Source: Octopus vulgaris
Lineage: Eukaryota
Length of the DNA: 64,000 nucleotides
Direction: 5' to 3'
NCBI GenBank assembly: GCA_951406725.2
Contig: OX597824.1
Location: forward strand, 49,414,001-49,478,000
How positions within the stretch are numbered: the first letter of the stretch is position 1; each line of letters opens with the position of its first letter. The translations under genes were made by a program, and so were the position numbers. Under the pieces are notes generated by a model that searched no databases, was not told where the DNA came from, and was given only the letters and a program-made list of their open reading frames with translations. Of this stretch, positions 1 to 64,000 are shown piece after piece.

Positions 1-404
1 CGACTCTTAATTTGTTTTATCTGTTGTTAATTTGGCAAGAATCTGCATTAATACAAATGTTAATGTGAATAGTTTTTCTTTTATCTACCAGCTTAAAAAA
101 GATCAACATAATGTATCTATGACTGTATTATTCAATATTTGAAAATGAAAAGACGTGCTTAGGTTTACATGATCAGTACAGACCTGGAGCAAAACAACAG
201 CAATCTGAAATTTGCTGACAACCTTGTAATTTTCGTTTAAAGCATTGAGGATACACAAAACTTACCTTTAACCCTTTTGATGCTGACCCACCGGAGACTG
301 CTGGTTCTAAGACACAAACTAAATTAAATTGAATTGAGGTAAAATTAATTATCTAAATTAAAACCTTCCAACAAAATTTCTTAAATTATATCCCAAACAT
401 CAGG

Positions 405-1790
405 TTGTCTACAAGGGAATCATACCCAGTTTTTGGTGTAGCAGCATTATAGACAACTGCTACAAAGGCAAAGGTGTTGCCTTAGACACAAATAATTATA
501 GAGGCATCAAATTGCTGGACCAGGTGATGAAAGTTACAAGAAGGGTCATAGCTCGATTAATTAGGAACAAATTTAGCATAGATGAGATGCAGTTTTGATT
601 TGTGTCGAGTAGGAGCACGACTAATGCTATATTCTTGGTTAGGCAATTGCAGGAGAAATATTTAGCCAAAAATAAAACTCTGTGCCTGGTTTTTGTTGAC
701 CTGGAGAAAGTCTTTGACAGAGTCCCCTTGCTCCCATAATTGGTGGTCAATGCGGAAACTAGGGATAGATGAGTTGTTGGTGAGAGCTGTACAAGAATGT
801 TATCACTAAGGTGAAGGTTGGCAACAAGTAAAGCGATGAATTCAGGGTACAAGTAGGGGTTCCCCAAGGATAAGTCCTCAGCCCTTTCTTGTTCATCATA
901 GTACTCCAGGCAATAACAGAGGAATTTAAGAGGGGCTGCTCCTGGGAGCTCCTTTATGCTGATGATTTTGCTCTTATAGCTGAATCACTATCAGAACTAG
1001 AGAAGAAATTTCGAGTATGGAAGCAAGATCTAGAATTAAAGGGCAATAGGAAAATAAACAAATCACAAATCCCTTCAGGTAGATGGCCCTGCTTGATTTG
1101 AAGAAAAAGCATAGGTAGAAAATCTGAGATGTACCCAGTATAAGCTATGGACACATAAGAGGTGCAGCAATATCAGAGGAAGGTTAACAAGGAAAATAGT
1201 TTTTTGTGTGGAAGGTGCACAGGTACAATAAACAGTAAAAATGTACAGAAAATAGACTCCATCAAATGCCAGGTGGGAAAGCTAGTAATAGTTAATAGCT
1301 TCCATTATCTAGGTGACCAAGTCAGTAGCAGAGGTGGATGCTCCGAGAGTGTAGCTGCTAGAATAATAGGGCTGGGCAAAGTTCAAAGAGCTCCTACCTC
1401 TGTTGGTAACTAAGGGCCTCTCCCTAAGAGTGAAAGGCAGATTGTATGATGCCTGTGTGCAAACAGCTATGCTACACAGCATTGAAATGAGGGCTGTGAC
1501 CGCCGAGAACGTGTGTAGGCTTGAAAGAAATGAAACTAGTGTGTTTCATTGGATATGCAATGTCAGTAAGCATGTACGACTGTGTATAGAAGACCTATCA
1601 AGTCAAGTGAAATTGTAGTCATGTCCGATGCTGGTGTCACATAACTGGCACCTGTGCTGGTGGCATGTAAAAAGCATCCAGTCATAGAAATCATGCCAAA
1701 TCAGATTGGAACCTGATGTAGGCCTACAGCTTACCAATTTCAGTCATACCATCTAACCCATACCAGCATGGAAAGTAGACACTAAATGAT
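405..1790 (+). mobile_element. Degenerate 5'-truncated RTE-clade LINE (RT, zinc-finger region, 3' tail)
   Basis: Frameshifted fragments (NYRGIKLLDQVMK, FVDLEKVFDRVP, WELLYADD) collinear with the intact ORF at 32047; ends near a gatgatg tail. Confidence 0.9.
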
Positions 1791-3351
1791 GGCTGTATTA
1801 AATTCTTCATTATTCTTAAAATTAAGACATTATTTTCAAAATTAACTGAGGACATATGGCCTAGTGATTTGGGTGATCCACTCACGATCACAAGATTCCC
1901 AAACTGATGGTACATTTTATTCTTGACCAAAACACTTAATTTCACATTGTTGTAAATAGCTAACCTTGCAGTGGACTGCTATTTTGTTCAGGAAGAATGT
2001 TGGTCTGCCTGCCTGGCTAGCAGGGTGGCATCACTTGAAGGCTGACCATCTGTATATAACAGCATCTGATAGTTTGCTTGACACTGTGAATTGAAGCAAA
2101 AGTAGTGTAGAAATATGGTAACAAAAAAGTTTTAAAAGATTGTGAATACTGTCACTGTAGATTGCTTTGAAATGGAATGAGTTTAGAATGTGTGTTAGTG
2201 AATTTAATTTTTCAGTATATGCAAACAGAAATCTACTAACAAATAGGTTAAAATATTTTATGTTTATTGATGGCTCTATGAAAAAATACAAGGCACAAAC
2301 AAGGAAACCAGTAACAGGATTATTTTAACTAGTAAATGAGTCTAGTATTGTAACTAGACTCAGATTTTATGAAACATTGGATGTTAGTATTGACTATGTC
2401 ACTGGTCAAAAAATTTCATGCTATTCAGTTTAAGAGGATATTTGATATTTACTTTTGAGATTATACCAAGCACAAGAATTGTATTGATCCTGTTAAGAAA
2501 TACAATACTGTGGGTCAGGGAATCACACAAATGTGAACTTCTATCAATATATTTGCTTAGTAGGAAACACAAGGTATTAACTAGAGATAATAGCTTTCAT
2601 ATATCTTGAATTTACTGGAATGCAAACATAGCACTATATTAATACAACCACCATAAATCTGTTTTCTTATCATTCCATTTAATCTCATCTGTTTTCTTGG
2701 ATAAGAATTGACAGTTGTAAGTACAAATTTAGAATCATTATCATTGTTTTAATGTCCACTTTTCCATGTTCATATGGGTTAGGTGGAATTTGGTGAGGTA
2801 GATTTTATACAGCTGGATGCCTTTTGCTATCCCTCACCTGTTTCCAAGTAAGACAAGATATTTCCCCATGATCAGACATGGCTTCATGGAAGATCAAAAA
2901 TGGACACTGCTTGCATGATAGTGATACTTGCTTAGAACTATTGCTCGATGTCAAGGCAAGAAGACTAACACACATACATGCACTAACATATACAACGGGC
3001 TGCTTTCAATTTCCAACTACCAAATTCACTTACTTGTCTGCCCTTTTTCAGAAAGGTTGGGTATTTGGTTGCTCTTGTTAGTTTTAGGAATGTGTGTAGC
3101 AATAACAGAATGAAAACGAACATTAGTGAAAAAGTTAAGTCTATAGGGATAACAAAATATGTTCCACAACATTTTCAAAGAGGAAATCAACCAGTAAATG
3201 ATTGATCTTGAACTGAGATATAATTTTATAAGTTGTTGGTTTAAAACAACATTTTAGCATCAAGAAACTGTTAGTACATTTGTACTGACTTTCTGGACAC
3301 TGGTGGTCCAGAACCTCTTATAATCCACTAGTACCTGTATTTGATTTAATT

Positions 3352-3525
3352 TTAACCCTTTAACATTCAGATTACTCAATCATATTTATTCACATTCATT
3401 TGAATTTGTCCTGCATTATCTTGTAGCCTTGAGATTTTAATGATGTGATTGTATATTTTTTAGACTAACATTGTAGTGTAGGTGTCAAGGACTGGACATA
3501 GCCTATTTAGATTGTAAAGGGTTAA
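3352..3525. mobile_element. piggyBac-type MITE (TTAA-CCCTT...AAGGG-TTAA); related copies near 3952-4130, 4833-5060 and 14025-14207
   Basis: ttaaccctttaacattc...gtaaagggttaa termini; shared internal sequence among copies. Confidence 0.65.
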
Positions 3526-5064
3526 GGTAAATCTAATAGCCATTTGATTTAGAGTGTGTTGATGAAGGTAACCACTCCTGGCTCAGAAAATTGATTTTGT
3601 ACCTGTATTATTTATAATTATTTGCTACTAATTCCTCTTTAATTAACAGAGAATAATGTTTGCCTTATTTTTATTGTTTCCTTATTTAAAAAATCAAAAT
3701 AATCTTAATTTGAATGCTTTTTGCTGGAATAACAACTCTTCAAATGCCATTGAATTTCATGAATTGTCAAAGCAAAACATAAGTCTGTCACTTCAAAACA
3801 AGGATTTGCAACTTCTTTTTGTAATGACTCACTTTTGATTGTATATTTGTCCATGGCCCACATCTATATTGTATTGTATGTAACATTTATATAAAATATC
3901 CTTACATATCTACAATATTCCTATCTCTACCAATTCTTATGTAAACTAAAATTAACCCTTTAGCATTCACATTACTTTGTCCAACGTAATGCTTATTTTT
4001 TCAGTTTTGAATTAATCATGCATTATCTCATAGCTTTGAGATTTCAATGATGTGATTGTTTATTCTTAGAGTAGCATTGCAGGATAGGTGTGAGAGGCTG
4101 GATATGGCCAGTTTAAATACTAAAGGATTAAACTAATTATGATACAAAAAGTTGTCTAAAAGTCAACTGCTCAGTGGTTCACAAATATATAAAAAGGCCT
4201 GAGGTACACAGAGAATACTTTAGTAAATCATTTGTGGACTGAAGCTTACCTTTTGTCACCTTGATCTGGAGGTTCAATATATAGTGGTTAGTAGATTGTG
4301 TGTAGTGTGTATTGGAAAACATTGTGGCTTTTGTTTCTATTCGTAATTAAAATGTCGCTATCTTTAAACGAGACAATTTTCTTTTTTATCTTTTAGTCAA
4401 CAGGGAAGGGTGTGTCCATAATCCTTTTCAGGGCTTCCAAAACTGATGGGAGGAAGGTATCTCCAAATTGGAAACCTGGCTTGAATGCTTGCAACAGAGA
4501 GGACTCTGCTAAATGCACTCAAGGACCAGGTGACAGCTTAAGATGTAACACCCAAATATGCCATGGTGAGATTTGAACCCAAAATCCAAGGTCTTGTATG
4601 AATACTGAAAGGCATTAGCTCTAGTACTTTAATGTTTTTGCCAGTCTATTTCTCTAGACTGGTATTTTATTTATCAACCATGGAAGGACAAAAAGTAAAA
4701 GTTAACTTTAGTGAGATTTGAAATCTGAGAGCAATGTGCCAGAATAAATACTGTAATGCATTTCACCCAAAGCTCTAATGACTCTGCCAATTCATCACCT
4801 AAAATTATGGTAATTAGCAGATCTTTTTCAGTTAAACCCTTTAGCTTTTGGATTACTCTGTCAAATGTAATGCATGTTTATTCACCTTGTTCTTAATCAT
4901 CCATTACCTCGTAGCTTTGAGATTTTGAGGCGCTTGTTTATAGATGGACATTGTAGTGTAGGTCTGAAAGGCCAAATTTGACCAGTTTGAACATAAAACA
5001 ATATTTGCACTGGACATGGCCTTAAGCCTTTTAACATTTAAAATGTTAAAGGCTTAAGGTAAAG

Positions 5065-5164
5065 AAGCTTGATTCCCACTGCATGGCAAGTGTCTTCTAC
5101 TATAGCCTCGGGCTGGCCAAAGCTTTGTGAGTGGATTTGGTAGATGGAAACTGTTGTGTGTGTG

Positions 5165-5207
<43 letters not shown>

Positions 5208-5405
5208 GTGTCTGTGTTTGTCCCCCCACCATTGCTTGACAACTGATGTTGGTGTGTTTATGTCCTGCAGCATAGTGTTTTGGCACAAGAGACCAATAGA
5301 ATAAGTACTAGGCTTACAAAGAATAAGTCTTGGGGTCGATTTTTTTTCGACTAAAGGCAGTGTTCTAGCATGGTTGTAGTCAAATGACTGAAACGTGTAA
5401 AAGAG
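5065..5405 (+). mobile_element. tRNA-derived SINE, family A, partial
   Basis: Matches the full copy at 62632-63050 (ggcaagtgtcttctactatagcc...gtggatttggtagatggaaactg...caaatgactgaaac). Confidence 0.85.
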
Positions 5406-6384
5406 AATATTAGTTGACTCGTCCAGTATCAAGGAGAACTGACCATTGTGTCTTCAGTTCTTTCACTAGGGAAAGAACAATAACATTTTATTTTCATACA
5501 TGCTATGCATTTTCCATGTAGTTTCAAATCAGCCACAGTCAATGATCAAGGAATTGTCAAATTTGCTTTGTGATTTCATATACTTTAACCACTTACTCAT
5601 TGTTGGATATCATTTCAAAAATAACCAAAATTTATTTTTAAAAAAAGTAGCTTGGCCACATGACTGAGTAAGAGCTACCAACAACTTCTGGTTCACTTTG
5701 TTATACTAAGAAGCCTCTACACAGTTGCTTGACATGCTAGAAACAGCAGCTAAATATCTCTCAGTTCACATCCATCTTTCTTAAAGAGGGACCCAGTGAA
5801 ATAAATTAGACCATCCTCCAAGCTTTAAGATAACATGTTAGCACTAGTATAGATTTATTGATATACACCTGTGACACACCACCACTGGTGAAGCCTGCCA
5901 CTAGAAGCAAACTGTTACCAAAATGATGCCTACAGATGGGGGTGTTGTTACAATATATCGTTTCGAGTTTAAAATTTATTTTAAATAATGAAGAAGAAAT
6001 ATTTTGAAATAGTCTTTCTTCTGAAATTTTAGAGGAAGGGGTTAATTGATTATATATACCCTAGTGCTAGACTGGTACTTATTTTATCAATGCTGAAAGG
6101 ATTAAAAGTAAAGTCGACCTTGGCATAATTTGAACTCAGGACATAAATCCAGAAGAAATGCCACTGAGCATTTTGTCTGGTGTGCTAGTATTACTGCTGC
6201 TTGCTTCCTTAAGACATTTTAAAATAGTTACACATTATAATCATTGAGAAGTGTGTCTGAAATGATTATGAATGCAATTGCTTTAGCTGACAATGAATAA
6301 AAGATATGGAGCATGATTAGGGTTGAAGAGTATACACTTAGTGTAATCAGTAAAAGATAAGTGACCAGTTGCTTTATATGTATT

Positions 6385-6745
6385 CTTTTCCTTGTTTCAG
6401 TCATTTGACTGCGGCCATGCTGGAGCACCATCTTAAGGGTTTTTTAGTCAAAGAAATCGACCCCAGGATTTATTCTTTGAAAGCCTGGTACTTATTTTAT
6501 CGGTCTCTTTTGTTAAATCATTAAGTTATGGGGGCATAAGCACACCAACATCAGTTGTCAAGTGATGGTGGGAGGACAAAAACATGTGCACCTAAATACA
6601 CACACACACACCACATATGCACAGTGGACTCTTTCAGTTTCTGTCTATCAAATCTACTCTCAAGGCTTTGGTTGACCGAAGGCTATAGTAGAAGGCACTT
6701 GCCCAAGATGCCATGCAGTGGGACTGAATCCAGAACCATGTAGTT
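6385..6745 (-). mobile_element. tRNA-derived SINE, family A
   Basis: Reverse complement of the family A sequence. Confidence 0.85.
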
Positions 6746-7014
6746 GAGGAACTGTTTTCAATCCTTATGAACCATTCAACCCCTGCTGGCAAAGTAGCAG
6801 ATGAACTGGTCCACCCCATCACTAGATCAACTCACTCCATTACCTCATTCCCTTCCTCTCACCTTGTTTTACTTTTGTCCTTTTTTCTGTTGACTCCATC
6901 ACTTCTACTCCTATTCTACTACTGTTCCCTCCGTTATTCTCCCCATTACCATTCTCTCACAATGAATTTGTTCCATCTATCATGGGACCTCCTTTCACTC
7001 TACAAGCTACAAAA

Positions 7015-8212
7015 AAGGAGTGATGCCAGGGTTGTGAAATCTTGCATGCATTAATTTCAACCCTTCCTATTAATAACTGCATTGTTGCTTTCCAGGTAAA
7101 CTGACATCTGACTGGTCAAAGAAGACTTCAATAGTAATTAGTAGCAACTTGCCTTGAAAATGGGCAAGATTTGGCATCATAGTGTTATCAAGTACCTGTA
7201 AAAAAAAAAATGTAACCCCTAAGGGCATTCACGCTGATCTGGTTGCTACATTAGGGGATGATGTTCCAGCTTTATCAACAATGCAAAAGTGGTCAACTGA
7301 ATTTAGGTGGATGAAAGAGTCTTGAGGAAGACCTGCAGTCTGGATGTCTTGTAACTGTCACCACTAAGGAAAACCTTGATTGTATTCACCACATGGTATT
7401 GGATGACAGGGGATTGACTATAAATCAAATAGTCAATGCTATTAGCATATCCCGTGAGAGAGTTGAGAATATTCTGCGCAATGAACTTGTCATGACAAAT
7501 GTTTCTGTTCGCTGGCTGCCACATCTTCTGACACCTGATCAAAAGCGCCCCAGGTTGATCACATCACGGGAAAATCTAACATTGTTTAAGGAAGATCCAG
7601 CTGGTTTCCTTAAACGTTTCCTAACCCAGGATGAGTGTTTGGTTCATCACTTTGAGCCAATGAGACAATCCATGCAGTGGAAACGCCCACCTCATCTGCT
7701 CCAAAGTCATTTAGTCAACAGGGAATATGATGGACTCAGTTTTTTGGAGATGCAAAAAGTTCCACACTATCAATGGAGTGTACTATGCCAATTTGCTGAG
7801 GCTATGAAGACCAAATGCCCAGGAAAGCTGAAGAAAGAGGTCTTGTTTCAACAGGACAATGCTCCAGCACACAAGTCATTGGTTTCAATAGCTGCTGTGC
7901 ATGACTCTAGCTTTGAACTGGTTGATCAGCCTCTCTATTCTCCTGATTTAGCAACATCTGGCTATCGTGTTTTACAGCATGAAAAGACACTTGGCTAGGA
8001 ACCAGTATTGCAGTGATAATGATGTCGTATCTGCTGTTGATGACTTTTTTGAGCAACAGGATGAAAACTTCTTCAATGGGATCCAAGTACTGTGACACTG
8101 AGTAAGAAGTGTATGGACTACACGGGAAACTATGTTGAAAAATGAATCTCATTTGATCACGTTCTATGAGAGTATCTTGATCTACCTAAGAACTTTTCAA
8201 CCAACCATTGTA
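7015..8212 (+). mobile_element. Mariner transposon, degenerate transposase
   Basis: ORF 7393-7998 has WLPHLLT, LTQDE, FQQDNAPAH and YSPDLA motifs of mariner DD34D transposases; frameshifted. Confidence 0.9.
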
Positions 8213-9599
8213 CAAGGCAACCTCTTTGGTGCTAATATAAAAAAATGCACCCAGAACACTGTCAGGTGGTTGATGTTAAGAAGGGCATCCAACCATACAA
8301 GCCAGTAGTTCTCAACTGGGGTTCATGTAATAAAATAGTAAATTGGGGATCCACAATAGTATTTTAAGGGCCCCTGAAAAAATTTTGCTTTACAAGCAGG
8401 TGCTGAAAATTTCCTAAAAGAAAATACAGGAGGATCAGTTAATTATGATTTTATTCAACATATTCCCCTCTCAGATTCACACACTTATTGCAGCAGCCCT
8501 TCAGTTTTTCTAAGTCCTGTAAAAGAACTTGGAAGGTTGGTCCTCCAATCAAGTCTTTCACAATACCCTTAAAGCCAGGAACTTTTTCAGTCGTATATAT
8601 CAACATGTATTGCAAGAAACAGCTAGATTTCTTTCTCCAACATTTTATATAGTTCGCTCTACATAAGTTAATGTGTGAAAAGCAAAATAGGAACTTTGTA
8701 AGAAGTTTCTATAAAACATTGAATGGCTAGTGTGGTCCACCAGAATAAAATAGTAATCAAAGGATTCCATGATTTAAATGGTTGAGAATCCCTGATGTAA
8801 ACCATACTAAAAATGAAACATTGGAACAAGACTTAATCCTCCAATCTGTTAAATCCTGTCAAATCATCCTACTGGTAGAAAATGATGATGATAGTGCTGT
8901 ATAATTTTACTGGGGCAATTGCATGGAGTGGCTATAAGTTCTTGAGCCAAGTTCCTGGCATGTTGGAACTATTTCATTACATTGCTTATATTTTATGCAT
9001 TAAGCTTGAATATCACAACATGCAGCAAATGTTTAATTTTCCTGTTTAACTCCTTTATGTGAATAACTAAACATCCACCCCACTCTCTTATTGTTTTTAC
9101 TTGGCTATATTTACAATACATTTTGATAGAAAATACTTTATCAGGAATCCATTAATTGACTGAAGAAAATAGATTTCCATTCCAGTTTAAGAGTACAAAT
9201 GTCATTATATGGTTATTGACCAATCATTCATTTAGAATTTAACTAGTGAACTTCACTAAAATAGAACAATGCTGATTCGCCATAGCAGTATTGGTAGTTG
9301 ATCCAGTTCCCTTAGGAAATATTATTATAGAACTTGAATCCCTGTTATATTACTAATTGTAGGTAATCTATTTAACAGATGATTGAACTGCTCTTGTTAT
9401 AAATTATTGAAACCCTCCTTACCTTTTAATCAGGCTTGCTGTTTTGGAATATCAACAAGGAAATTTGTCTTTCAGCAGTCTTTAATGTGACTAAAAAAAT
9501 CCATGGTGTTCATCATACTTCATATTTCCACATTTCTGTCATCTTCCACAAGCTCATCTCCATTTCGTGGAGTTATTTCTGAATACATCCTTTGAGATC

Positions 9600-9970
9600 A
9601 TCAGCATTATCATTTAACGTCTGTTTTCCATGTTGGCATGGGTTGTACAGTTGGACCAGAGCTGGTAATTCCAGGGGTTGTATTAGGTTCCATTGTCAGT
9701 TCTGGCATGGTTTCTACAGATGGGTGCCTTTTATAACACCAGCCACTCTACAGTGTTCTGGGTGCTTTTAATGTGACACCAGCACTGGTATCAATTCTGT
9801 TGTGGTAGACGGGTCTTCTTCAGTACAGCAATACACCAGATATCTTGGTCCTTTGTCATCTCTTTTGCAAGGCTCAGTGTCTTGAGATTGGCTTTCAATA
9901 TTTTGTCCTGTGTCTTCCTGGGTCTCCTTCCACAAGTTCCATCCATTTCAAGTGATCAGCACTTCTGTAT
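9600..9970 (-). mobile_element. RTE LINE 3' fragment; similar minus-strand fragments at 12950-13095, 21430-21620 and 22070-22460
   Basis: catcatttaacgtctgttttccatgttggcatggg is the reverse complement of the RTE 3' end. Confidence 0.75.
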
Positions 9971-11989
9971 AGTCAATTTAAGGTTAAAAGTAGACTCATA
10001 AGTATATCTTTATCTTACAACAACTATGATATTTGTGTATTTATTTAATCAACCCTGACTCAGTTCATATTCTTTACCCATGCAAAAGCATTTTAGAAAA
10101 TAGTCTTTGGAAATTTCTCAAGATGATGGAGCACCTTCAGTTTTACTGCATTATATTTTATTGACTTTTATATGGGAGAATGGCAAAATTCATAAATCAT
10201 TGTTGCAAGTCAGTGATTAATTCATTTGTAGTACCCTTCACTTCTCATCACTCATGTATTGTCAGCATATTAGATTTCCTTTTACCTGACCTTTATAAAG
10301 TGCATTAAGTGCCAACAGATCTCAGTAATGTCAACATCTGTACACCTGAAATGTTCTGTACTTTTTAGTCTTACGACATGTGGTTTCATTGATGCAGTTT
10401 ATAATGAATGCACCTACTAAATGAAGTTTAGTTATTTGCTGTTTTTAATATTAGTTTCATGGGCACTACAAAAGCTATTTCAAACAACTTTATGAAGTTG
10501 TGTGTTCTGAAACTAGGAAAAAGGAAGGTGAACAAAAAAAGACAGTGTGATGAGAAGTAGGAGAGGGGGAGTAAGAAACATAAGAGAAAGAGGAACATTG
10601 AATGCTTGTGAGAAGAGAAAACATTGTTCTCATAAAAGGTATAGGCAACATTTGTGACCAATATGTTAGAGAATAACATGCAACACAAATTTGATACATG
10701 AGCTACAGGTAACTGACTGGACATAAATCATTCATGTATTACAAGATGGACTGCCAAGATTGTACTGTGGAGTGAAGAGTAATCATAATGGTTTGTATGG
10801 GGTGGTGGTGCAGAACAAGGGTATTGAGAGGAGGAGAGGAAAACAAATAGAAAATTTATGAATGGAGATGATATGAACCCAGCCAGCTCCAAGGAGCAGA
10901 GACTATTATAGTATCAGACAAGAGAGGAGATAGTACTCTTGTAAAATGTCAGTATGGGAAGTGGGGATGAAATATTTTGACCCTGAAAAGAAAGACCAGT
11001 CATTGGATGCAATCCCAACTCTGTTTGAAATGGCTTTTGTGAGGAGAGAGCTTTGGTAATTGTGATACCCTATACTTTGGAGTGGTCATGAGGGCCTTAG
11101 TTGTGTGCTGCTCATGTTTAGATGTATGTGTAATTATGTCCTCTTGTTGAAAAAGGTAAAATTGGGACATCTCCATTGAAGAATGATTCTGAGATCTCTG
11201 TTCATGGAATCCATGGGGGCATGGCATGTGGAAGATTCCCGGCTGAGGAAGGTTAACAAAGAATGAAGAATACTGTCATCTGTGTTAGAGGTGGCATTGC
11301 TGGACTCAGCAGCAAATTGGTCATACATGAAATAAAGAGATTGGAAAGCAAAACTATTTCATGGGGATGATAGAAACCAAAAACTCTGTCAGCATACAAT
11401 GTAATAGTGTGATCTGATTGTTATTGATTTAAGAGATGATAATTTGGGTGGAGATCATAGTCAGTTTTGATAGATTTGCAAGCCAGACAGTTAAACATTT
11501 TGGTGATATTAAGCATGACAACATTGCCTCCACCATATTTCTTTAATTCCAACTCCAAATTAGATTAATCATGTTTCAATTGTATAACCAATGTAAATCA
11601 TCAGGTTAGTTTTTTTACATTGAATGGCTAGAAGGGTCGATCCAAATAAGATAGGAATCAAACAGGTCCCTAAGTAAAAATTGGTTGAGAAACACTAATC
11701 TAAAGCAACACAACAAATAACTACTTAAAAGAAATGATGAGTTCAACTATATATATATGTGTGTGTGTGTATGTATAGGATACAGATAAAGAACTAATTT
11801 ATTCTCAAATGCAGAATAATGCTGATAGAACAGCAGGAACAGGATAAAATATCCATATTTAGCAGAAAAATTTGTTGGCTGAATAAATTATTTCCTTATT
11901 CGTATCCTTCAATACATCTCAGCACTTCTAAAAGCAAACTTTGTTTACATTTATCATAATTTGAATTTATATATATGATGGACTCTCCT

Positions 11990-12275
11990 GTTGAAGATGA
12001 TGTAAGTGTTCAGCTTTTGTCGAACAACCTGCACAAATGATTTGTTTATAGTGACCAAATGTCTGTGCTGCACAGTAGCTCCATCTCTCCATCAAATCAA
12101 CATTGTCTGAACAGATGCACTGTGTACCACATATCAGGAGTTGAAAGGATTTCAGAGCAACGTGGGATAAAGCGTTGCTCAAGTACACAATACACCATCC
12201 AGTCTAGGAATTGAAGTCATGACCTCATTGTGAGTGCAACAACCTAAACACTAGGCCATGCGCCCTCTCACACGT
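11990..12275 (-). mobile_element. tRNA-derived SINE, family B, degenerate; related copy at 52880-53200
   Basis: Minus-strand head ggcgcatggcctagtgtttagg with A/B-box-like motifs; body shared with 52880-53200. Confidence 0.6.
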
Positions 12276-13811
12276 ATTGTACTGTACTGTACACACGAGA
12301 GTGAGAGAAAGGAGATTACAGAGAAAAAGACAAGTGAGATACTGAATCTCTGTTTTTTTTCTGTCTATATGTCCCTCTCTATGCCTCCATCTCTCTCACT
12401 ATTTCCCTCTCTCTCTGGTTGCATATGTGTCTCGCTACCTCTACCTCAAAAAAAAATTTGTGAGATAGAAAGATTAGGAAGAAAAAACAAGTGAGACAGG
12501 AGGGGGCCACTGAAAACACTAAATAAAATTGATATTTCAGGTTTTTCGTGTCATTTAAATTAATTTGACCATTCTGCAGATAACTGTGCACTTACCTTCT
12601 GAAAACGGAATGGTGGAGGCAGTTGGTGGTGTATTGCCTCCTATTTCTAGCAATCCACATACTGTCTATTTCACTGTAATGCTTTTTACAGAGTAAAAAA
12701 ATACTCCACTTATTCAATCCACCTCTAACTTACTCTAAGTTTAAACATTACACTTAGTCCTTTGAAGTCACTGCCAGACCTGTCTATATGTCCCTCTTTG
12801 TGTCTCTATCTCTTTCACTATCTCCCTCCTTCCCTCTCTCTCTCTCTCTCTCTCACTACCTCTTTTTCTCTCTAGAGAAAAAAATAGGTGAGACAGCGGG
12901 GAGAAGAAACAAGACAGACATATATATATGAGAGAGAGAGAGAAAGAGAGATCATCATCATTGTTTAACATCCGTTTTCCATGTTGGCATGGGTTGGACG
13001 GTTTGACAAGTCTGGAGAGCCAGTGGCTGCACCAGGCTCCAATCTGATCTGGCAATGTTTCTACAACTGGATGCCCTTCCTAACGCCAACCACTCAGGTA
13101 CGAGATCTTTCTGCTTGCCAGTTTCACTCACAAGATATTAGTCGTCATGGGACTGAACCTGAAACTTCATTGTTTTTCTATTTTATGTTTAATGTTTTGT
13201 ATTAAAATCTGCATTTGTAAAACTATTGTACAGCCACCTATGTTGACTGGTTAGCCCTTTAGCATTTAAACTAGCTATATCCGGCCCAAAAACTGAATAT
13301 GTAAGCGAAGTGTCAAAAATATGTATTCTATGATACAAATAAGGTGATGATATTTTTTTAGAATGTAGAGTTGCTGTTAGAACAGCAGAAATATTGGGTA
13401 AATTACTCTTACAACTCTAAATTTGAAAAAATATCATCTTATATGTATTGTAGAATACACATTTTCGATGCTTCTAATAAAAGAACAAATATTTCTTTGC
13501 TTACATTTATATACATGGTTGTTACATAAAGCTAAAGTATTTAATGTCTAAATTCAGCAGGCAATTTAGCTTAATGGTAAAGTTCTCAGCTGGAGTCTTT
13601 GAGGGATATGGGTTCGACTGCCATGGCTGGTTGTTGACAAATTTTGCCACTTTGTAAGTGTAATTTACCCAATATTTCTGCTGTTTTAACAGCAACTTTG
13701 TGTTCAAAAAAATATCATCTTATTTTTTTGTTTACATTTATACACTATATTCACTATTTTCTTTTCCTGCTTTTTATTTCATGCTATTATTGTTTTATTT
13801 CAATTTCCTAG

Positions 13812-13991
13812 TGCCCTACTTCAGAAACCCAAAAGTGAGATGACACCTGAGGAATTGGCTCAGCGCGAACAAGAAGAATTCAATACTGGTCCACTCTCTG
13901 TTCTTACGCAATCCGTCAAGAATAACACACAAGTCCTGATCAACTGCCGAAACAATAAAAAATTATTGGCTCGTGTCAAGGCATTTGATAG
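13812..13991 (+). CDS. SNRPD2: Small nuclear ribonucleoprotein Sm D2, internal coding exon
   Basis: Translates [59 protein letters not shown](R), near-identical to animal SmD2; ttcctag acceptor and AG|gtaac donor. The ATG-containing first exon was not located. Confidence 0.97.
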
Positions 13992-14971
13992 GTAACTCTC
14001 TTTTTGTTCTGCTATATAACATTTTAACCCTTTAGCATTGAAACCAGCCACGTGTAGCCTCTCACACCAACCTTACAATATCATTCTAAAGATTAACAGT
14101 AATCTCATAAAAATCTCCAAGATACAAGATAATGCATGATTAATTCAAAACAATGTGAATAAATAAGCAATACATTTGATAGGATAATCTGAATGCTAAA
14201 AGGTTAATGTTCTTGTTTAGCACAAGTCAGCCTTGACTGAAAAGACCTATAAGCAACATTGTTATAGCTGTGACCATCTCATGTTGTGTTCAAGTGCAGT
14301 GTACCCCAAGACTGTATTATCCAATCTATCCTTTTTGAAAATGTTAGGATTTGGTTTATGAGATATCTGATTGCTATTTCTAGCAGGTTGGGCAGCTATG
14401 TAGAGGCTCTGGTGTAGGTCTGCAAACTGATGTTCTAACTATTTTAGAGTCTTGAGTCGGATCTATTCTTTATTCTGGGCCCCATTTATTATAATGTCAA
14501 TGTGTTAAGGATTCTAACAGTTGCAATGGAAAATAGTGGTTCATTAGAAGAACCTGTGTATTACTATGATTAGTTGTTACTCATGTCCTATTGGCATCAA
14601 TATTCATCAAATCATTGTCAATATTGATGAGCCACAAAAGGCATTTTAAGTTCAAAATCAGAAAACATTGAAACAACCGTCAGGAGCCTTATATATGTTT
14701 TGTACTGAAATTTGTATGTAATCTTCATATATTGGTGGAAAAATGCTGTCCATCAAATGAAATCCACCAAGTTACAGATACTCTTTTTTAAACCCTCACT
14801 GCTAGCAAAGCGCTAAACCTGTATCCAATAATAGTACTATTCACAAATCGCAATATAAAATATCTAGAATCATAATATGTAGATAATATTACTTGAACCA
14901 ATATTCTTTAGGAAGAGTTTTAAACATGGGTAAATCTTTCTGGGACACCCTATACAGTTTGATTTATTTTA

Positions 14972-16830
14972 CTGGTGTGTTATGTGTTAAGTGTTCCAAA
15001 AGTATAATTGGCAGAAAGAGAGCCTGCCAAATGTTAACCCAACTGAGGGACCAGTTATCTGAATTGACAGTACCTTGGTAGATAAAACGATTAAGGGAAT
15101 GAAGATAAGGAAAGCACCCAGCCCATCAGGAATCCTCACTGAAATGCTTAAAATATCTGGTGGTATAGGCTATGGTCTAATCACCTGTATTGTCAACCAG
15201 GTGGTACATGAAGGAGTCATACCCAATGACTGGTGTAGTAGTACCATAGTTAACTGTTACAAAGGTAAAGGTGATGCCTTAGATAGAAATAATTACAGAG
15301 GTATCAAATTGTTGGCTCAAGTGATAAAAGTTACGGAGAGGGTCATAGCCCAACTAATTAGGGAAAGAGTTAGTTTACATGAGATGCAGTTTGGTTTTAT
15401 GCCAGGGAGAAGCACCACTGATGCTATATTTCTAGTAAAAAAGCTGCAGGAGAAATACCTCGCCAAAAATAAAGCCTTGATCCCTTATCTGGTGGTCAAT
15501 GCAGAAACTAAGGATAGATGAGTGGTTGAAGAGAGCTGTACAAGCTATGTACAGGGATGCTGTCAGTGAGGTGAAAATTGGCAACAAGTATAGTGAAGAC
15601 TTCAGGATACAAGTAGGGGCTCACCAAGGATCGGTGCTCAGCACCTTGTTCATCATAGTCCTCCAGGCAATAACAGGAATTCAAGACAGGTTGCCCCTAG
15701 GAGCTCCTCTATGCTGATAGCCTTGCTCTTATAGCTGAATCACTACCAGAACTAGAGAAGTTTCAGGTGTGGAAGCAAGGTCTAGAATCAAAGGGCCTTA
15801 GAGTTAACCTAGCAAAAGCCAAAGTCTTAGTAAGTAGGAAAGCAGACAAATCACAAATCCCTTTAGGTAGATGGCCCTGCTTGATTTGTAGAAAAGGTGT
15901 ACGTAGAAACTCCATAAGAGATACCCAGTGTAAGCTATGAACACTTAAGAGGTGCAGCAATATCAGAGGAAAGTTAACAGGGAAAACAGTTTTTGTGTGT
16001 GGAAGGTGCACAGGTACAATTAACACTAAAAATGTTCAGGAACTAGATTCCATCATGTGCTGGGGGTGGAAAACTAGTAGTCAGTAGCTTCCTTTACCTA
16101 GGTGACCAGGTCAATAGTGGAGGTGGATGCTTTGAGAGCATAGCTGCTACATTACAAATAGCCTGGGCAAAGTTCAGAGAGCTCCTACCTCTGCTGGTAA
16201 TTATGGGCCTCTCTCTCAGAGTGAAAGACAGACTATGATGCCTGTGTGCAAACAGCCATGCTACGCGGCAGTGAAACATGGGCCGTAACTGCTGAGGACA
16301 CGTGTTGGTTTGAAAGGAATGAAGCTAGTATGCTTTGCTGTCACTGTGCATGTACAACAGAGTGTAAGTGTGTTGAGAGAAAAGCTGGGCATAAGAGGCA
16401 TCAGATGTGGTGCGCAAGAGAAATGACTGTACTGGTATGGTCATGTGATGCATATGGATGAGGATAGCTGTGTGAAGTGTTGCACTCTTATGGATGATAG
16501 AACATGTGGAAGAGGTATACACAGGAAGATATGAGATGGTGAAGCGCGATCTCCAAACGTTAGGCCTCATGGGGGCAATGACAAATGACCAAGACCTTTG
16601 GTGATATGCCATGCTTGAGAAGAGCCATCGAGCCAAGTGTGATTGTAGTCATGGCCAGTGCCGGTGTTGCGTAACTGGCCTGTTAAAAGCACCCTTCAAA
16701 CATTTAGTGGTATGCTGTGCTTGTGAAGATCTGTTGAGCCAAGTGAAATTGTAGTTGTGGCCGATACCTGACTGGCACCCGTGCTGGTGGCATGTAAAAA
16801 GCACCATTGAAGCATTGAGCCTCATGGAGA
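14972..16830 (+). mobile_element. Degenerate RTE LINE inside the SmD2 intron
   Basis: KAPSPSGI...IPNDWCSSTIVNCYKGKGDALDRNNYRGI...QFGFMPGRSTTDAIF; several frameshifts. Confidence 0.92.
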
Positions 16831-17195
16831 CAGTGGCAGGTGACTTTTTTTTTTTTTTGTAATGTCAGCAAATTGCTATGTATTCATAAACTGCAGCCAC
16901 AACCGCCACATAAATTACAATACTACTATGAATCACAAAACCAACAACCACAATAACATCAGCACAACAACACTATCTGCATCGTCAACAGTAATACCAC
17001 AACACCAACACCAGCATAGAAACACTAACACAATACATGTAAACAAACAGATTAATAGTATTTTAGCCCCAGGTCAGTAATGACAGCGTAGACCTTAAGG
17101 TATGTCAGCACATAATGATCAACCTGTCAAACTGAGATGCATATGTCTGTATAAAATACCCGTAGGTTTATTTTGTCTTTTGTTTTCTGTTGTAG

Positions 17196-17370
17196 ACATT
17201 GCAATATGGTCTTAGAGAATGTAAAGGAAATGTGGACAGAAGTACCAAAGACTGGTAAAGGTAAAAAGAAGTCAAAGCCCGTTAACAAAGATCGGTATAT
17301 TTCCAAAATGTTTTTGCGTGGAGATTCTGTTATATTAGTGCTGAGAAATCCTCTTGCTGGACCTAAATAG
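17196..17370 (+). CDS. SNRPD2: Sm D2, last coding exon
   Basis: tgttgtag acceptor, phase-compatible with the previous exon (AG+A = Arg); [57 protein letters not shown]. Confidence 0.97.
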
Positions 17371-17470
17371 ACACATTCACAAATATTTGTATATCATGAA
17401 TAGATCATACCTTTTATTTTAATTTTTTTTTTTGCAATCATTTTCACATTTAAATATTTTATCCATATCT

Positions 17471-17476
17471 AATAAA
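17471..17476 (+). promoter_or_regulatory. Candidate polyadenylation signal of SmD2
   Basis: AATAAA 100 nt after the stop codon, followed by a T/GT-rich stretch. Confidence 0.55.
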
Positions 17477-17905
17477 ATGTGCTGTTTTTAATTTTTATTG
17501 TTGCTGTTCATAATTTCCATTTTTTTTTTTTTTATTACAAAAAAAAAACTGCTAAGTCTTGTGCCTTAGTTATTAAATGTAGAAAGCAGTTATACACCAT
17601 GGCTTTGAGAAAAAAAACCTCCTTATTGTACAAGACGTGGAGAAACCCTACTGGGACATTTTTCAAATTTTCTTAACTTTTTTTTCATACATTTCAAAAA
17701 ATATCTCTTTACAGAGCAAAAATCAAATAATTTTACCCACAAGAGATACTGAAAAAGTTTTGCAGAAGATATCAGTTCTATTTTTTGGTTGATGATTAAC
17801 ATCATTGTGGTAATGACCATGAAATTTAATTATACAGCCAAAGGATTAAAGGAATACCTCCTCTGCATTAACCAGTCAACATAGGGTACCAATGAATAGA
17901 AATAT

Positions 17906-19442
17906 ACCGTAAAAATCCATGTAATTTGGGCATTTGTGTAATTTATGCACGTGATTTTCAGGATAAAAATTGTTTAAAAAAAAAGCTTCTACTTGTGTAA
18001 AATTCACACCCAAAGGTTTTCAGAATTGCCAGTATGGCCAGAGGAAAAAGGTTTTCAATTTAGTTGTATTTAGCATAATTTCACTTATAATTAGATTTTA
18101 TTAAATTTTCATTAAATCAAAATAATTTCTGTTTAACAGGTATCACATTGAAAGCTATTAAATTACGAAGTGTTTGTGTTTATAATAAACTTCATTTTAC
18201 ATTTCTTGCTCACAAGAGATTATGTCCAATCTTTAGCATACTTCTGTATGTCTTCTCAAATCACAATCACTGGAAAAATTGTTGATAATTCTTATCAACA
18301 AAAACAAAGCTGATAAATATGCACAAGTATTGCAAAATAAGTTTAATTACCAATAAACATCATCTTGGACAATACTCAGTCGACAGAGGAAAGTGACCGA
18401 TCAAATTGTTAATGTAAACAGAATTATGATTGGTCTGAAAGTGTCTTCTCTCAAGCTCTGATTTTCTGCCTATTCTTGTCAAAACCTTTGATACAGAGTA
18501 TCAAAATTTTAATCCCTTTCACACTTATAAAATGTCAAACAAACTTTAAAATTTGTCATTACCATTTTAGCCAGAAGACCAAACTGACAGTTTGGTAACT
18601 CGCTAAAATAAACATTAAAAATCAAAAGAGGAAAATAAACAGCTTTGCAAGTTCAACTCAGTGTTCTCTAAACAAGAGAGGTGCGAAATTTAAGAAGCGA
18701 CTTGTTAGAATATACACATCTGTGAAGAGACATAAACGAGAATAGCAAAAATCTACTATACCAAAAGAACTGGTAATACATACATTACAAGTGTTCTATG
18801 AAGAAAACATAAGATTACTGCATAATTGAACATGAATGTGAAACGACATTAAACATTGTATAAGGTAAATGGAGCTTTCTATAGGAACACTGTCATATTC
18901 ACGTACGCAAAGATGCATTATGGTGTTGTCATCAGCATTAGATGCAGTAAGAGCTGGTAGCGGTGATGAATTTCATTGTCCTAATACAGAAAGCGAGCAA
19001 TAGCTTCCTGGAGGCAAACGCAAGCTAGACTTCTTAAGTAGAGAAAAACTGATTTATTTAAGGAAATTGCTGGACTCCATTGTGATAGGTAGGAACTCCA
19101 AGCAATGTAAAATATGGCCTGGACCATGATTACCAGCATGAACGTCAAACTTCAAAAAGTAGTTAACCATTTAATGGTTTTAGTAAATTCATACAGAAAA
19201 AGTAAGCATTATACTGTCCAGCATGAATAAAAGTCAACTTCATTATATTTTTTCTGTAAAAACCTATTTTGACATTAAATGAGTCTACTTCCAGTAAGAA
19301 TGCTTACATTTGTATGTCCTTTTTCATAAAAAAAAAATTTTTAAGATTCTGGAAACGATCTACTCATGTAATTTACACACCTGCTAAAGTTTATTTTTGT
19401 TTTTGCGAAAAAATATGCGTAAATTACATGGGTTTTTACAGT
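17906..19442. mobile_element. TIR DNA transposon remnant (pogo/Tc1-like)
   Basis: Terminal inverted repeats accgtaaaaatccatgtaattt / aaattacatgggtttttacagt in TA context; no intact ORF. Confidence 0.65.
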
Positions 19443-19444
19443 AT

Positions 19445-20462
19445 ATATTCTTTTACTTGTTTCAGTCATTTCACTGCGATCATGCTGGAGCACCACCTTA
19501 AAGGGTTTTAGTCAAAATTGACCCTAGGACTTATTCTTTGTAAGCCTAGTACTCATTCTATCAGTCTCTTTTGCCAAACCACTAAGTTACAGGGATGTAA
19601 ACACACCAACATCGGTTGTCAATCGATGGTGGGAGAAAAATGAAGACATGCATATACATATATAAGAGGATGTACACAAAAGTAACCAGAAACGTTCTCT
19701 GTGAGACAAACCCATTGCAGTTCAGGCTTCTACCACTTAATGCGGCCCTCAGGCATCAGTCTACTGACCAGTGGCAGCATGTGTGTGGTCATACTGCAAT
19801 GTGGTGTGTCTTTAATTTGCAGTGCTTTTCCCCTGTTCATTGATTTTTGTGATAGTTGAAACAAAGGAACAGCATGCTTCCACAAGCTTGATATGACTAG
19901 TGTGTCCTGGAGCTCCTGACAATGAATTTTGAGTGAGGAATTGCAAATGAAAAGAGTTGCAGCAAAAATTTGTGCCTCACTTGTTCATGAAAGATGAAAA
20001 GCAGCCATGACTGTCATGAACTCAAAGAACAGTTGGAAGTAGATTTGGACCTTTTCCCAAAGGTCATCACTGGTGACGAAAGCTATTGCTATAGAATTTG
20101 CAGATGTGGAAGAGATGAAGAAAAAAAAGGCATCATTTCACAAGAGTTCCAGCACTGCTTCAAACAGTTGAAAATTTGTCTGGACTGATGCATTGCTTCA
20201 AATAGAGAATACTTTGAAGGCAATAAAAGTGTAAACATGTAAAACTAAGTGTATAAAATAACATGGCAAGATTCTGGTTTCTTTTGAGTACCCCCTTGTA
20301 TATACAATGAGCTTCTTTCAATTTCCATCTACCAAATCTACTCACACAGCTTTGGTCAGCCCATGGCTATAGTAGAAGACACTTGCCGAAGGTGTCACGC
20401 AGTGGGACTGAACCCAAAACTATGTGGTTGGTAAGCAAGCTGCTTACCACACAGCCACGCCT
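19445..20462 (-). mobile_element. SINE family A split by an internally deleted mariner remnant (about 19665-20300)
   Basis: SINE 3' half at 19445-19650 and 5' half at 20305-20462; the insert encodes KVITGDES and FQHCFKQ. Confidence 0.75.
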
Positions 20463-22479
20463 ATGTAGGAGAATTTGTTTGGGGGTTTGAAAATGCACCT
20501 AAATCTCTAAACATGTAATGGTTTTTAAATTTTGTAATAGATTTATTCAAAAGCAAAAAACCAGCTTCAACGCTTTGGTTTATCAATGGTAAAAAGCAAA
20601 TAAATAAAGGGTTTAGGAGAGTTTAAATTTACTAGGGAAAATTCAGAAAAACATGTTTAAAGAGCAAATGTTCATAGAAATTTCAGTTAGTTTCACAGAG
20701 ATAGCAACATAAATCGAAGTGTTTGATGAAGATCATAGCAAATATACATGATTGAAAGTTCAATTGTTTCAATTTTTTATAAAGACAAACCAGATAGACA
20801 CAAAATAAATAACACTTTACCACATTGCTACAATTTTGATACTAGCTGGTTTTAACATGTTTAATGAAAATATGCCTATTCAATAACTCACAGGTGTCTT
20901 ACAGAGGGGGCATTAGAGGAGGTGATCCAGTATCAAATCATGAAAAGTTAGAGTGTAACAGGGAAATAGAGAAGCAGAAATAGGTGTCTTGCTATAGAGG
21001 AGACACATGGTTACCAAGTGAGAGAGGTACAAGAAAGAGACCAGAAACAAGTGTGCCGATGTAAAGGAGATACTTGGTTACCTAGTCAGAGGAAAAACAA
21101 GAGAAAGAGAGAGAGAGTGACCAAAGGGAAACAGAGAGTATGAAACAGCAAACGTGTAAGAGAGATGGTGTAGTACTATAGAATATACTCACAAGTAACA
21201 AGAATATGAGCGTAGAACCTGGTTAGAAAAATAGAGTGTGGGTGTGAGGAACAGCAATTTAGTGAGCAGGGCAGTGAAGGCAAGAAAGGGGAAACAATCA
21301 TAGTTTATGAAGAGAAAGATGCAGTTAAAAGAGTTGTAGTTCAATTTCTTTGGGTAGAGTGGGTGGGACACAACTCTTCTAGCACTCAGTTTCATGGACA
21401 CCTCCAAACATCTTGGTTCACTGTCACTTCCACCACGAGCCCTAACATCCTAAGATCAGTCCTCACCACTTCATCGCATGTCTTCCAGGGTCACTCTTCT
21501 ACAGGTACCATCCGCTTTCAGTGACAGGTACTTCTGTATACAGCTGTCTTCACTCATATGTATCACATGTCCAAACCAATGCATTCTCCTCTCCTGCATA
21601 CCACATTTAATCCCTCTAATGACATAAATACACCCATATACCCATGTATACAGACACACATATATGAACATGCAGTCCACACAGAGGTACACATAGCTGT
21701 AAATATATATACATATATACCCATAATCATATACATATACATCCATACTAACACATATACATAATGAGGTTCACATAAGTACATACAGACACTTACATGG
21801 TAAACTGACAGGCATACACACTCAAAAAATGGATACAAAGATGGGAGACCTCTACACACAGACCAGTACAATTACCAGTATATATATATATAATCATCAC
21901 CATCATCATCATCATCCAGTGTTTTAATTTGGGTTTTGTCCCTATTTACGGAGGTGGCTGGATCTACTTCAATGCCATAGCAACCGAGGTAGGCAGGTGC
22001 AGCTGGTGTCCATACTCCTTTGCTATCATGAAGCTTTATATATATATATATATATATATCATCACCATCATCATCATTTAACATCCATTTTCCATGTTGG
22101 CATGGGTTGGATGATTCGACTGGAGCTGGTACAGTCAGGAGCCATACTAGGTTCCATTTGACTGTTCTGGTTTCTATAGCTGAATGCCCTTTCTAATGCC
22201 AACCAATCTACAAAGTGTACTGCATGCTGTACATCAGCCCCAGTGCTTTTGATATGGCACCTGCACACAGTATCAATTCTGCTGTGGTGGAGAGGTCTTC
22301 TTAACTACAGCAATGCACCATCTCCTTAATTATCTACTTCATAAGGCTTAGTGTCTTGAGATCAGCCTTCAATACTTCATCTTATGTCTTTCTGGACCTC
22401 CCTTCTCTACAAGTGCCATCCCCTTTAAGTGATTGGCATTTCTGTATGCAACTATCTACATCCATATATATATATACTC

Positions 22480-22872
22480 TTTACTCTTTTACTTGTTTCA
22501 GTCATTTGACTGCGGCCATGCTGGAGCACTACCTTTTAGTTGAGCAAATCGACCCCGGGACTTATTCTTTGTAAGCCCAGTACTTATTCTATCGGTCTCT
22601 TTTGCCGAACCGCTAAGTGACGGGGATGTAAACACACCAGCATCGGTTGTCAAGCAATGCTAGGGGGACAAACACAGACACACAAACACACACATACATA
22701 TATATATATATATACATATATACGACAGGCTTCTTTTCAGTTTCCGTCTACCAAATCCACTCACAAGGCATTGGTCGGCCCGGGGCTATAGCAGAAGACA
22801 CTTGCCCAAGATGCCATGCAGTGGGACTGAACCCGGAACCATGTGGTTGGTTAGCAAGCTACTTACCACACA
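22480..22872 (-). mobile_element. tRNA-derived SINE, family A
   Basis: Near-consensus copy. Confidence 0.9.
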
Positions 22873-23289
22873 TATATATATCAGTAATAATCTTATATTC
22901 AGGAATATGCTTTGTAGTATGGTGGTAAATTCCACTGGATTTACTTCAGGAATTCTTTTGTGTTCATAAACTTTATAAAAAATATGAGAGAAAGAAAATG
23001 GAATTCATGAGACTCTTTATTCAGATCACTATGGTCATTTTGACCCATCATGCACAGGTACTACAATTGTCATGCATTGTAGGTGCAGACGTGTCCCCTC
23101 AGCTGACTTCTCAAAAAGTGCTTCGCTTTTCATTTGTCATTTCACTTATTTCTATAACAATGCATTTTGATAATTACAGCATACTCTGTGTCTCCATAAG
23201 GTACTAAGATATAATGAAGAATTCTTCTCATATAAGCATATATGTATGTATGTAATGTTGTTTTTTGTAGAAGGCTTTAAAGAAATGAA

Positions 23290-23950
23290 AAAAACAAGGT
23301 ACCAATTTAATCAACTATGTATTCTGCATCTGAATCAATAACATTCTTCCAATACTGTAAAAGGTTTTCCATACCAATCCTATGGAAACCAGCTGGCTTG
23401 GAAGAGAAAAACTCTTGAAGGTTCGTTTCAAGAGCCTCTAAGGAATTGCATTCTTTTCCATCGATAAATTTTTGCAAGCTTCTGAATAAATGATAATCCA
23501 AAGGAGCAAGGTCAGGAGAATACAGGGGATGTGGAAGTCTTTCCCATCCTAGCTCCTCAATCTTAGCACATGTGATTCTTGTACTATGAGGTTTGGCATT
23601 GTCATGATGGAAAATGAAACCCTTTCGATTGACTATTAGAAGAAATCCATATGCAACTGTTGAAGAGTTAGTCGAAGAGGTTAATTCATCATCGCCAATT
23701 GTCCATTGCCATTAGCAAGGAGTTGGAATCGTGTCAAAGCTTGGCAAGTGGGTTCCACATGAACTGAGTGAAAACAATTGAAGAGACTGTGTCAATATCT
23801 GCACTGCTCTTTATTCAAGAGAGAAAAAACTCCATTTTTTAACAGCTTAGTGACCAGTGATGAAAAGTAGGTACTCTATAAGAATGCTAAGTGCCAACGT
23901 TAATGGGTTCAACCAGGACAACAAACAACACTCCATCCAAAACATATGGA
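23290..23950. mobile_element. Mariner fragments in opposite orientations
   Basis: Minus strand: HHDNAKPH...PYSPDLAPLDYHLFRSLQ; plus strand: KLGKWVPHELSE and an LVTSDEK-like motif. Confidence 0.8.
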
Positions 23951-23959
23951 TTTCTTCTA

Positions 23960-25700
23960 ATAGTGATTTTCAATACATCATTATCAAAAGGGACAGTATA
24001 TTTAGAACAGTGAAAATCTTCCAAACTAAAGTCCCTTGTCAAAATTTATGTGCTTCAAGTGCTTTTTTTCATTTGCAGATTGTTGAACTGGCGGGGAATA
24101 TTCTGATGGATGATGTTGTTTGCTTCCATGTTCTTTGGATTGCATGTTGATACATTAGACAAAGTTTTAAGTGTATCAGGGGGTGGTTTCTTGTTTTTTG
24201 TAATTTTTAGATGTCTGTTGTTTTGCACATTCTATTCTATTTTTGATTAAACTAACTGGGTTTTTTCTTTGTAGTAATGTATTTTTAAGTTCTTGATGCC
24301 AAATTAAAAGGTGTATTGATTTAAGTATGCTTTGGATGGCAAGAAGAGAATAGTTGATATTGTTTTGAGTCTGTTGGTTTAAAGTGGATGTTGGTTTCTA
24401 TGTTAGTACTCCTTTTATGATTAAAATGTCCAGAAAGGATAGCTGTTTGTGACTGCATTCCATTGTAAATTGGATACTGTCGTTAATGTTGTTAATTAAG
24501 TTTTTTTAAATTCCAAGAGTTGATCAAGGTTATGTGACCACAGAATGAAACAGTCATCCAGGTAGCATTTCCAGCTGGTGAGTAAATATTTTTGGAAGTT
24601 GTCACCAAGTTTCAGTCTGGTGTGTTCATACATTTGGACTTCCAAGTATGCCATGACAAGGTTAGCAAAAGTGGGGATTACCCTCGTTCCTATTGCAGTC
24701 ACAGATTTTCGGCTGTAGCTCTTTTTGTTGAAGTTAAAAAAGTTATTCTGTAGGATGAATTTTAGTCCCTCAATGATGAATCCTCTTCCAATTCGATTAG
24801 GAATGTCATTTGGGAATTTTTCCAGCCAGAATTATATAGCTTCTATTCTGTATTCATGAGACCAAAAGAGAGTCCATGTTGGTTTTGCTCAAGTGGTGGT
24901 TTAAAAAGCCCAGGTCATCTCTTATGAAGCTTGGTTCAGTATATGCTGGAGAATAGGCTTTAGGAGGATGTCAATGAAGTTACTGAGTCTGTGTGTCTCA
25001 CAGGAATGACCATAAGTGACCTCATTTTGAGATCTCTTGGATGTGAAATACTAACAACTAAAGAAGTCGATCTTCTACAGGCTTTATTTATGGTTTCACT
25101 TTTGTGAAATTTTGCAAGTCCATAAAAGTTGCAGCTTTGCAGTCAGATCTAGTTTCCTTTTCCTTTAAATCTTGTTGGAACTGATGGATAAAGATGGTAA
25201 ACTTTTCCCTTATTTTGGCTTGACAATAGTTGTTGATTTTTTTCATAGTGGGTATTGGCTTGAAGGAGGGTTAGGGTAGTGTTTATGTATTGTTCTGAGT
25301 CCATGACTACAGTACTCCCTTTATCATCTTCTTTTATAACTATATTATGGTCATCCATAACATTATTAATGATTTTTCATTCTTCTCAGCTTGTATTTGT
25401 TTTAAATTTTTGAGGTGGGACTAAATTATTGGGGAAATTGGATGCCAAATCACAAAATTTATCCAAAGTTTGGTTTCTCACTTTTTGTTGGAGAGTAGTT
25501 GGTTTTATTATGAAGTATTGAGTAATCATTAATCTCTTTATCAAATAGTTCTTCATTAACTTGAAGTTTTCTACAGAATTCCTGGATATCATTCTGTAAC
25601 TAATTTAAATTCAATTTTTGTAGTGTTGGAATGAACTTCAATTCTTTTGAGAGAATTTTGGTTTGTTGGCTTGATAGAGTTTTACATGAGAGAATTATAA
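23960..25700 (-). mobile_element. Penelope-like retroelement RT, decayed
   Basis: IVIKEDDKGSTVVMD, TAIGTRVIPTFANLVMAYLE and WKCYLDDCFILW are typical PLE RT motifs; stops and frameshifts. Confidence 0.88.
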
Positions 25701-25819
25701 TCCTCAGGATATTTGACGGTACACAGGCAACGTATCCAGGACCCTACACAACCAAGAAAATTCCCAGAATATACACACACACACACATATATATAGATAT
25801 ACAGATATATATATTTATG

Positions 25820-25868
<49 letters not shown>

Positions 25869-26185
25869 GTATGTATATATGCATATATATAACTAATTTA
25901 GAGATGAACCACCATTCCACAACTCAGTCAATGAATAACCCGTCCAAAACCATGCTGTGAGACATATACCATACACAATACTAATCTAAAATTTTAATAA
26001 TATATAATGTTGAACAGTAAGATTATTACAATCATAATATATAAGAGCAAATACTTTAAAATCACAGCGAATACCATACAAAAAACCATTCATCATAAAA
26101 ATATTAATCTAAAATCAAATAAAGTATAAATTGAACAATAAAAATTAATACAATAATATTATATATAAAAGTAAGTACTTGTACA

Positions 26186-26305
26186 TTGACTACATGCGTT
26201 TCATGGCTGAATTAGAACTATATAAAATCATATAAGAAACCATATCCAATTTCATTAGAATGGAAAAATTATTTTACTCCAAAAAGCAGTCACTCCTCAG
26301 GTTAA
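26186..26305 (-). ncRNA. Type I hammerhead ribozyme motif (C3:G8, long stem II)
   Basis: uuaac CUGAGGA gugacug...cagccau GAAA cgcau GUA gucaa. Confidence 0.7.
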
Positions 26306-27305
26306 ATTCTCCAAAAACCTAAAAACTAAAATTTTAACTTACCTCATAATATGATAGGGAATAAAAAAATAATAAGATACTAAAATAATAAGAAAATAAT
26401 AAAGAATAAAAATATATATAAAGAAACAAAACCTGTAAAGTAATCCCTAAATTGAAGACATTAATATTATTAAAAGTTACGTATTATAAAATTCAAATAG
26501 CGTATTATTGTGAACATGATTAATTCATTATGGAGAATGTAAATAAATGTAAATATGCGTTAGTGTATAAAGTTAATAAAAGATGTATGTCAATATTGTT
26601 TAGAATAGAGTTAAAAAATATGACTTATCTGCTGGCGAATTGCTGTAGATTAAACCGAGATAAGTGTACTTTAGCATTTATACCGAAAAGTCATGTGATA
26701 AATATGGCGTCCATTACCCAGAGATAAATACGTATTATATTTACTATAATATAGTAAAACAAACAGAGAAATGAGACATGCAACATAAAGAACCTTCCCT
26801 TCATCAGTTGCCCCTGTTTTATCTACTCTACATTTTGAAGGTAAGGACAAGACGTGACTTCATCAAAACAGTCCTTCCTGCAAAGTAAATTAAATAAAAT
26901 TTGGGGTCTATCTATCTCCCTCTCTTGTTCTTCTTCCTTTCTGTTTTTCTCTCCCACCATCTCCCTATTTTTCTCCTTTTCACTTCACCGTTCCCTCTCT
27001 CTCTCTTTCTCTCTCTCACTCTTCTTCCTTGACTCTCTCGTCACTCACACGTGACTAATGGCCATCCATCTTTCTTTCTTCCACTTCCTCCCTGAAGACA
27101 AGACGTGCTTTTATCTGTCTCTTATCAAAGCTCGTTTTTCCAGTGTTCACTACTTAACAGCCCTCACCATTTATTTTTACTACTTTTTTCTCACCATCCT
27201 GTTTTTGTTACCACTTTCACCCTCCGCAAAAAATCCCAAATTTTATTTAATTTGCTTTGCGGGAAGGACTGTTTTGATGAAGTCGAGTCTTGTCCTTATT
27301 ATAGA

Positions 27306-27703
27306 CTAGCAGTATCGCCCGGCGTTGCTCGGGTTTGTAAGGGAAATAACTATATAAACATTTTTAGAGTGTTATAGCCGAAAAATAGCAAAAAAATGCA
27401 TTAAAAATGGAAAAAAAATTAAGGTAAATTTTTTTTTTAAATCGTTGACACATCGTAGATATTTTTAGAGAGTTACTTCCCTTATATAATAGCGAAAAAA
27501 ATGCATTAAAATGGAAAAATATGATGGTAAATTTTTTTAAATTGTAGACTCATCGTAGACGCGCGCTAATACCCAGAAGGGCTCGATATGACTCACGACT
27601 TTAAGATACCCGGTTTTGGTGAAACTGCACCGCAAAATGTGGGAGTAGTTACGAATCTAAATCGTAGGAGACAGACACACAACTTCAGTTTTATATATAA
27701 AGA
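27306..27703 (-). mobile_element. Non-autonomous Helitron
   Basis: Minus strand starts TC (a|tctttatatataaaa) and ends with the cccgagcaacgccggg hairpin plus CTAG|t. Confidence 0.75.
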
Positions 27704-27811
27704 TATAAGCCACGTAGTTATATACACATACTTTGTTATATACACATTCTTAAAAGAAAATGTTATTTTGAACACAACATTTATAAAGAATAAAATATTT
27801 TTTGGTTTTTC

Positions 27812-28520
27812 TTAACCCTTTCGTTACTATAATTATTTTCTAACGTAATCATAAATTTAGTCTGGTTTCATTAAACAACAATAACTTTTTTATTTATCAA
27901 TATATTAACGTGAATTTTGGAAGATAATTTAATGAAATGTTCTCAACCAATTCTATACTATAATTTTTGTCACAAAGTGACTCTAATTGCAGGTAGATAC
28001 AGGTAAATTCAACAATATATAAAATTATTAAAATTTTGTTCAAACATCGCTATAGAAAATGGGTTATTAGCTAATATTCAATTGGGTATACAACAAAATT
28101 TTACGATAGAATTTGTTATTCTGGGTAACTTTCTGATACCCATAATAATATTTATGGCAAAATAGGCCTTAATTTCATTTAAGGTTGTGGGAAATAACAA
28201 ACTATCCTTTCTTTCGCTTTGTTTACGTTTAGCGTAACGGTTCGTTTTCGCCGTAATGATTTCAAATGGGCTCATTCGAAAAAGTAAAAGGAAATAGTCT
28301 AAGGCTTTACTCTTCTGGGAAAGTCTGTGGCTTGGTCCAGTTTCTTCAGAAAAATCACCGAAAGAAACAGTTTTTAAATTTTCACTCCATTCAGGTGCCA
28401 ATTCATTTTCTTTATTGCTGTCGGATTCACTGTTTTCACTTTAATCGTTGCACACTTGCAAAGAGAAAGGAGAAATTAGGGTGATAGCGTCAGTGAAACA
28501 GTTCGCTCCGTTTGTGTGTG
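27812..28520 (-). mobile_element. piggyBac-derived transposase remnant
   Basis: ttaacccttt end; ORF LDYFLLLF...TNRYAKRKQ...PTTLNEIKAYFAINIIMGI resembles the PGBD N-terminal region. Confidence 0.7.
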
Positions 28521-29115
28521 TGTGCGTGTGCGTGTGCTGTAGCCCACACTAAGAAAAGCATTTGACATACACACCACAATGTGAGTTTTCTCTAAATTTT
28601 GCTTAATTGGGGTTGAAATTTGAAAAACTCGACCAGGCACGACCCGATGCATTCTACTCTTAAAAATGCTAGGTAAATTGTAATTGAAGAAATCCTATAT
28701 TGTAGATTTCTATAAGAGACAAAGGGAGGCAGATAAAATCTGCCTTTTATAATAAGAGATATACATACACATATATAGATATATACATACATATATATAC
28801 ACATACACACACACACACACATACACACACACACACACATATACATATGTATATATATATGACGACTCTGGTTTCAATTTGAATCTCTTTAACAATTCAA
28901 AATAATGAATTTAATTCCTCTTAATTCTATTTCAGTTCATCTAATTGTATTTATTTATTTATTGCTACTTTTCATAAAAAAAGCCTTTAAATTTTTGATA
29001 TTCAATGTGATGTTCGCTTGCTTTCTTCTTACTTTCCCCATATCTTTTCCACGTGTAGTTTCTATTTTTTTAAAAACATATTTCTATTATATATGTATAC
29101 ATGCATATATATATA

Positions 29116-29423
29116 TCACGTGATCATGTGACCGACCAGACCATCAGATGTTGCTACACATCGCTGGTCACAATGCGTTCGCATTGTTTTAGCCTTCGAA
29201 TGACACCACCCCGCTGGCTAAGCAAGCAGGCCAACAGAAGAAAGAGTGAGAGAATGAGTGGTGAAAGAATACAGCAGGGATCGCCACCACCCCCCTGCCG
29301 GAGCATCGTGGAGCTTTTAGGTGTTTCCGCTCAATAAACACACACAACGCCCGGTCTGGGAATTGAAACCGCGATCCTACGACTACGAGTCCACTGCCCT
29401 AACCACTGGGCCATTGCGCCTCC
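29116..29423 (-). mobile_element. tRNA-derived SINE, family C
   Basis: Minus-strand head ggaggcgcaatggcccagtggttagg...ggtttcaattccc (A and B boxes). Confidence 0.8.
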
Positions 29424-29440
29424 ACATATATATATATATA

Positions 29441-30147
29441 TACTAAGTAATTAAGGGTTTAGCAACGAATTGCCTCACCACACACCGAATTTAGAAATAG
29501 CAGTCAAAGAGTTATAGCTATTCTTTCTACTAAAAGGAGATCTCAGTAAAAACACAGCACTTGAAAGGCAAACACAGACAGGTAAGAGAGAATGAAATGA
29601 CGGCAATCTATCATACAATTTTAAGTCACCTACGGACGTACGTTTTGAAATTAAGTTTTAGGAAAGCATAAGAATTAGATAATCATGTCTTACCCAACTT
29701 CTTTTCTCATCAGCGTAGGACACTACAATTATGAATAATTGTATATTAAATTTCGAGATACTAGAAGGCATCATCTCAACTCAGTATCAGAGCAAGTTAA
29801 AGCCGTTACCAGTATTACCAAATTCAAAGTGTGAATGAAAGTTTGTGTTACCAACCCCTTCCCACCCGCGTGTAGCCAAGACAAGATGCTGTGGTCATTT
29901 ACTGGGATGAAATATGGCTATCAGTAACAATATAGGGTGAAATTAATTAATTTGGAATAATCATTAATTACACCAAGTAGATCTCGGCATGTAAAAACCT
30001 CATTCGAGGAAAGTTTAAGTAATACTAAGTAATTAAGGGTTTAGCAACGAATTGCCTCACCACACACCGAATTTAGAAATAGCAGTCAAAGAGTTATAGC
30101 TATTCTTTCTACTAAAATGGAGATCTCAGTAAAAACACAGCACTTGA
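29441..30147 (-). mobile_element. PLE-type non-coding element: 582-bp unit plus a terminal direct repeat of about 124 bp, with a hammerhead motif
   Basis: 29441-29564 is repeated at 30023-30147; HHR at 29629-29719; flanked by (TA)n. Confidence 0.8.
29629..29719 (-). ncRNA. Type I hammerhead motif (C3:G8; G12>A)
   Basis: ccuacg CUGAUGA gaaa...uuuc AAAA cguac GUC cguagg. Confidence 0.75.
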
Positions 30148-30398
<251 letters not shown>

Positions 30399-31439
30399 AG
30401 ATCTGACTGGCCTGGTGCAGCCTTCGGGCTTCCCAGACCCCAGTTGAACCGTCCAACCCATGCTAGCATGGAAAGCGGACGTTAAACGATGATGATGATG
30501 ATATATACACATATGTATATGTATATATGTTTGTATATGTATATATGTATATATATGTATATATTGTTGAAAAATATTGTTATAGGTATAAAATTACCAT
30601 AAATAATTATAGAAAAATGGAGGCACAAAAGATGTTGAATCAAAATTAGATTTAATACAAAATAGGATTCAATACATATGCGGGTTTCAAAGGACAATAG
30701 AAAGATGTAAGAAAAAAAATTTTAACTATAGTAATTATAATTAAATTTATGCATTGTCATTCTCATGAGTGTGAGGAATTTTTATAAGGACATGAAGAAA
30801 GGTTTAATAAAATAAAGTAAATTAAAATAAGATACAATAAGGGAGAATACAAATGGGGTAATAGGGAATAAATCAGATATTTACAAGCAAGTTGTAAAAG
30901 GGGGAAAATAACAGTAATAATAACAGTAAGAGAGACAAAAGAGAAAAAAAGACAGACATATCCATGTGTATGCATGTCTATGTGTGTGGTAAACTATAAC
31001 ATAAAAATAAGAATGAAAAGCGAATGGGTACATTTTAAAAAATGGTAACAGGTTGAGTCAAAGTATACTAAACAGGGCCATGTTTGTATAGTAGAATATA
31101 ATGTAACAGGTGGACTAGTAGAAAAAAAACATAGAGAGTTATACATATACATATTAATATTGATAAATGAAAAATATATGTATATATATTTTACACGAGG
31201 CTATAAAGTGATAGGCAAGACTATGTTTGAAAAGAGTTATAATGCAAAGAAAAAACCAAAGTGAACTTAAAAGAAAAAACATCGATCAGACAAAACCGGC
31301 AGGGGTAGGGGAGACATTCAGAACAAAAATAGGAACAAGAAACAAATATATGAAGGAGAAAAATTGCTATAAAACGTATACATTTAACACATAAGGATAT
31401 ACAGTCAAACACATATACATACATACACACACACACACG

Positions 31440-31477
<38 letters not shown>

Positions 31478-31892
31478 AAAAAACGTGCATACACTCAGAC
31501 ATACACGTACAGTGGTGCAAGTGTGAAGGAAGATACAAGTAAAATAAGCAGTACGTATTCACATACAACATATATTAATATAAATAAATAAATGTATATA
31601 CATATACACACATACATACACCCACACATATACAACCAAATACACATATACATATACATGCAAAAATGTATACATACCTACACATACATATACAAATATA
31701 TATATATATATATACACACACACATACACACACCTACAAACAAATTCATAAAACATAAACATTCACATACATGTACACACACACACATGTACACACGTAC
31801 ACACACATATATATATACATATCTACATATATATAAATAAATATACACCCCCACACACACACACACATATATATATACACATACATTTTTAC

Positions 31893-34030
31893 TACTAGTG
31901 AAAAGAAAGAGGCTTGGAGAAGCCATTATGAAAGACTGCTGAATGAGGAGAATGAATGGGAGGAGGAGAGCCTGCCAAATGTTGACCCAGTAGAGGGACC
32001 AGCTACCCGAATAGACAACTCCCTTGTAGATAAGGCAATTAAGGATATGAAACCAGGCAAAGCCCCTGGCCTATCAGGAATCACTGCTGAGATGCTTAAA
32101 ACAGCTGGCTATGTGGGCTATGCCATAGTCACCCGCATTGTAAACCAGGTAGTTCACAATGGAGTCATACCCAATGACTGGTGCAGCAGCACCATAGTCA
32201 ACTGCTACAAGGGTAAGGGTGATGCTCTAGATAGAAATAACTACAGAGGTATCAAACTGTTGGACCAGGTGATGAAGGTCTCAGAGAAGGTCATAACCAA
32301 TCTCATTAGGGAGAGAATTTGTTTAGATGAAATGCAGTTCAGTTTTGTACCAGGTAGAAGCACCACTGATGCTATATTCCTGGTCCGACAACTGCAGGAG
32401 AAGTACCTAGCTAAAGATAAACCCCTCTACATAGCTTTTGTAGACTTGGAGAAAGCCTTTGACAGGGTTCCCCGTTCCCTTATCTGGTGGTCGATGCGGA
32501 AACTGGAGATTGAAGAATGGCTAATAAGGGCTGTACAGGCTCTATACAGAGAGGCTGTCAGCAAGGTTAGGATTGGCAACGAATATAGTGAAGAATTCCG
32601 GGTAGAAGTAGGTGTGCACCAGGGCTCAGCCCTCAGTCCCCTTTTATTCATCATAGTCCTTCAGGCAATAACAGAGGAATTCAAAACGGGATGCCCCTGG
32701 GAGCTCCTCTATGCCGATGACCTAGCTCTCATAGCAGAATCACTACCGGAACTAGAAGAGAAATTTCGGGTGTGGAAGCAAGGGTTGGAATCAAAGGGCC
32801 TTAGAATAAATGTAGCAAAGACCAAAGTATTAGTAAGCAGCAAGAGGTACTCAGCACACACCCCCTCGGGTAGGTGGCCCTGCTCAACCTGTAGGAAAGG
32901 TACAGGTAGAAACTCCATAAGATGCACCCAATGTAAGTTATGGACACATAAGAGGTGCAGCAACATTAAAGGGAAATTAACAGATAAGATAGCTTTCATG
33001 TGCGGCAGATGCACAGGGACAATAGACACAACAGACACTCAGAAAACAGATTCCATCACACTCCAGGGAGAGAAACTAGAAGTAGTTGATAGTTTCCGCT
33101 ACCTGGGTGACCAAGTTAGTAGCGGAGGTGGATGCACAGAGAGTATCACCACTAGAATACGAATAGCCTGGGCAAAGTTCAGAAAGCTCCTACCCCTACT
33201 GGCAACAAAAGGTCTCTCCCTCAGAGCGAAAGGTAGATTGTATGATGCATGTGTGCGAACTGCCATGCTCCACGGTAATGAAACATGGGCTGTGACTGCA
33301 GAAGACATGCGTAGACTTGAAAGAAATGAAGCTAGCATGATCCGCTGGATGTGTAGTGTCAGTGTGCACGCAAGACAGAGTGTAAGCATCCTGAGAGAAA
33401 TGCTGGATATAAGAAGCATCAGATGTGGTGTGCAAGAGCGACGCTTGCGATGGTATGGTCATGTGCTGCGGATGGATGAAGAGAGATGTGTGAAGAAGTG
33501 CCACTCCCAAACAGTTGAAGGTATCAGGGGGAGAGGTAGACCCAGGAAGACATGGGATGAGGTAGTCAAGCATGACCTCAGAGCATTGGGCCTCACTGAG
33601 GCAATGGCGAAGGACTGAGATCTCTGGAGATATGCTGTGACTACAAAGACCCGGGCTGCTTTCTGCAGCAATTCCACTTACCCCCTACCCATTCTAAGTA
33701 CCCCGGATCCCCAAAGTACCCTGGATCCCCAAAGTACCCCGATCCCCAAAGTACCCCGGACCTCGTTGCCCCCGTGCCGCTGACACGTTAAAAGCTCGAA
33801 CCGATCGTGACCGATGCCGGACCCTCCGGCCCCTGTGCAGGTGGCACGTAAAAGTACCCAATCCACTCACGGAGTGGTTGGCGTTAGGAAGGGCATCCAG
33901 CCGTAGAAACTCTGCCAGATTCAGACTGGAGCCTGGAGCAGCCCCTGGCTTCCCAGACCCGGTCGAACCGTCCAACCCGTGCTAGCACGGAAAGCGGACG
34001 TTAAACGATGATGATGATGATGATGATGAT
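31893..34030 (+). mobile_element. 5'-truncated RTE LINE with a long intact ORF, 3' UTR and (GAT)n tail
   Basis: Frame is open from about 31896 (SEKKEAWRSHYERLLNEE) to 33618; ends gttaaac(gat)n. Confidence 0.97.
32047..33618 (+). CDS. RTE reverse transcriptase with a PHD-like C4HC3 finger (no APE domain, 5'-truncated)
   Basis: FVDLEKAFDRVP, GVHQGSALSPLLF, LLYADD, FRYLG, RRLRWYGHV, RGRGRPRKTW; the final TGA is probably a CGA>TGA premature stop. Confidence 0.93.
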   Translation: MKPGKAPGLSGITAEMLKTAGYVGYAIVTRIVNQVVHNGVIPNDWCSSTIVNCYKGKGDALDRNNYRGIKLLDQVMKVSEKVITNLIRERICLDEMQFSFVPGRSTTDAIFLVRQLQEKYLAKDKPLYIAFVDLEKAFDRVPRSLIWWSMRKLEIEEWLIRAVQALYREAVSKVRIGNEYSEEFRVEVGVHQGSALSPLLFIIVLQAITEEFKTGCPWELLYADDLALIAESLPELEEKFRVWKQGLESKGLRINVAKTKVLVSSKRYSAHTPSGRWPCSTCRKGTGRNSIRCTQCKLWTHKRCSNIKGKLTDKIAFMCGRCTGTIDTTDTQKTDSITLQGEKLEVVDSFRYLGDQVSSGGGCTESITTRIRIAWAKFRKLLPLLATKGLSLRAKGRLYDACVRTAMLHGNETWAVTAEDMRRLERNEASMIRWMCSVSVHARQSVSILREMLDIRSIRCGVQERRLRWYGHVLRMDEERCVKKCHSQTVEGIRGRGRPRKTWDEVVKHDLRALGLTEAMAKD

Positions 34031-34429
34031 ACACACATACACGCAAACATGTACACACATAAAATACACATAATATATACACATAATATATACACATAAT
34101 ATATACACATAATATATACTCATCCATCCAATCAGAAAACAAAAAACACAGAAGTGCATGCAAAATACACCAAAGTAAAACACATAAAAAACATATAGAA
34201 ATACTCCTATATATACACAGATATACACACGTATATGTGTGCGTGTTAATGTATCCATACACAAAAACAGGCATATACAGACAAAAACATTCATGCGTAA
34301 ACACAAAGACATACAAGTAAAACATACATACATACCAACAGGTGAATATATATATATATATATATACACATATGCATACATAAGTATTCATACACATATA
34401 TACACATACATACACACAAATATATGTGA

Positions 34430-35133
34430 GTCTATCCAGTGGCCTTTGCCAGGGATGCAGCCAGCCCACTTATGCGTACCTTTCCTTCTTTGGACACATG
34501 AAGACCTGTTGAGGCAAGTGAAGTCGAAATTGAATTCGAAATCGAACCTCATCAGACGACTGGCACCCATGCCAACCTTCCTTCGTTGGACACTAAACTC
34601 TGCTTGCGAAGACCTGTTGGGGCAAGTGAAATCGGAATCGAAATTGAATCAATTCTATGACTGGCACCCGGCAGTTGCCAGTGCCGCTGGACTGACTCCT
34701 GTGCAGGTAGCAAGTAAAGAAACACCGTTTTGACCCTGTGCTTGAGGAGACCTATTGAGTCAAGTACATCAACATCAAAAATCAATGGAAATTGTAGTTG
34801 TGATCCCTGTGCCAGTGGCACGTAAAAAGCACCATCCAAACGTGACCGATGACAGCGCCGCCTTGACTGGCTTCCGTGCTGGTGGCACGTAAAAAGCACC
34901 AACCGATCATGGCCATTGCCAGCCTCACGTGGCTGGCTCCCGTGCCAGTGGCACGTAAAAAGCACCCACTACACTCATGGAGTGGTTGGTGTTAGGAAGG
35001 GCATCCAGCTGTAGAAACACTGCCAGATCAGACTGGAGCCTGGTGCAGCCTTCAGACTTCCCAGACCCCAGTCGAACCATCCAACCCATGCTAGCATGGA
35101 AAATGGATGTTAAACGATGATGATGATGATGAT
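34430..35133 (+). mobile_element. RTE 3' UTR fragment with internal repeats and (GAT)n tail
   Basis: gtggcacgtaaaaagcacc occurs three times; same 3' end as 33840-34030. Confidence 0.8.
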
Positions 35134-35966
35134 GTACATATATATACACATACATACACATACACACATATACATACATATAAAAACACGAGTGCAAATG
35201 CATAAACATACCCACACAAGCATACATACATACACATAACCTAAGAGTGTAATAAGAACTAATAAGAATAAGACAAAGAGGTAATCAATAAGACTATTTA
35301 AGGTTAATGAAAAGTAATTTGGAGATATGTTTACAAGAAAAACTCTTTCATCTCTTGAATTTAAGATAGAACCATTCATTTTCATAATTATATAAGACTC
35401 TTCAAGGCATAAAAAGTGCGTTCTATTTCTAATCGCATAAGAGAGAGCAGGAGAAACAATATTCCAAGAAATTGAGAAATTTATGTTGTTTCTTTTAAGT
35501 TGCCATACCTTTTTGGATAAACTAGTACTACTGTCTTTCTGAGATCATTAAAAGATGATTTATGATTATTCAAATGTAATTTAAGAGGAGTGTGCATGCA
35601 ACCTATATAATGAAACCTTCAGATCATGTGTTGTAATAGTAGCTTTATATATAACATTTTTCATTTTATATATATGATATGTAAATGCATATACATATAT
35701 ATACATACATGTATCAAAAGAAAAACAGGACGCAAAGGATTTTGCGATACATATGTTTCTGACTTTATTGAACAATTTATATCAATGCATAATTGATATA
35801 ACAGCTGCGTACAATTACCACACCAAAGACATGTATTACATTATAGCAGGTTTGAGAAAAAGTTTGGGAAAAAACCGAGTTTCATTGGGGAGGTAAATCC
35901 TCATAGGCGTATATGGCATTGCGAGACACCGAAACAAAAACAGTATGGACGTTTCGTTTCATATAT

Positions 35967-36024
<58 letters not shown>

Positions 36025-36026
36025 TG

Positions 36027-36115
<89 letters not shown>

Positions 36116-36168
36116 AAATTAAAAAAGGAAAATATGCACACTTATATAGATTTAATATAATTTTTAAT

Positions 36169-36203
36169 ATATCGACCGGTTTCGCTATCGCTATTCATGA
36201 TAT
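36169..36203 (-). ncRNA. Minimal type I hammerhead, A3:U8 variant
   Basis: auauc AUGAAUA gc-gaua-gc GAAA ccg GUC gauau. Confidence 0.75.
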
Positions 36204-36451
36204 TATGTTTTACTCATTTGAATATATATTTTTTCTTAAGAAGAAATTTGGTCCATGTTGTGTGTGATGAAATTCACGAGTGAATGACTTCACAAGTAGA
36301 TAAATAAAGGGAGGTAATTGGTTGTCATTATTATTGTTATTGTTGTGGGTAAGGGAGATAACTGTTCAGCTTTTGGTAATGGGTGGGGATTATATATGTG
36401 TACAGAGACAAGTTTCAGGGGATTTATGTACAGTGATGTAATCGTGTAATC

Positions 36452-36545
<94 letters not shown>

Positions 36546-36614
36546 TATATATATATATATTACATATATAGACATATACATATATACATATATATATATG
36601 TATATATATATATG

Positions 36615-36660
<46 letters not shown>

Positions 36661-36879
36661 AATAACACATATTTATACATATATGTATATATATATATAA
36701 ACCTTTAGTTAAATATATTCAATGAGAATACTATATGCTGAATTTATATTGAGTGCTCTATTGTATCAAAGTATTAATACTATTAATATAATTTATATAT
36801 TTAATACGAGTGATTATATATATTTTATAATATATTATTATTAATATTGATTTCCTTATATTAATAATAATATGTTACA

Positions 36880-36914
<35 letters not shown>

Positions 36915-36927
36915 AATATATATACAT

Positions 36928-36974
<47 letters not shown>

Positions 36975-37150
36975 CATAAATATATATATATATATATAAT
37001 ATAAGGGACATTAGCCAACTGAATATGGCTAGGGACAGGGCAGGGTGGTGGGGGTGTCACTGTTGCATTTAGCCCCAGGCGAACATCAACGTCACCAGAT
37101 AGGCCGACGCCATCACGGCGTCCTCTATCTTGCAAAGGGAGATCATTCCC

Positions 37151-37229
37151 CAAGAAGCGGATGCCACACACGGACCTAGGTTTCAAGGTGTATTGCCTAT
37201 TATCAACATGTGGTAGGCACCGCCTCTCG
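37151..37229 (-). ncRNA. Type I hammerhead, U3:A8 variant (unit 1)
   Basis: Reverse complement of the 37841-37919 motif; one C>U change gives a G-U wobble in stem I. Confidence 0.8.
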
Positions 37230-37505
37230 ACGAACGACTCACCGTGCAAGATATATATAAAGATTTTCAAGTAAATACATTTACTGATTTCGAAAATCTG
37301 TTCGACAGCAATAATAATTCTCTAAATGAGATATAGACAGTGACTGCTCCATAATATAAGGGACATTAGCCAACTGAATATGGCTAGGGACAGGGCAGGG
37401 TGGTGGGGGTGTCACTGTTGCATTTAGCCCCAGGCGAACATCAACATCACCAGATAGGCCGACGCCATCACGGCGTCCTCTATCTTGCAAAGGGAGATCA
37501 TTCCC

Positions 37506-37584
37506 CAAGAAGCGGATGCCACACACGGACCTAGGTTTCAAGGTGTATTGCCTATTATCAACGTGTGGTAGGCACCGCCTCTCG
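37506..37584 (-). ncRNA. Type I hammerhead, U3:A8 variant (unit 2)
   Basis: Reverse complement of 37841-37919. Confidence 0.82.
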
Positions 37585-37840
37585 ACGAACGACTCACCGT
37601 GCAAAATATATATAAAGATTTTCAAGTAAATACATTTACTGATTTCGAAAATCTGTTCGACAGCAATAATAATTCTCTAAATGAGATATAGACAGTGACT
37701 GCTCCGTCCCTTATATTATGGAGCAGTCACTGTCTATATCTCATTTAGAGAATTATTATTGCTGTCGAACAGATTTTCGAAATCAGTAAATGTATTTACT
37801 TGAAAATCTTTATATATATCTTGCACGGTGAGTCGTTCGT

Positions 37841-37919
37841 CGAGAGGCGGTGCCTACCACACGTTGATAATAGGCAATACACCTTGAAACCTAGGTCCGT
37901 GTGTGGCATCCGCTTCTTG
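37841..37919 (+). ncRNA. Type I hammerhead, U3:A8 variant (inverted unit)
   Basis: cgagaggcgg-ugcc-uac-cacacg UUGAUAA u-agg-caauaca-ccu-u GAAA ccuag GUC cgugug-u-ggca-u-ccgcuucuug; predicted cleavage after 37897. Confidence 0.82.
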
Positions 37920-38116
37920 GGGAATGATCTCCCTTTGCAAGATAGAGGACGCCGTGATGGCGTAGGCCTATCTGGTGACGTTGATGTTCGCCTGGGGCTA
38001 AATGCAACAGTGACACCCCCACCACCCTGCCCTGTCCCTAGCCATATTCAGTTGGCTAATGTCCCTTATATTATGGAGCAGTCACTGTCTATATCTCATT
38101 TAGAGAATTATTATTG

Positions 38117-38153
<37 letters not shown>

Positions 38154-38529
38154 TACATATATATATAAATGAACGTATATATATATATATTTATATATAT
38201 GTATATATAAGAATTTCTACAGGCAGACCACAAGGTTTAGAATGTCAACTGATAAAGTACCATATGTGTGAGATGTTTTGACTGTCACATTTGAATTTGA
38301 TTTTGCATGTTACAGTTGTTTTGCTTTGCAATGATAGTGCATGTTTCCACTTCACTTTTAAGAGGGCTTTTGACTGTATTACAAATTCAAGCTTGTGCTT
38401 CGCCAAAGTTTGTTTTTATTGTTTACTCACACATTTGATTAAGCTACATCAGATTGGTGTGCAATTTCTTTAATACATACACCAGACAATCTTCTTTTAA
38501 ATTGTTTGCGTATATACGTTATGATTAGA

Positions 38530-40230
38530 TAGAAATAACTATAGGAGTATCAAATTATTGGATCAGGTGATGAAAGTTATAGAGAGGGTCATAGCCCAAC
38601 TAATTAGGGAGAGAGTTAGCCTAGACGAGATGTAGTTTTGTTTTGTGCCAGACAGAAGCACCACTGATGCTATATTTCTGGTAAGGCAACTGCAGGAGAA
38701 ATATCTAGCCAAAGATAAACCTTTGTACTTTGCTTTTGTTGACTTGGAGAAAGCTTTTGACATGGTCCCCTGATCCCCTATCTGGTGGTCAATGCAGAAA
38801 CTGGGGATAGATGAGTGGTTGGTAAGAGCTGTACAAGCCCTGTACAGGGATGCTGTCAGTAAGGTGAGGGTTGGCAATGTGTATAGTGAAGAATTCCGAG
38901 CAGAAGTAGGGGTTCACCAAGGCTGTCTTCAGACCCCTCTTATTCCTTATAGTCCTCCAGGCAATAACAGAGGAATTCAAGACAGGCTGTCCCTGGGAGC
39001 TCCTCTATGCTGATGACCTTGTCCTAATAGCCAAGTCACTGCCAGAACTAGAGATGAAGTTTAGGGTGTGGAAGCAAGGTCTAGAATTGAAGGGCCTTAG
39101 ATTCAACCTAGCAAAAACCAAAGTCTTAGTGAGTAGGAAGGCTGTCAAACCACAATCCCCTTCAGGTAGATGGCTCTGCTTGATTTGTAGAAAAGGCATA
39201 TGTAGAAACTCCATACGATGTACCCGGTGTAAGCTATGGACACATAAGAGGTGCAGCAATATCAAAGGAAGTTTAACCGGGAAAATAGTTTTTGTGTATG
39301 ACAGATGCACAGGGGCAATAAATACTGAAGATGTACAGACAACAGATTCCATCACATGCCACTGGGAGAAACTAGAACTTAATAGTTTCCGCTACCTAGG
39401 CAACTAAGTCTGTAGTGGGGGTGGTTGCTCTTAGAGTTTAGCAGCTAGAATAAAAATAGTCTGGGCAAAGTTCAGGGAACTCCTACTTCTGTTGGCAACT
39501 AAGGGCCTCTAACTCAGGATGAAAGGTAGACTGTATGACGTATATATGCGATCTGCTATGCTACACAGCAGTGAAACATGGGCCATAACTGCTGAGGGCA
39601 TGTGTAGGCTTGAAAGAAATGAAGCTAGTATGATCTGTATGGTAATATCAGTGATCTGATGTGTAATGTCAGTATGCATACACTAGGAAGGAACCTGTGG
39701 AAGAGATAGACCCAGGAAGACATGGGATGAGACATTGGGCCTCGCAGAGGCAATGACAGGAGACCGAGACCTTTGGAGATATACTGAGAAGACCTGGCAA
39801 CTAAAGTGAGATCACAGTCACAAATGTTCATCCCAGTTAAGAGTAGTTCTGATGCATTGTGTATCAGGCTTGAGAAGACCTGTTGAGTCAAGTAAAACCA
39901 ATATCGTAGCTGTGGCCGTGCCCACTGACTGACTCTCATCCTGGTGGCATGTAAAAAGTACCAACCGAATATGGCCAATGCCAGTAACCCCTGACTGGCT
40001 CTTGTGCTGGTAGCACGTAAAAAGTACTATCCAAACGTGATCAATGCCAGGCCTGCGTGACTGACTCTTGGAGTGATTGTTGTTAGGAAGGACATCCAGC
40101 TGTAGAAACATTGCCAGATAAGATTGGAACCTGGTGCAGCCGCTGGATCCCCAGACCTCAGTCAAACCGTCCAACCCATGCCAACATGGAAAACGCATGT
40201 TAAACGATGATGATGACAATGATGATGATA
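38530..40230 (+). mobile_element. Degenerate RTE LINE with 3' tail
   Basis: RT fragments collinear with the 32047 ORF; (gat)n tail near 40207. Confidence 0.92.
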
Positions 40231-40295
<65 letters not shown>

Positions 40296-40678
40296 TATAT
40301 ATATATATATACATACATACATACATGCATACATACATACATACATATATATACATACATTCAATCTCATGCAGACGTCTTGTGTATGGTTCTACAAATA
40401 ATATTTTGCTATGACGATCACAGTGATGAGTTGTGGACATCTATGTAAGTGATTACGCAAGTGGTAACAACAAAACTGGTTTGTGATTAATCTGTATTTT
40501 GTATCCTTTCATTTGTCTTGCTCACTTACATTCTGGCATTTGCTAAATTTTCTTGAGAACATTCCTTTCGTAGTGGTATGACCATATGGGGTTGACTTCT
40601 AGCATAATGGATGTCCATTTAGTGGTCATCCTCCTTATATGTAACACATACATACACATACATACATACATACATACA

Positions 40679-40744
<66 letters not shown>

Positions 40745-40861
40745 CATATATATCATCATCATCATCATCATCGTTTAATATTTATGTATGTATATATACA
40801 AACATATATATATATACATACATACATGCATATATATGCATATATATATACATACATATAC

Positions 40862-40905
<44 letters not shown>

Positions 40906-41008
40906 GCATATATATACATACATATATATGCATACATACATATATATACATGCATGTATATATACACACATACATACATACATGCATGCATGCATACATG
41001 CATACAAT

Positions 41009-41045
<37 letters not shown>

Positions 41046-41049
<4 letters not shown>

Positions 41050-43289
41050 GATACCTTGCAGTATGAGTTTAATCCATTCCAGCTCCCCAAAGCCACCCAG
41101 AAATAATTTTTTATGGATTTTAAAACGGAGAAGGTACAGTTACAAGGAAAATGACAATTATAAAAACATAATAAAAGAGAATGCAAAAGAAATATGTAAA
41201 CTGGTTTTATTAATTGAATTACCTTAAAGATGGGACGATTTATGTGTGAGGAAGACAATGAAGCGTTGAGAAGGATTACTGTTTTCTTTTGTTTTCTCTC
41301 TCACTTCACTTAATTTAGGCTTTTTGGGACACTTTCTTCACTTTTCACACATATCTTTTCATTAGAAACATATCGAGAGAAGTCTGCTTTTTCCTGCTTT
41401 TCAAAATGTTATGAAAACGTGCCAGAGCAGTGTCATTAAATAAAGCAGTTGCATGACCTGTAGATACTTTTTCAAGATGATTTTTTTTCTACAAATTCAG
41501 AAACATACTGCCACTTTGCCAACACTGCCTTATGTCACTTGTAGAGATAGTCATCTCTGCTAAACTGTCTTCCTCTGGGGAATCAGTCTCTTCCACGGTA
41601 TCCAAATGCTGCTGCTCCTGAAGCTGCAGGAGTTCATCTGTCATCAGCTCCTTTGAGTGTTCATCAACGATATCGTTAATGTCCCTGTCATCAACCTCAA
41701 GGCCCATGGACTTGCCAAGAGACACTATCTCCTCAACTACAGGTGTCTCAGACTCAAACCCTTTGAAGTCTCTTTTGGATATGCAGTCAGGCCATAGTTT
41801 CCTCTATGCAGAATTCAGTGTTCTCCTTCTCCCACCCTTTCAGGCCATATCAATGATTTACAGGCAGTAAACAATGTTGTAATGCTCCTTCCAAAACTCA
41901 TGAAAGGTTAGATTTGCATTTTTGGTGACTTCAAAGCACCAATGAAACAAGTGTTTGGCATACAATTTCTTAAAATTAGAAATCACTTGTTGGTCCATAG
42001 GCTGCAAGATACGGGTGGTGTTGCCTGAAAGGTACAGAACTTTTATAAATTTGAATTCATCAAGGATGTCATCTTCGAGGTTAGGAGGGTAAGCAGGAGC
42101 ATTGTTGAGGATGAGGAGGGCCTTGAGAGGAAGATCGTTCTTCAGAAGGTATTTTTTCACTGCTGGCCCAAAGATAAGGTTGACCCACTCGAAGAATTGC
42201 CTGGTAATCCAAGCTTTAGCATTTGCCCTCCACAGCTTCTCCTTCAGGATTTTGTGTAACTTGAATGCTTGTGGATTTTGGGAATGGTAGACGAAGAACG
42301 GCTTAATCTCCACTCACATTGGTACAAGGGGCAAGAATTAACCTTTCATAGGCTTGTGGCCTGGTATTTTCTTATCCTCTGCAGTTATGTAGGATCTTCT
42401 TGGCATTTTTTAACAAAAAAGGCCAGTTTCATCACAGTTGAATACCTGTTGTGTGATGTGCTCCTTGGCTGTGATGAGCTGATGGAATTCATGCACGAAA
42501 TTCTCAGCTGCCTTCATGTCAGAACTCACTTCTCCATATCTGACAACGTTATGAACACCAGTCCTCTTGTTGAAATTATCAAACCAGCTGTGACTGGCCT
42601 CAAATGCATTTGCTGATGTTTCCTCCATTGATGTTCCAGGGTTCTGCTTCAGGAGATCCCCATACAGTGCTCATGTTTTCTCACAGATATCCTCTGTCAT
42701 CGTATTTCCTGTGAGTTGCTTCTTGTTGATCCATAGGAGAAGTCATTTTCCCATGTCTTTGTGGACAGATGTGTGTTGCATAGAGAGCCTGGAGACAACC
42801 TTTGGCTGTTGTAATGGCCTTGGTCTCATCCTTTTTCTTCAGGATGGTGCAGATTGTTGATGCTTCGGCTGTATTGGCATGCTATGTCCACTACATACAC
42901 TTCTCTCACATGTTTATCAATGATTTCCTTCTTCAATTTTATTGTAATCAGTTTTTTTCTTCTTGGTACTGTCCTTTGCCTTCTTAGGAGCCATGGCAAA
43001 CACAACTAATTATTATAATGGCAAAAGCACACAAAATTAAAAAAAAAAAGCACTGGGCAAAATACAACAGAGATGCTGCCACAACAAGATAAACATGTGA
43101 ACTGAGTGAGTGGAGGCCGTGCTTGTTGGGAGAGTGTGTGCAAGCTCAGCACCAACTAGTGGTCACATGTATGAAACTCACTTATACTGCAGAGTTCCAT
43201 TTGTACTTCAAGACAAAAATTCACATGAGCCTTGGCTTGTACAGCAAATTGCTTGTACTATGATGCACTCGTACTGCAAGGTTCTACTC
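41046..43289 (-). mobile_element. pogo/Tigger transposon, decayed
   Basis: FEASHSWFDNF, QQVFNCDETGLF, LLILNNAPAYP, ILQPMDQQVISNFK; imperfect TIRs (accttgcagtatgagt / actcgtactgcaaggt). Confidence 0.9.
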
Positions 43290-43420
43290 TGTGTGTGTAT
43301 GTATATATATATATATATAGATATATATAAAATCTTATTAAGAGTAAAACATTATTAAAAATAATAATTTATACAAGTGGCCAGCATGCATAGAAAATTG
43401 TCTGTAGACTGTAAATTATT

Positions 43421-43451
<31 letters not shown>

Positions 43452-44814
43452 ATAACCATAGGTAATTATACACTAAGAGGAAAACTGTCTAGAGGCTTCC
43501 TTGCTTGCTGAAAGATGTCAGATCTTCAAACCATGAAGAATATGTTCTCATACATAGTGCATTGGATGTAAGCAGGAAGGACAATATGAAAAAAATTTAA
43601 AAGACCAATTATTTCTATACTTCAAAGTTTCACCATTATAATTACCTATGGTATATATATAAAAATAATTATACACTAAGCAAAAAACACTGATTGTTTT
43701 TGTTTATAATTTCAAATATTGGAGAGCCTGAGGTAATTTCTGGCATTTATCCACAGTGATTAAAAAAAAATTAGTATGTTAAAGATAATGAATTTTAAAT
43801 AGCATACTTTTCTGTTAGAAAATGTTTTTTTCTTACACATACATGGCCTCACTTAATTAAGGTGAGGGTAAAAATTTAAATTATCATTTTTTATAGATGT
43901 TATACCCCACCAATGGAGCATGCATATAGTTCATTGGTATCATCATTAAGCAGGGGGGGGGAGTTAAAAAATCATAAATTTTCCGAACCATTTTTTCATA
44001 AAAAGGTGCTCTCCATCATTTCAAAGGCTGTGGTGAAAAACAATAGGAAAAAGCCCCATCAGAATGGAGAAATTCCAACTTATGTGGTCTTCTTGATCTG
44101 AACTACTCTCCCCACCCCCTTGGAAAATTTCCCTCTACAAATTTCTTTATAATTGTAATCTATGCCATTTGAAAAGTACTTGTATAAACTTTTATTAAAA
44201 GATACCCATTTTTCTGAAAGTTAGAAGGGAAAAAATTGGATTGTATGAATTTTCCCCAAATCCTCTCCCCACCCCTTCTGAAAAATTCTCCCCACAGATT
44301 TCTTTATAATCGTAGTCTATGCTGTTTGAAAGGTATTTCTATAAATGTCATCAACATATATCCATTTTCCTGAAAGTTATGAGGGAAAAATCGGATTGTG
44401 TGAATTTTCTGAAAGTCTTCTCCCTACCACCCCAATTTGTTTGTGCAAATTTTTGTTTTCATATTTGTTTCAACACATTTTTTTTTACATCTGTTACTCA
44501 TATTTTATTTTGTATTGGTGACCAGGAGTTAAAGTAAACATTAATCATATGTTGCACCATTGTCAATTATATGACTACAGTTACGTCTGTGTTACTAAAC
44601 ACGGCTGGCAAATAAATCTATGAATACTGTTCTTTTATCTTCAATGTGGTCTCATCCTACTTTCAAACATCTGCATATAGCAACCCCGACATGAAACATG
44701 CATCATTATTTCTACATCAAGTAACTTTTCATTTGTATGCTACAATTGGTAACCCTGAAGTAAGCACCACATCCGTCTGTACATTACATTTGGTGATTCC
44801 ATACACTCTTCTGT

Positions 44815-44855
<41 letters not shown>

Positions 44856-44919
44856 GAAATGAAGAAAATGCTGACAAAATAATTTAAGTAAGGGAGAGTG
44901 TATTTAATTAGGTGAAAGT

Positions 44920-44957
44920 TCTTTACCGGTTGCGCATTTGTTATGCTTATCAAAAGA
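44920..44957 (-). ncRNA. Minimal type I hammerhead motif, U3:A8 (GCAA instead of GAAA)
   Basis: ucuu UUGAUAA gcau-aacaa-augc GCAA ccg GUA aaga. Confidence 0.65.
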
Positions 44958-45147
44958 TATTTTTTTAAGAGAGATAGAGTTCCTTTCTGATAGATTTTTT
45001 TCTCTTGAGAAAAAAAGAAGTAAAGAACTTTCACCTAATTAAATACACTCTCCCTTACTTAAATTATTTTGTCAACATTTTCTTCATTTCCTTTTTTTGT
45101 ATATCACAACTCGTGTTCCACATCTCCTTTTTTAAATATATATATAT

Positions 45148-45490
45148 AATTGCAGCATGGAAGGTGTTTATAAGCCATTTAAGAAACACACAAAAACCGT
45201 TAGATTCACTTCAACATTTAAATTTAATTTGTCAAAATATTTTCATCGCTTTCAAACTGCAACCTGTTCATTGACAAAATTCCGTGCAGCATGGAATTTT
45301 GTCAGTGAACAGGTCGCGGTCTCAAAGCAACGGAAATATTTTGACAAATTAAATTTAAATGTTGAAGTGAATCTAATGGTTTTTGTGTGTTTCTTAAATG
45401 GCTTATAAACACCTTCCACTCTGCAATTGTTTTTGTCCCAGCACACAATCTCAGATCAGGTCACTTGCTATGCAAGTACATCTCCGTAAT
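45148..45490. repeat. Imperfect palindrome of about 280 bp (centre 45288) carrying a hammerhead-like motif; a further copy at 47220-47378
   Basis: Arms 45148-45287 and 45289-45430; the right arm extends to 45490. Confidence 0.9.
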
Positions 45491-45662
45491 ATATATATAT
45501 ATATATGGTGGGCTTCTTCACTGTTTCCATTTATCATTCACTCACAAAATATTGGTGGACCTGGAGAAATAGCACAAGCTACTTACCCAAGGTACCAGAC
45601 TATGGAACTGAACCCAAAACCATGTGGTTGCAATGCAAACTTTTTTGACCATATAACTGTAT

Positions 45663-45722
<60 letters not shown>

Positions 45723-46485
45723 AACTATATGTACATATAACTATTATAAATCCAGTAAACAATATGTATACCTGCAATATGAGTGCCTAAAGAAGTACTG
45801 GAATGTTAATTGATCTAAATTGGAGTTTTCTGTTTCACCACAAATTATTGTAAATTATCTGTCACATCACATAACCTACTCTGTGTATTTAGACTTAGTG
45901 AAGGTTTAACAACAAATCCAAGTTAATTGAGAATTTATAATTAGAAAATAGACTATAACAATATTAAGTCAGGTCTGTTTCACAGCAAGATCAAGTATAA
46001 TTGATGAATGTATAAATTCAAATATGAATACTGGCAAACAAGCCAGTATGTGAGTCTGCGAATGTATAAATATATTTACACTTATGTGTCTTTTATTTGT
46101 TTATGGCTAATTCATGGAATGTGTATCTATGCCTACACCATAGGCTATATGACTTGAATATAACATTTCAAAGGGAACCTAATGTAATTTTTTTTCATCT
46201 CATATTCTCATTAATTAGGATTTTGCAATAAGACTAAGTATATTTACATATATGCTGGCATGGTGTGTGGTAAGAAGCTTGCTTCCAAAAACCACATGGT
46301 TCCGAGTTTGGCCACACAGCATGACACCTCAAACCAAGTGATCTCTACTATAGCCTCAGGCTCACCAAAGCCTTGTGAGTGGATTTGGTAGATGGAAACT
46401 GAAAAAAGTTTGGTGCATATTTATATACATACATACATACATACATACATACATACATACATACATACATACATACATACATACA

Positions 46486-46567
<82 letters not shown>

Positions 46568-46636
46568 GGAGTAAACACATAAATGTGAAACAAGGTGGAA
46601 AAAAGAGTACTCAAATACCAGTGGTAGAGTAATATG

Positions 46637-46802
46637 CTTTATTTAAAGCAGCAGAAAATTCAACAAAATCTGTTACTCTGAGTTTCTCGTTGCCGTTCAT
46701 CAGACAGTTTTTGCTAGAATTCTAGCAAAAACTGTCTGATGAACGGCAACGAGAAACTCAGAGTAACAGATTTTGTTGAATTTTCTGCTGCTTTAAATAA
46801 AG
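46637..46802. repeat. Perfect 166-bp palindrome with one hammerhead per strand
   Basis: Centre gaa|ttc at 46719/46720. Confidence 0.95.
46732..46769 (+). ncRNA. Minimal type I hammerhead (C3:G8); mirror copy at 46670-46707 on the minus strand
   Basis: cugu CUGAUGA a-cg-gcaa-cg-a GAAA cucaga GUA acag. Confidence 0.8.
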
Positions 46803-47757
46803 TATATATATATATATCTAATAAAAACTTACTTGGAGAAATAAGAAAGTGATGCGAGGCGTTCAATCATATATACCTTCGAAACACGCATTGAGTCGAA
46901 CCAGGGGCTGCTGATGAAGGGGAATATTCCTTGTATTGTTTGTCTTGTACTCTGTTTTTTTGTTGTTAAAAAAAGTCTGCTTCCTCGTTTGTTTTCGTTT
47001 CTCATTGTGTTCTATGTTTATTTGTGGTGTCCTGTACTCATATATATATATATGCATGTATATATACAATAGATGTAGGTATGTACATATATGTACGTAT
47101 GTATGCATATGTTTTATTTGTTAAATTGTTATTTTATATATATATATATATGTGTATATATATATATATATGAATATATATGTATATGTATGTATGTATA
47201 TATATGTATATATATATATATTACGGAGATGTACTTGCATAGCGAGTGACTTGATCTGAGATCATGTGCTGGAACGAAAACAATTGCAGCATGGAAGGTG
47301 TTTATAAGCCATTTAAGAAACACACAAAACCGTTAGATTCACTTCAACATTTAATTTGTCAAAATATTTTCGTCGCTGAATCTGAGAAAGTAACAGTTAG
47401 TTCATGATATATATGTACATATGTATGTGTGTGTATATTTATGTATGTATGTATGTATGTATGTATGTATGTATGTATGTATATATGTGCGTATGTATGT
47501 ATGTATGTATGTATACATATATATACATATGTGTGTATATATATATATACAAAATAAGAAAATGGAGAAACACATCTTAATCAATGATCAACTACCAGAT
47601 AATACCCAATCACATGATTTATTAAACCACTACATATGAACATTAATGTCAAACATAATAATATAGAACAAAACAATGTACATAAAGAGTAATATGATAC
47701 AATAAGTACAGTATGCATCAGTGAATATAAAAAAATATAAATATAAATATAAACTAC

Positions 47758-47883
47758 ATCTTACAGCTGTTTTGGCCATGCAGATATGGTGTCCCATTAT
47801 GCTAATATTAGCCATGTGTGATAGGTTAATATGTAGTTATAAATGAGACACTTACAAAAATATCCCAAGGCCTCTTCAGAGAT
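47758..47883 (-). ncRNA. Type I hammerhead motif, long stem II, G12 mutated
   Basis: aucu CUGAAGA ggcc...ggcc AAAAA cagcu GUA agau. Confidence 0.65.
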
Positions 47884-48659
47884 TATGAAATACAAACTAA
47901 ATTAAATTAAATTAAATTAAATATGAATATCAGAGTAGGTACACCCATACAATAGTGGGTACATACCCATAATATATAATATACACATACATATGAGTGC
48001 ATATACCCATACTCCTATACATATATATACACATATACATAATAATATAAATCAATATACATACATATGTTCTATATTCAGTGTTACAGTAGGTCAACAC
48101 AATATTAGGATATTACAATATTACAATATAGAAAACATACACATATCCATATTCAAATGCAGATATACAAAGTCAAGAGTTCCATCATTACTATTATCAT
48201 TGCCACTATTGCTACTAATATCATTATTATTATTATTAATAACATTAATACCAGCAAAACAATATATGCATCATGCGGTTAGCAACATAATAGCAAAAAT
48301 AACAATAATACTACACTACCATGCAAAGCATTAAAGATTGGCATATACATATAAAATGAAAAATGAAAAAAACATTGGTTTACATGATATTAAATTCCAC
48401 TAATGAACAATCGTACATGTGAGTGCAACTGTGATATATGTGAAGTATTAGGTTCAGAGATAGTTAAAAATCGAACACTAAATATGATTGGCCGGCTGGT
48501 TTGTTAAGAAATATTAACAACGTACACATGCATATGTGCGCCTACACATATATACAAGGATAAATCACAATACAGGAGATACTAGCTTACATACACACAT
48601 ATAAATTAACATACATATCTACTCACATATATCGATAAAAATACATACATGCAATCATA

Positions 48660-49915
48660 CGAGGGACGTTCAATAAGTAATGCTCCTGACCCACTTGCAG
48701 TTGTTTGATCTAGCTGAAATTTTGCATGTGCAATTATGTATATCTCTATAGATTAAGTGGCAAATTACAGCTCTGAGCTAATTGTGGTTTCTGATTTACA
48801 GGTGTTTGAACTGAGTCAAGTGTGAAATGGAGCCTGTTGAGTGTCGAGCAGTGATCCGGTTTTTGCATTTGAAAGGACGCACACCACAGGAGACTTTTGA
48901 TGAAATGAAAGTAACTTATGGTGATAATGCCCCATCATATGACCTTGTAAAACGCTGGCATTGTGAATTCAAACATGGTCAGAACTCTGTGGAAACAGCT
49001 CCCAGATCTGGTCGCCCCCCCCTCCTGCCATTGATGAGGTATCTGTCCGTCAAGTTGAGGATGCCATTTTGGAAGATCGATGCATAACTATTCGCCAAAT
49101 AGCCCATTCATGACCATTTGCATATGCAAAAGGTGTCTGCCAGATGGATTCCCAGGTTGCTCACACCTTTCCAGAAGCAAGAACGCGTCGAGTGCTCAAG
49201 GATGAATTTGGAGATGTGCCAAGAAGATGAGTCAAAATTTTTCAAAAGACTGATTACACAGGATGAAACCTGGGTCCATCACTATGATCCAGAGACCAAA
49301 GCCCAGTCAATGCAGTGGAAGCACCGTGACTCACCTCCTCCAAAGAAGGCAAGGGTGTAGCCCTCCGCTGGCAAGGTCATGCTCACAGTCTTCTGGGACC
49401 AGGACGGAGTAGTGATGACAGATTTCCTCGCAAAGAGTACCACAATTACAGGAGCCTATTATGCTTCACTTTTGAGGAAATTAAGAGAAGCTATCAAAAT
49501 CAAGAGGCGGGGCAAGATCAGCAAAGGCATCCTCTTCCTGCAGGACAACGCTCCGGTCTACAACTCGCGTGTCTCCAGATCAGAAGCACAGGCGTGCGGC
49601 TATGAACCCCTCCCCCATCCCCCTACTCTCCTGACCTTGCACCCTCTGATTTTCACCTCTTCCCAGCCATGAAGTTGTTTTTGAAAGGAAAGCATTTCCC
49701 AGATGATGCAGCCTTGATTTATGAAGTCACGTCATGGTTGGAGGGCCAAGCTGGGGTCTTCTACAAAAACAGTCTCTAGAGCTGCATCAAATGATGGGAG
49801 AAATGCGTAACTCTGGGTGGTTCCTATGTAGTAAAAGACTAATAACTGTGCCAAGTTTCGTTGCTCTACTGCTATGGGAAGTGGGTCAGGGGCATTACTT
49901 ATTGAATGCCCCTCG
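48660..49915 (+). mobile_element. Near-full-length mariner with TIRs and TA target duplication; transposase disrupted
   Basis: TIRs cgagggacgttcaataagtaatgctcctgacccactt / aagtgggtcaggggcattacttattgaatgcccctcg; WIPRLL, ITQDETW, LQDNAP. Confidence 0.95.
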
Positions 49916-50724
49916 TATATGTATGTATGTAGGTATATATGTATATATAGTACCCTCTGTTACTTTTATGACCTCTATTCTGACCAAGGCCTTGTGAGTA
50001 GATATGGTACACAGAAACTAAAAGAAGCCTGTTGTATATATGTATATGTGTCTCTGTGTGTCTGTGTTTTCCCACCACCACTATTTGGTGTGTCTACATA
50101 GCCATAACTTGGCTGTTTGGCAAAAGAGTGCAACAGAATAAGTACCAGGCAGAAAAAAAGATGAGACCTAAGGTCAATTCATTTGACTAAAAATACTTCA
50201 AGGCAGTGCCCCAGCATGGCCGTTTGATGACTAAAACAAATAAAAAATATAAGATATATATATATATATGTGTGTATATATATAAATTTTTATTGAACTG
50301 TATTACATGCATTTGTCCATATTTTACTGTCTCACTTGTATGTTGTTATCCTCTACATTCTGAGCCCTTTTATTTACAACAGCCATAGAAACCCTGTCAC
50401 AAACAGGCAATTGGAGTGTAGCTAGCTCTTTTCAAACCATCTAATCTATGCCAGCATAGAAAATGGACACTAAAGAATGATGATGATGATTTATGACTCA
50501 GTGATATGAACTGCCAGTGGCAAGGCCAGAGGAGTGGTTTTTGGAAAAATGCCAGAACTGTGCTGATTCTAGTCTCCATGGCTAACAAGAGGCATTCCAT
50601 GTTCAATACAGTTTTCACTAATGTCTGTCTAGGAGTACATTGGTGTAATGATAGTACACTTGTCGTGAAAACATAGAGGTGTAGTTCCAAGTCCCATGCG
50701 TACAGGCAACCCTATTTTTATAGA

Positions 50725-51068
50725 TGCAGGCATGGATGTGTGGTAAGAAGCTTGCTCCCAACCACTGTGTGGCACCTTGGGCAAGTGTCTTCTATTATAT
50801 TCTCAGTTTGACCAAAGCCTTGTGAGTGGATTTGGTAGACAGAAACTGAAAGAAGCCCATCATATATATGTACATATCTATGTGTATGTGCCTTTGTATC
50901 TGTGTCTGTCTGACAACTAATGTTGGTGTGTTTACATCCCCATAACTTAGTTCGGAAAAAGAGACTGATAGAATAAGTACTAGGCTTTTTAAAAAAAAAA
51001 GTCCTTCAAGGTGGTGCTCCAGCATGAGTGCAGTCAAATGACTGACACAAGTAAAACAGTAAAAGAAT
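50725..51068 (+). mobile_element. SINE family A, internally deleted; partial copies also at 46255-46410, 49975-50245 and 60585-60705
   Basis: Matches the family A sequence. Confidence 0.8.
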
Positions 51069-51681
51069 AATCTATCTGGATGTCAAACAAACTTCAAGTG
51101 AACTGATCAAGTCACCAACAATGAGGTCTTGGCTAAGTACTCAGATACTCAGCCTCCTTATTCTACTGCAACAACACCACCATTGTGGGCTGAGCCATAT
51201 ATGCCGTGTGTGAGAAGGAAAGATCCCCCAATGACCTGCCGTTCAGTGAGGTGATCTGATACAAAAACACAATGGTATCCCCAACTTCATTTCCAAGAGG
51301 TCTGCTTAAAGACATAAAATCTCTATACGTGAACATTGAAAAGTTGGAGGACATTGCTGATAATGACTTCCACAAGAAACTGGAACTAAACAAAGATTTC
51401 AAAATGATGAGGGAAGAAGCTGAGGTTTGTTGATGAAGAGAAACAAATTGATGGTAAAACAGTACCAAGACAAGACTAGCAGACAGCACTTTTGAGCACA
51501 GTCACTACAGCCAAAATTGTCACTCTCATGTAGGTCCTTATAGTCATAGTAGTCACTGCGCGGCCAAGACCAAAACGAGACTTGCCAGTTGCAGTTCCAT
51601 AATCTCATGTAACTAATGGATACCTTCAATATGATATATATACCCCACTATACAGTTCTGATATTTGTACACAGACATATA

Positions 51682-52822
51682 TTGAGTCATCCCACAAATG
51701 ATGGGTTTTTTTAATTACATGAAGTAGAAGCTGGAGAAAGATGGGATAAACTATCTGCATCAACTTGCTATAAAAGCAGGTAGTAATTTTACCTTCTACT
51801 TATTCTTGGTGCAAGTTTTCCTGAAGAGTACAGTTCAATTTTAACAGTTATTTTTTCAAAGCTATAATGGAAGTGACAAAGGAGCGGATTTTGCTTTATG
51901 AATTCAATAAAGGCAATAATGCAACAGAAAGTTCGGGGAATATTAATGCAGTATATGAGGATCAGACAATAAGTGTAAGCCAGTGTCAGCGGTGCTTCCA
52001 GAAATTCCGAGCTGGAAACTACAGCCTAGAAGACAAGCCTCATCCTGGAAGATCTGTAGAGCTCGATGAAGATGTCCTGCAATCTCTGATGGAACGAAAT
52101 CCCATCGTAAATGTTAAGGAACTAGCAGAGAAGCTTGAATTTGGTCATTCAACCATTCATCAACACCTATGTGCCACCAAAAAAGTCAGAAAATTGGGTC
52201 AGTGGGTTACTCACAAACTTTCTGAGTCTAATCGCATGTAGATAGTGAATGTGGGCTCTTCTTTGCAGCCACATTTCACAAATAAACCTTTTTCTGTACC
52301 AAATAGTGACTGGTGACAAGAAATGGGTTCTCTATAAAAATGTCAAGCACTGAAGACAGTGAGAAGAGAAAGGATAAACACTGGCACCCCAAGGTAAAGA
52401 AGGTGTTGTTATCTGTTTTGTGGGATATGAAAGGTTTAGTTGACTTTGAACTTTTAAACCCAAACCAAATGATAGAAAAGGAGATCTACTGTGAGCAGCT
52501 TGAACGGCTTAAGTTGGAACTAGAATGCAAATAACCATCTTTGGTTGCAAGATGAAAGGTGCTCTTCCATCATGTTAATGTTCAGCCACATACAGTGAGG
52601 ATGATATTCCAAAGGCTGGAGCAGTTTGAATAGGAAACGATGCCCCACCCACCATATCGCCGGACATTGCCCCATCTAATTATAATTTATTCCGCACTCT
52701 TAGAAATCATTTGGATGGGAAAAAATAACAGTATATTTTAGATTAAAAAAGAATTTTTTTATCTTAATTTTGAAAAATAAAAAAAAGTATAAAAGGACTG
52801 TGTTATTTATGGGATGACCCAA
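51682..52822 (+). mobile_element. Mariner (SETMAR/Mos1-like) with TIRs, disrupted
   Basis: ta|ttgagtcatccca...tgggatgacccaa|ta; LLYEFNKG, LGQWVTHKLSE, VTGDKKW, KKVLLSVLWD. Confidence 0.93.
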
Positions 52823-53414
52823 TACATACATGACATACATGTGAAAGCATGCACACACTCATTAAAAGTAAAAAAAATTGGCACTCCTTCAGTTACAATG
52901 ACAAGGGTCCCAGTTAGCCCAATCAACAGAACAGCCTGCTCATGAAATTAAAATGCAAGTGGCTGAGCACTCTACAGACATGTGTACCCTTAACATAGTT
53001 CACAAGGAGATTCAGTGTCACACAAGATGTAACAAGGCCGGCTCTTTGAAAGACAAGTACTGTTTGTTTTTGCCAGCTGAGTGGACTGGAGCAGTGTGAA
53101 GTAAAGTGCCTTGCTCAAGGACACAAAGCACTTCTGAGTATTGAACTCATGACCTTAATGATTGTGATCCAAATACCCTAACCACTAAGCCGCACACCTT
53201 CTCACACACTCTGTGTTTCAGTAAGGCATAATCAAGTCACATAAAAATGAACAAAAAAATCAACATACCAGACGAACACCAAATGTATCCAACATAGGAC
53301 ATAGAGTTGTTCACTCCTATATATCTGTGTAAGAGGCGGGATTTTCGAATTGCATCTCAGTACATGTGTTTATTCAGAATAAAATTCAGCACTCAATATA
53401 TTCCGGTTAAATTT

Positions 53415-53950
53415 TAAATTTAAAAATAGGATAAAATCTTTATAAGAATTTATCAAGTAGTCAGCATGGAAAACCTCATAAGGGAAAAAATTTCTTAATT
53501 ATTCCCTTTAAATATATTTATTTATATTAAGGGCATTACTATACATAAATGACTCATGCTATGAGAGACTCTTAAAGTCAAAACTACTATATATAGGGTA
53601 CTGAATGCGAGGGAATATAACTCTCATTTTATGTGTCTTGATTATGCCTGCACTGACGATTAAAAAGTGCATCTTGTGCACTAATTATGAAATTATATGA
53701 TCTGCGGCTGAATCTGTTTTATAAGGAGCTTGCTTCAAGAGTTGAATTCCCTGACATTCGGTACACTGTATTTATTATGGTAGTTTTGACTTTAAGAGTC
53801 CCTCATAGCATGAGGCATTTATGTATAGTAATGCCCTTAATATAAATAAATATATTTAAAGGGAATAATGAAGAAATTTTTTCCCTTATGAACTTTTTCA
53901 CGCTGACTACTTGATAAATTCTTATAAAGATTTTATCCTATTTTAAAATT
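53415..53950. repeat. Inverted repeat with arms of about 170 bp enclosing a hammerhead
   Basis: Arms about 53415-53588 and 53780-53950. Confidence 0.9.
53646..53708 (+). ncRNA. Type I hammerhead motif (C3:G8)
   Basis: gccugca CUGACGA ...agugca-ucuug-ugcacu... GAAA uuauaug AUC ugcggc. Confidence 0.65.
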
Positions 53951-53984
53951 TTATATATATATGCATATGTATATATATATATAC

Positions 53985-54397
53985 TCTTTACTCTTTTATT
54001 CTTTTACTTGTTTCAGTCATTTGACTGCGGCCATGCTGGAGCACCACCTTTAGTTGAGCAAATCGACCCCGGGACTTATTCTTTGTAAGCCCAGTACTTA
54101 CTCTATCGGTCTCTTTTGCCGAACCGCTAAGTGACGGGGACGTCCACACACCAGCATCGGTTGTCAAGCAATACTAGAGGGACAAACACAGACACGCAAA
54201 CACATACACACGCATATATATATATATACATATATACGACAGGCTTCTTTCAGTTTCCATCTACCAAATCCACTCACAAGGCTTTGGTCGGCCCGAGGCT
54301 ACAGTAGAAGACACTTGGCCAAGATGCCATGCAGTGGGACTGAACCCGGAACCATGTGGTTGGTAAACAAGCTACTTACCACTTAGCCACTCCTGCG

Positions 54398-54400
<3 letters not shown>
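53985..54400 (-). mobile_element. tRNA-derived SINE, family A, full length
   Basis: Head aggcgcaggagtggct; tail with aaaaga repeats. Confidence 0.92.
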
Positions 54401-54462
<62 letters not shown>

Positions 54463-54502
54463 GTATATATATATATATTTATATATATATATTCATATAT
54501 AC

Positions 54503-54543
<41 letters not shown>

Positions 54544-54557
54544 TCATATATATATAA

Positions 54558-54596
<39 letters not shown>

Positions 54597-55049
54597 CGAA
54601 TGCATAATCGGGAATTCAACTCGCTTCCTAACCCCCAACGAAGAATAACGGACAGATCATCATGAACGGATAAAAGATAAGAATCCTTCTTTCAACCTCA
54701 CTTTCTTCTACCTACAATCTTTGCACATATCATCATTATTCTTTCATTATTCTGTCATTATATTATTCTTTCATTATTCTCTCATTATATTATTCTTTCA
54801 GTATTCTCTCATTACTCTGCCTAGTTCAGTAACATACCATACATGTAAATATGTTTTTTGTTTAGTCTTGTCTTCCTGTTGCTCCCGAAGATAACTTTAT
54901 ATTCATTGATTCACTTAGCTATCAAAGTCTTAACACTCAGCCACTTATCTTTCTCCTAAAATTTGACGTTCTCAGATTTTTCAAACCTACTTTCTTGGTC
55001 TCACGATTAACAGAACCTCTTCCTAGTTTGTGGTGACCCTGCCCTCCCA

Positions 55050-56703
55050 ACCCCTCCACACATGCCGGAAGTTTTTATTCATTGCCATCCTTGAGTTGCT
55101 TCCCATGAAGATTGCAAAAGCTCTTTCGTCATCCCTACCCCTAGTCTCGGCCTATCTCCTATGTAAGGTAATGTTCATACAGTGCAAAATATGAAAGGGT
55201 AGTGTTATGCAGATTGAACTGAAGGCTACTGTATTGCTTGCTCATGACTTCTGTCAAATGTGAGTTTTCTTTTCAGGTACATGAAGCTACTGTCCACCGT
55301 TCCAGGGTCTCAAGGGCACATACCTCCCACACCCTCAGGGTTGGCACCCTCAACGTTGGTACACTGAAAGGTAGGTCTGGCGAGATAGTCGAGATGCTTG
55401 AATGGAGATCTGTTGATTTATGTTGCATCCAAGAAGTAAGGTAGAGAGGAGGTTCTGCTAGGTTCCTCACAGGCAAAGAACACAGGTACAAGATTTTCTG
55501 GGCAGGGAACACTGATGGGGTTGGTGGCTTGGGTATACTTATCGCTGAAAAATGGGTAGATAAAGTAATTGAGGTAATCAGAGTATGTGACAGAATACTT
55601 AAGATTAGATTAGTGCTTCATCATGGATTAGCGACCATTATATCAGCCTATGCTCCTCAGCTGGGACTACCCGATGGACAGAAAGACCGATTCTATGACA
55701 CTCTACTGCAGACTACCTCGTTGACAAACAACTGAGACCTTCTCTTTGTGGCTGGTGTATTTCAACGGTCACATTGGACGACATGCTGGGGGCTTCCATG
55801 GTGTACATGGAGGCTATGGTTATGGTTTCCGCAACGAGGAGGGAACCAGGTTGCTGGAGTTCTGCGATGCAAATGATCTTATGGTCTGCAACACTAACTT
55901 CAGGAAACCTACCAGCCACCTAGTCACCTACCAATCGGGCCAACATACCAGCCAAATTGACTACATCCTTGCCAGGAAAAGGGAAAGATGGATGCTAGTA
56001 AGGTGAGGGTTGGCAACGAGTACAGTGAAGAATTCCGGATAGAGGTAGGGGTCCACCAAGGCTCAGTCCTCAGCCCCCTCCTATTTATCATAGTCCTCCG
56101 GGCAATAACGGAGAAATTCAAGACAGGATGCCCCTGGGAGCTCCTCTATGCTGATGACCTTGCTCTAATTGCTGAGTCACTATCAGAACTGGAGAAGTTT
56201 CAGGTGTGGAAGCAAGGATTAGAATCGAAGGGCCTTAGAATCAATCTAGCTAAAACCAAAGTCCTAATAAGTAGGAAGGTAGACAAATCATAAACGCCTT
56301 CAGGTAGATGGCCCTGCTCGATCTGTAGAAAAGGTGTAGGTAGAAACTCTATAAGATGCACCAAGTGTAAACTATGGACACATAAGAGGTGCAGCAATGT
56401 CAAAGGAAGGCTAACTAGGAAGATAGTTTTTGTATGAGGCAGATGCTCAGGAGCAATAAACACTGAAAATGCTCTGAGACCAACTTCTGCCACATTCCAG
56501 GGAGAAAAACTAGAAATAGTTGATAGCTTCTGTTACCTAGGTGATCAAGTCAGTAGCGGGGGCGGGTGTGCTGAAAGTGTAACTGCTAGAGTAAGAATAG
56601 CTTGGGCAAAGTTCAGAGAGCTCTTACTTCTGCTGGTGACAAAAGGCCTCTCGCTCAGAGTAAAAGGCAGACTGTATGACGCATGTGTACGAACAGCCAT
56701 GCT
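55050..56703 (+). mobile_element. RTE LINE with APE endonuclease, a large internal deletion and a truncated 3' end
   Basis: LRVGTLNVGTL, LCCIQEVR, IISAYAPQ, FNGHIG and SQIDYIL, followed directly by RT motifs GVHQGSVLSPLLF and YADD; 5' boundary uncertain. Confidence 0.92.
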
Positions 56704-57645
56704 ATATATATATATAGTGTAATAAATAAAATATATGCATACATACAAACATATATGTACGTACCTACATCTACGTGCAAAAGGAAGTGGTTTTGGCTAG
56801 CAGTGACAAAGATGAGGAGGAGTGAGAGAGAGAGAGAGATAGAGAAAGACACGCGGCTGAGAGAGAGATGAGTAAGAGTGAGAGGGAGAGAGAATGGGGA
56901 AGGTAAAGCATCTTTGTCACTGCTAGCCAAAACCACTTCCTTTTGAACGCTGCTTTCAAACTGTAAAGTCATGTTTCCTTGCGCTGCTAGAACATCCGCC
57001 GTCTAAGCCAGAAAAAAGGCCTTTTCGTTTGTTTTTCTCGTTTGTTTTCTTGTTTATTTTGATTTCTCGTATTGTATTTTCTTTTTATTTCTCGTTTTGT
57101 ATTTTCTTGTATTTTTATCTTGTATTTTATTGTGCAGTTTTACTGTTACGTCCTGTTTGTGTTACATTTTTTCTTGCTTGTTTTTACCCCTCTGCAAGGT
57201 AATCTTATTTTAATTCTCTCACAGGAAGGCCTAGTTTTGACGAGTCGTGTCCTGTCTTGCCTTTTAAACACGCTTGAGTCTAACTAGCAACAGCTGATGA
57301 TTGGGGAATTTTCCTTGTGTAGTATGTCCTGTACTCTGTTTTTCTGTTGTAAAATAATGTTTTTCCCGTTTTCGTTTCTCGTCCAGTGCCACGTCTCTGT
57401 TTTTCTGTTGTAAAAAAATGGCTTTTCCGTTTTCGTTTCTCGTTGAGTTCTACGTCTAGTTGTGGTGTCCTGTACTCACGTATATATATTTATATATGCA
57501 TGTATATATACATGTAGATGTAGGTACGTACATATATGTTTGTATGTATGTATATATTTTATTTATTACACTATTGTCTGACAGCGCCTTCGCATCGGGT
57601 TCGTTTCGATTCGTCGCTTTGTTCCGTTTCTTATCCTCCCAGTAC

Positions 57646-57698
<53 letters not shown>

Positions 57699-57779
57699 GG
57701 AGTATAACTCCAAACTTACAGGAAAAAATTCAATTTAGTATTAAATCAAATTTCACAATATAAATATATAATATATAAA

Positions 57780-58236
57780 AATTAGAGAAAAACCACTATT
57801 ATGTAATTCAAACAATGATAGACAAAAACCAAATCATAAAGAAAAATTAAAATATATTATAAAACATAACTAGATCACAAAAAGTACAAAAAAGGAATAA
57901 ACAATAAAGATAAGTAGACAATTTATCTAAGAAATAATAATGTAATTTATATAATTATTGATTGAAAAATATGGATTTCTAATTTTTTATTTGTTAAGGA
58001 TAATTTAGATATGTACATTTATTTAATTATACTTATTATTATAATTATTATATGTGAACTAAAATTGAAAAGTATTAGTTTGGTTACCTTGTGAATTAGA
58101 TTGTAATGTAAAATTTTTTAGTATACCTTACCTTTACCTTTTACTTGTTTCAGTCATTAGACTGCAGTCATGCTGGGCACCACCTTGAATAGTGTAGGTA
58201 GTGTAAAGATCTTTTTTATATTTAGTACTATTGAAT

Positions 58237-58273
<37 letters not shown>

Positions 58274-59122
58274 GTACTTTTTTCACAAATAATTTTATAA
58301 ACGACAAGTAATATGTTTTTAGTTTTGGAATTTTTTATTTTTCATTTCATAAATATTTTTGGAATGATAAGTATAATATTTATTTAAGAAATAATGGAGT
58401 AATTTATTTATATATACGTTTATTGATTGAAAAAATATGGCTTTCTAATTGCTTTATTTGTTAATTATAATTTAGATACGTACATTTATTTAATTTTATT
58501 ATTTCATTATTTTATAATCATTATATGTGAACTAAAATCTGAAAGTATTAAGTGCGATTGATTTGTAAAATAGTTTGTAACATAAAATATTAGAGTATAG
58601 GTAGTGAAAAGATATACTATGGTTTGTTAATGTTATTCACAAAGCTAAAATATATCTTCACAGATAAAATACATTTTTCTATCTATTTATTCTATTTTTT
58701 TTTACCTTAGGTCTTTAACATGATAAATCTATTATAGACACTTGGTTCTACTTTTTAAGTTTCAAATTTAGTTAACGGAGTTTCTTCTATAAGAAGAATC
58801 ATGATTTTATTTCTTTAAGAAATATTGTTTAATTCTATTTGATTATTTATTTAACTATTATTGTTATTATTGCTGACCTGAGGAGTGACTATACTTTTAA
58901 ATTGAATTGTTTTTCGATTAAATTTAAATTTAATTGTAATTCGAATTGAAGTTATAGCCACGAAACGTACGTAGTCTTTTTACCTATTATATAGTGTGTA
59001 TTCATTTTTTGTACTTTTTGTGATCTAGTTATATGTTTTATAATATATTTTATTTTTTATTTTAAGATTTAGTTTATGTCTATCATTGTTTGAATTACAT
59101 AATAGCAGTTTTTCTCTAATTT
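57780..59122. mobile_element. AT-rich PLE-type element with inverted termini and a hammerhead
   Basis: About 57780-57900 is inverted at about 58999-59122; internal direct repeat about 57930-58110 / 58385-58580. Confidence 0.7.
58875..58976 (+). ncRNA. Type I hammerhead (C3:G8, long stem II)
   Basis: gac CUGAGGA gugacuaua...uauagccac GAAA cguac GUA guc. Confidence 0.75.
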
Positions 59123-59134
59123 ATATATATTATG

Positions 59135-59175
<41 letters not shown>

Positions 59176-59190
59176 CTACAAATATATATA

Positions 59191-60434
59191 TAGGTTGCGT
59201 AAGGTATTTGGGGACATACCTTTTTTGGGTCATTGCTGCATTTGTTGCTAACTCTGTATAATCTTTGTTTCAGAAAATAATAATGTCAGACCCTCAGTTT
59301 ACTGAAGAATGAAGAGGCATGCTGTTATTGTGGTTATAAAGACTGAGCATAGTGATTTAGAAATATCTCAATTTTTAAAAGTTGCCAGATCTTTCATCTA
59401 CAAAGTTTGTAAGGAGCTAGAGACTGAATATGGAAACATATCACCAGTATCAAAGCATAAAAAGCATTATAAATGCTCTGAAATCATCAGAACACCTGAA
59501 TTTATCCAGCAAGTTCAACAGACCATTGATTAGTATCCTAGAAAGTCCATGAGGTCAATTGCAAAAGATCTCCATGTGTCAGAAGGAACAGTCAGAAATG
59601 TTGTCCACGAAAACATCAGATATAAGTCTTATATGATGAGGAAAGGTCAATTTGTCAGAAAAAGCAAAAGAAAATCACTACATTAAATCTAAAAGGCTCT
59701 TAAACAAACTGAAAAATCCAACAGAAGAAGATTTGATTTGGTTTTTCTCAAACAAGAAAAACTTCAACCAAGATCAAAAAGTTAACAGAAGAAATGACAG
59801 ATGGTTATGTGCAGACCCTTCTGAAGTTCCAAGTGTTATGCATACAAAATTTCCTGCAACTATCATGGTTTTAAGAATTGTCAGCAATGAAGGACATGTG
59901 ATACTTCCTTACTTCTTTCCACAAGGCTTTAGAGTTAACTCTGCCACCTGCATTGAGGACCTGGAAATAATTGTTACACCCTGGATAGTGTATAAAATGG
60001 AAGGTTATATGTGTTTCAGTAAGACTCTGCACTATCACACATGGCTCTAGTAACACAGGAATGGATGGCTGAAAATTATCACAATCACATAACCCCTTAC
60101 ATTTGACCTCCTAATTCCACACATCTCAATCTATTGGACTATTACATGTGGAGTGTTGTTGAGAGAAAGGTCAATGAACACTCACATAGCACCAAAGATA
60201 CTTTGAAAGCTGACATAATCAGGGTAATGTCCAAAATGAACCAGGACCACTTGATTCGGGCATGTAGATGATTCAGATCTTATACAGAAGCAGTTGTAGT
60301 GAAGGTGGCTTTATTAAATAACATTAAAGAAAAGAAGGTTTATTTTTATCCACATAGCATTTTTTGATAAAGTTATTATCTGTTATTATACAGCTGTTTT
60401 TTTTTATCTATCCTCAAATATCTTACACACCCTG
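59191..60434 (+). mobile_element. Tc1/mariner-superfamily transposon (DD37D/maT-like), decayed
   Basis: RNDRWLCADPSEVPSVMHTKFPATIMV..VSNEG and PPNSTHLNLLDYYMW; imperfect TIRs. Confidence 0.85.
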
Positions 60435-62631
60435 TATATATATATATGTATCTCTCTCTCTCTATATATATATATATATTTATCATGAGGCTTATATATA
60501 TATATCACCGAAGAATACGTAGAAGGGACAGGTGGAGGAGGAGATTGGGAGGGTTGGTTTAAGAAAGGAGTGGTTCAGCAATAGATACCAATAGAATAAG
60601 AACTACACTTAAAAAATAAGTTCTGGGGGCGATTTGTTTGACTAAAACCCTTCAAGGTGGTGCTTCAGCATGGCTGCAGACAAATGACTGAAACAAGTAA
60701 AAGATACAAAAAAAGCCCCCAAAAAACTAAAGATACAATATGGAGTATACCATGTGTTAAAAATAATCTCTATTGATGCTTATCAAATAGTTACTAGTTT
60801 CTCAGTATCTCAGGATGTTTATAAGCCTTCAGGTTGAACATAAAGAAAAACTTCAACAAAAGACTACTGGTTCTATATTTTAAACTATATCTAGAAACAA
60901 GTCCTTCACCCACATTATAGGAAGCTTATGGTCACTGAACACCTGGTCCTCCAGATCTTTGTTATATCAATAAGTGCTAAGCTAAACATCTTGATACCAG
61001 ATCTAGCAAGGTTGATGAGAAATGTATCGTGTATGAATCCATCCAGTAAACTATGAAAGTATATATAGGATTTCATCTATCACATGCAATTCTCTGGATG
61101 CAACCCATAAAGTACATATATAACATGTATGTATATGAAACATACATAATACAAAACCACATTAAAATACGAATCTGAAACTGAAGAAAACACAAACAAG
61201 GGTGAAGAAAGAGAAGAAAACACAAACAAGGGTGAAGAAAGAGAAGAAAACACAAAGAGAAAAAAAGAGGAAGAAAGAAAGAAAAAGAAAAAAACAACAA
61301 TTCCACACTAAGTGCTTCAATGGTTGCATACCACAAGGTTCAACAGAACCTACTGAAGCAAGCCAACATGCTTGCTGCTTTACCACAGGCTATGGTGAGG
61401 CTAAAACATTGGAACAGCCAAGCACCCTCATGGACATCACATGATATCTCAGTAGGATGAGCTGCTAACAATAAGAACTTTGCTGTAAGCAGCCCATCTG
61501 GTCTTATTCCCATCACTTCTGGATAATCCTGCCAGCTCCAGAACTGAGGGGATATTAACCAGAGCCAGGGCCTGCTTTTGCTTTTTTTTTTCTATTTTCC
61601 TTTTTTTGTTCTCTTCTATTTTTTCTTCACTCATGTTTATGTTTTCTTTAGTTTTAGATTTGTATTATATATGTTTCATATACATACATGTTAGATATAC
61701 AATTAATAAATTATCAAAATCCCCCCATCCCAAAGAAATCAATAAAATTGAATTGGATTGAAGAGAGAGGAGGCAAGAAAAGTTTGGAACCATCATCAAC
61801 AATGATGCAAATGATACGTACCCTTATGTACAGGAGCAAATTCTGGAATAGGCTGGAAACAAAATGCAGCTTAACAGGAAAAGCTCCTGGTAGGACAACA
61901 AATTCTGGAGTGTGGCATTCATTGATACTAGGGCCCAGAAGTGAAATTGCTCACTAATTTAGAAAAGTACCCCATGAAACAAAACTTAAAACCAAAGTTG
62001 TAAGAAAATTCAGGAAGATTCATGAAGTCACTATGAAACTGGTCAGAATACAATGTAAAGAAGTAAATAGCAGATCAATAAAATAAAAATGAAATAAAAT
62101 TCCTTCCACACAATGCCAAAACACATGACAGTTTACAGAGACTGAATTAATATAGGAAGCAGAATCTAGTCTCCACCACACAATAGAAAGAATGAACAGA
62201 GTAACAAAACCTCCACAACCAACACCCATTACCACAAGAATAAGGATATTATAAGATTAAAAGCCACTAAAATCAACCAACATTCAAACATACACAACAC
62301 ACACATGTTTCTTATGTTAGGAACAACAAAGAAAGCAGACAAAATAAATAAATAAAATGGAACAAGAACAGTGTTGCAACAACAGCTCAGACACTTACTG
62401 TAGAGACGAAACAGAAGAGTATAGCAAACAATCAAAATTAGTTGGAGAGTTTAAACTCATTGAGATGGTCACAAGAAAAGTGGCTAAATTTCTGGGAATA
62501 AAACTGAAAATAAGGAGTGAATCACAACCAGTGAGTACATTTATAGGCTTCGACATGGTTTTCCATATATGCATCACTATTAGTCTTAACACATAGTTTC
62601 AGATTAAAATTCATGCAAAACAAATTCATAA

Positions 62632-62805
62632 TAGGCGTAGGAGTGGCTGTGTGGTAAGTAGCTTGCTTACCAACCACATATTTCCAGGTTCAGTCCCACT
62701 GCGTGGCACCTTGGGCAAGTGTCTTCTACTATAGCCTCGGGCTGACCAAATCCTTGTGAGTGGATTTGGTAGATGGAAACTGAAAGAAGGCCATCGTATA
62801 TGTGA

Positions 62806-62839
<34 letters not shown>

Positions 62840-63050
62840 ATATGTTTGTGTGTCTGTGTTTGTCCCCCCCAACACCGCTTGACAACCGATGCTGGTGTGT
62901 TTATATTCCTGTAACTTAGCGGTTCGGCAAAAGAGACCGATAGAATAAGTACTAGGCTTATAAATAATAAGTCCTGGGGTCAACTTGTTCGACAAATGGC
63001 AGTGCTCCTGCATGGCTACAGTCAAATGACTGAAACAAGTAAAAGAGTAA
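62632..63050 (+). mobile_element. tRNA-derived SINE, family A, full length
   Basis: A box tggctgtgtggtaag, B box ggttcagtccc, central microsatellite, aaaagagt tail. Confidence 0.93.
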
Positions 63051-64000
63051 TTGAAAGATCACAAGCTTTAGTCAAACTAACATGAAACTGAAAAAAGCTG
63101 TATTTTGTTGTGTAGAGGAAAAAAAAAGCAATTCAGCAACTTCACTTCATAAAAAAAATTGTATCTCTTCTAAACTGTTTACTAACTCAATTCATCAGTA
63201 AGTGAGCTCAACCTCACAAATTACTAAGATGAACAATGAAAACATACATTACTAAATTCACACAAAATTCATACAGGGATTAGTAAACATGGTAAAAAGG
63301 TTCAAATATCATTAATAAAAGGTATCCTCATTCCATATCAGATAAAAGCATTCCCCTTTTTTTATTCAAAATGAGCACCAATATTTAAACAACAGTTATA
63401 ACCAATGCTTCTGCAATGAGCTAAAATGGAGGAAACATTGACAATAGTAACAACACTAATCAATCAATGCAGAACAAAAATACTCTAACCCCATCACAAA
63501 TACAAAATTTGAAAATGCAAATACAAACACTGAGTCACTAGAACTTAAAGTGCTATACAACTGGACACAGAAGAAACAGCTGTTTCATATTATCATTGAA
63601 GTAGGCCATATGCAGGAAGATCAATAATCTAGAATGTCCATTTGGAGTGAAAAACTTTTCATGCAAATTAGATAAAAATTAAGGAAATAACTGTAATAGA
63701 AGGAAGATTTACACTGGCTGAAAAGAAACTTAGAATATAAAGCAATACAGCAGGATACCTAAAGAGATAAGTATCTAAAAAATTGATATTAGAGTCAGAA
63801 ATGGCCTATGTAAACTGAAACAGTGTATTAAAAATAAGGAAACAGTATGGTTTCTCAGACTAGTTTGTGCCAACTAGGTCCAATCAACACAAACTCACAT
63901 TAATGACATGAGAGAGTAACAATGGAAGATCATGAAAAAACAGAGAAGCTCCATAATGCCCCAGCACCTGCACTACAGTAATAAAAAAGTAAGGATACAA

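Follow-up and report, generated by a model that had tools for sequence, protein, structure and literature searches.

The window analysed here, a stretch of 64,000 nucleotides from Octopus vulgaris, contains a short repeat that lies within (TA)n and carries a hammerhead-like motif. This locus raises the questions of what kind of element the repeat is, which enzyme inserted it and from which form of RNA it was copied. As argued below, the repeat is very likely a retrozyme mobilised by Penelope-like elements (PLEs). More precisely, it would probably be a young insertion of a protein-free 355-nt animal non-LTR retrozyme, written by a Penelope-type reverse transcriptase-endonuclease from a predicted circular RNA.

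Layout of the insertion

The initial annotation described two tandem 355-bp units with a directly abutting inverted copy, placed between (TA)n tracts and differing at a few positions only. This description is borne out by TRF, which gives a 355-bp period with 2.0 copies at 99% identity at 36996-37705, and by the alignment of the arms. Between the two tandem units, on the minus strand, 3 positions are different, as are 3 of 399 in the inverted arm. The parts of the insertion are as follows.

36453..36995, no strand: left (TA)n-rich target tract (the TA tract call spans 36453-37003)
36996..37705, minus strand: left arm, 710 nt, made of exactly two laps of the 355-nt unit; its 3′ end, 36996, is the fixed end E1 and continues into (TA)n
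37706..38118, plus strand: right arm, 413 nt or 1.16 laps, abutting the left arm head-to-head with no gap; its 3′ end, 38118, is the fixed end E2
38119..38209, no strand: right (TA)n target tract (the TA tract call spans 38118-38209)
38075..38118, plus strand: 44-nt "tail" between E1 and E2, predicted to be bounded by two reverse-transcription start sites by analogy with the PLE described in PMC11167929
38040..38057, plus strand: conserved hairpin just 5′ of E1, with two pairs invariant in 23 of 23 aligned rows; candidate protein recognition site
38094..38106, plus strand: small hairpin within the tail, some 12 nt ahead of E2; candidate recognition site
37173..37527, minus strand: predicted 355-nt cut-to-cut monomer, a candidate circle (modelled circular fold, z −5.1 against 60 shuffles)
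37846, plus strand: G in all three units of the insertion, where the subfamily consensus is A (4 of 4 other loci that are informative); variant at the level of the template

No target-site duplication is readable in the flanking (TA)n. The unit has a GC content of 46%. The absence of a credible ORF holds as well: stop-free frames do not exceed 131 codons, the length of the longest one across unit junctions, and a 123-codon plus-strand frame has no match in Pfam. Thus, the repeat shares with animal non-LTR retrozymes the lack of protein-coding capacity; its subfamilies are separated by indels.

The hammerhead motif and its fold

Each of the three units carries the words of a type I hammerhead in order, with a variant core. 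In the right arm, the motif is organised as follows.

37841..37919, plus strand: type I hammerhead motif with extended stem I; predicted cut after 37897
37858-37863/37898-37903, plus strand: proximal stem I
37864-37870, plus strand: core UUGAUAA
37864..37869, plus strand: core pair, here U3:A8, which is C3:G8 or U3.G8 in sister subfamilies
37871-37885, plus strand: stem II
37886-37889, plus strand: GAAA
37889-37896, plus strand: palindromic stem III ACCUAGGU, followed by GUC and the predicted cut
37817-37825/37936-37944, plus strand: outer helix closing the hammerhead-bearing rod; together with extended stem I, pair probabilities of 0.84-1.0
37522..37567, minus strand: copy of the motif in unit 2, with the cut predicted after 37528
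37167..37212, minus strand: copy of the motif in unit 1, with the cut predicted after 37173 and a U.G wobble in stem I owing to a single change at 37208

All the helices that had been named by eye are therefore present in the sequence, and the two predicted cut sites on the minus strand are exactly 355 nt apart. The unit folds better than its shuffles (z −4.65; 0 of 100 as good). The energy model of the monomer gives stems II and III a pair probability of 0.0, and the hammerhead-competent monomer fold lies about 7 kcal/mol above the minimum (−112.9 versus −120.0). RNAalifold recovers stems I and II and leaves out stem III. Rfam scans of the unit up to E 10 return no hammerhead, and the miRNA matches they return are TA repeats. 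The core departs from the consensus at positions 3, 8 and 10.1/11.1.

A superfamily of hammerhead repeats

The 355-bp repeat of the window is one subfamily of a hammerhead-repeat superfamily in this genome. Searching the 2.8-Gb genome with the exact core pattern gives 233 matches (control 0), so that the count of genomic copies suggested by the initial annotation indeed reveals a dispersed family. A DNA search gives 152 matches from the best 40 scored of 1,504 first-look candidates, and a relaxed hammerhead pattern has 3,396 matches genome-wide (control 16). The relatives are homologous along the entire unit, which measures about 353-364 nt in them. In the eight close subfamilies, copies are only 0.5-1.0% away from their own consensus (0.57% for the window locus), which indicates that the family is young.

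Other members or products of the superfamily were met in the course of these searches. A young 353-bp sister subfamily (L219, L289; G000:C4:22080500-22085500) has a fully canonical hammerhead, with C3:G8 and G10.1-C11.1; it counts 2,250 first-look candidates, and one of its arms runs for 6.0 laps at 99%. More distant is a hammerhead repeat with U3:A8 and a 4-nt palindromic stem III, seen in two copies 96% alike (L052:5860-6100, L149:1-270). At L287:1113-6640 (G000:C1:94320500-94328500), four 1,382-bp tandem copies, 99% alike, each hold one truncated retrozyme with microsatellites and a LINE fragment; this array is probably a local DNA duplication. A similar duplication of 1,630 bp is found at L217.

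Covariation and the 3:8 core pair

Covariation was studied on 23 aligned rows with a mean column identity of 65%. The core is invariant in these rows save at positions 3, 7 and 8. The named structure is paired in 86.3% of the cells versus 75.1 ± 1.1% in shuffles (0 of 500), a control that ignores the relatedness of the rows and includes distal stem I columns that align poorly. When the structure is slid along the alignment, only 21-48% of the cells are paired. Both sides have changed in 16 of the 23 pairs, compensatory changes occur in stems I-III, and stem III is paired in 97.8% of the cells. The 3:8 pair is formed in 23 of 23 rows (C-G 13, U-G 6, U-A 4). Thus, the covariation that had been proposed as a check is found both in the stems and in the core pair and, to judge from the aligned sequences, the hammerhead is under selection.

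These data also bear on the idea of a dead ribozyme relic, or of a satellite spread by DNA-level duplication, in which the fold would be incidental. The silence of Rfam, the non-consensus core positions and the presence of some copies in local DNA duplications (L217, L287) would agree with this idea. It is, however, very hard to reconcile with the conservation of the core and with the compensatory changes in stems I-III, as well as with copies that are dispersed over many contigs and whose 3′ ends are fixed while their 5′ ends vary. Moreover, mismatched C3.A8 cores are few, 74 genome-wide, and scattered. A relic or a satellite therefore appears most improbable.

The distribution of the 3:8 states clarifies the origin of the unusual core. 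Genome-wide, U3:A8 is found 572 times, U3.G8 712 times and C3:G8 about 2,038 times (by subtraction). A8 occurs in 572 of 1,284 U3 cores (45%) versus 74 of about 2,112 C3 cores (3.5%). In the tree, U3 arises once (100/100) and at least three A8/G8 changes are then needed. Hence, U3:A8 is one state of a pair loosened by a C3>U change and not a fixed hallmark. It would represent a tolerated state, reached after that single change, with position 8 then toggling between G and A. The U3:A8 core put forward by the initial annotation does stand as a paired, covarying feature, but its novelty was overstated, since U3-A8 covariation was described in Schistosoma PLE hammerheads, with about 1,300 hits in Schistosoma mansoni (PMC4209133). 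Likewise, the U-U mismatch at 10.1/11.1, raised as a caveat, is present but carries less weight than was given to it. Position 10.1/11.1 is paired in only 6 of the 23 rows, the mismatch being the norm of the superfamily, and the axolotl hammerhead HHR_Amex2, which has U.U at the base of stem II, is reported to cleave weakly on its own and better in dimeric form (PMC7229834).

Stem III was tallied by hand among 100 listed matches out of the 3,396, which are not independent copies: six different palindromes account for 78 perfect cases, 10 others are wobble-compatible and the remaining 12 are broken. These palindromes fit the expectation of cleavage as a dimer. On the practical side, about 1,300 of the roughly 3,400 hammerheads are missed by standard C3/G8 descriptors and by Rfam. 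The whole set, with its three 3:8 states, offers natural sequences for measuring the swap of a catalytic pair.

Anatomy of the insertions and enzyme class

To map the insertions, 98 loci of the close subfamilies were fetched and 6 were dropped as overlapping. The remaining 92 had been selected for a full-length match or an intact core, a choice that biases the arm lengths; these range from 0.15 to 3.5 laps. Two arms are found at 52 loci, a single arm at 35 and a complex arrangement at 5, amounting to 139 arms. Their 5′ ends are scattered. On the other hand, their 3′ ends fall at two points only, E1 and E2, 44 nt apart, and 121 of the 139 arms end in TA. Among the two-armed loci, 43 of 52 combine E1 with E2 and 9 have one degraded end; E1/E1 and E2/E2 combinations are both at 0. 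The 52 arm junctions show an overlap of 1-8 nt in 26 cases and of 39 nt in one, a flush joint in 10 and filler in 15. The phases of the 5′ ends of the two arms show no significant link (permutation p 0.13). The same E1+E2 rule is followed by 17 of 18 two-armed loci in the C3:G8 sister subfamily (32 loci, two of which resemble a duplicated pair).

PLE insertions have been described as containing partial tandems, an inverted truncated copy and a 30-40-bp tail, with a bias for (TA)n (Craig et al. 2021, PMC8557442). According to Frangieh et al. (2024, PMC11167929), a purified PLE protein cuts and extends both strands and starts reverse transcription at two internal sites that bound the tail. The octopus insertion ends and two-arm layout match these properties and, on this sequence footprint, a Penelope-type enzyme class is well supported. 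The mobilisation proposed in the initial annotation agrees with what is seen at the mapped loci, namely 5′ truncation, TA target, two fixed 3′ ends and an inverted arm. Its description of a young, dispersed, non-coding type I hammerhead repeat of the retrozyme kind is likewise upheld, covariation, copy number and insertion ends being in agreement.

Search for a partner PLE

The octopus genome contains two intact autonomous PLE families, of Hydra type and Neptune type, whose insertions have the same two-end, (TA)n and inverted layout. Together with the one-arm-per-end footprint, their presence makes the template and the partner of the retrozyme accessible to direct test. A DNA profile of the superfamily was compared with 106 PLE-bearing loci, and no autonomous PLE with homologous ends was found among them. 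The profile matched at 5 of these loci; four of the matches are retrozyme insertions in their own right and the fifth is a piece of 98 bp (L127).

The Hydra-type family (717-codon frame, 2,590-bp unit) was rejected as a partner with detectable end homology; its tail measures about 67 nt instead of 44. The Neptune-type family (781-codon frame), with a tail of about 38 nt instead of 44, also has no detectable end homology. Next to L040 and L065, PLE fragments occur that were inserted separately and do not belong to the repeat.

These PLE families deserve a short description. The Hydra-type PLE is very young (L097:1159-3312, L101-L110; e.g. G000:C21:8153500-8163400), with many intact copies among the best 150 scored of 6,921 candidates. 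Its protein has RWK, DKT and CxCx5C motifs as described in PMC8557442 and no match in Pfam. Its insertions in (TA)n are two-armed, with ends about 67 nt apart, and its hammerhead core reads CCGAAGA (U4C). A divergent Hydra-like fragment with stops is present at L046. The Neptune-type PLE is young too (L163:2842-5187, L161-L176), and Pfam detects RVT_1 and GIY-YIG in its frame. It carries a minimal hammerhead with a U3:A8 core and a palindromic stem III, and 23 of 42 motifs lie at its first end and 9 at its second. A third family (L111-L130), with a C-terminal GIY-YIG, is decayed: it has 4,146 candidates, and most of the scored copies contain stops.

Could the repeat be the terminal repeat (pLTR) of an autonomous PLE, seen through heavily truncated insertions? 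Its ends, tail and TA target match those of PLEs, Xenopus retrozymes are reported to be homologous to pLTRs and the active Neptune-type family also has a U3:A8 core. However, multi-lap arms close on their own unit, and the ORF with reverse transcriptase and GIY-YIG that an autonomous PLE contains is absent from the unit and from between the laps. In addition, four of the only 5 profile matches among the 106 PLE-bearing loci are separate retrozyme insertions, and the full 6-bp and 4-bp helices of the repeat are unlike those of the minimal PLE hammerhead. Such an origin is thus judged very unlikely.

The template of the insertions

The predicted cut site is crossed by 124 of the 139 arms, and at least twice by 33 of them, which excludes a cut linear monomer as the template. 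Only 4 of the 139 arms have a 5′ end within 5 nt of the cut site, about the chance level; hence, cutting left no direct footprint. The variants carried by individual insertions are more informative. In subfamilies of four or more loci, 32 variants are present in every copy of an insertion (22 of them across both arms), 211 in a single copy, 3 in part of the copies and 0 in one whole arm. The corresponding numbers in the sister subfamily are 18 (6 across both arms), 84, 4 and 0. Variants common to all copies of an insertion imply that one template variant serves both arms and all laps. This pattern fits a single template, likely circular, behind all units of one insertion. A monomeric circle explains the shared variants as well as arms of 3.5 and 6.0 laps, the shared variants also fitting a multimer from a young, uniform source.

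The latter possibility has to be considered. The same element and the same type of enzyme may be at work with an uncut, linear multimeric transcript as the template, so that no circle would be needed. The hammerhead would then be kept for another step, such as the trimming of read-through RNA or the binding of a protein. In the anole PLE, the main substrate is unprocessed RNA, hammerhead cutting is not needed for insertion and no reads end at the cut site (PMC11167929). The lack of a 5′-end pile-up at the octopus cut site and the monomer fold, which disfavours the active core, point in the same direction. So does the divergence within loci, 1.15-1.24%, compared with 1.04% to the nearest other locus (73 loci); with values so close, the sources are uniform either way. 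On the contrary, multimeric arrays would lose length to 5′ truncation with every generation, and arms of 3.5 laps nevertheless exist, as does one of 6.0 laps at 99% in the sister subfamily. The unit length also stays at about 353-364 nt despite a mean column identity of 65%, and variants shared by only a subset of the copies are few (3 and 4), with 0 restricted to a whole arm. Overall, an uncut multimer seems a possible but rather unlikely template.

Returning to the circular template, the following sequence of events may be envisaged. A tandem copy would be transcribed, and two hammerheads would pair through their palindromic stem III, cut and release the 355-nt monomer, to be closed by a host ligase. 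The PLE enzyme pair would cut both strands of a (TA)n tract, and two cDNAs would be primed on the same template, one at E1 and the other at E2. Each cDNA would run round the circle for 0.15 to 3.5 laps, after which both would be linked head-to-head, in many cases through 1-8 nt of microhomology. As for the RNA itself, relatives are present in contigs from runs guessed to be RNA (organisms A to E), contigs being unable to show strand, ends or circles, and none of the listed sequence sets matching the core is on record as RNA. Xenopus retrozymes call for caution as to cleavage, eight of nine dimers being reported not to cleave in vitro.

Do the variants carry a trace of RNA editing?

In a first tally of all-copy variants, A>G accounted for 14 events and T>C for 3. 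The tally was then reduced to site-by-subfamily events, dropping repeats and 2 likely ancestral retentions. This leaves A>G 9 versus T>C 3 in the close subfamilies (p 0.034); the sister subfamily has 5 versus 1 sites (p 0.13), and both sets together 14 versus 4 (p 0.010). Among subfamily-fixed changes, the ratio is only 18 to 13. The lean of all-copy variants towards A>G hints weakly at RNA editing. Among the same variants, G>A and A>T are elevated too, and the sequence contexts are mixed, several sites having a 5′ G. A 5′ G is disfavoured by editing enzymes.

A different contrast concerns C>T, which accounts for 54 of 211 single-copy changes but for only 2 of 32 among all-copy variants and 2 of 69 among the changes fixed in subfamilies. 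Judged by this contrast, inherited variants do not resemble what ordinary ageing of the genome would leave. It may be imagined that the superfamily evolves mainly as RNA. Circles would be altered at the RNA stage, A-to-I editing being among the causes, and copied from both break ends by the Penelope enzyme pair, and position 8 of the ribozyme itself would be switched between A and G by the same route, U3 having rendered both acceptable. We hold this idea as speculative, with the chances rather against it. If true, one edit would appear in every unit of a new insertion, and the genome would be a countable record of RNA edits made heritable. A natural walk through a catalytic core, from C3:G8 to U3.G8 and back and forth to U3:A8, would also be on record.

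Comparison with known elements

The octopus repeat resembles animal non-LTR retrozymes (Cervera and de la Peña 2020, PMC7229834; Li, Clavereau and Pollet 2026, bioRxiv 10.64898/2026.07.22.740005) in many respects. It is a short non-coding unit within the 150-450 bp range, repeated head-to-tail and dispersed, with one type I hammerhead per unit, a GC content below 50%, a self-paired fold and no LTR, PBS or PPT, and it coexists with PLEs. Retrozyme repeats of 350-390 bp in mussel and of 330/350 bp in axolotl are reported to give circular RNAs, and axolotl HHR_Amex2 shares the U.U at the base of stem II (PMC7229834). Differences exist, however. The octopus core is U3:A8 or U3.G8 where that of the described animal retrozymes is C3:G8, and the octopus copies sit in (TA)n as short inverted insertions with two arms and two fixed ends. 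In contrast with the account given of Xenopus retrozymes, no homologous pLTR was found here among the 106 PLE-bearing loci.

With EN+ PLEs, as described in PMC8557442 and PMC11167929, the repeat has in common 5′ truncation, partial tandems, an inverted 5′-truncated copy, a tail at one end, a (TA)n or AT-rich target and a hammerhead near the ends. It differs from them by the absence of an ORF for reverse transcriptase and GIY-YIG, by a whole unit of only 355 nt and by a tail of about 44 instead of 30-40 bp. Finally, the Schistosoma U3-A8 hammerheads (Cervera and de la Peña 2014, PMC4209133) also have palindromic 15.2-16.2 positions and are predicted to cleave as dimers. They are minimal and mostly single motifs, whereas the octopus motif has full helices I and II and a 3-bp helix III. 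It is devoid of the G10.1-C11.1 pair and has U3.G8 and C3:G8 relatives within one lineage. Assignment to the minimal PLE hammerheads, which are described as having a short helix I, a long helix II, G10.1-C11.1 and little or no helix III, was rejected: the octopus motif has a 6-bp proximal helix I with an extension and a helix II of 3-4 bp, and the 10.1/11.1 pair is the exception in the alignment.

What appears to be new is the family and its end rule. Animal retrozymes, their proposed Penelope link, U3-A8 cores and the U.U base of stem II have all been published, so that little is new in kind; each ingredient having a precedent, a known picture is sharpened and no new class is opened. A 2020 review (PMC7761336) presents animal retrozymes as having no conserved motif that would indicate the mobilising enzyme, and PLEs have been proposed as likely mobilisers from co-occurrence and pLTR homology. 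In the octopus, the insertion ends themselves show the PLE footprint, with a strict one-arm-per-end rule. Our literature search returned no description of the 355-bp family or of an end rule for retrozymes; Repbase, Dfam or supplements may hold the unit under another name. The main text of the octopus repeat-annotation paper (PMC13282606) has 0 matches for "ribozyme" or "retrozyme".

Other repeats in the window

Apart from the retrozyme, the window contains a 593-codon LINE reverse-transcriptase frame with a PHD-like finger at 31837-33618 on the plus strand (RVT_1, E 2e-29). Pieces related to this frame are located at 15063-15521 and 38910-39407, a decayed relative beginning about 400 bp to the right of the insertion. 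The frames at 7315-7998 and 41858-42313 resemble what we take to be DDE transposase fragments. Two related tandem repeats of 66-67 bp are found at 34804-34966 and 39925-40050.
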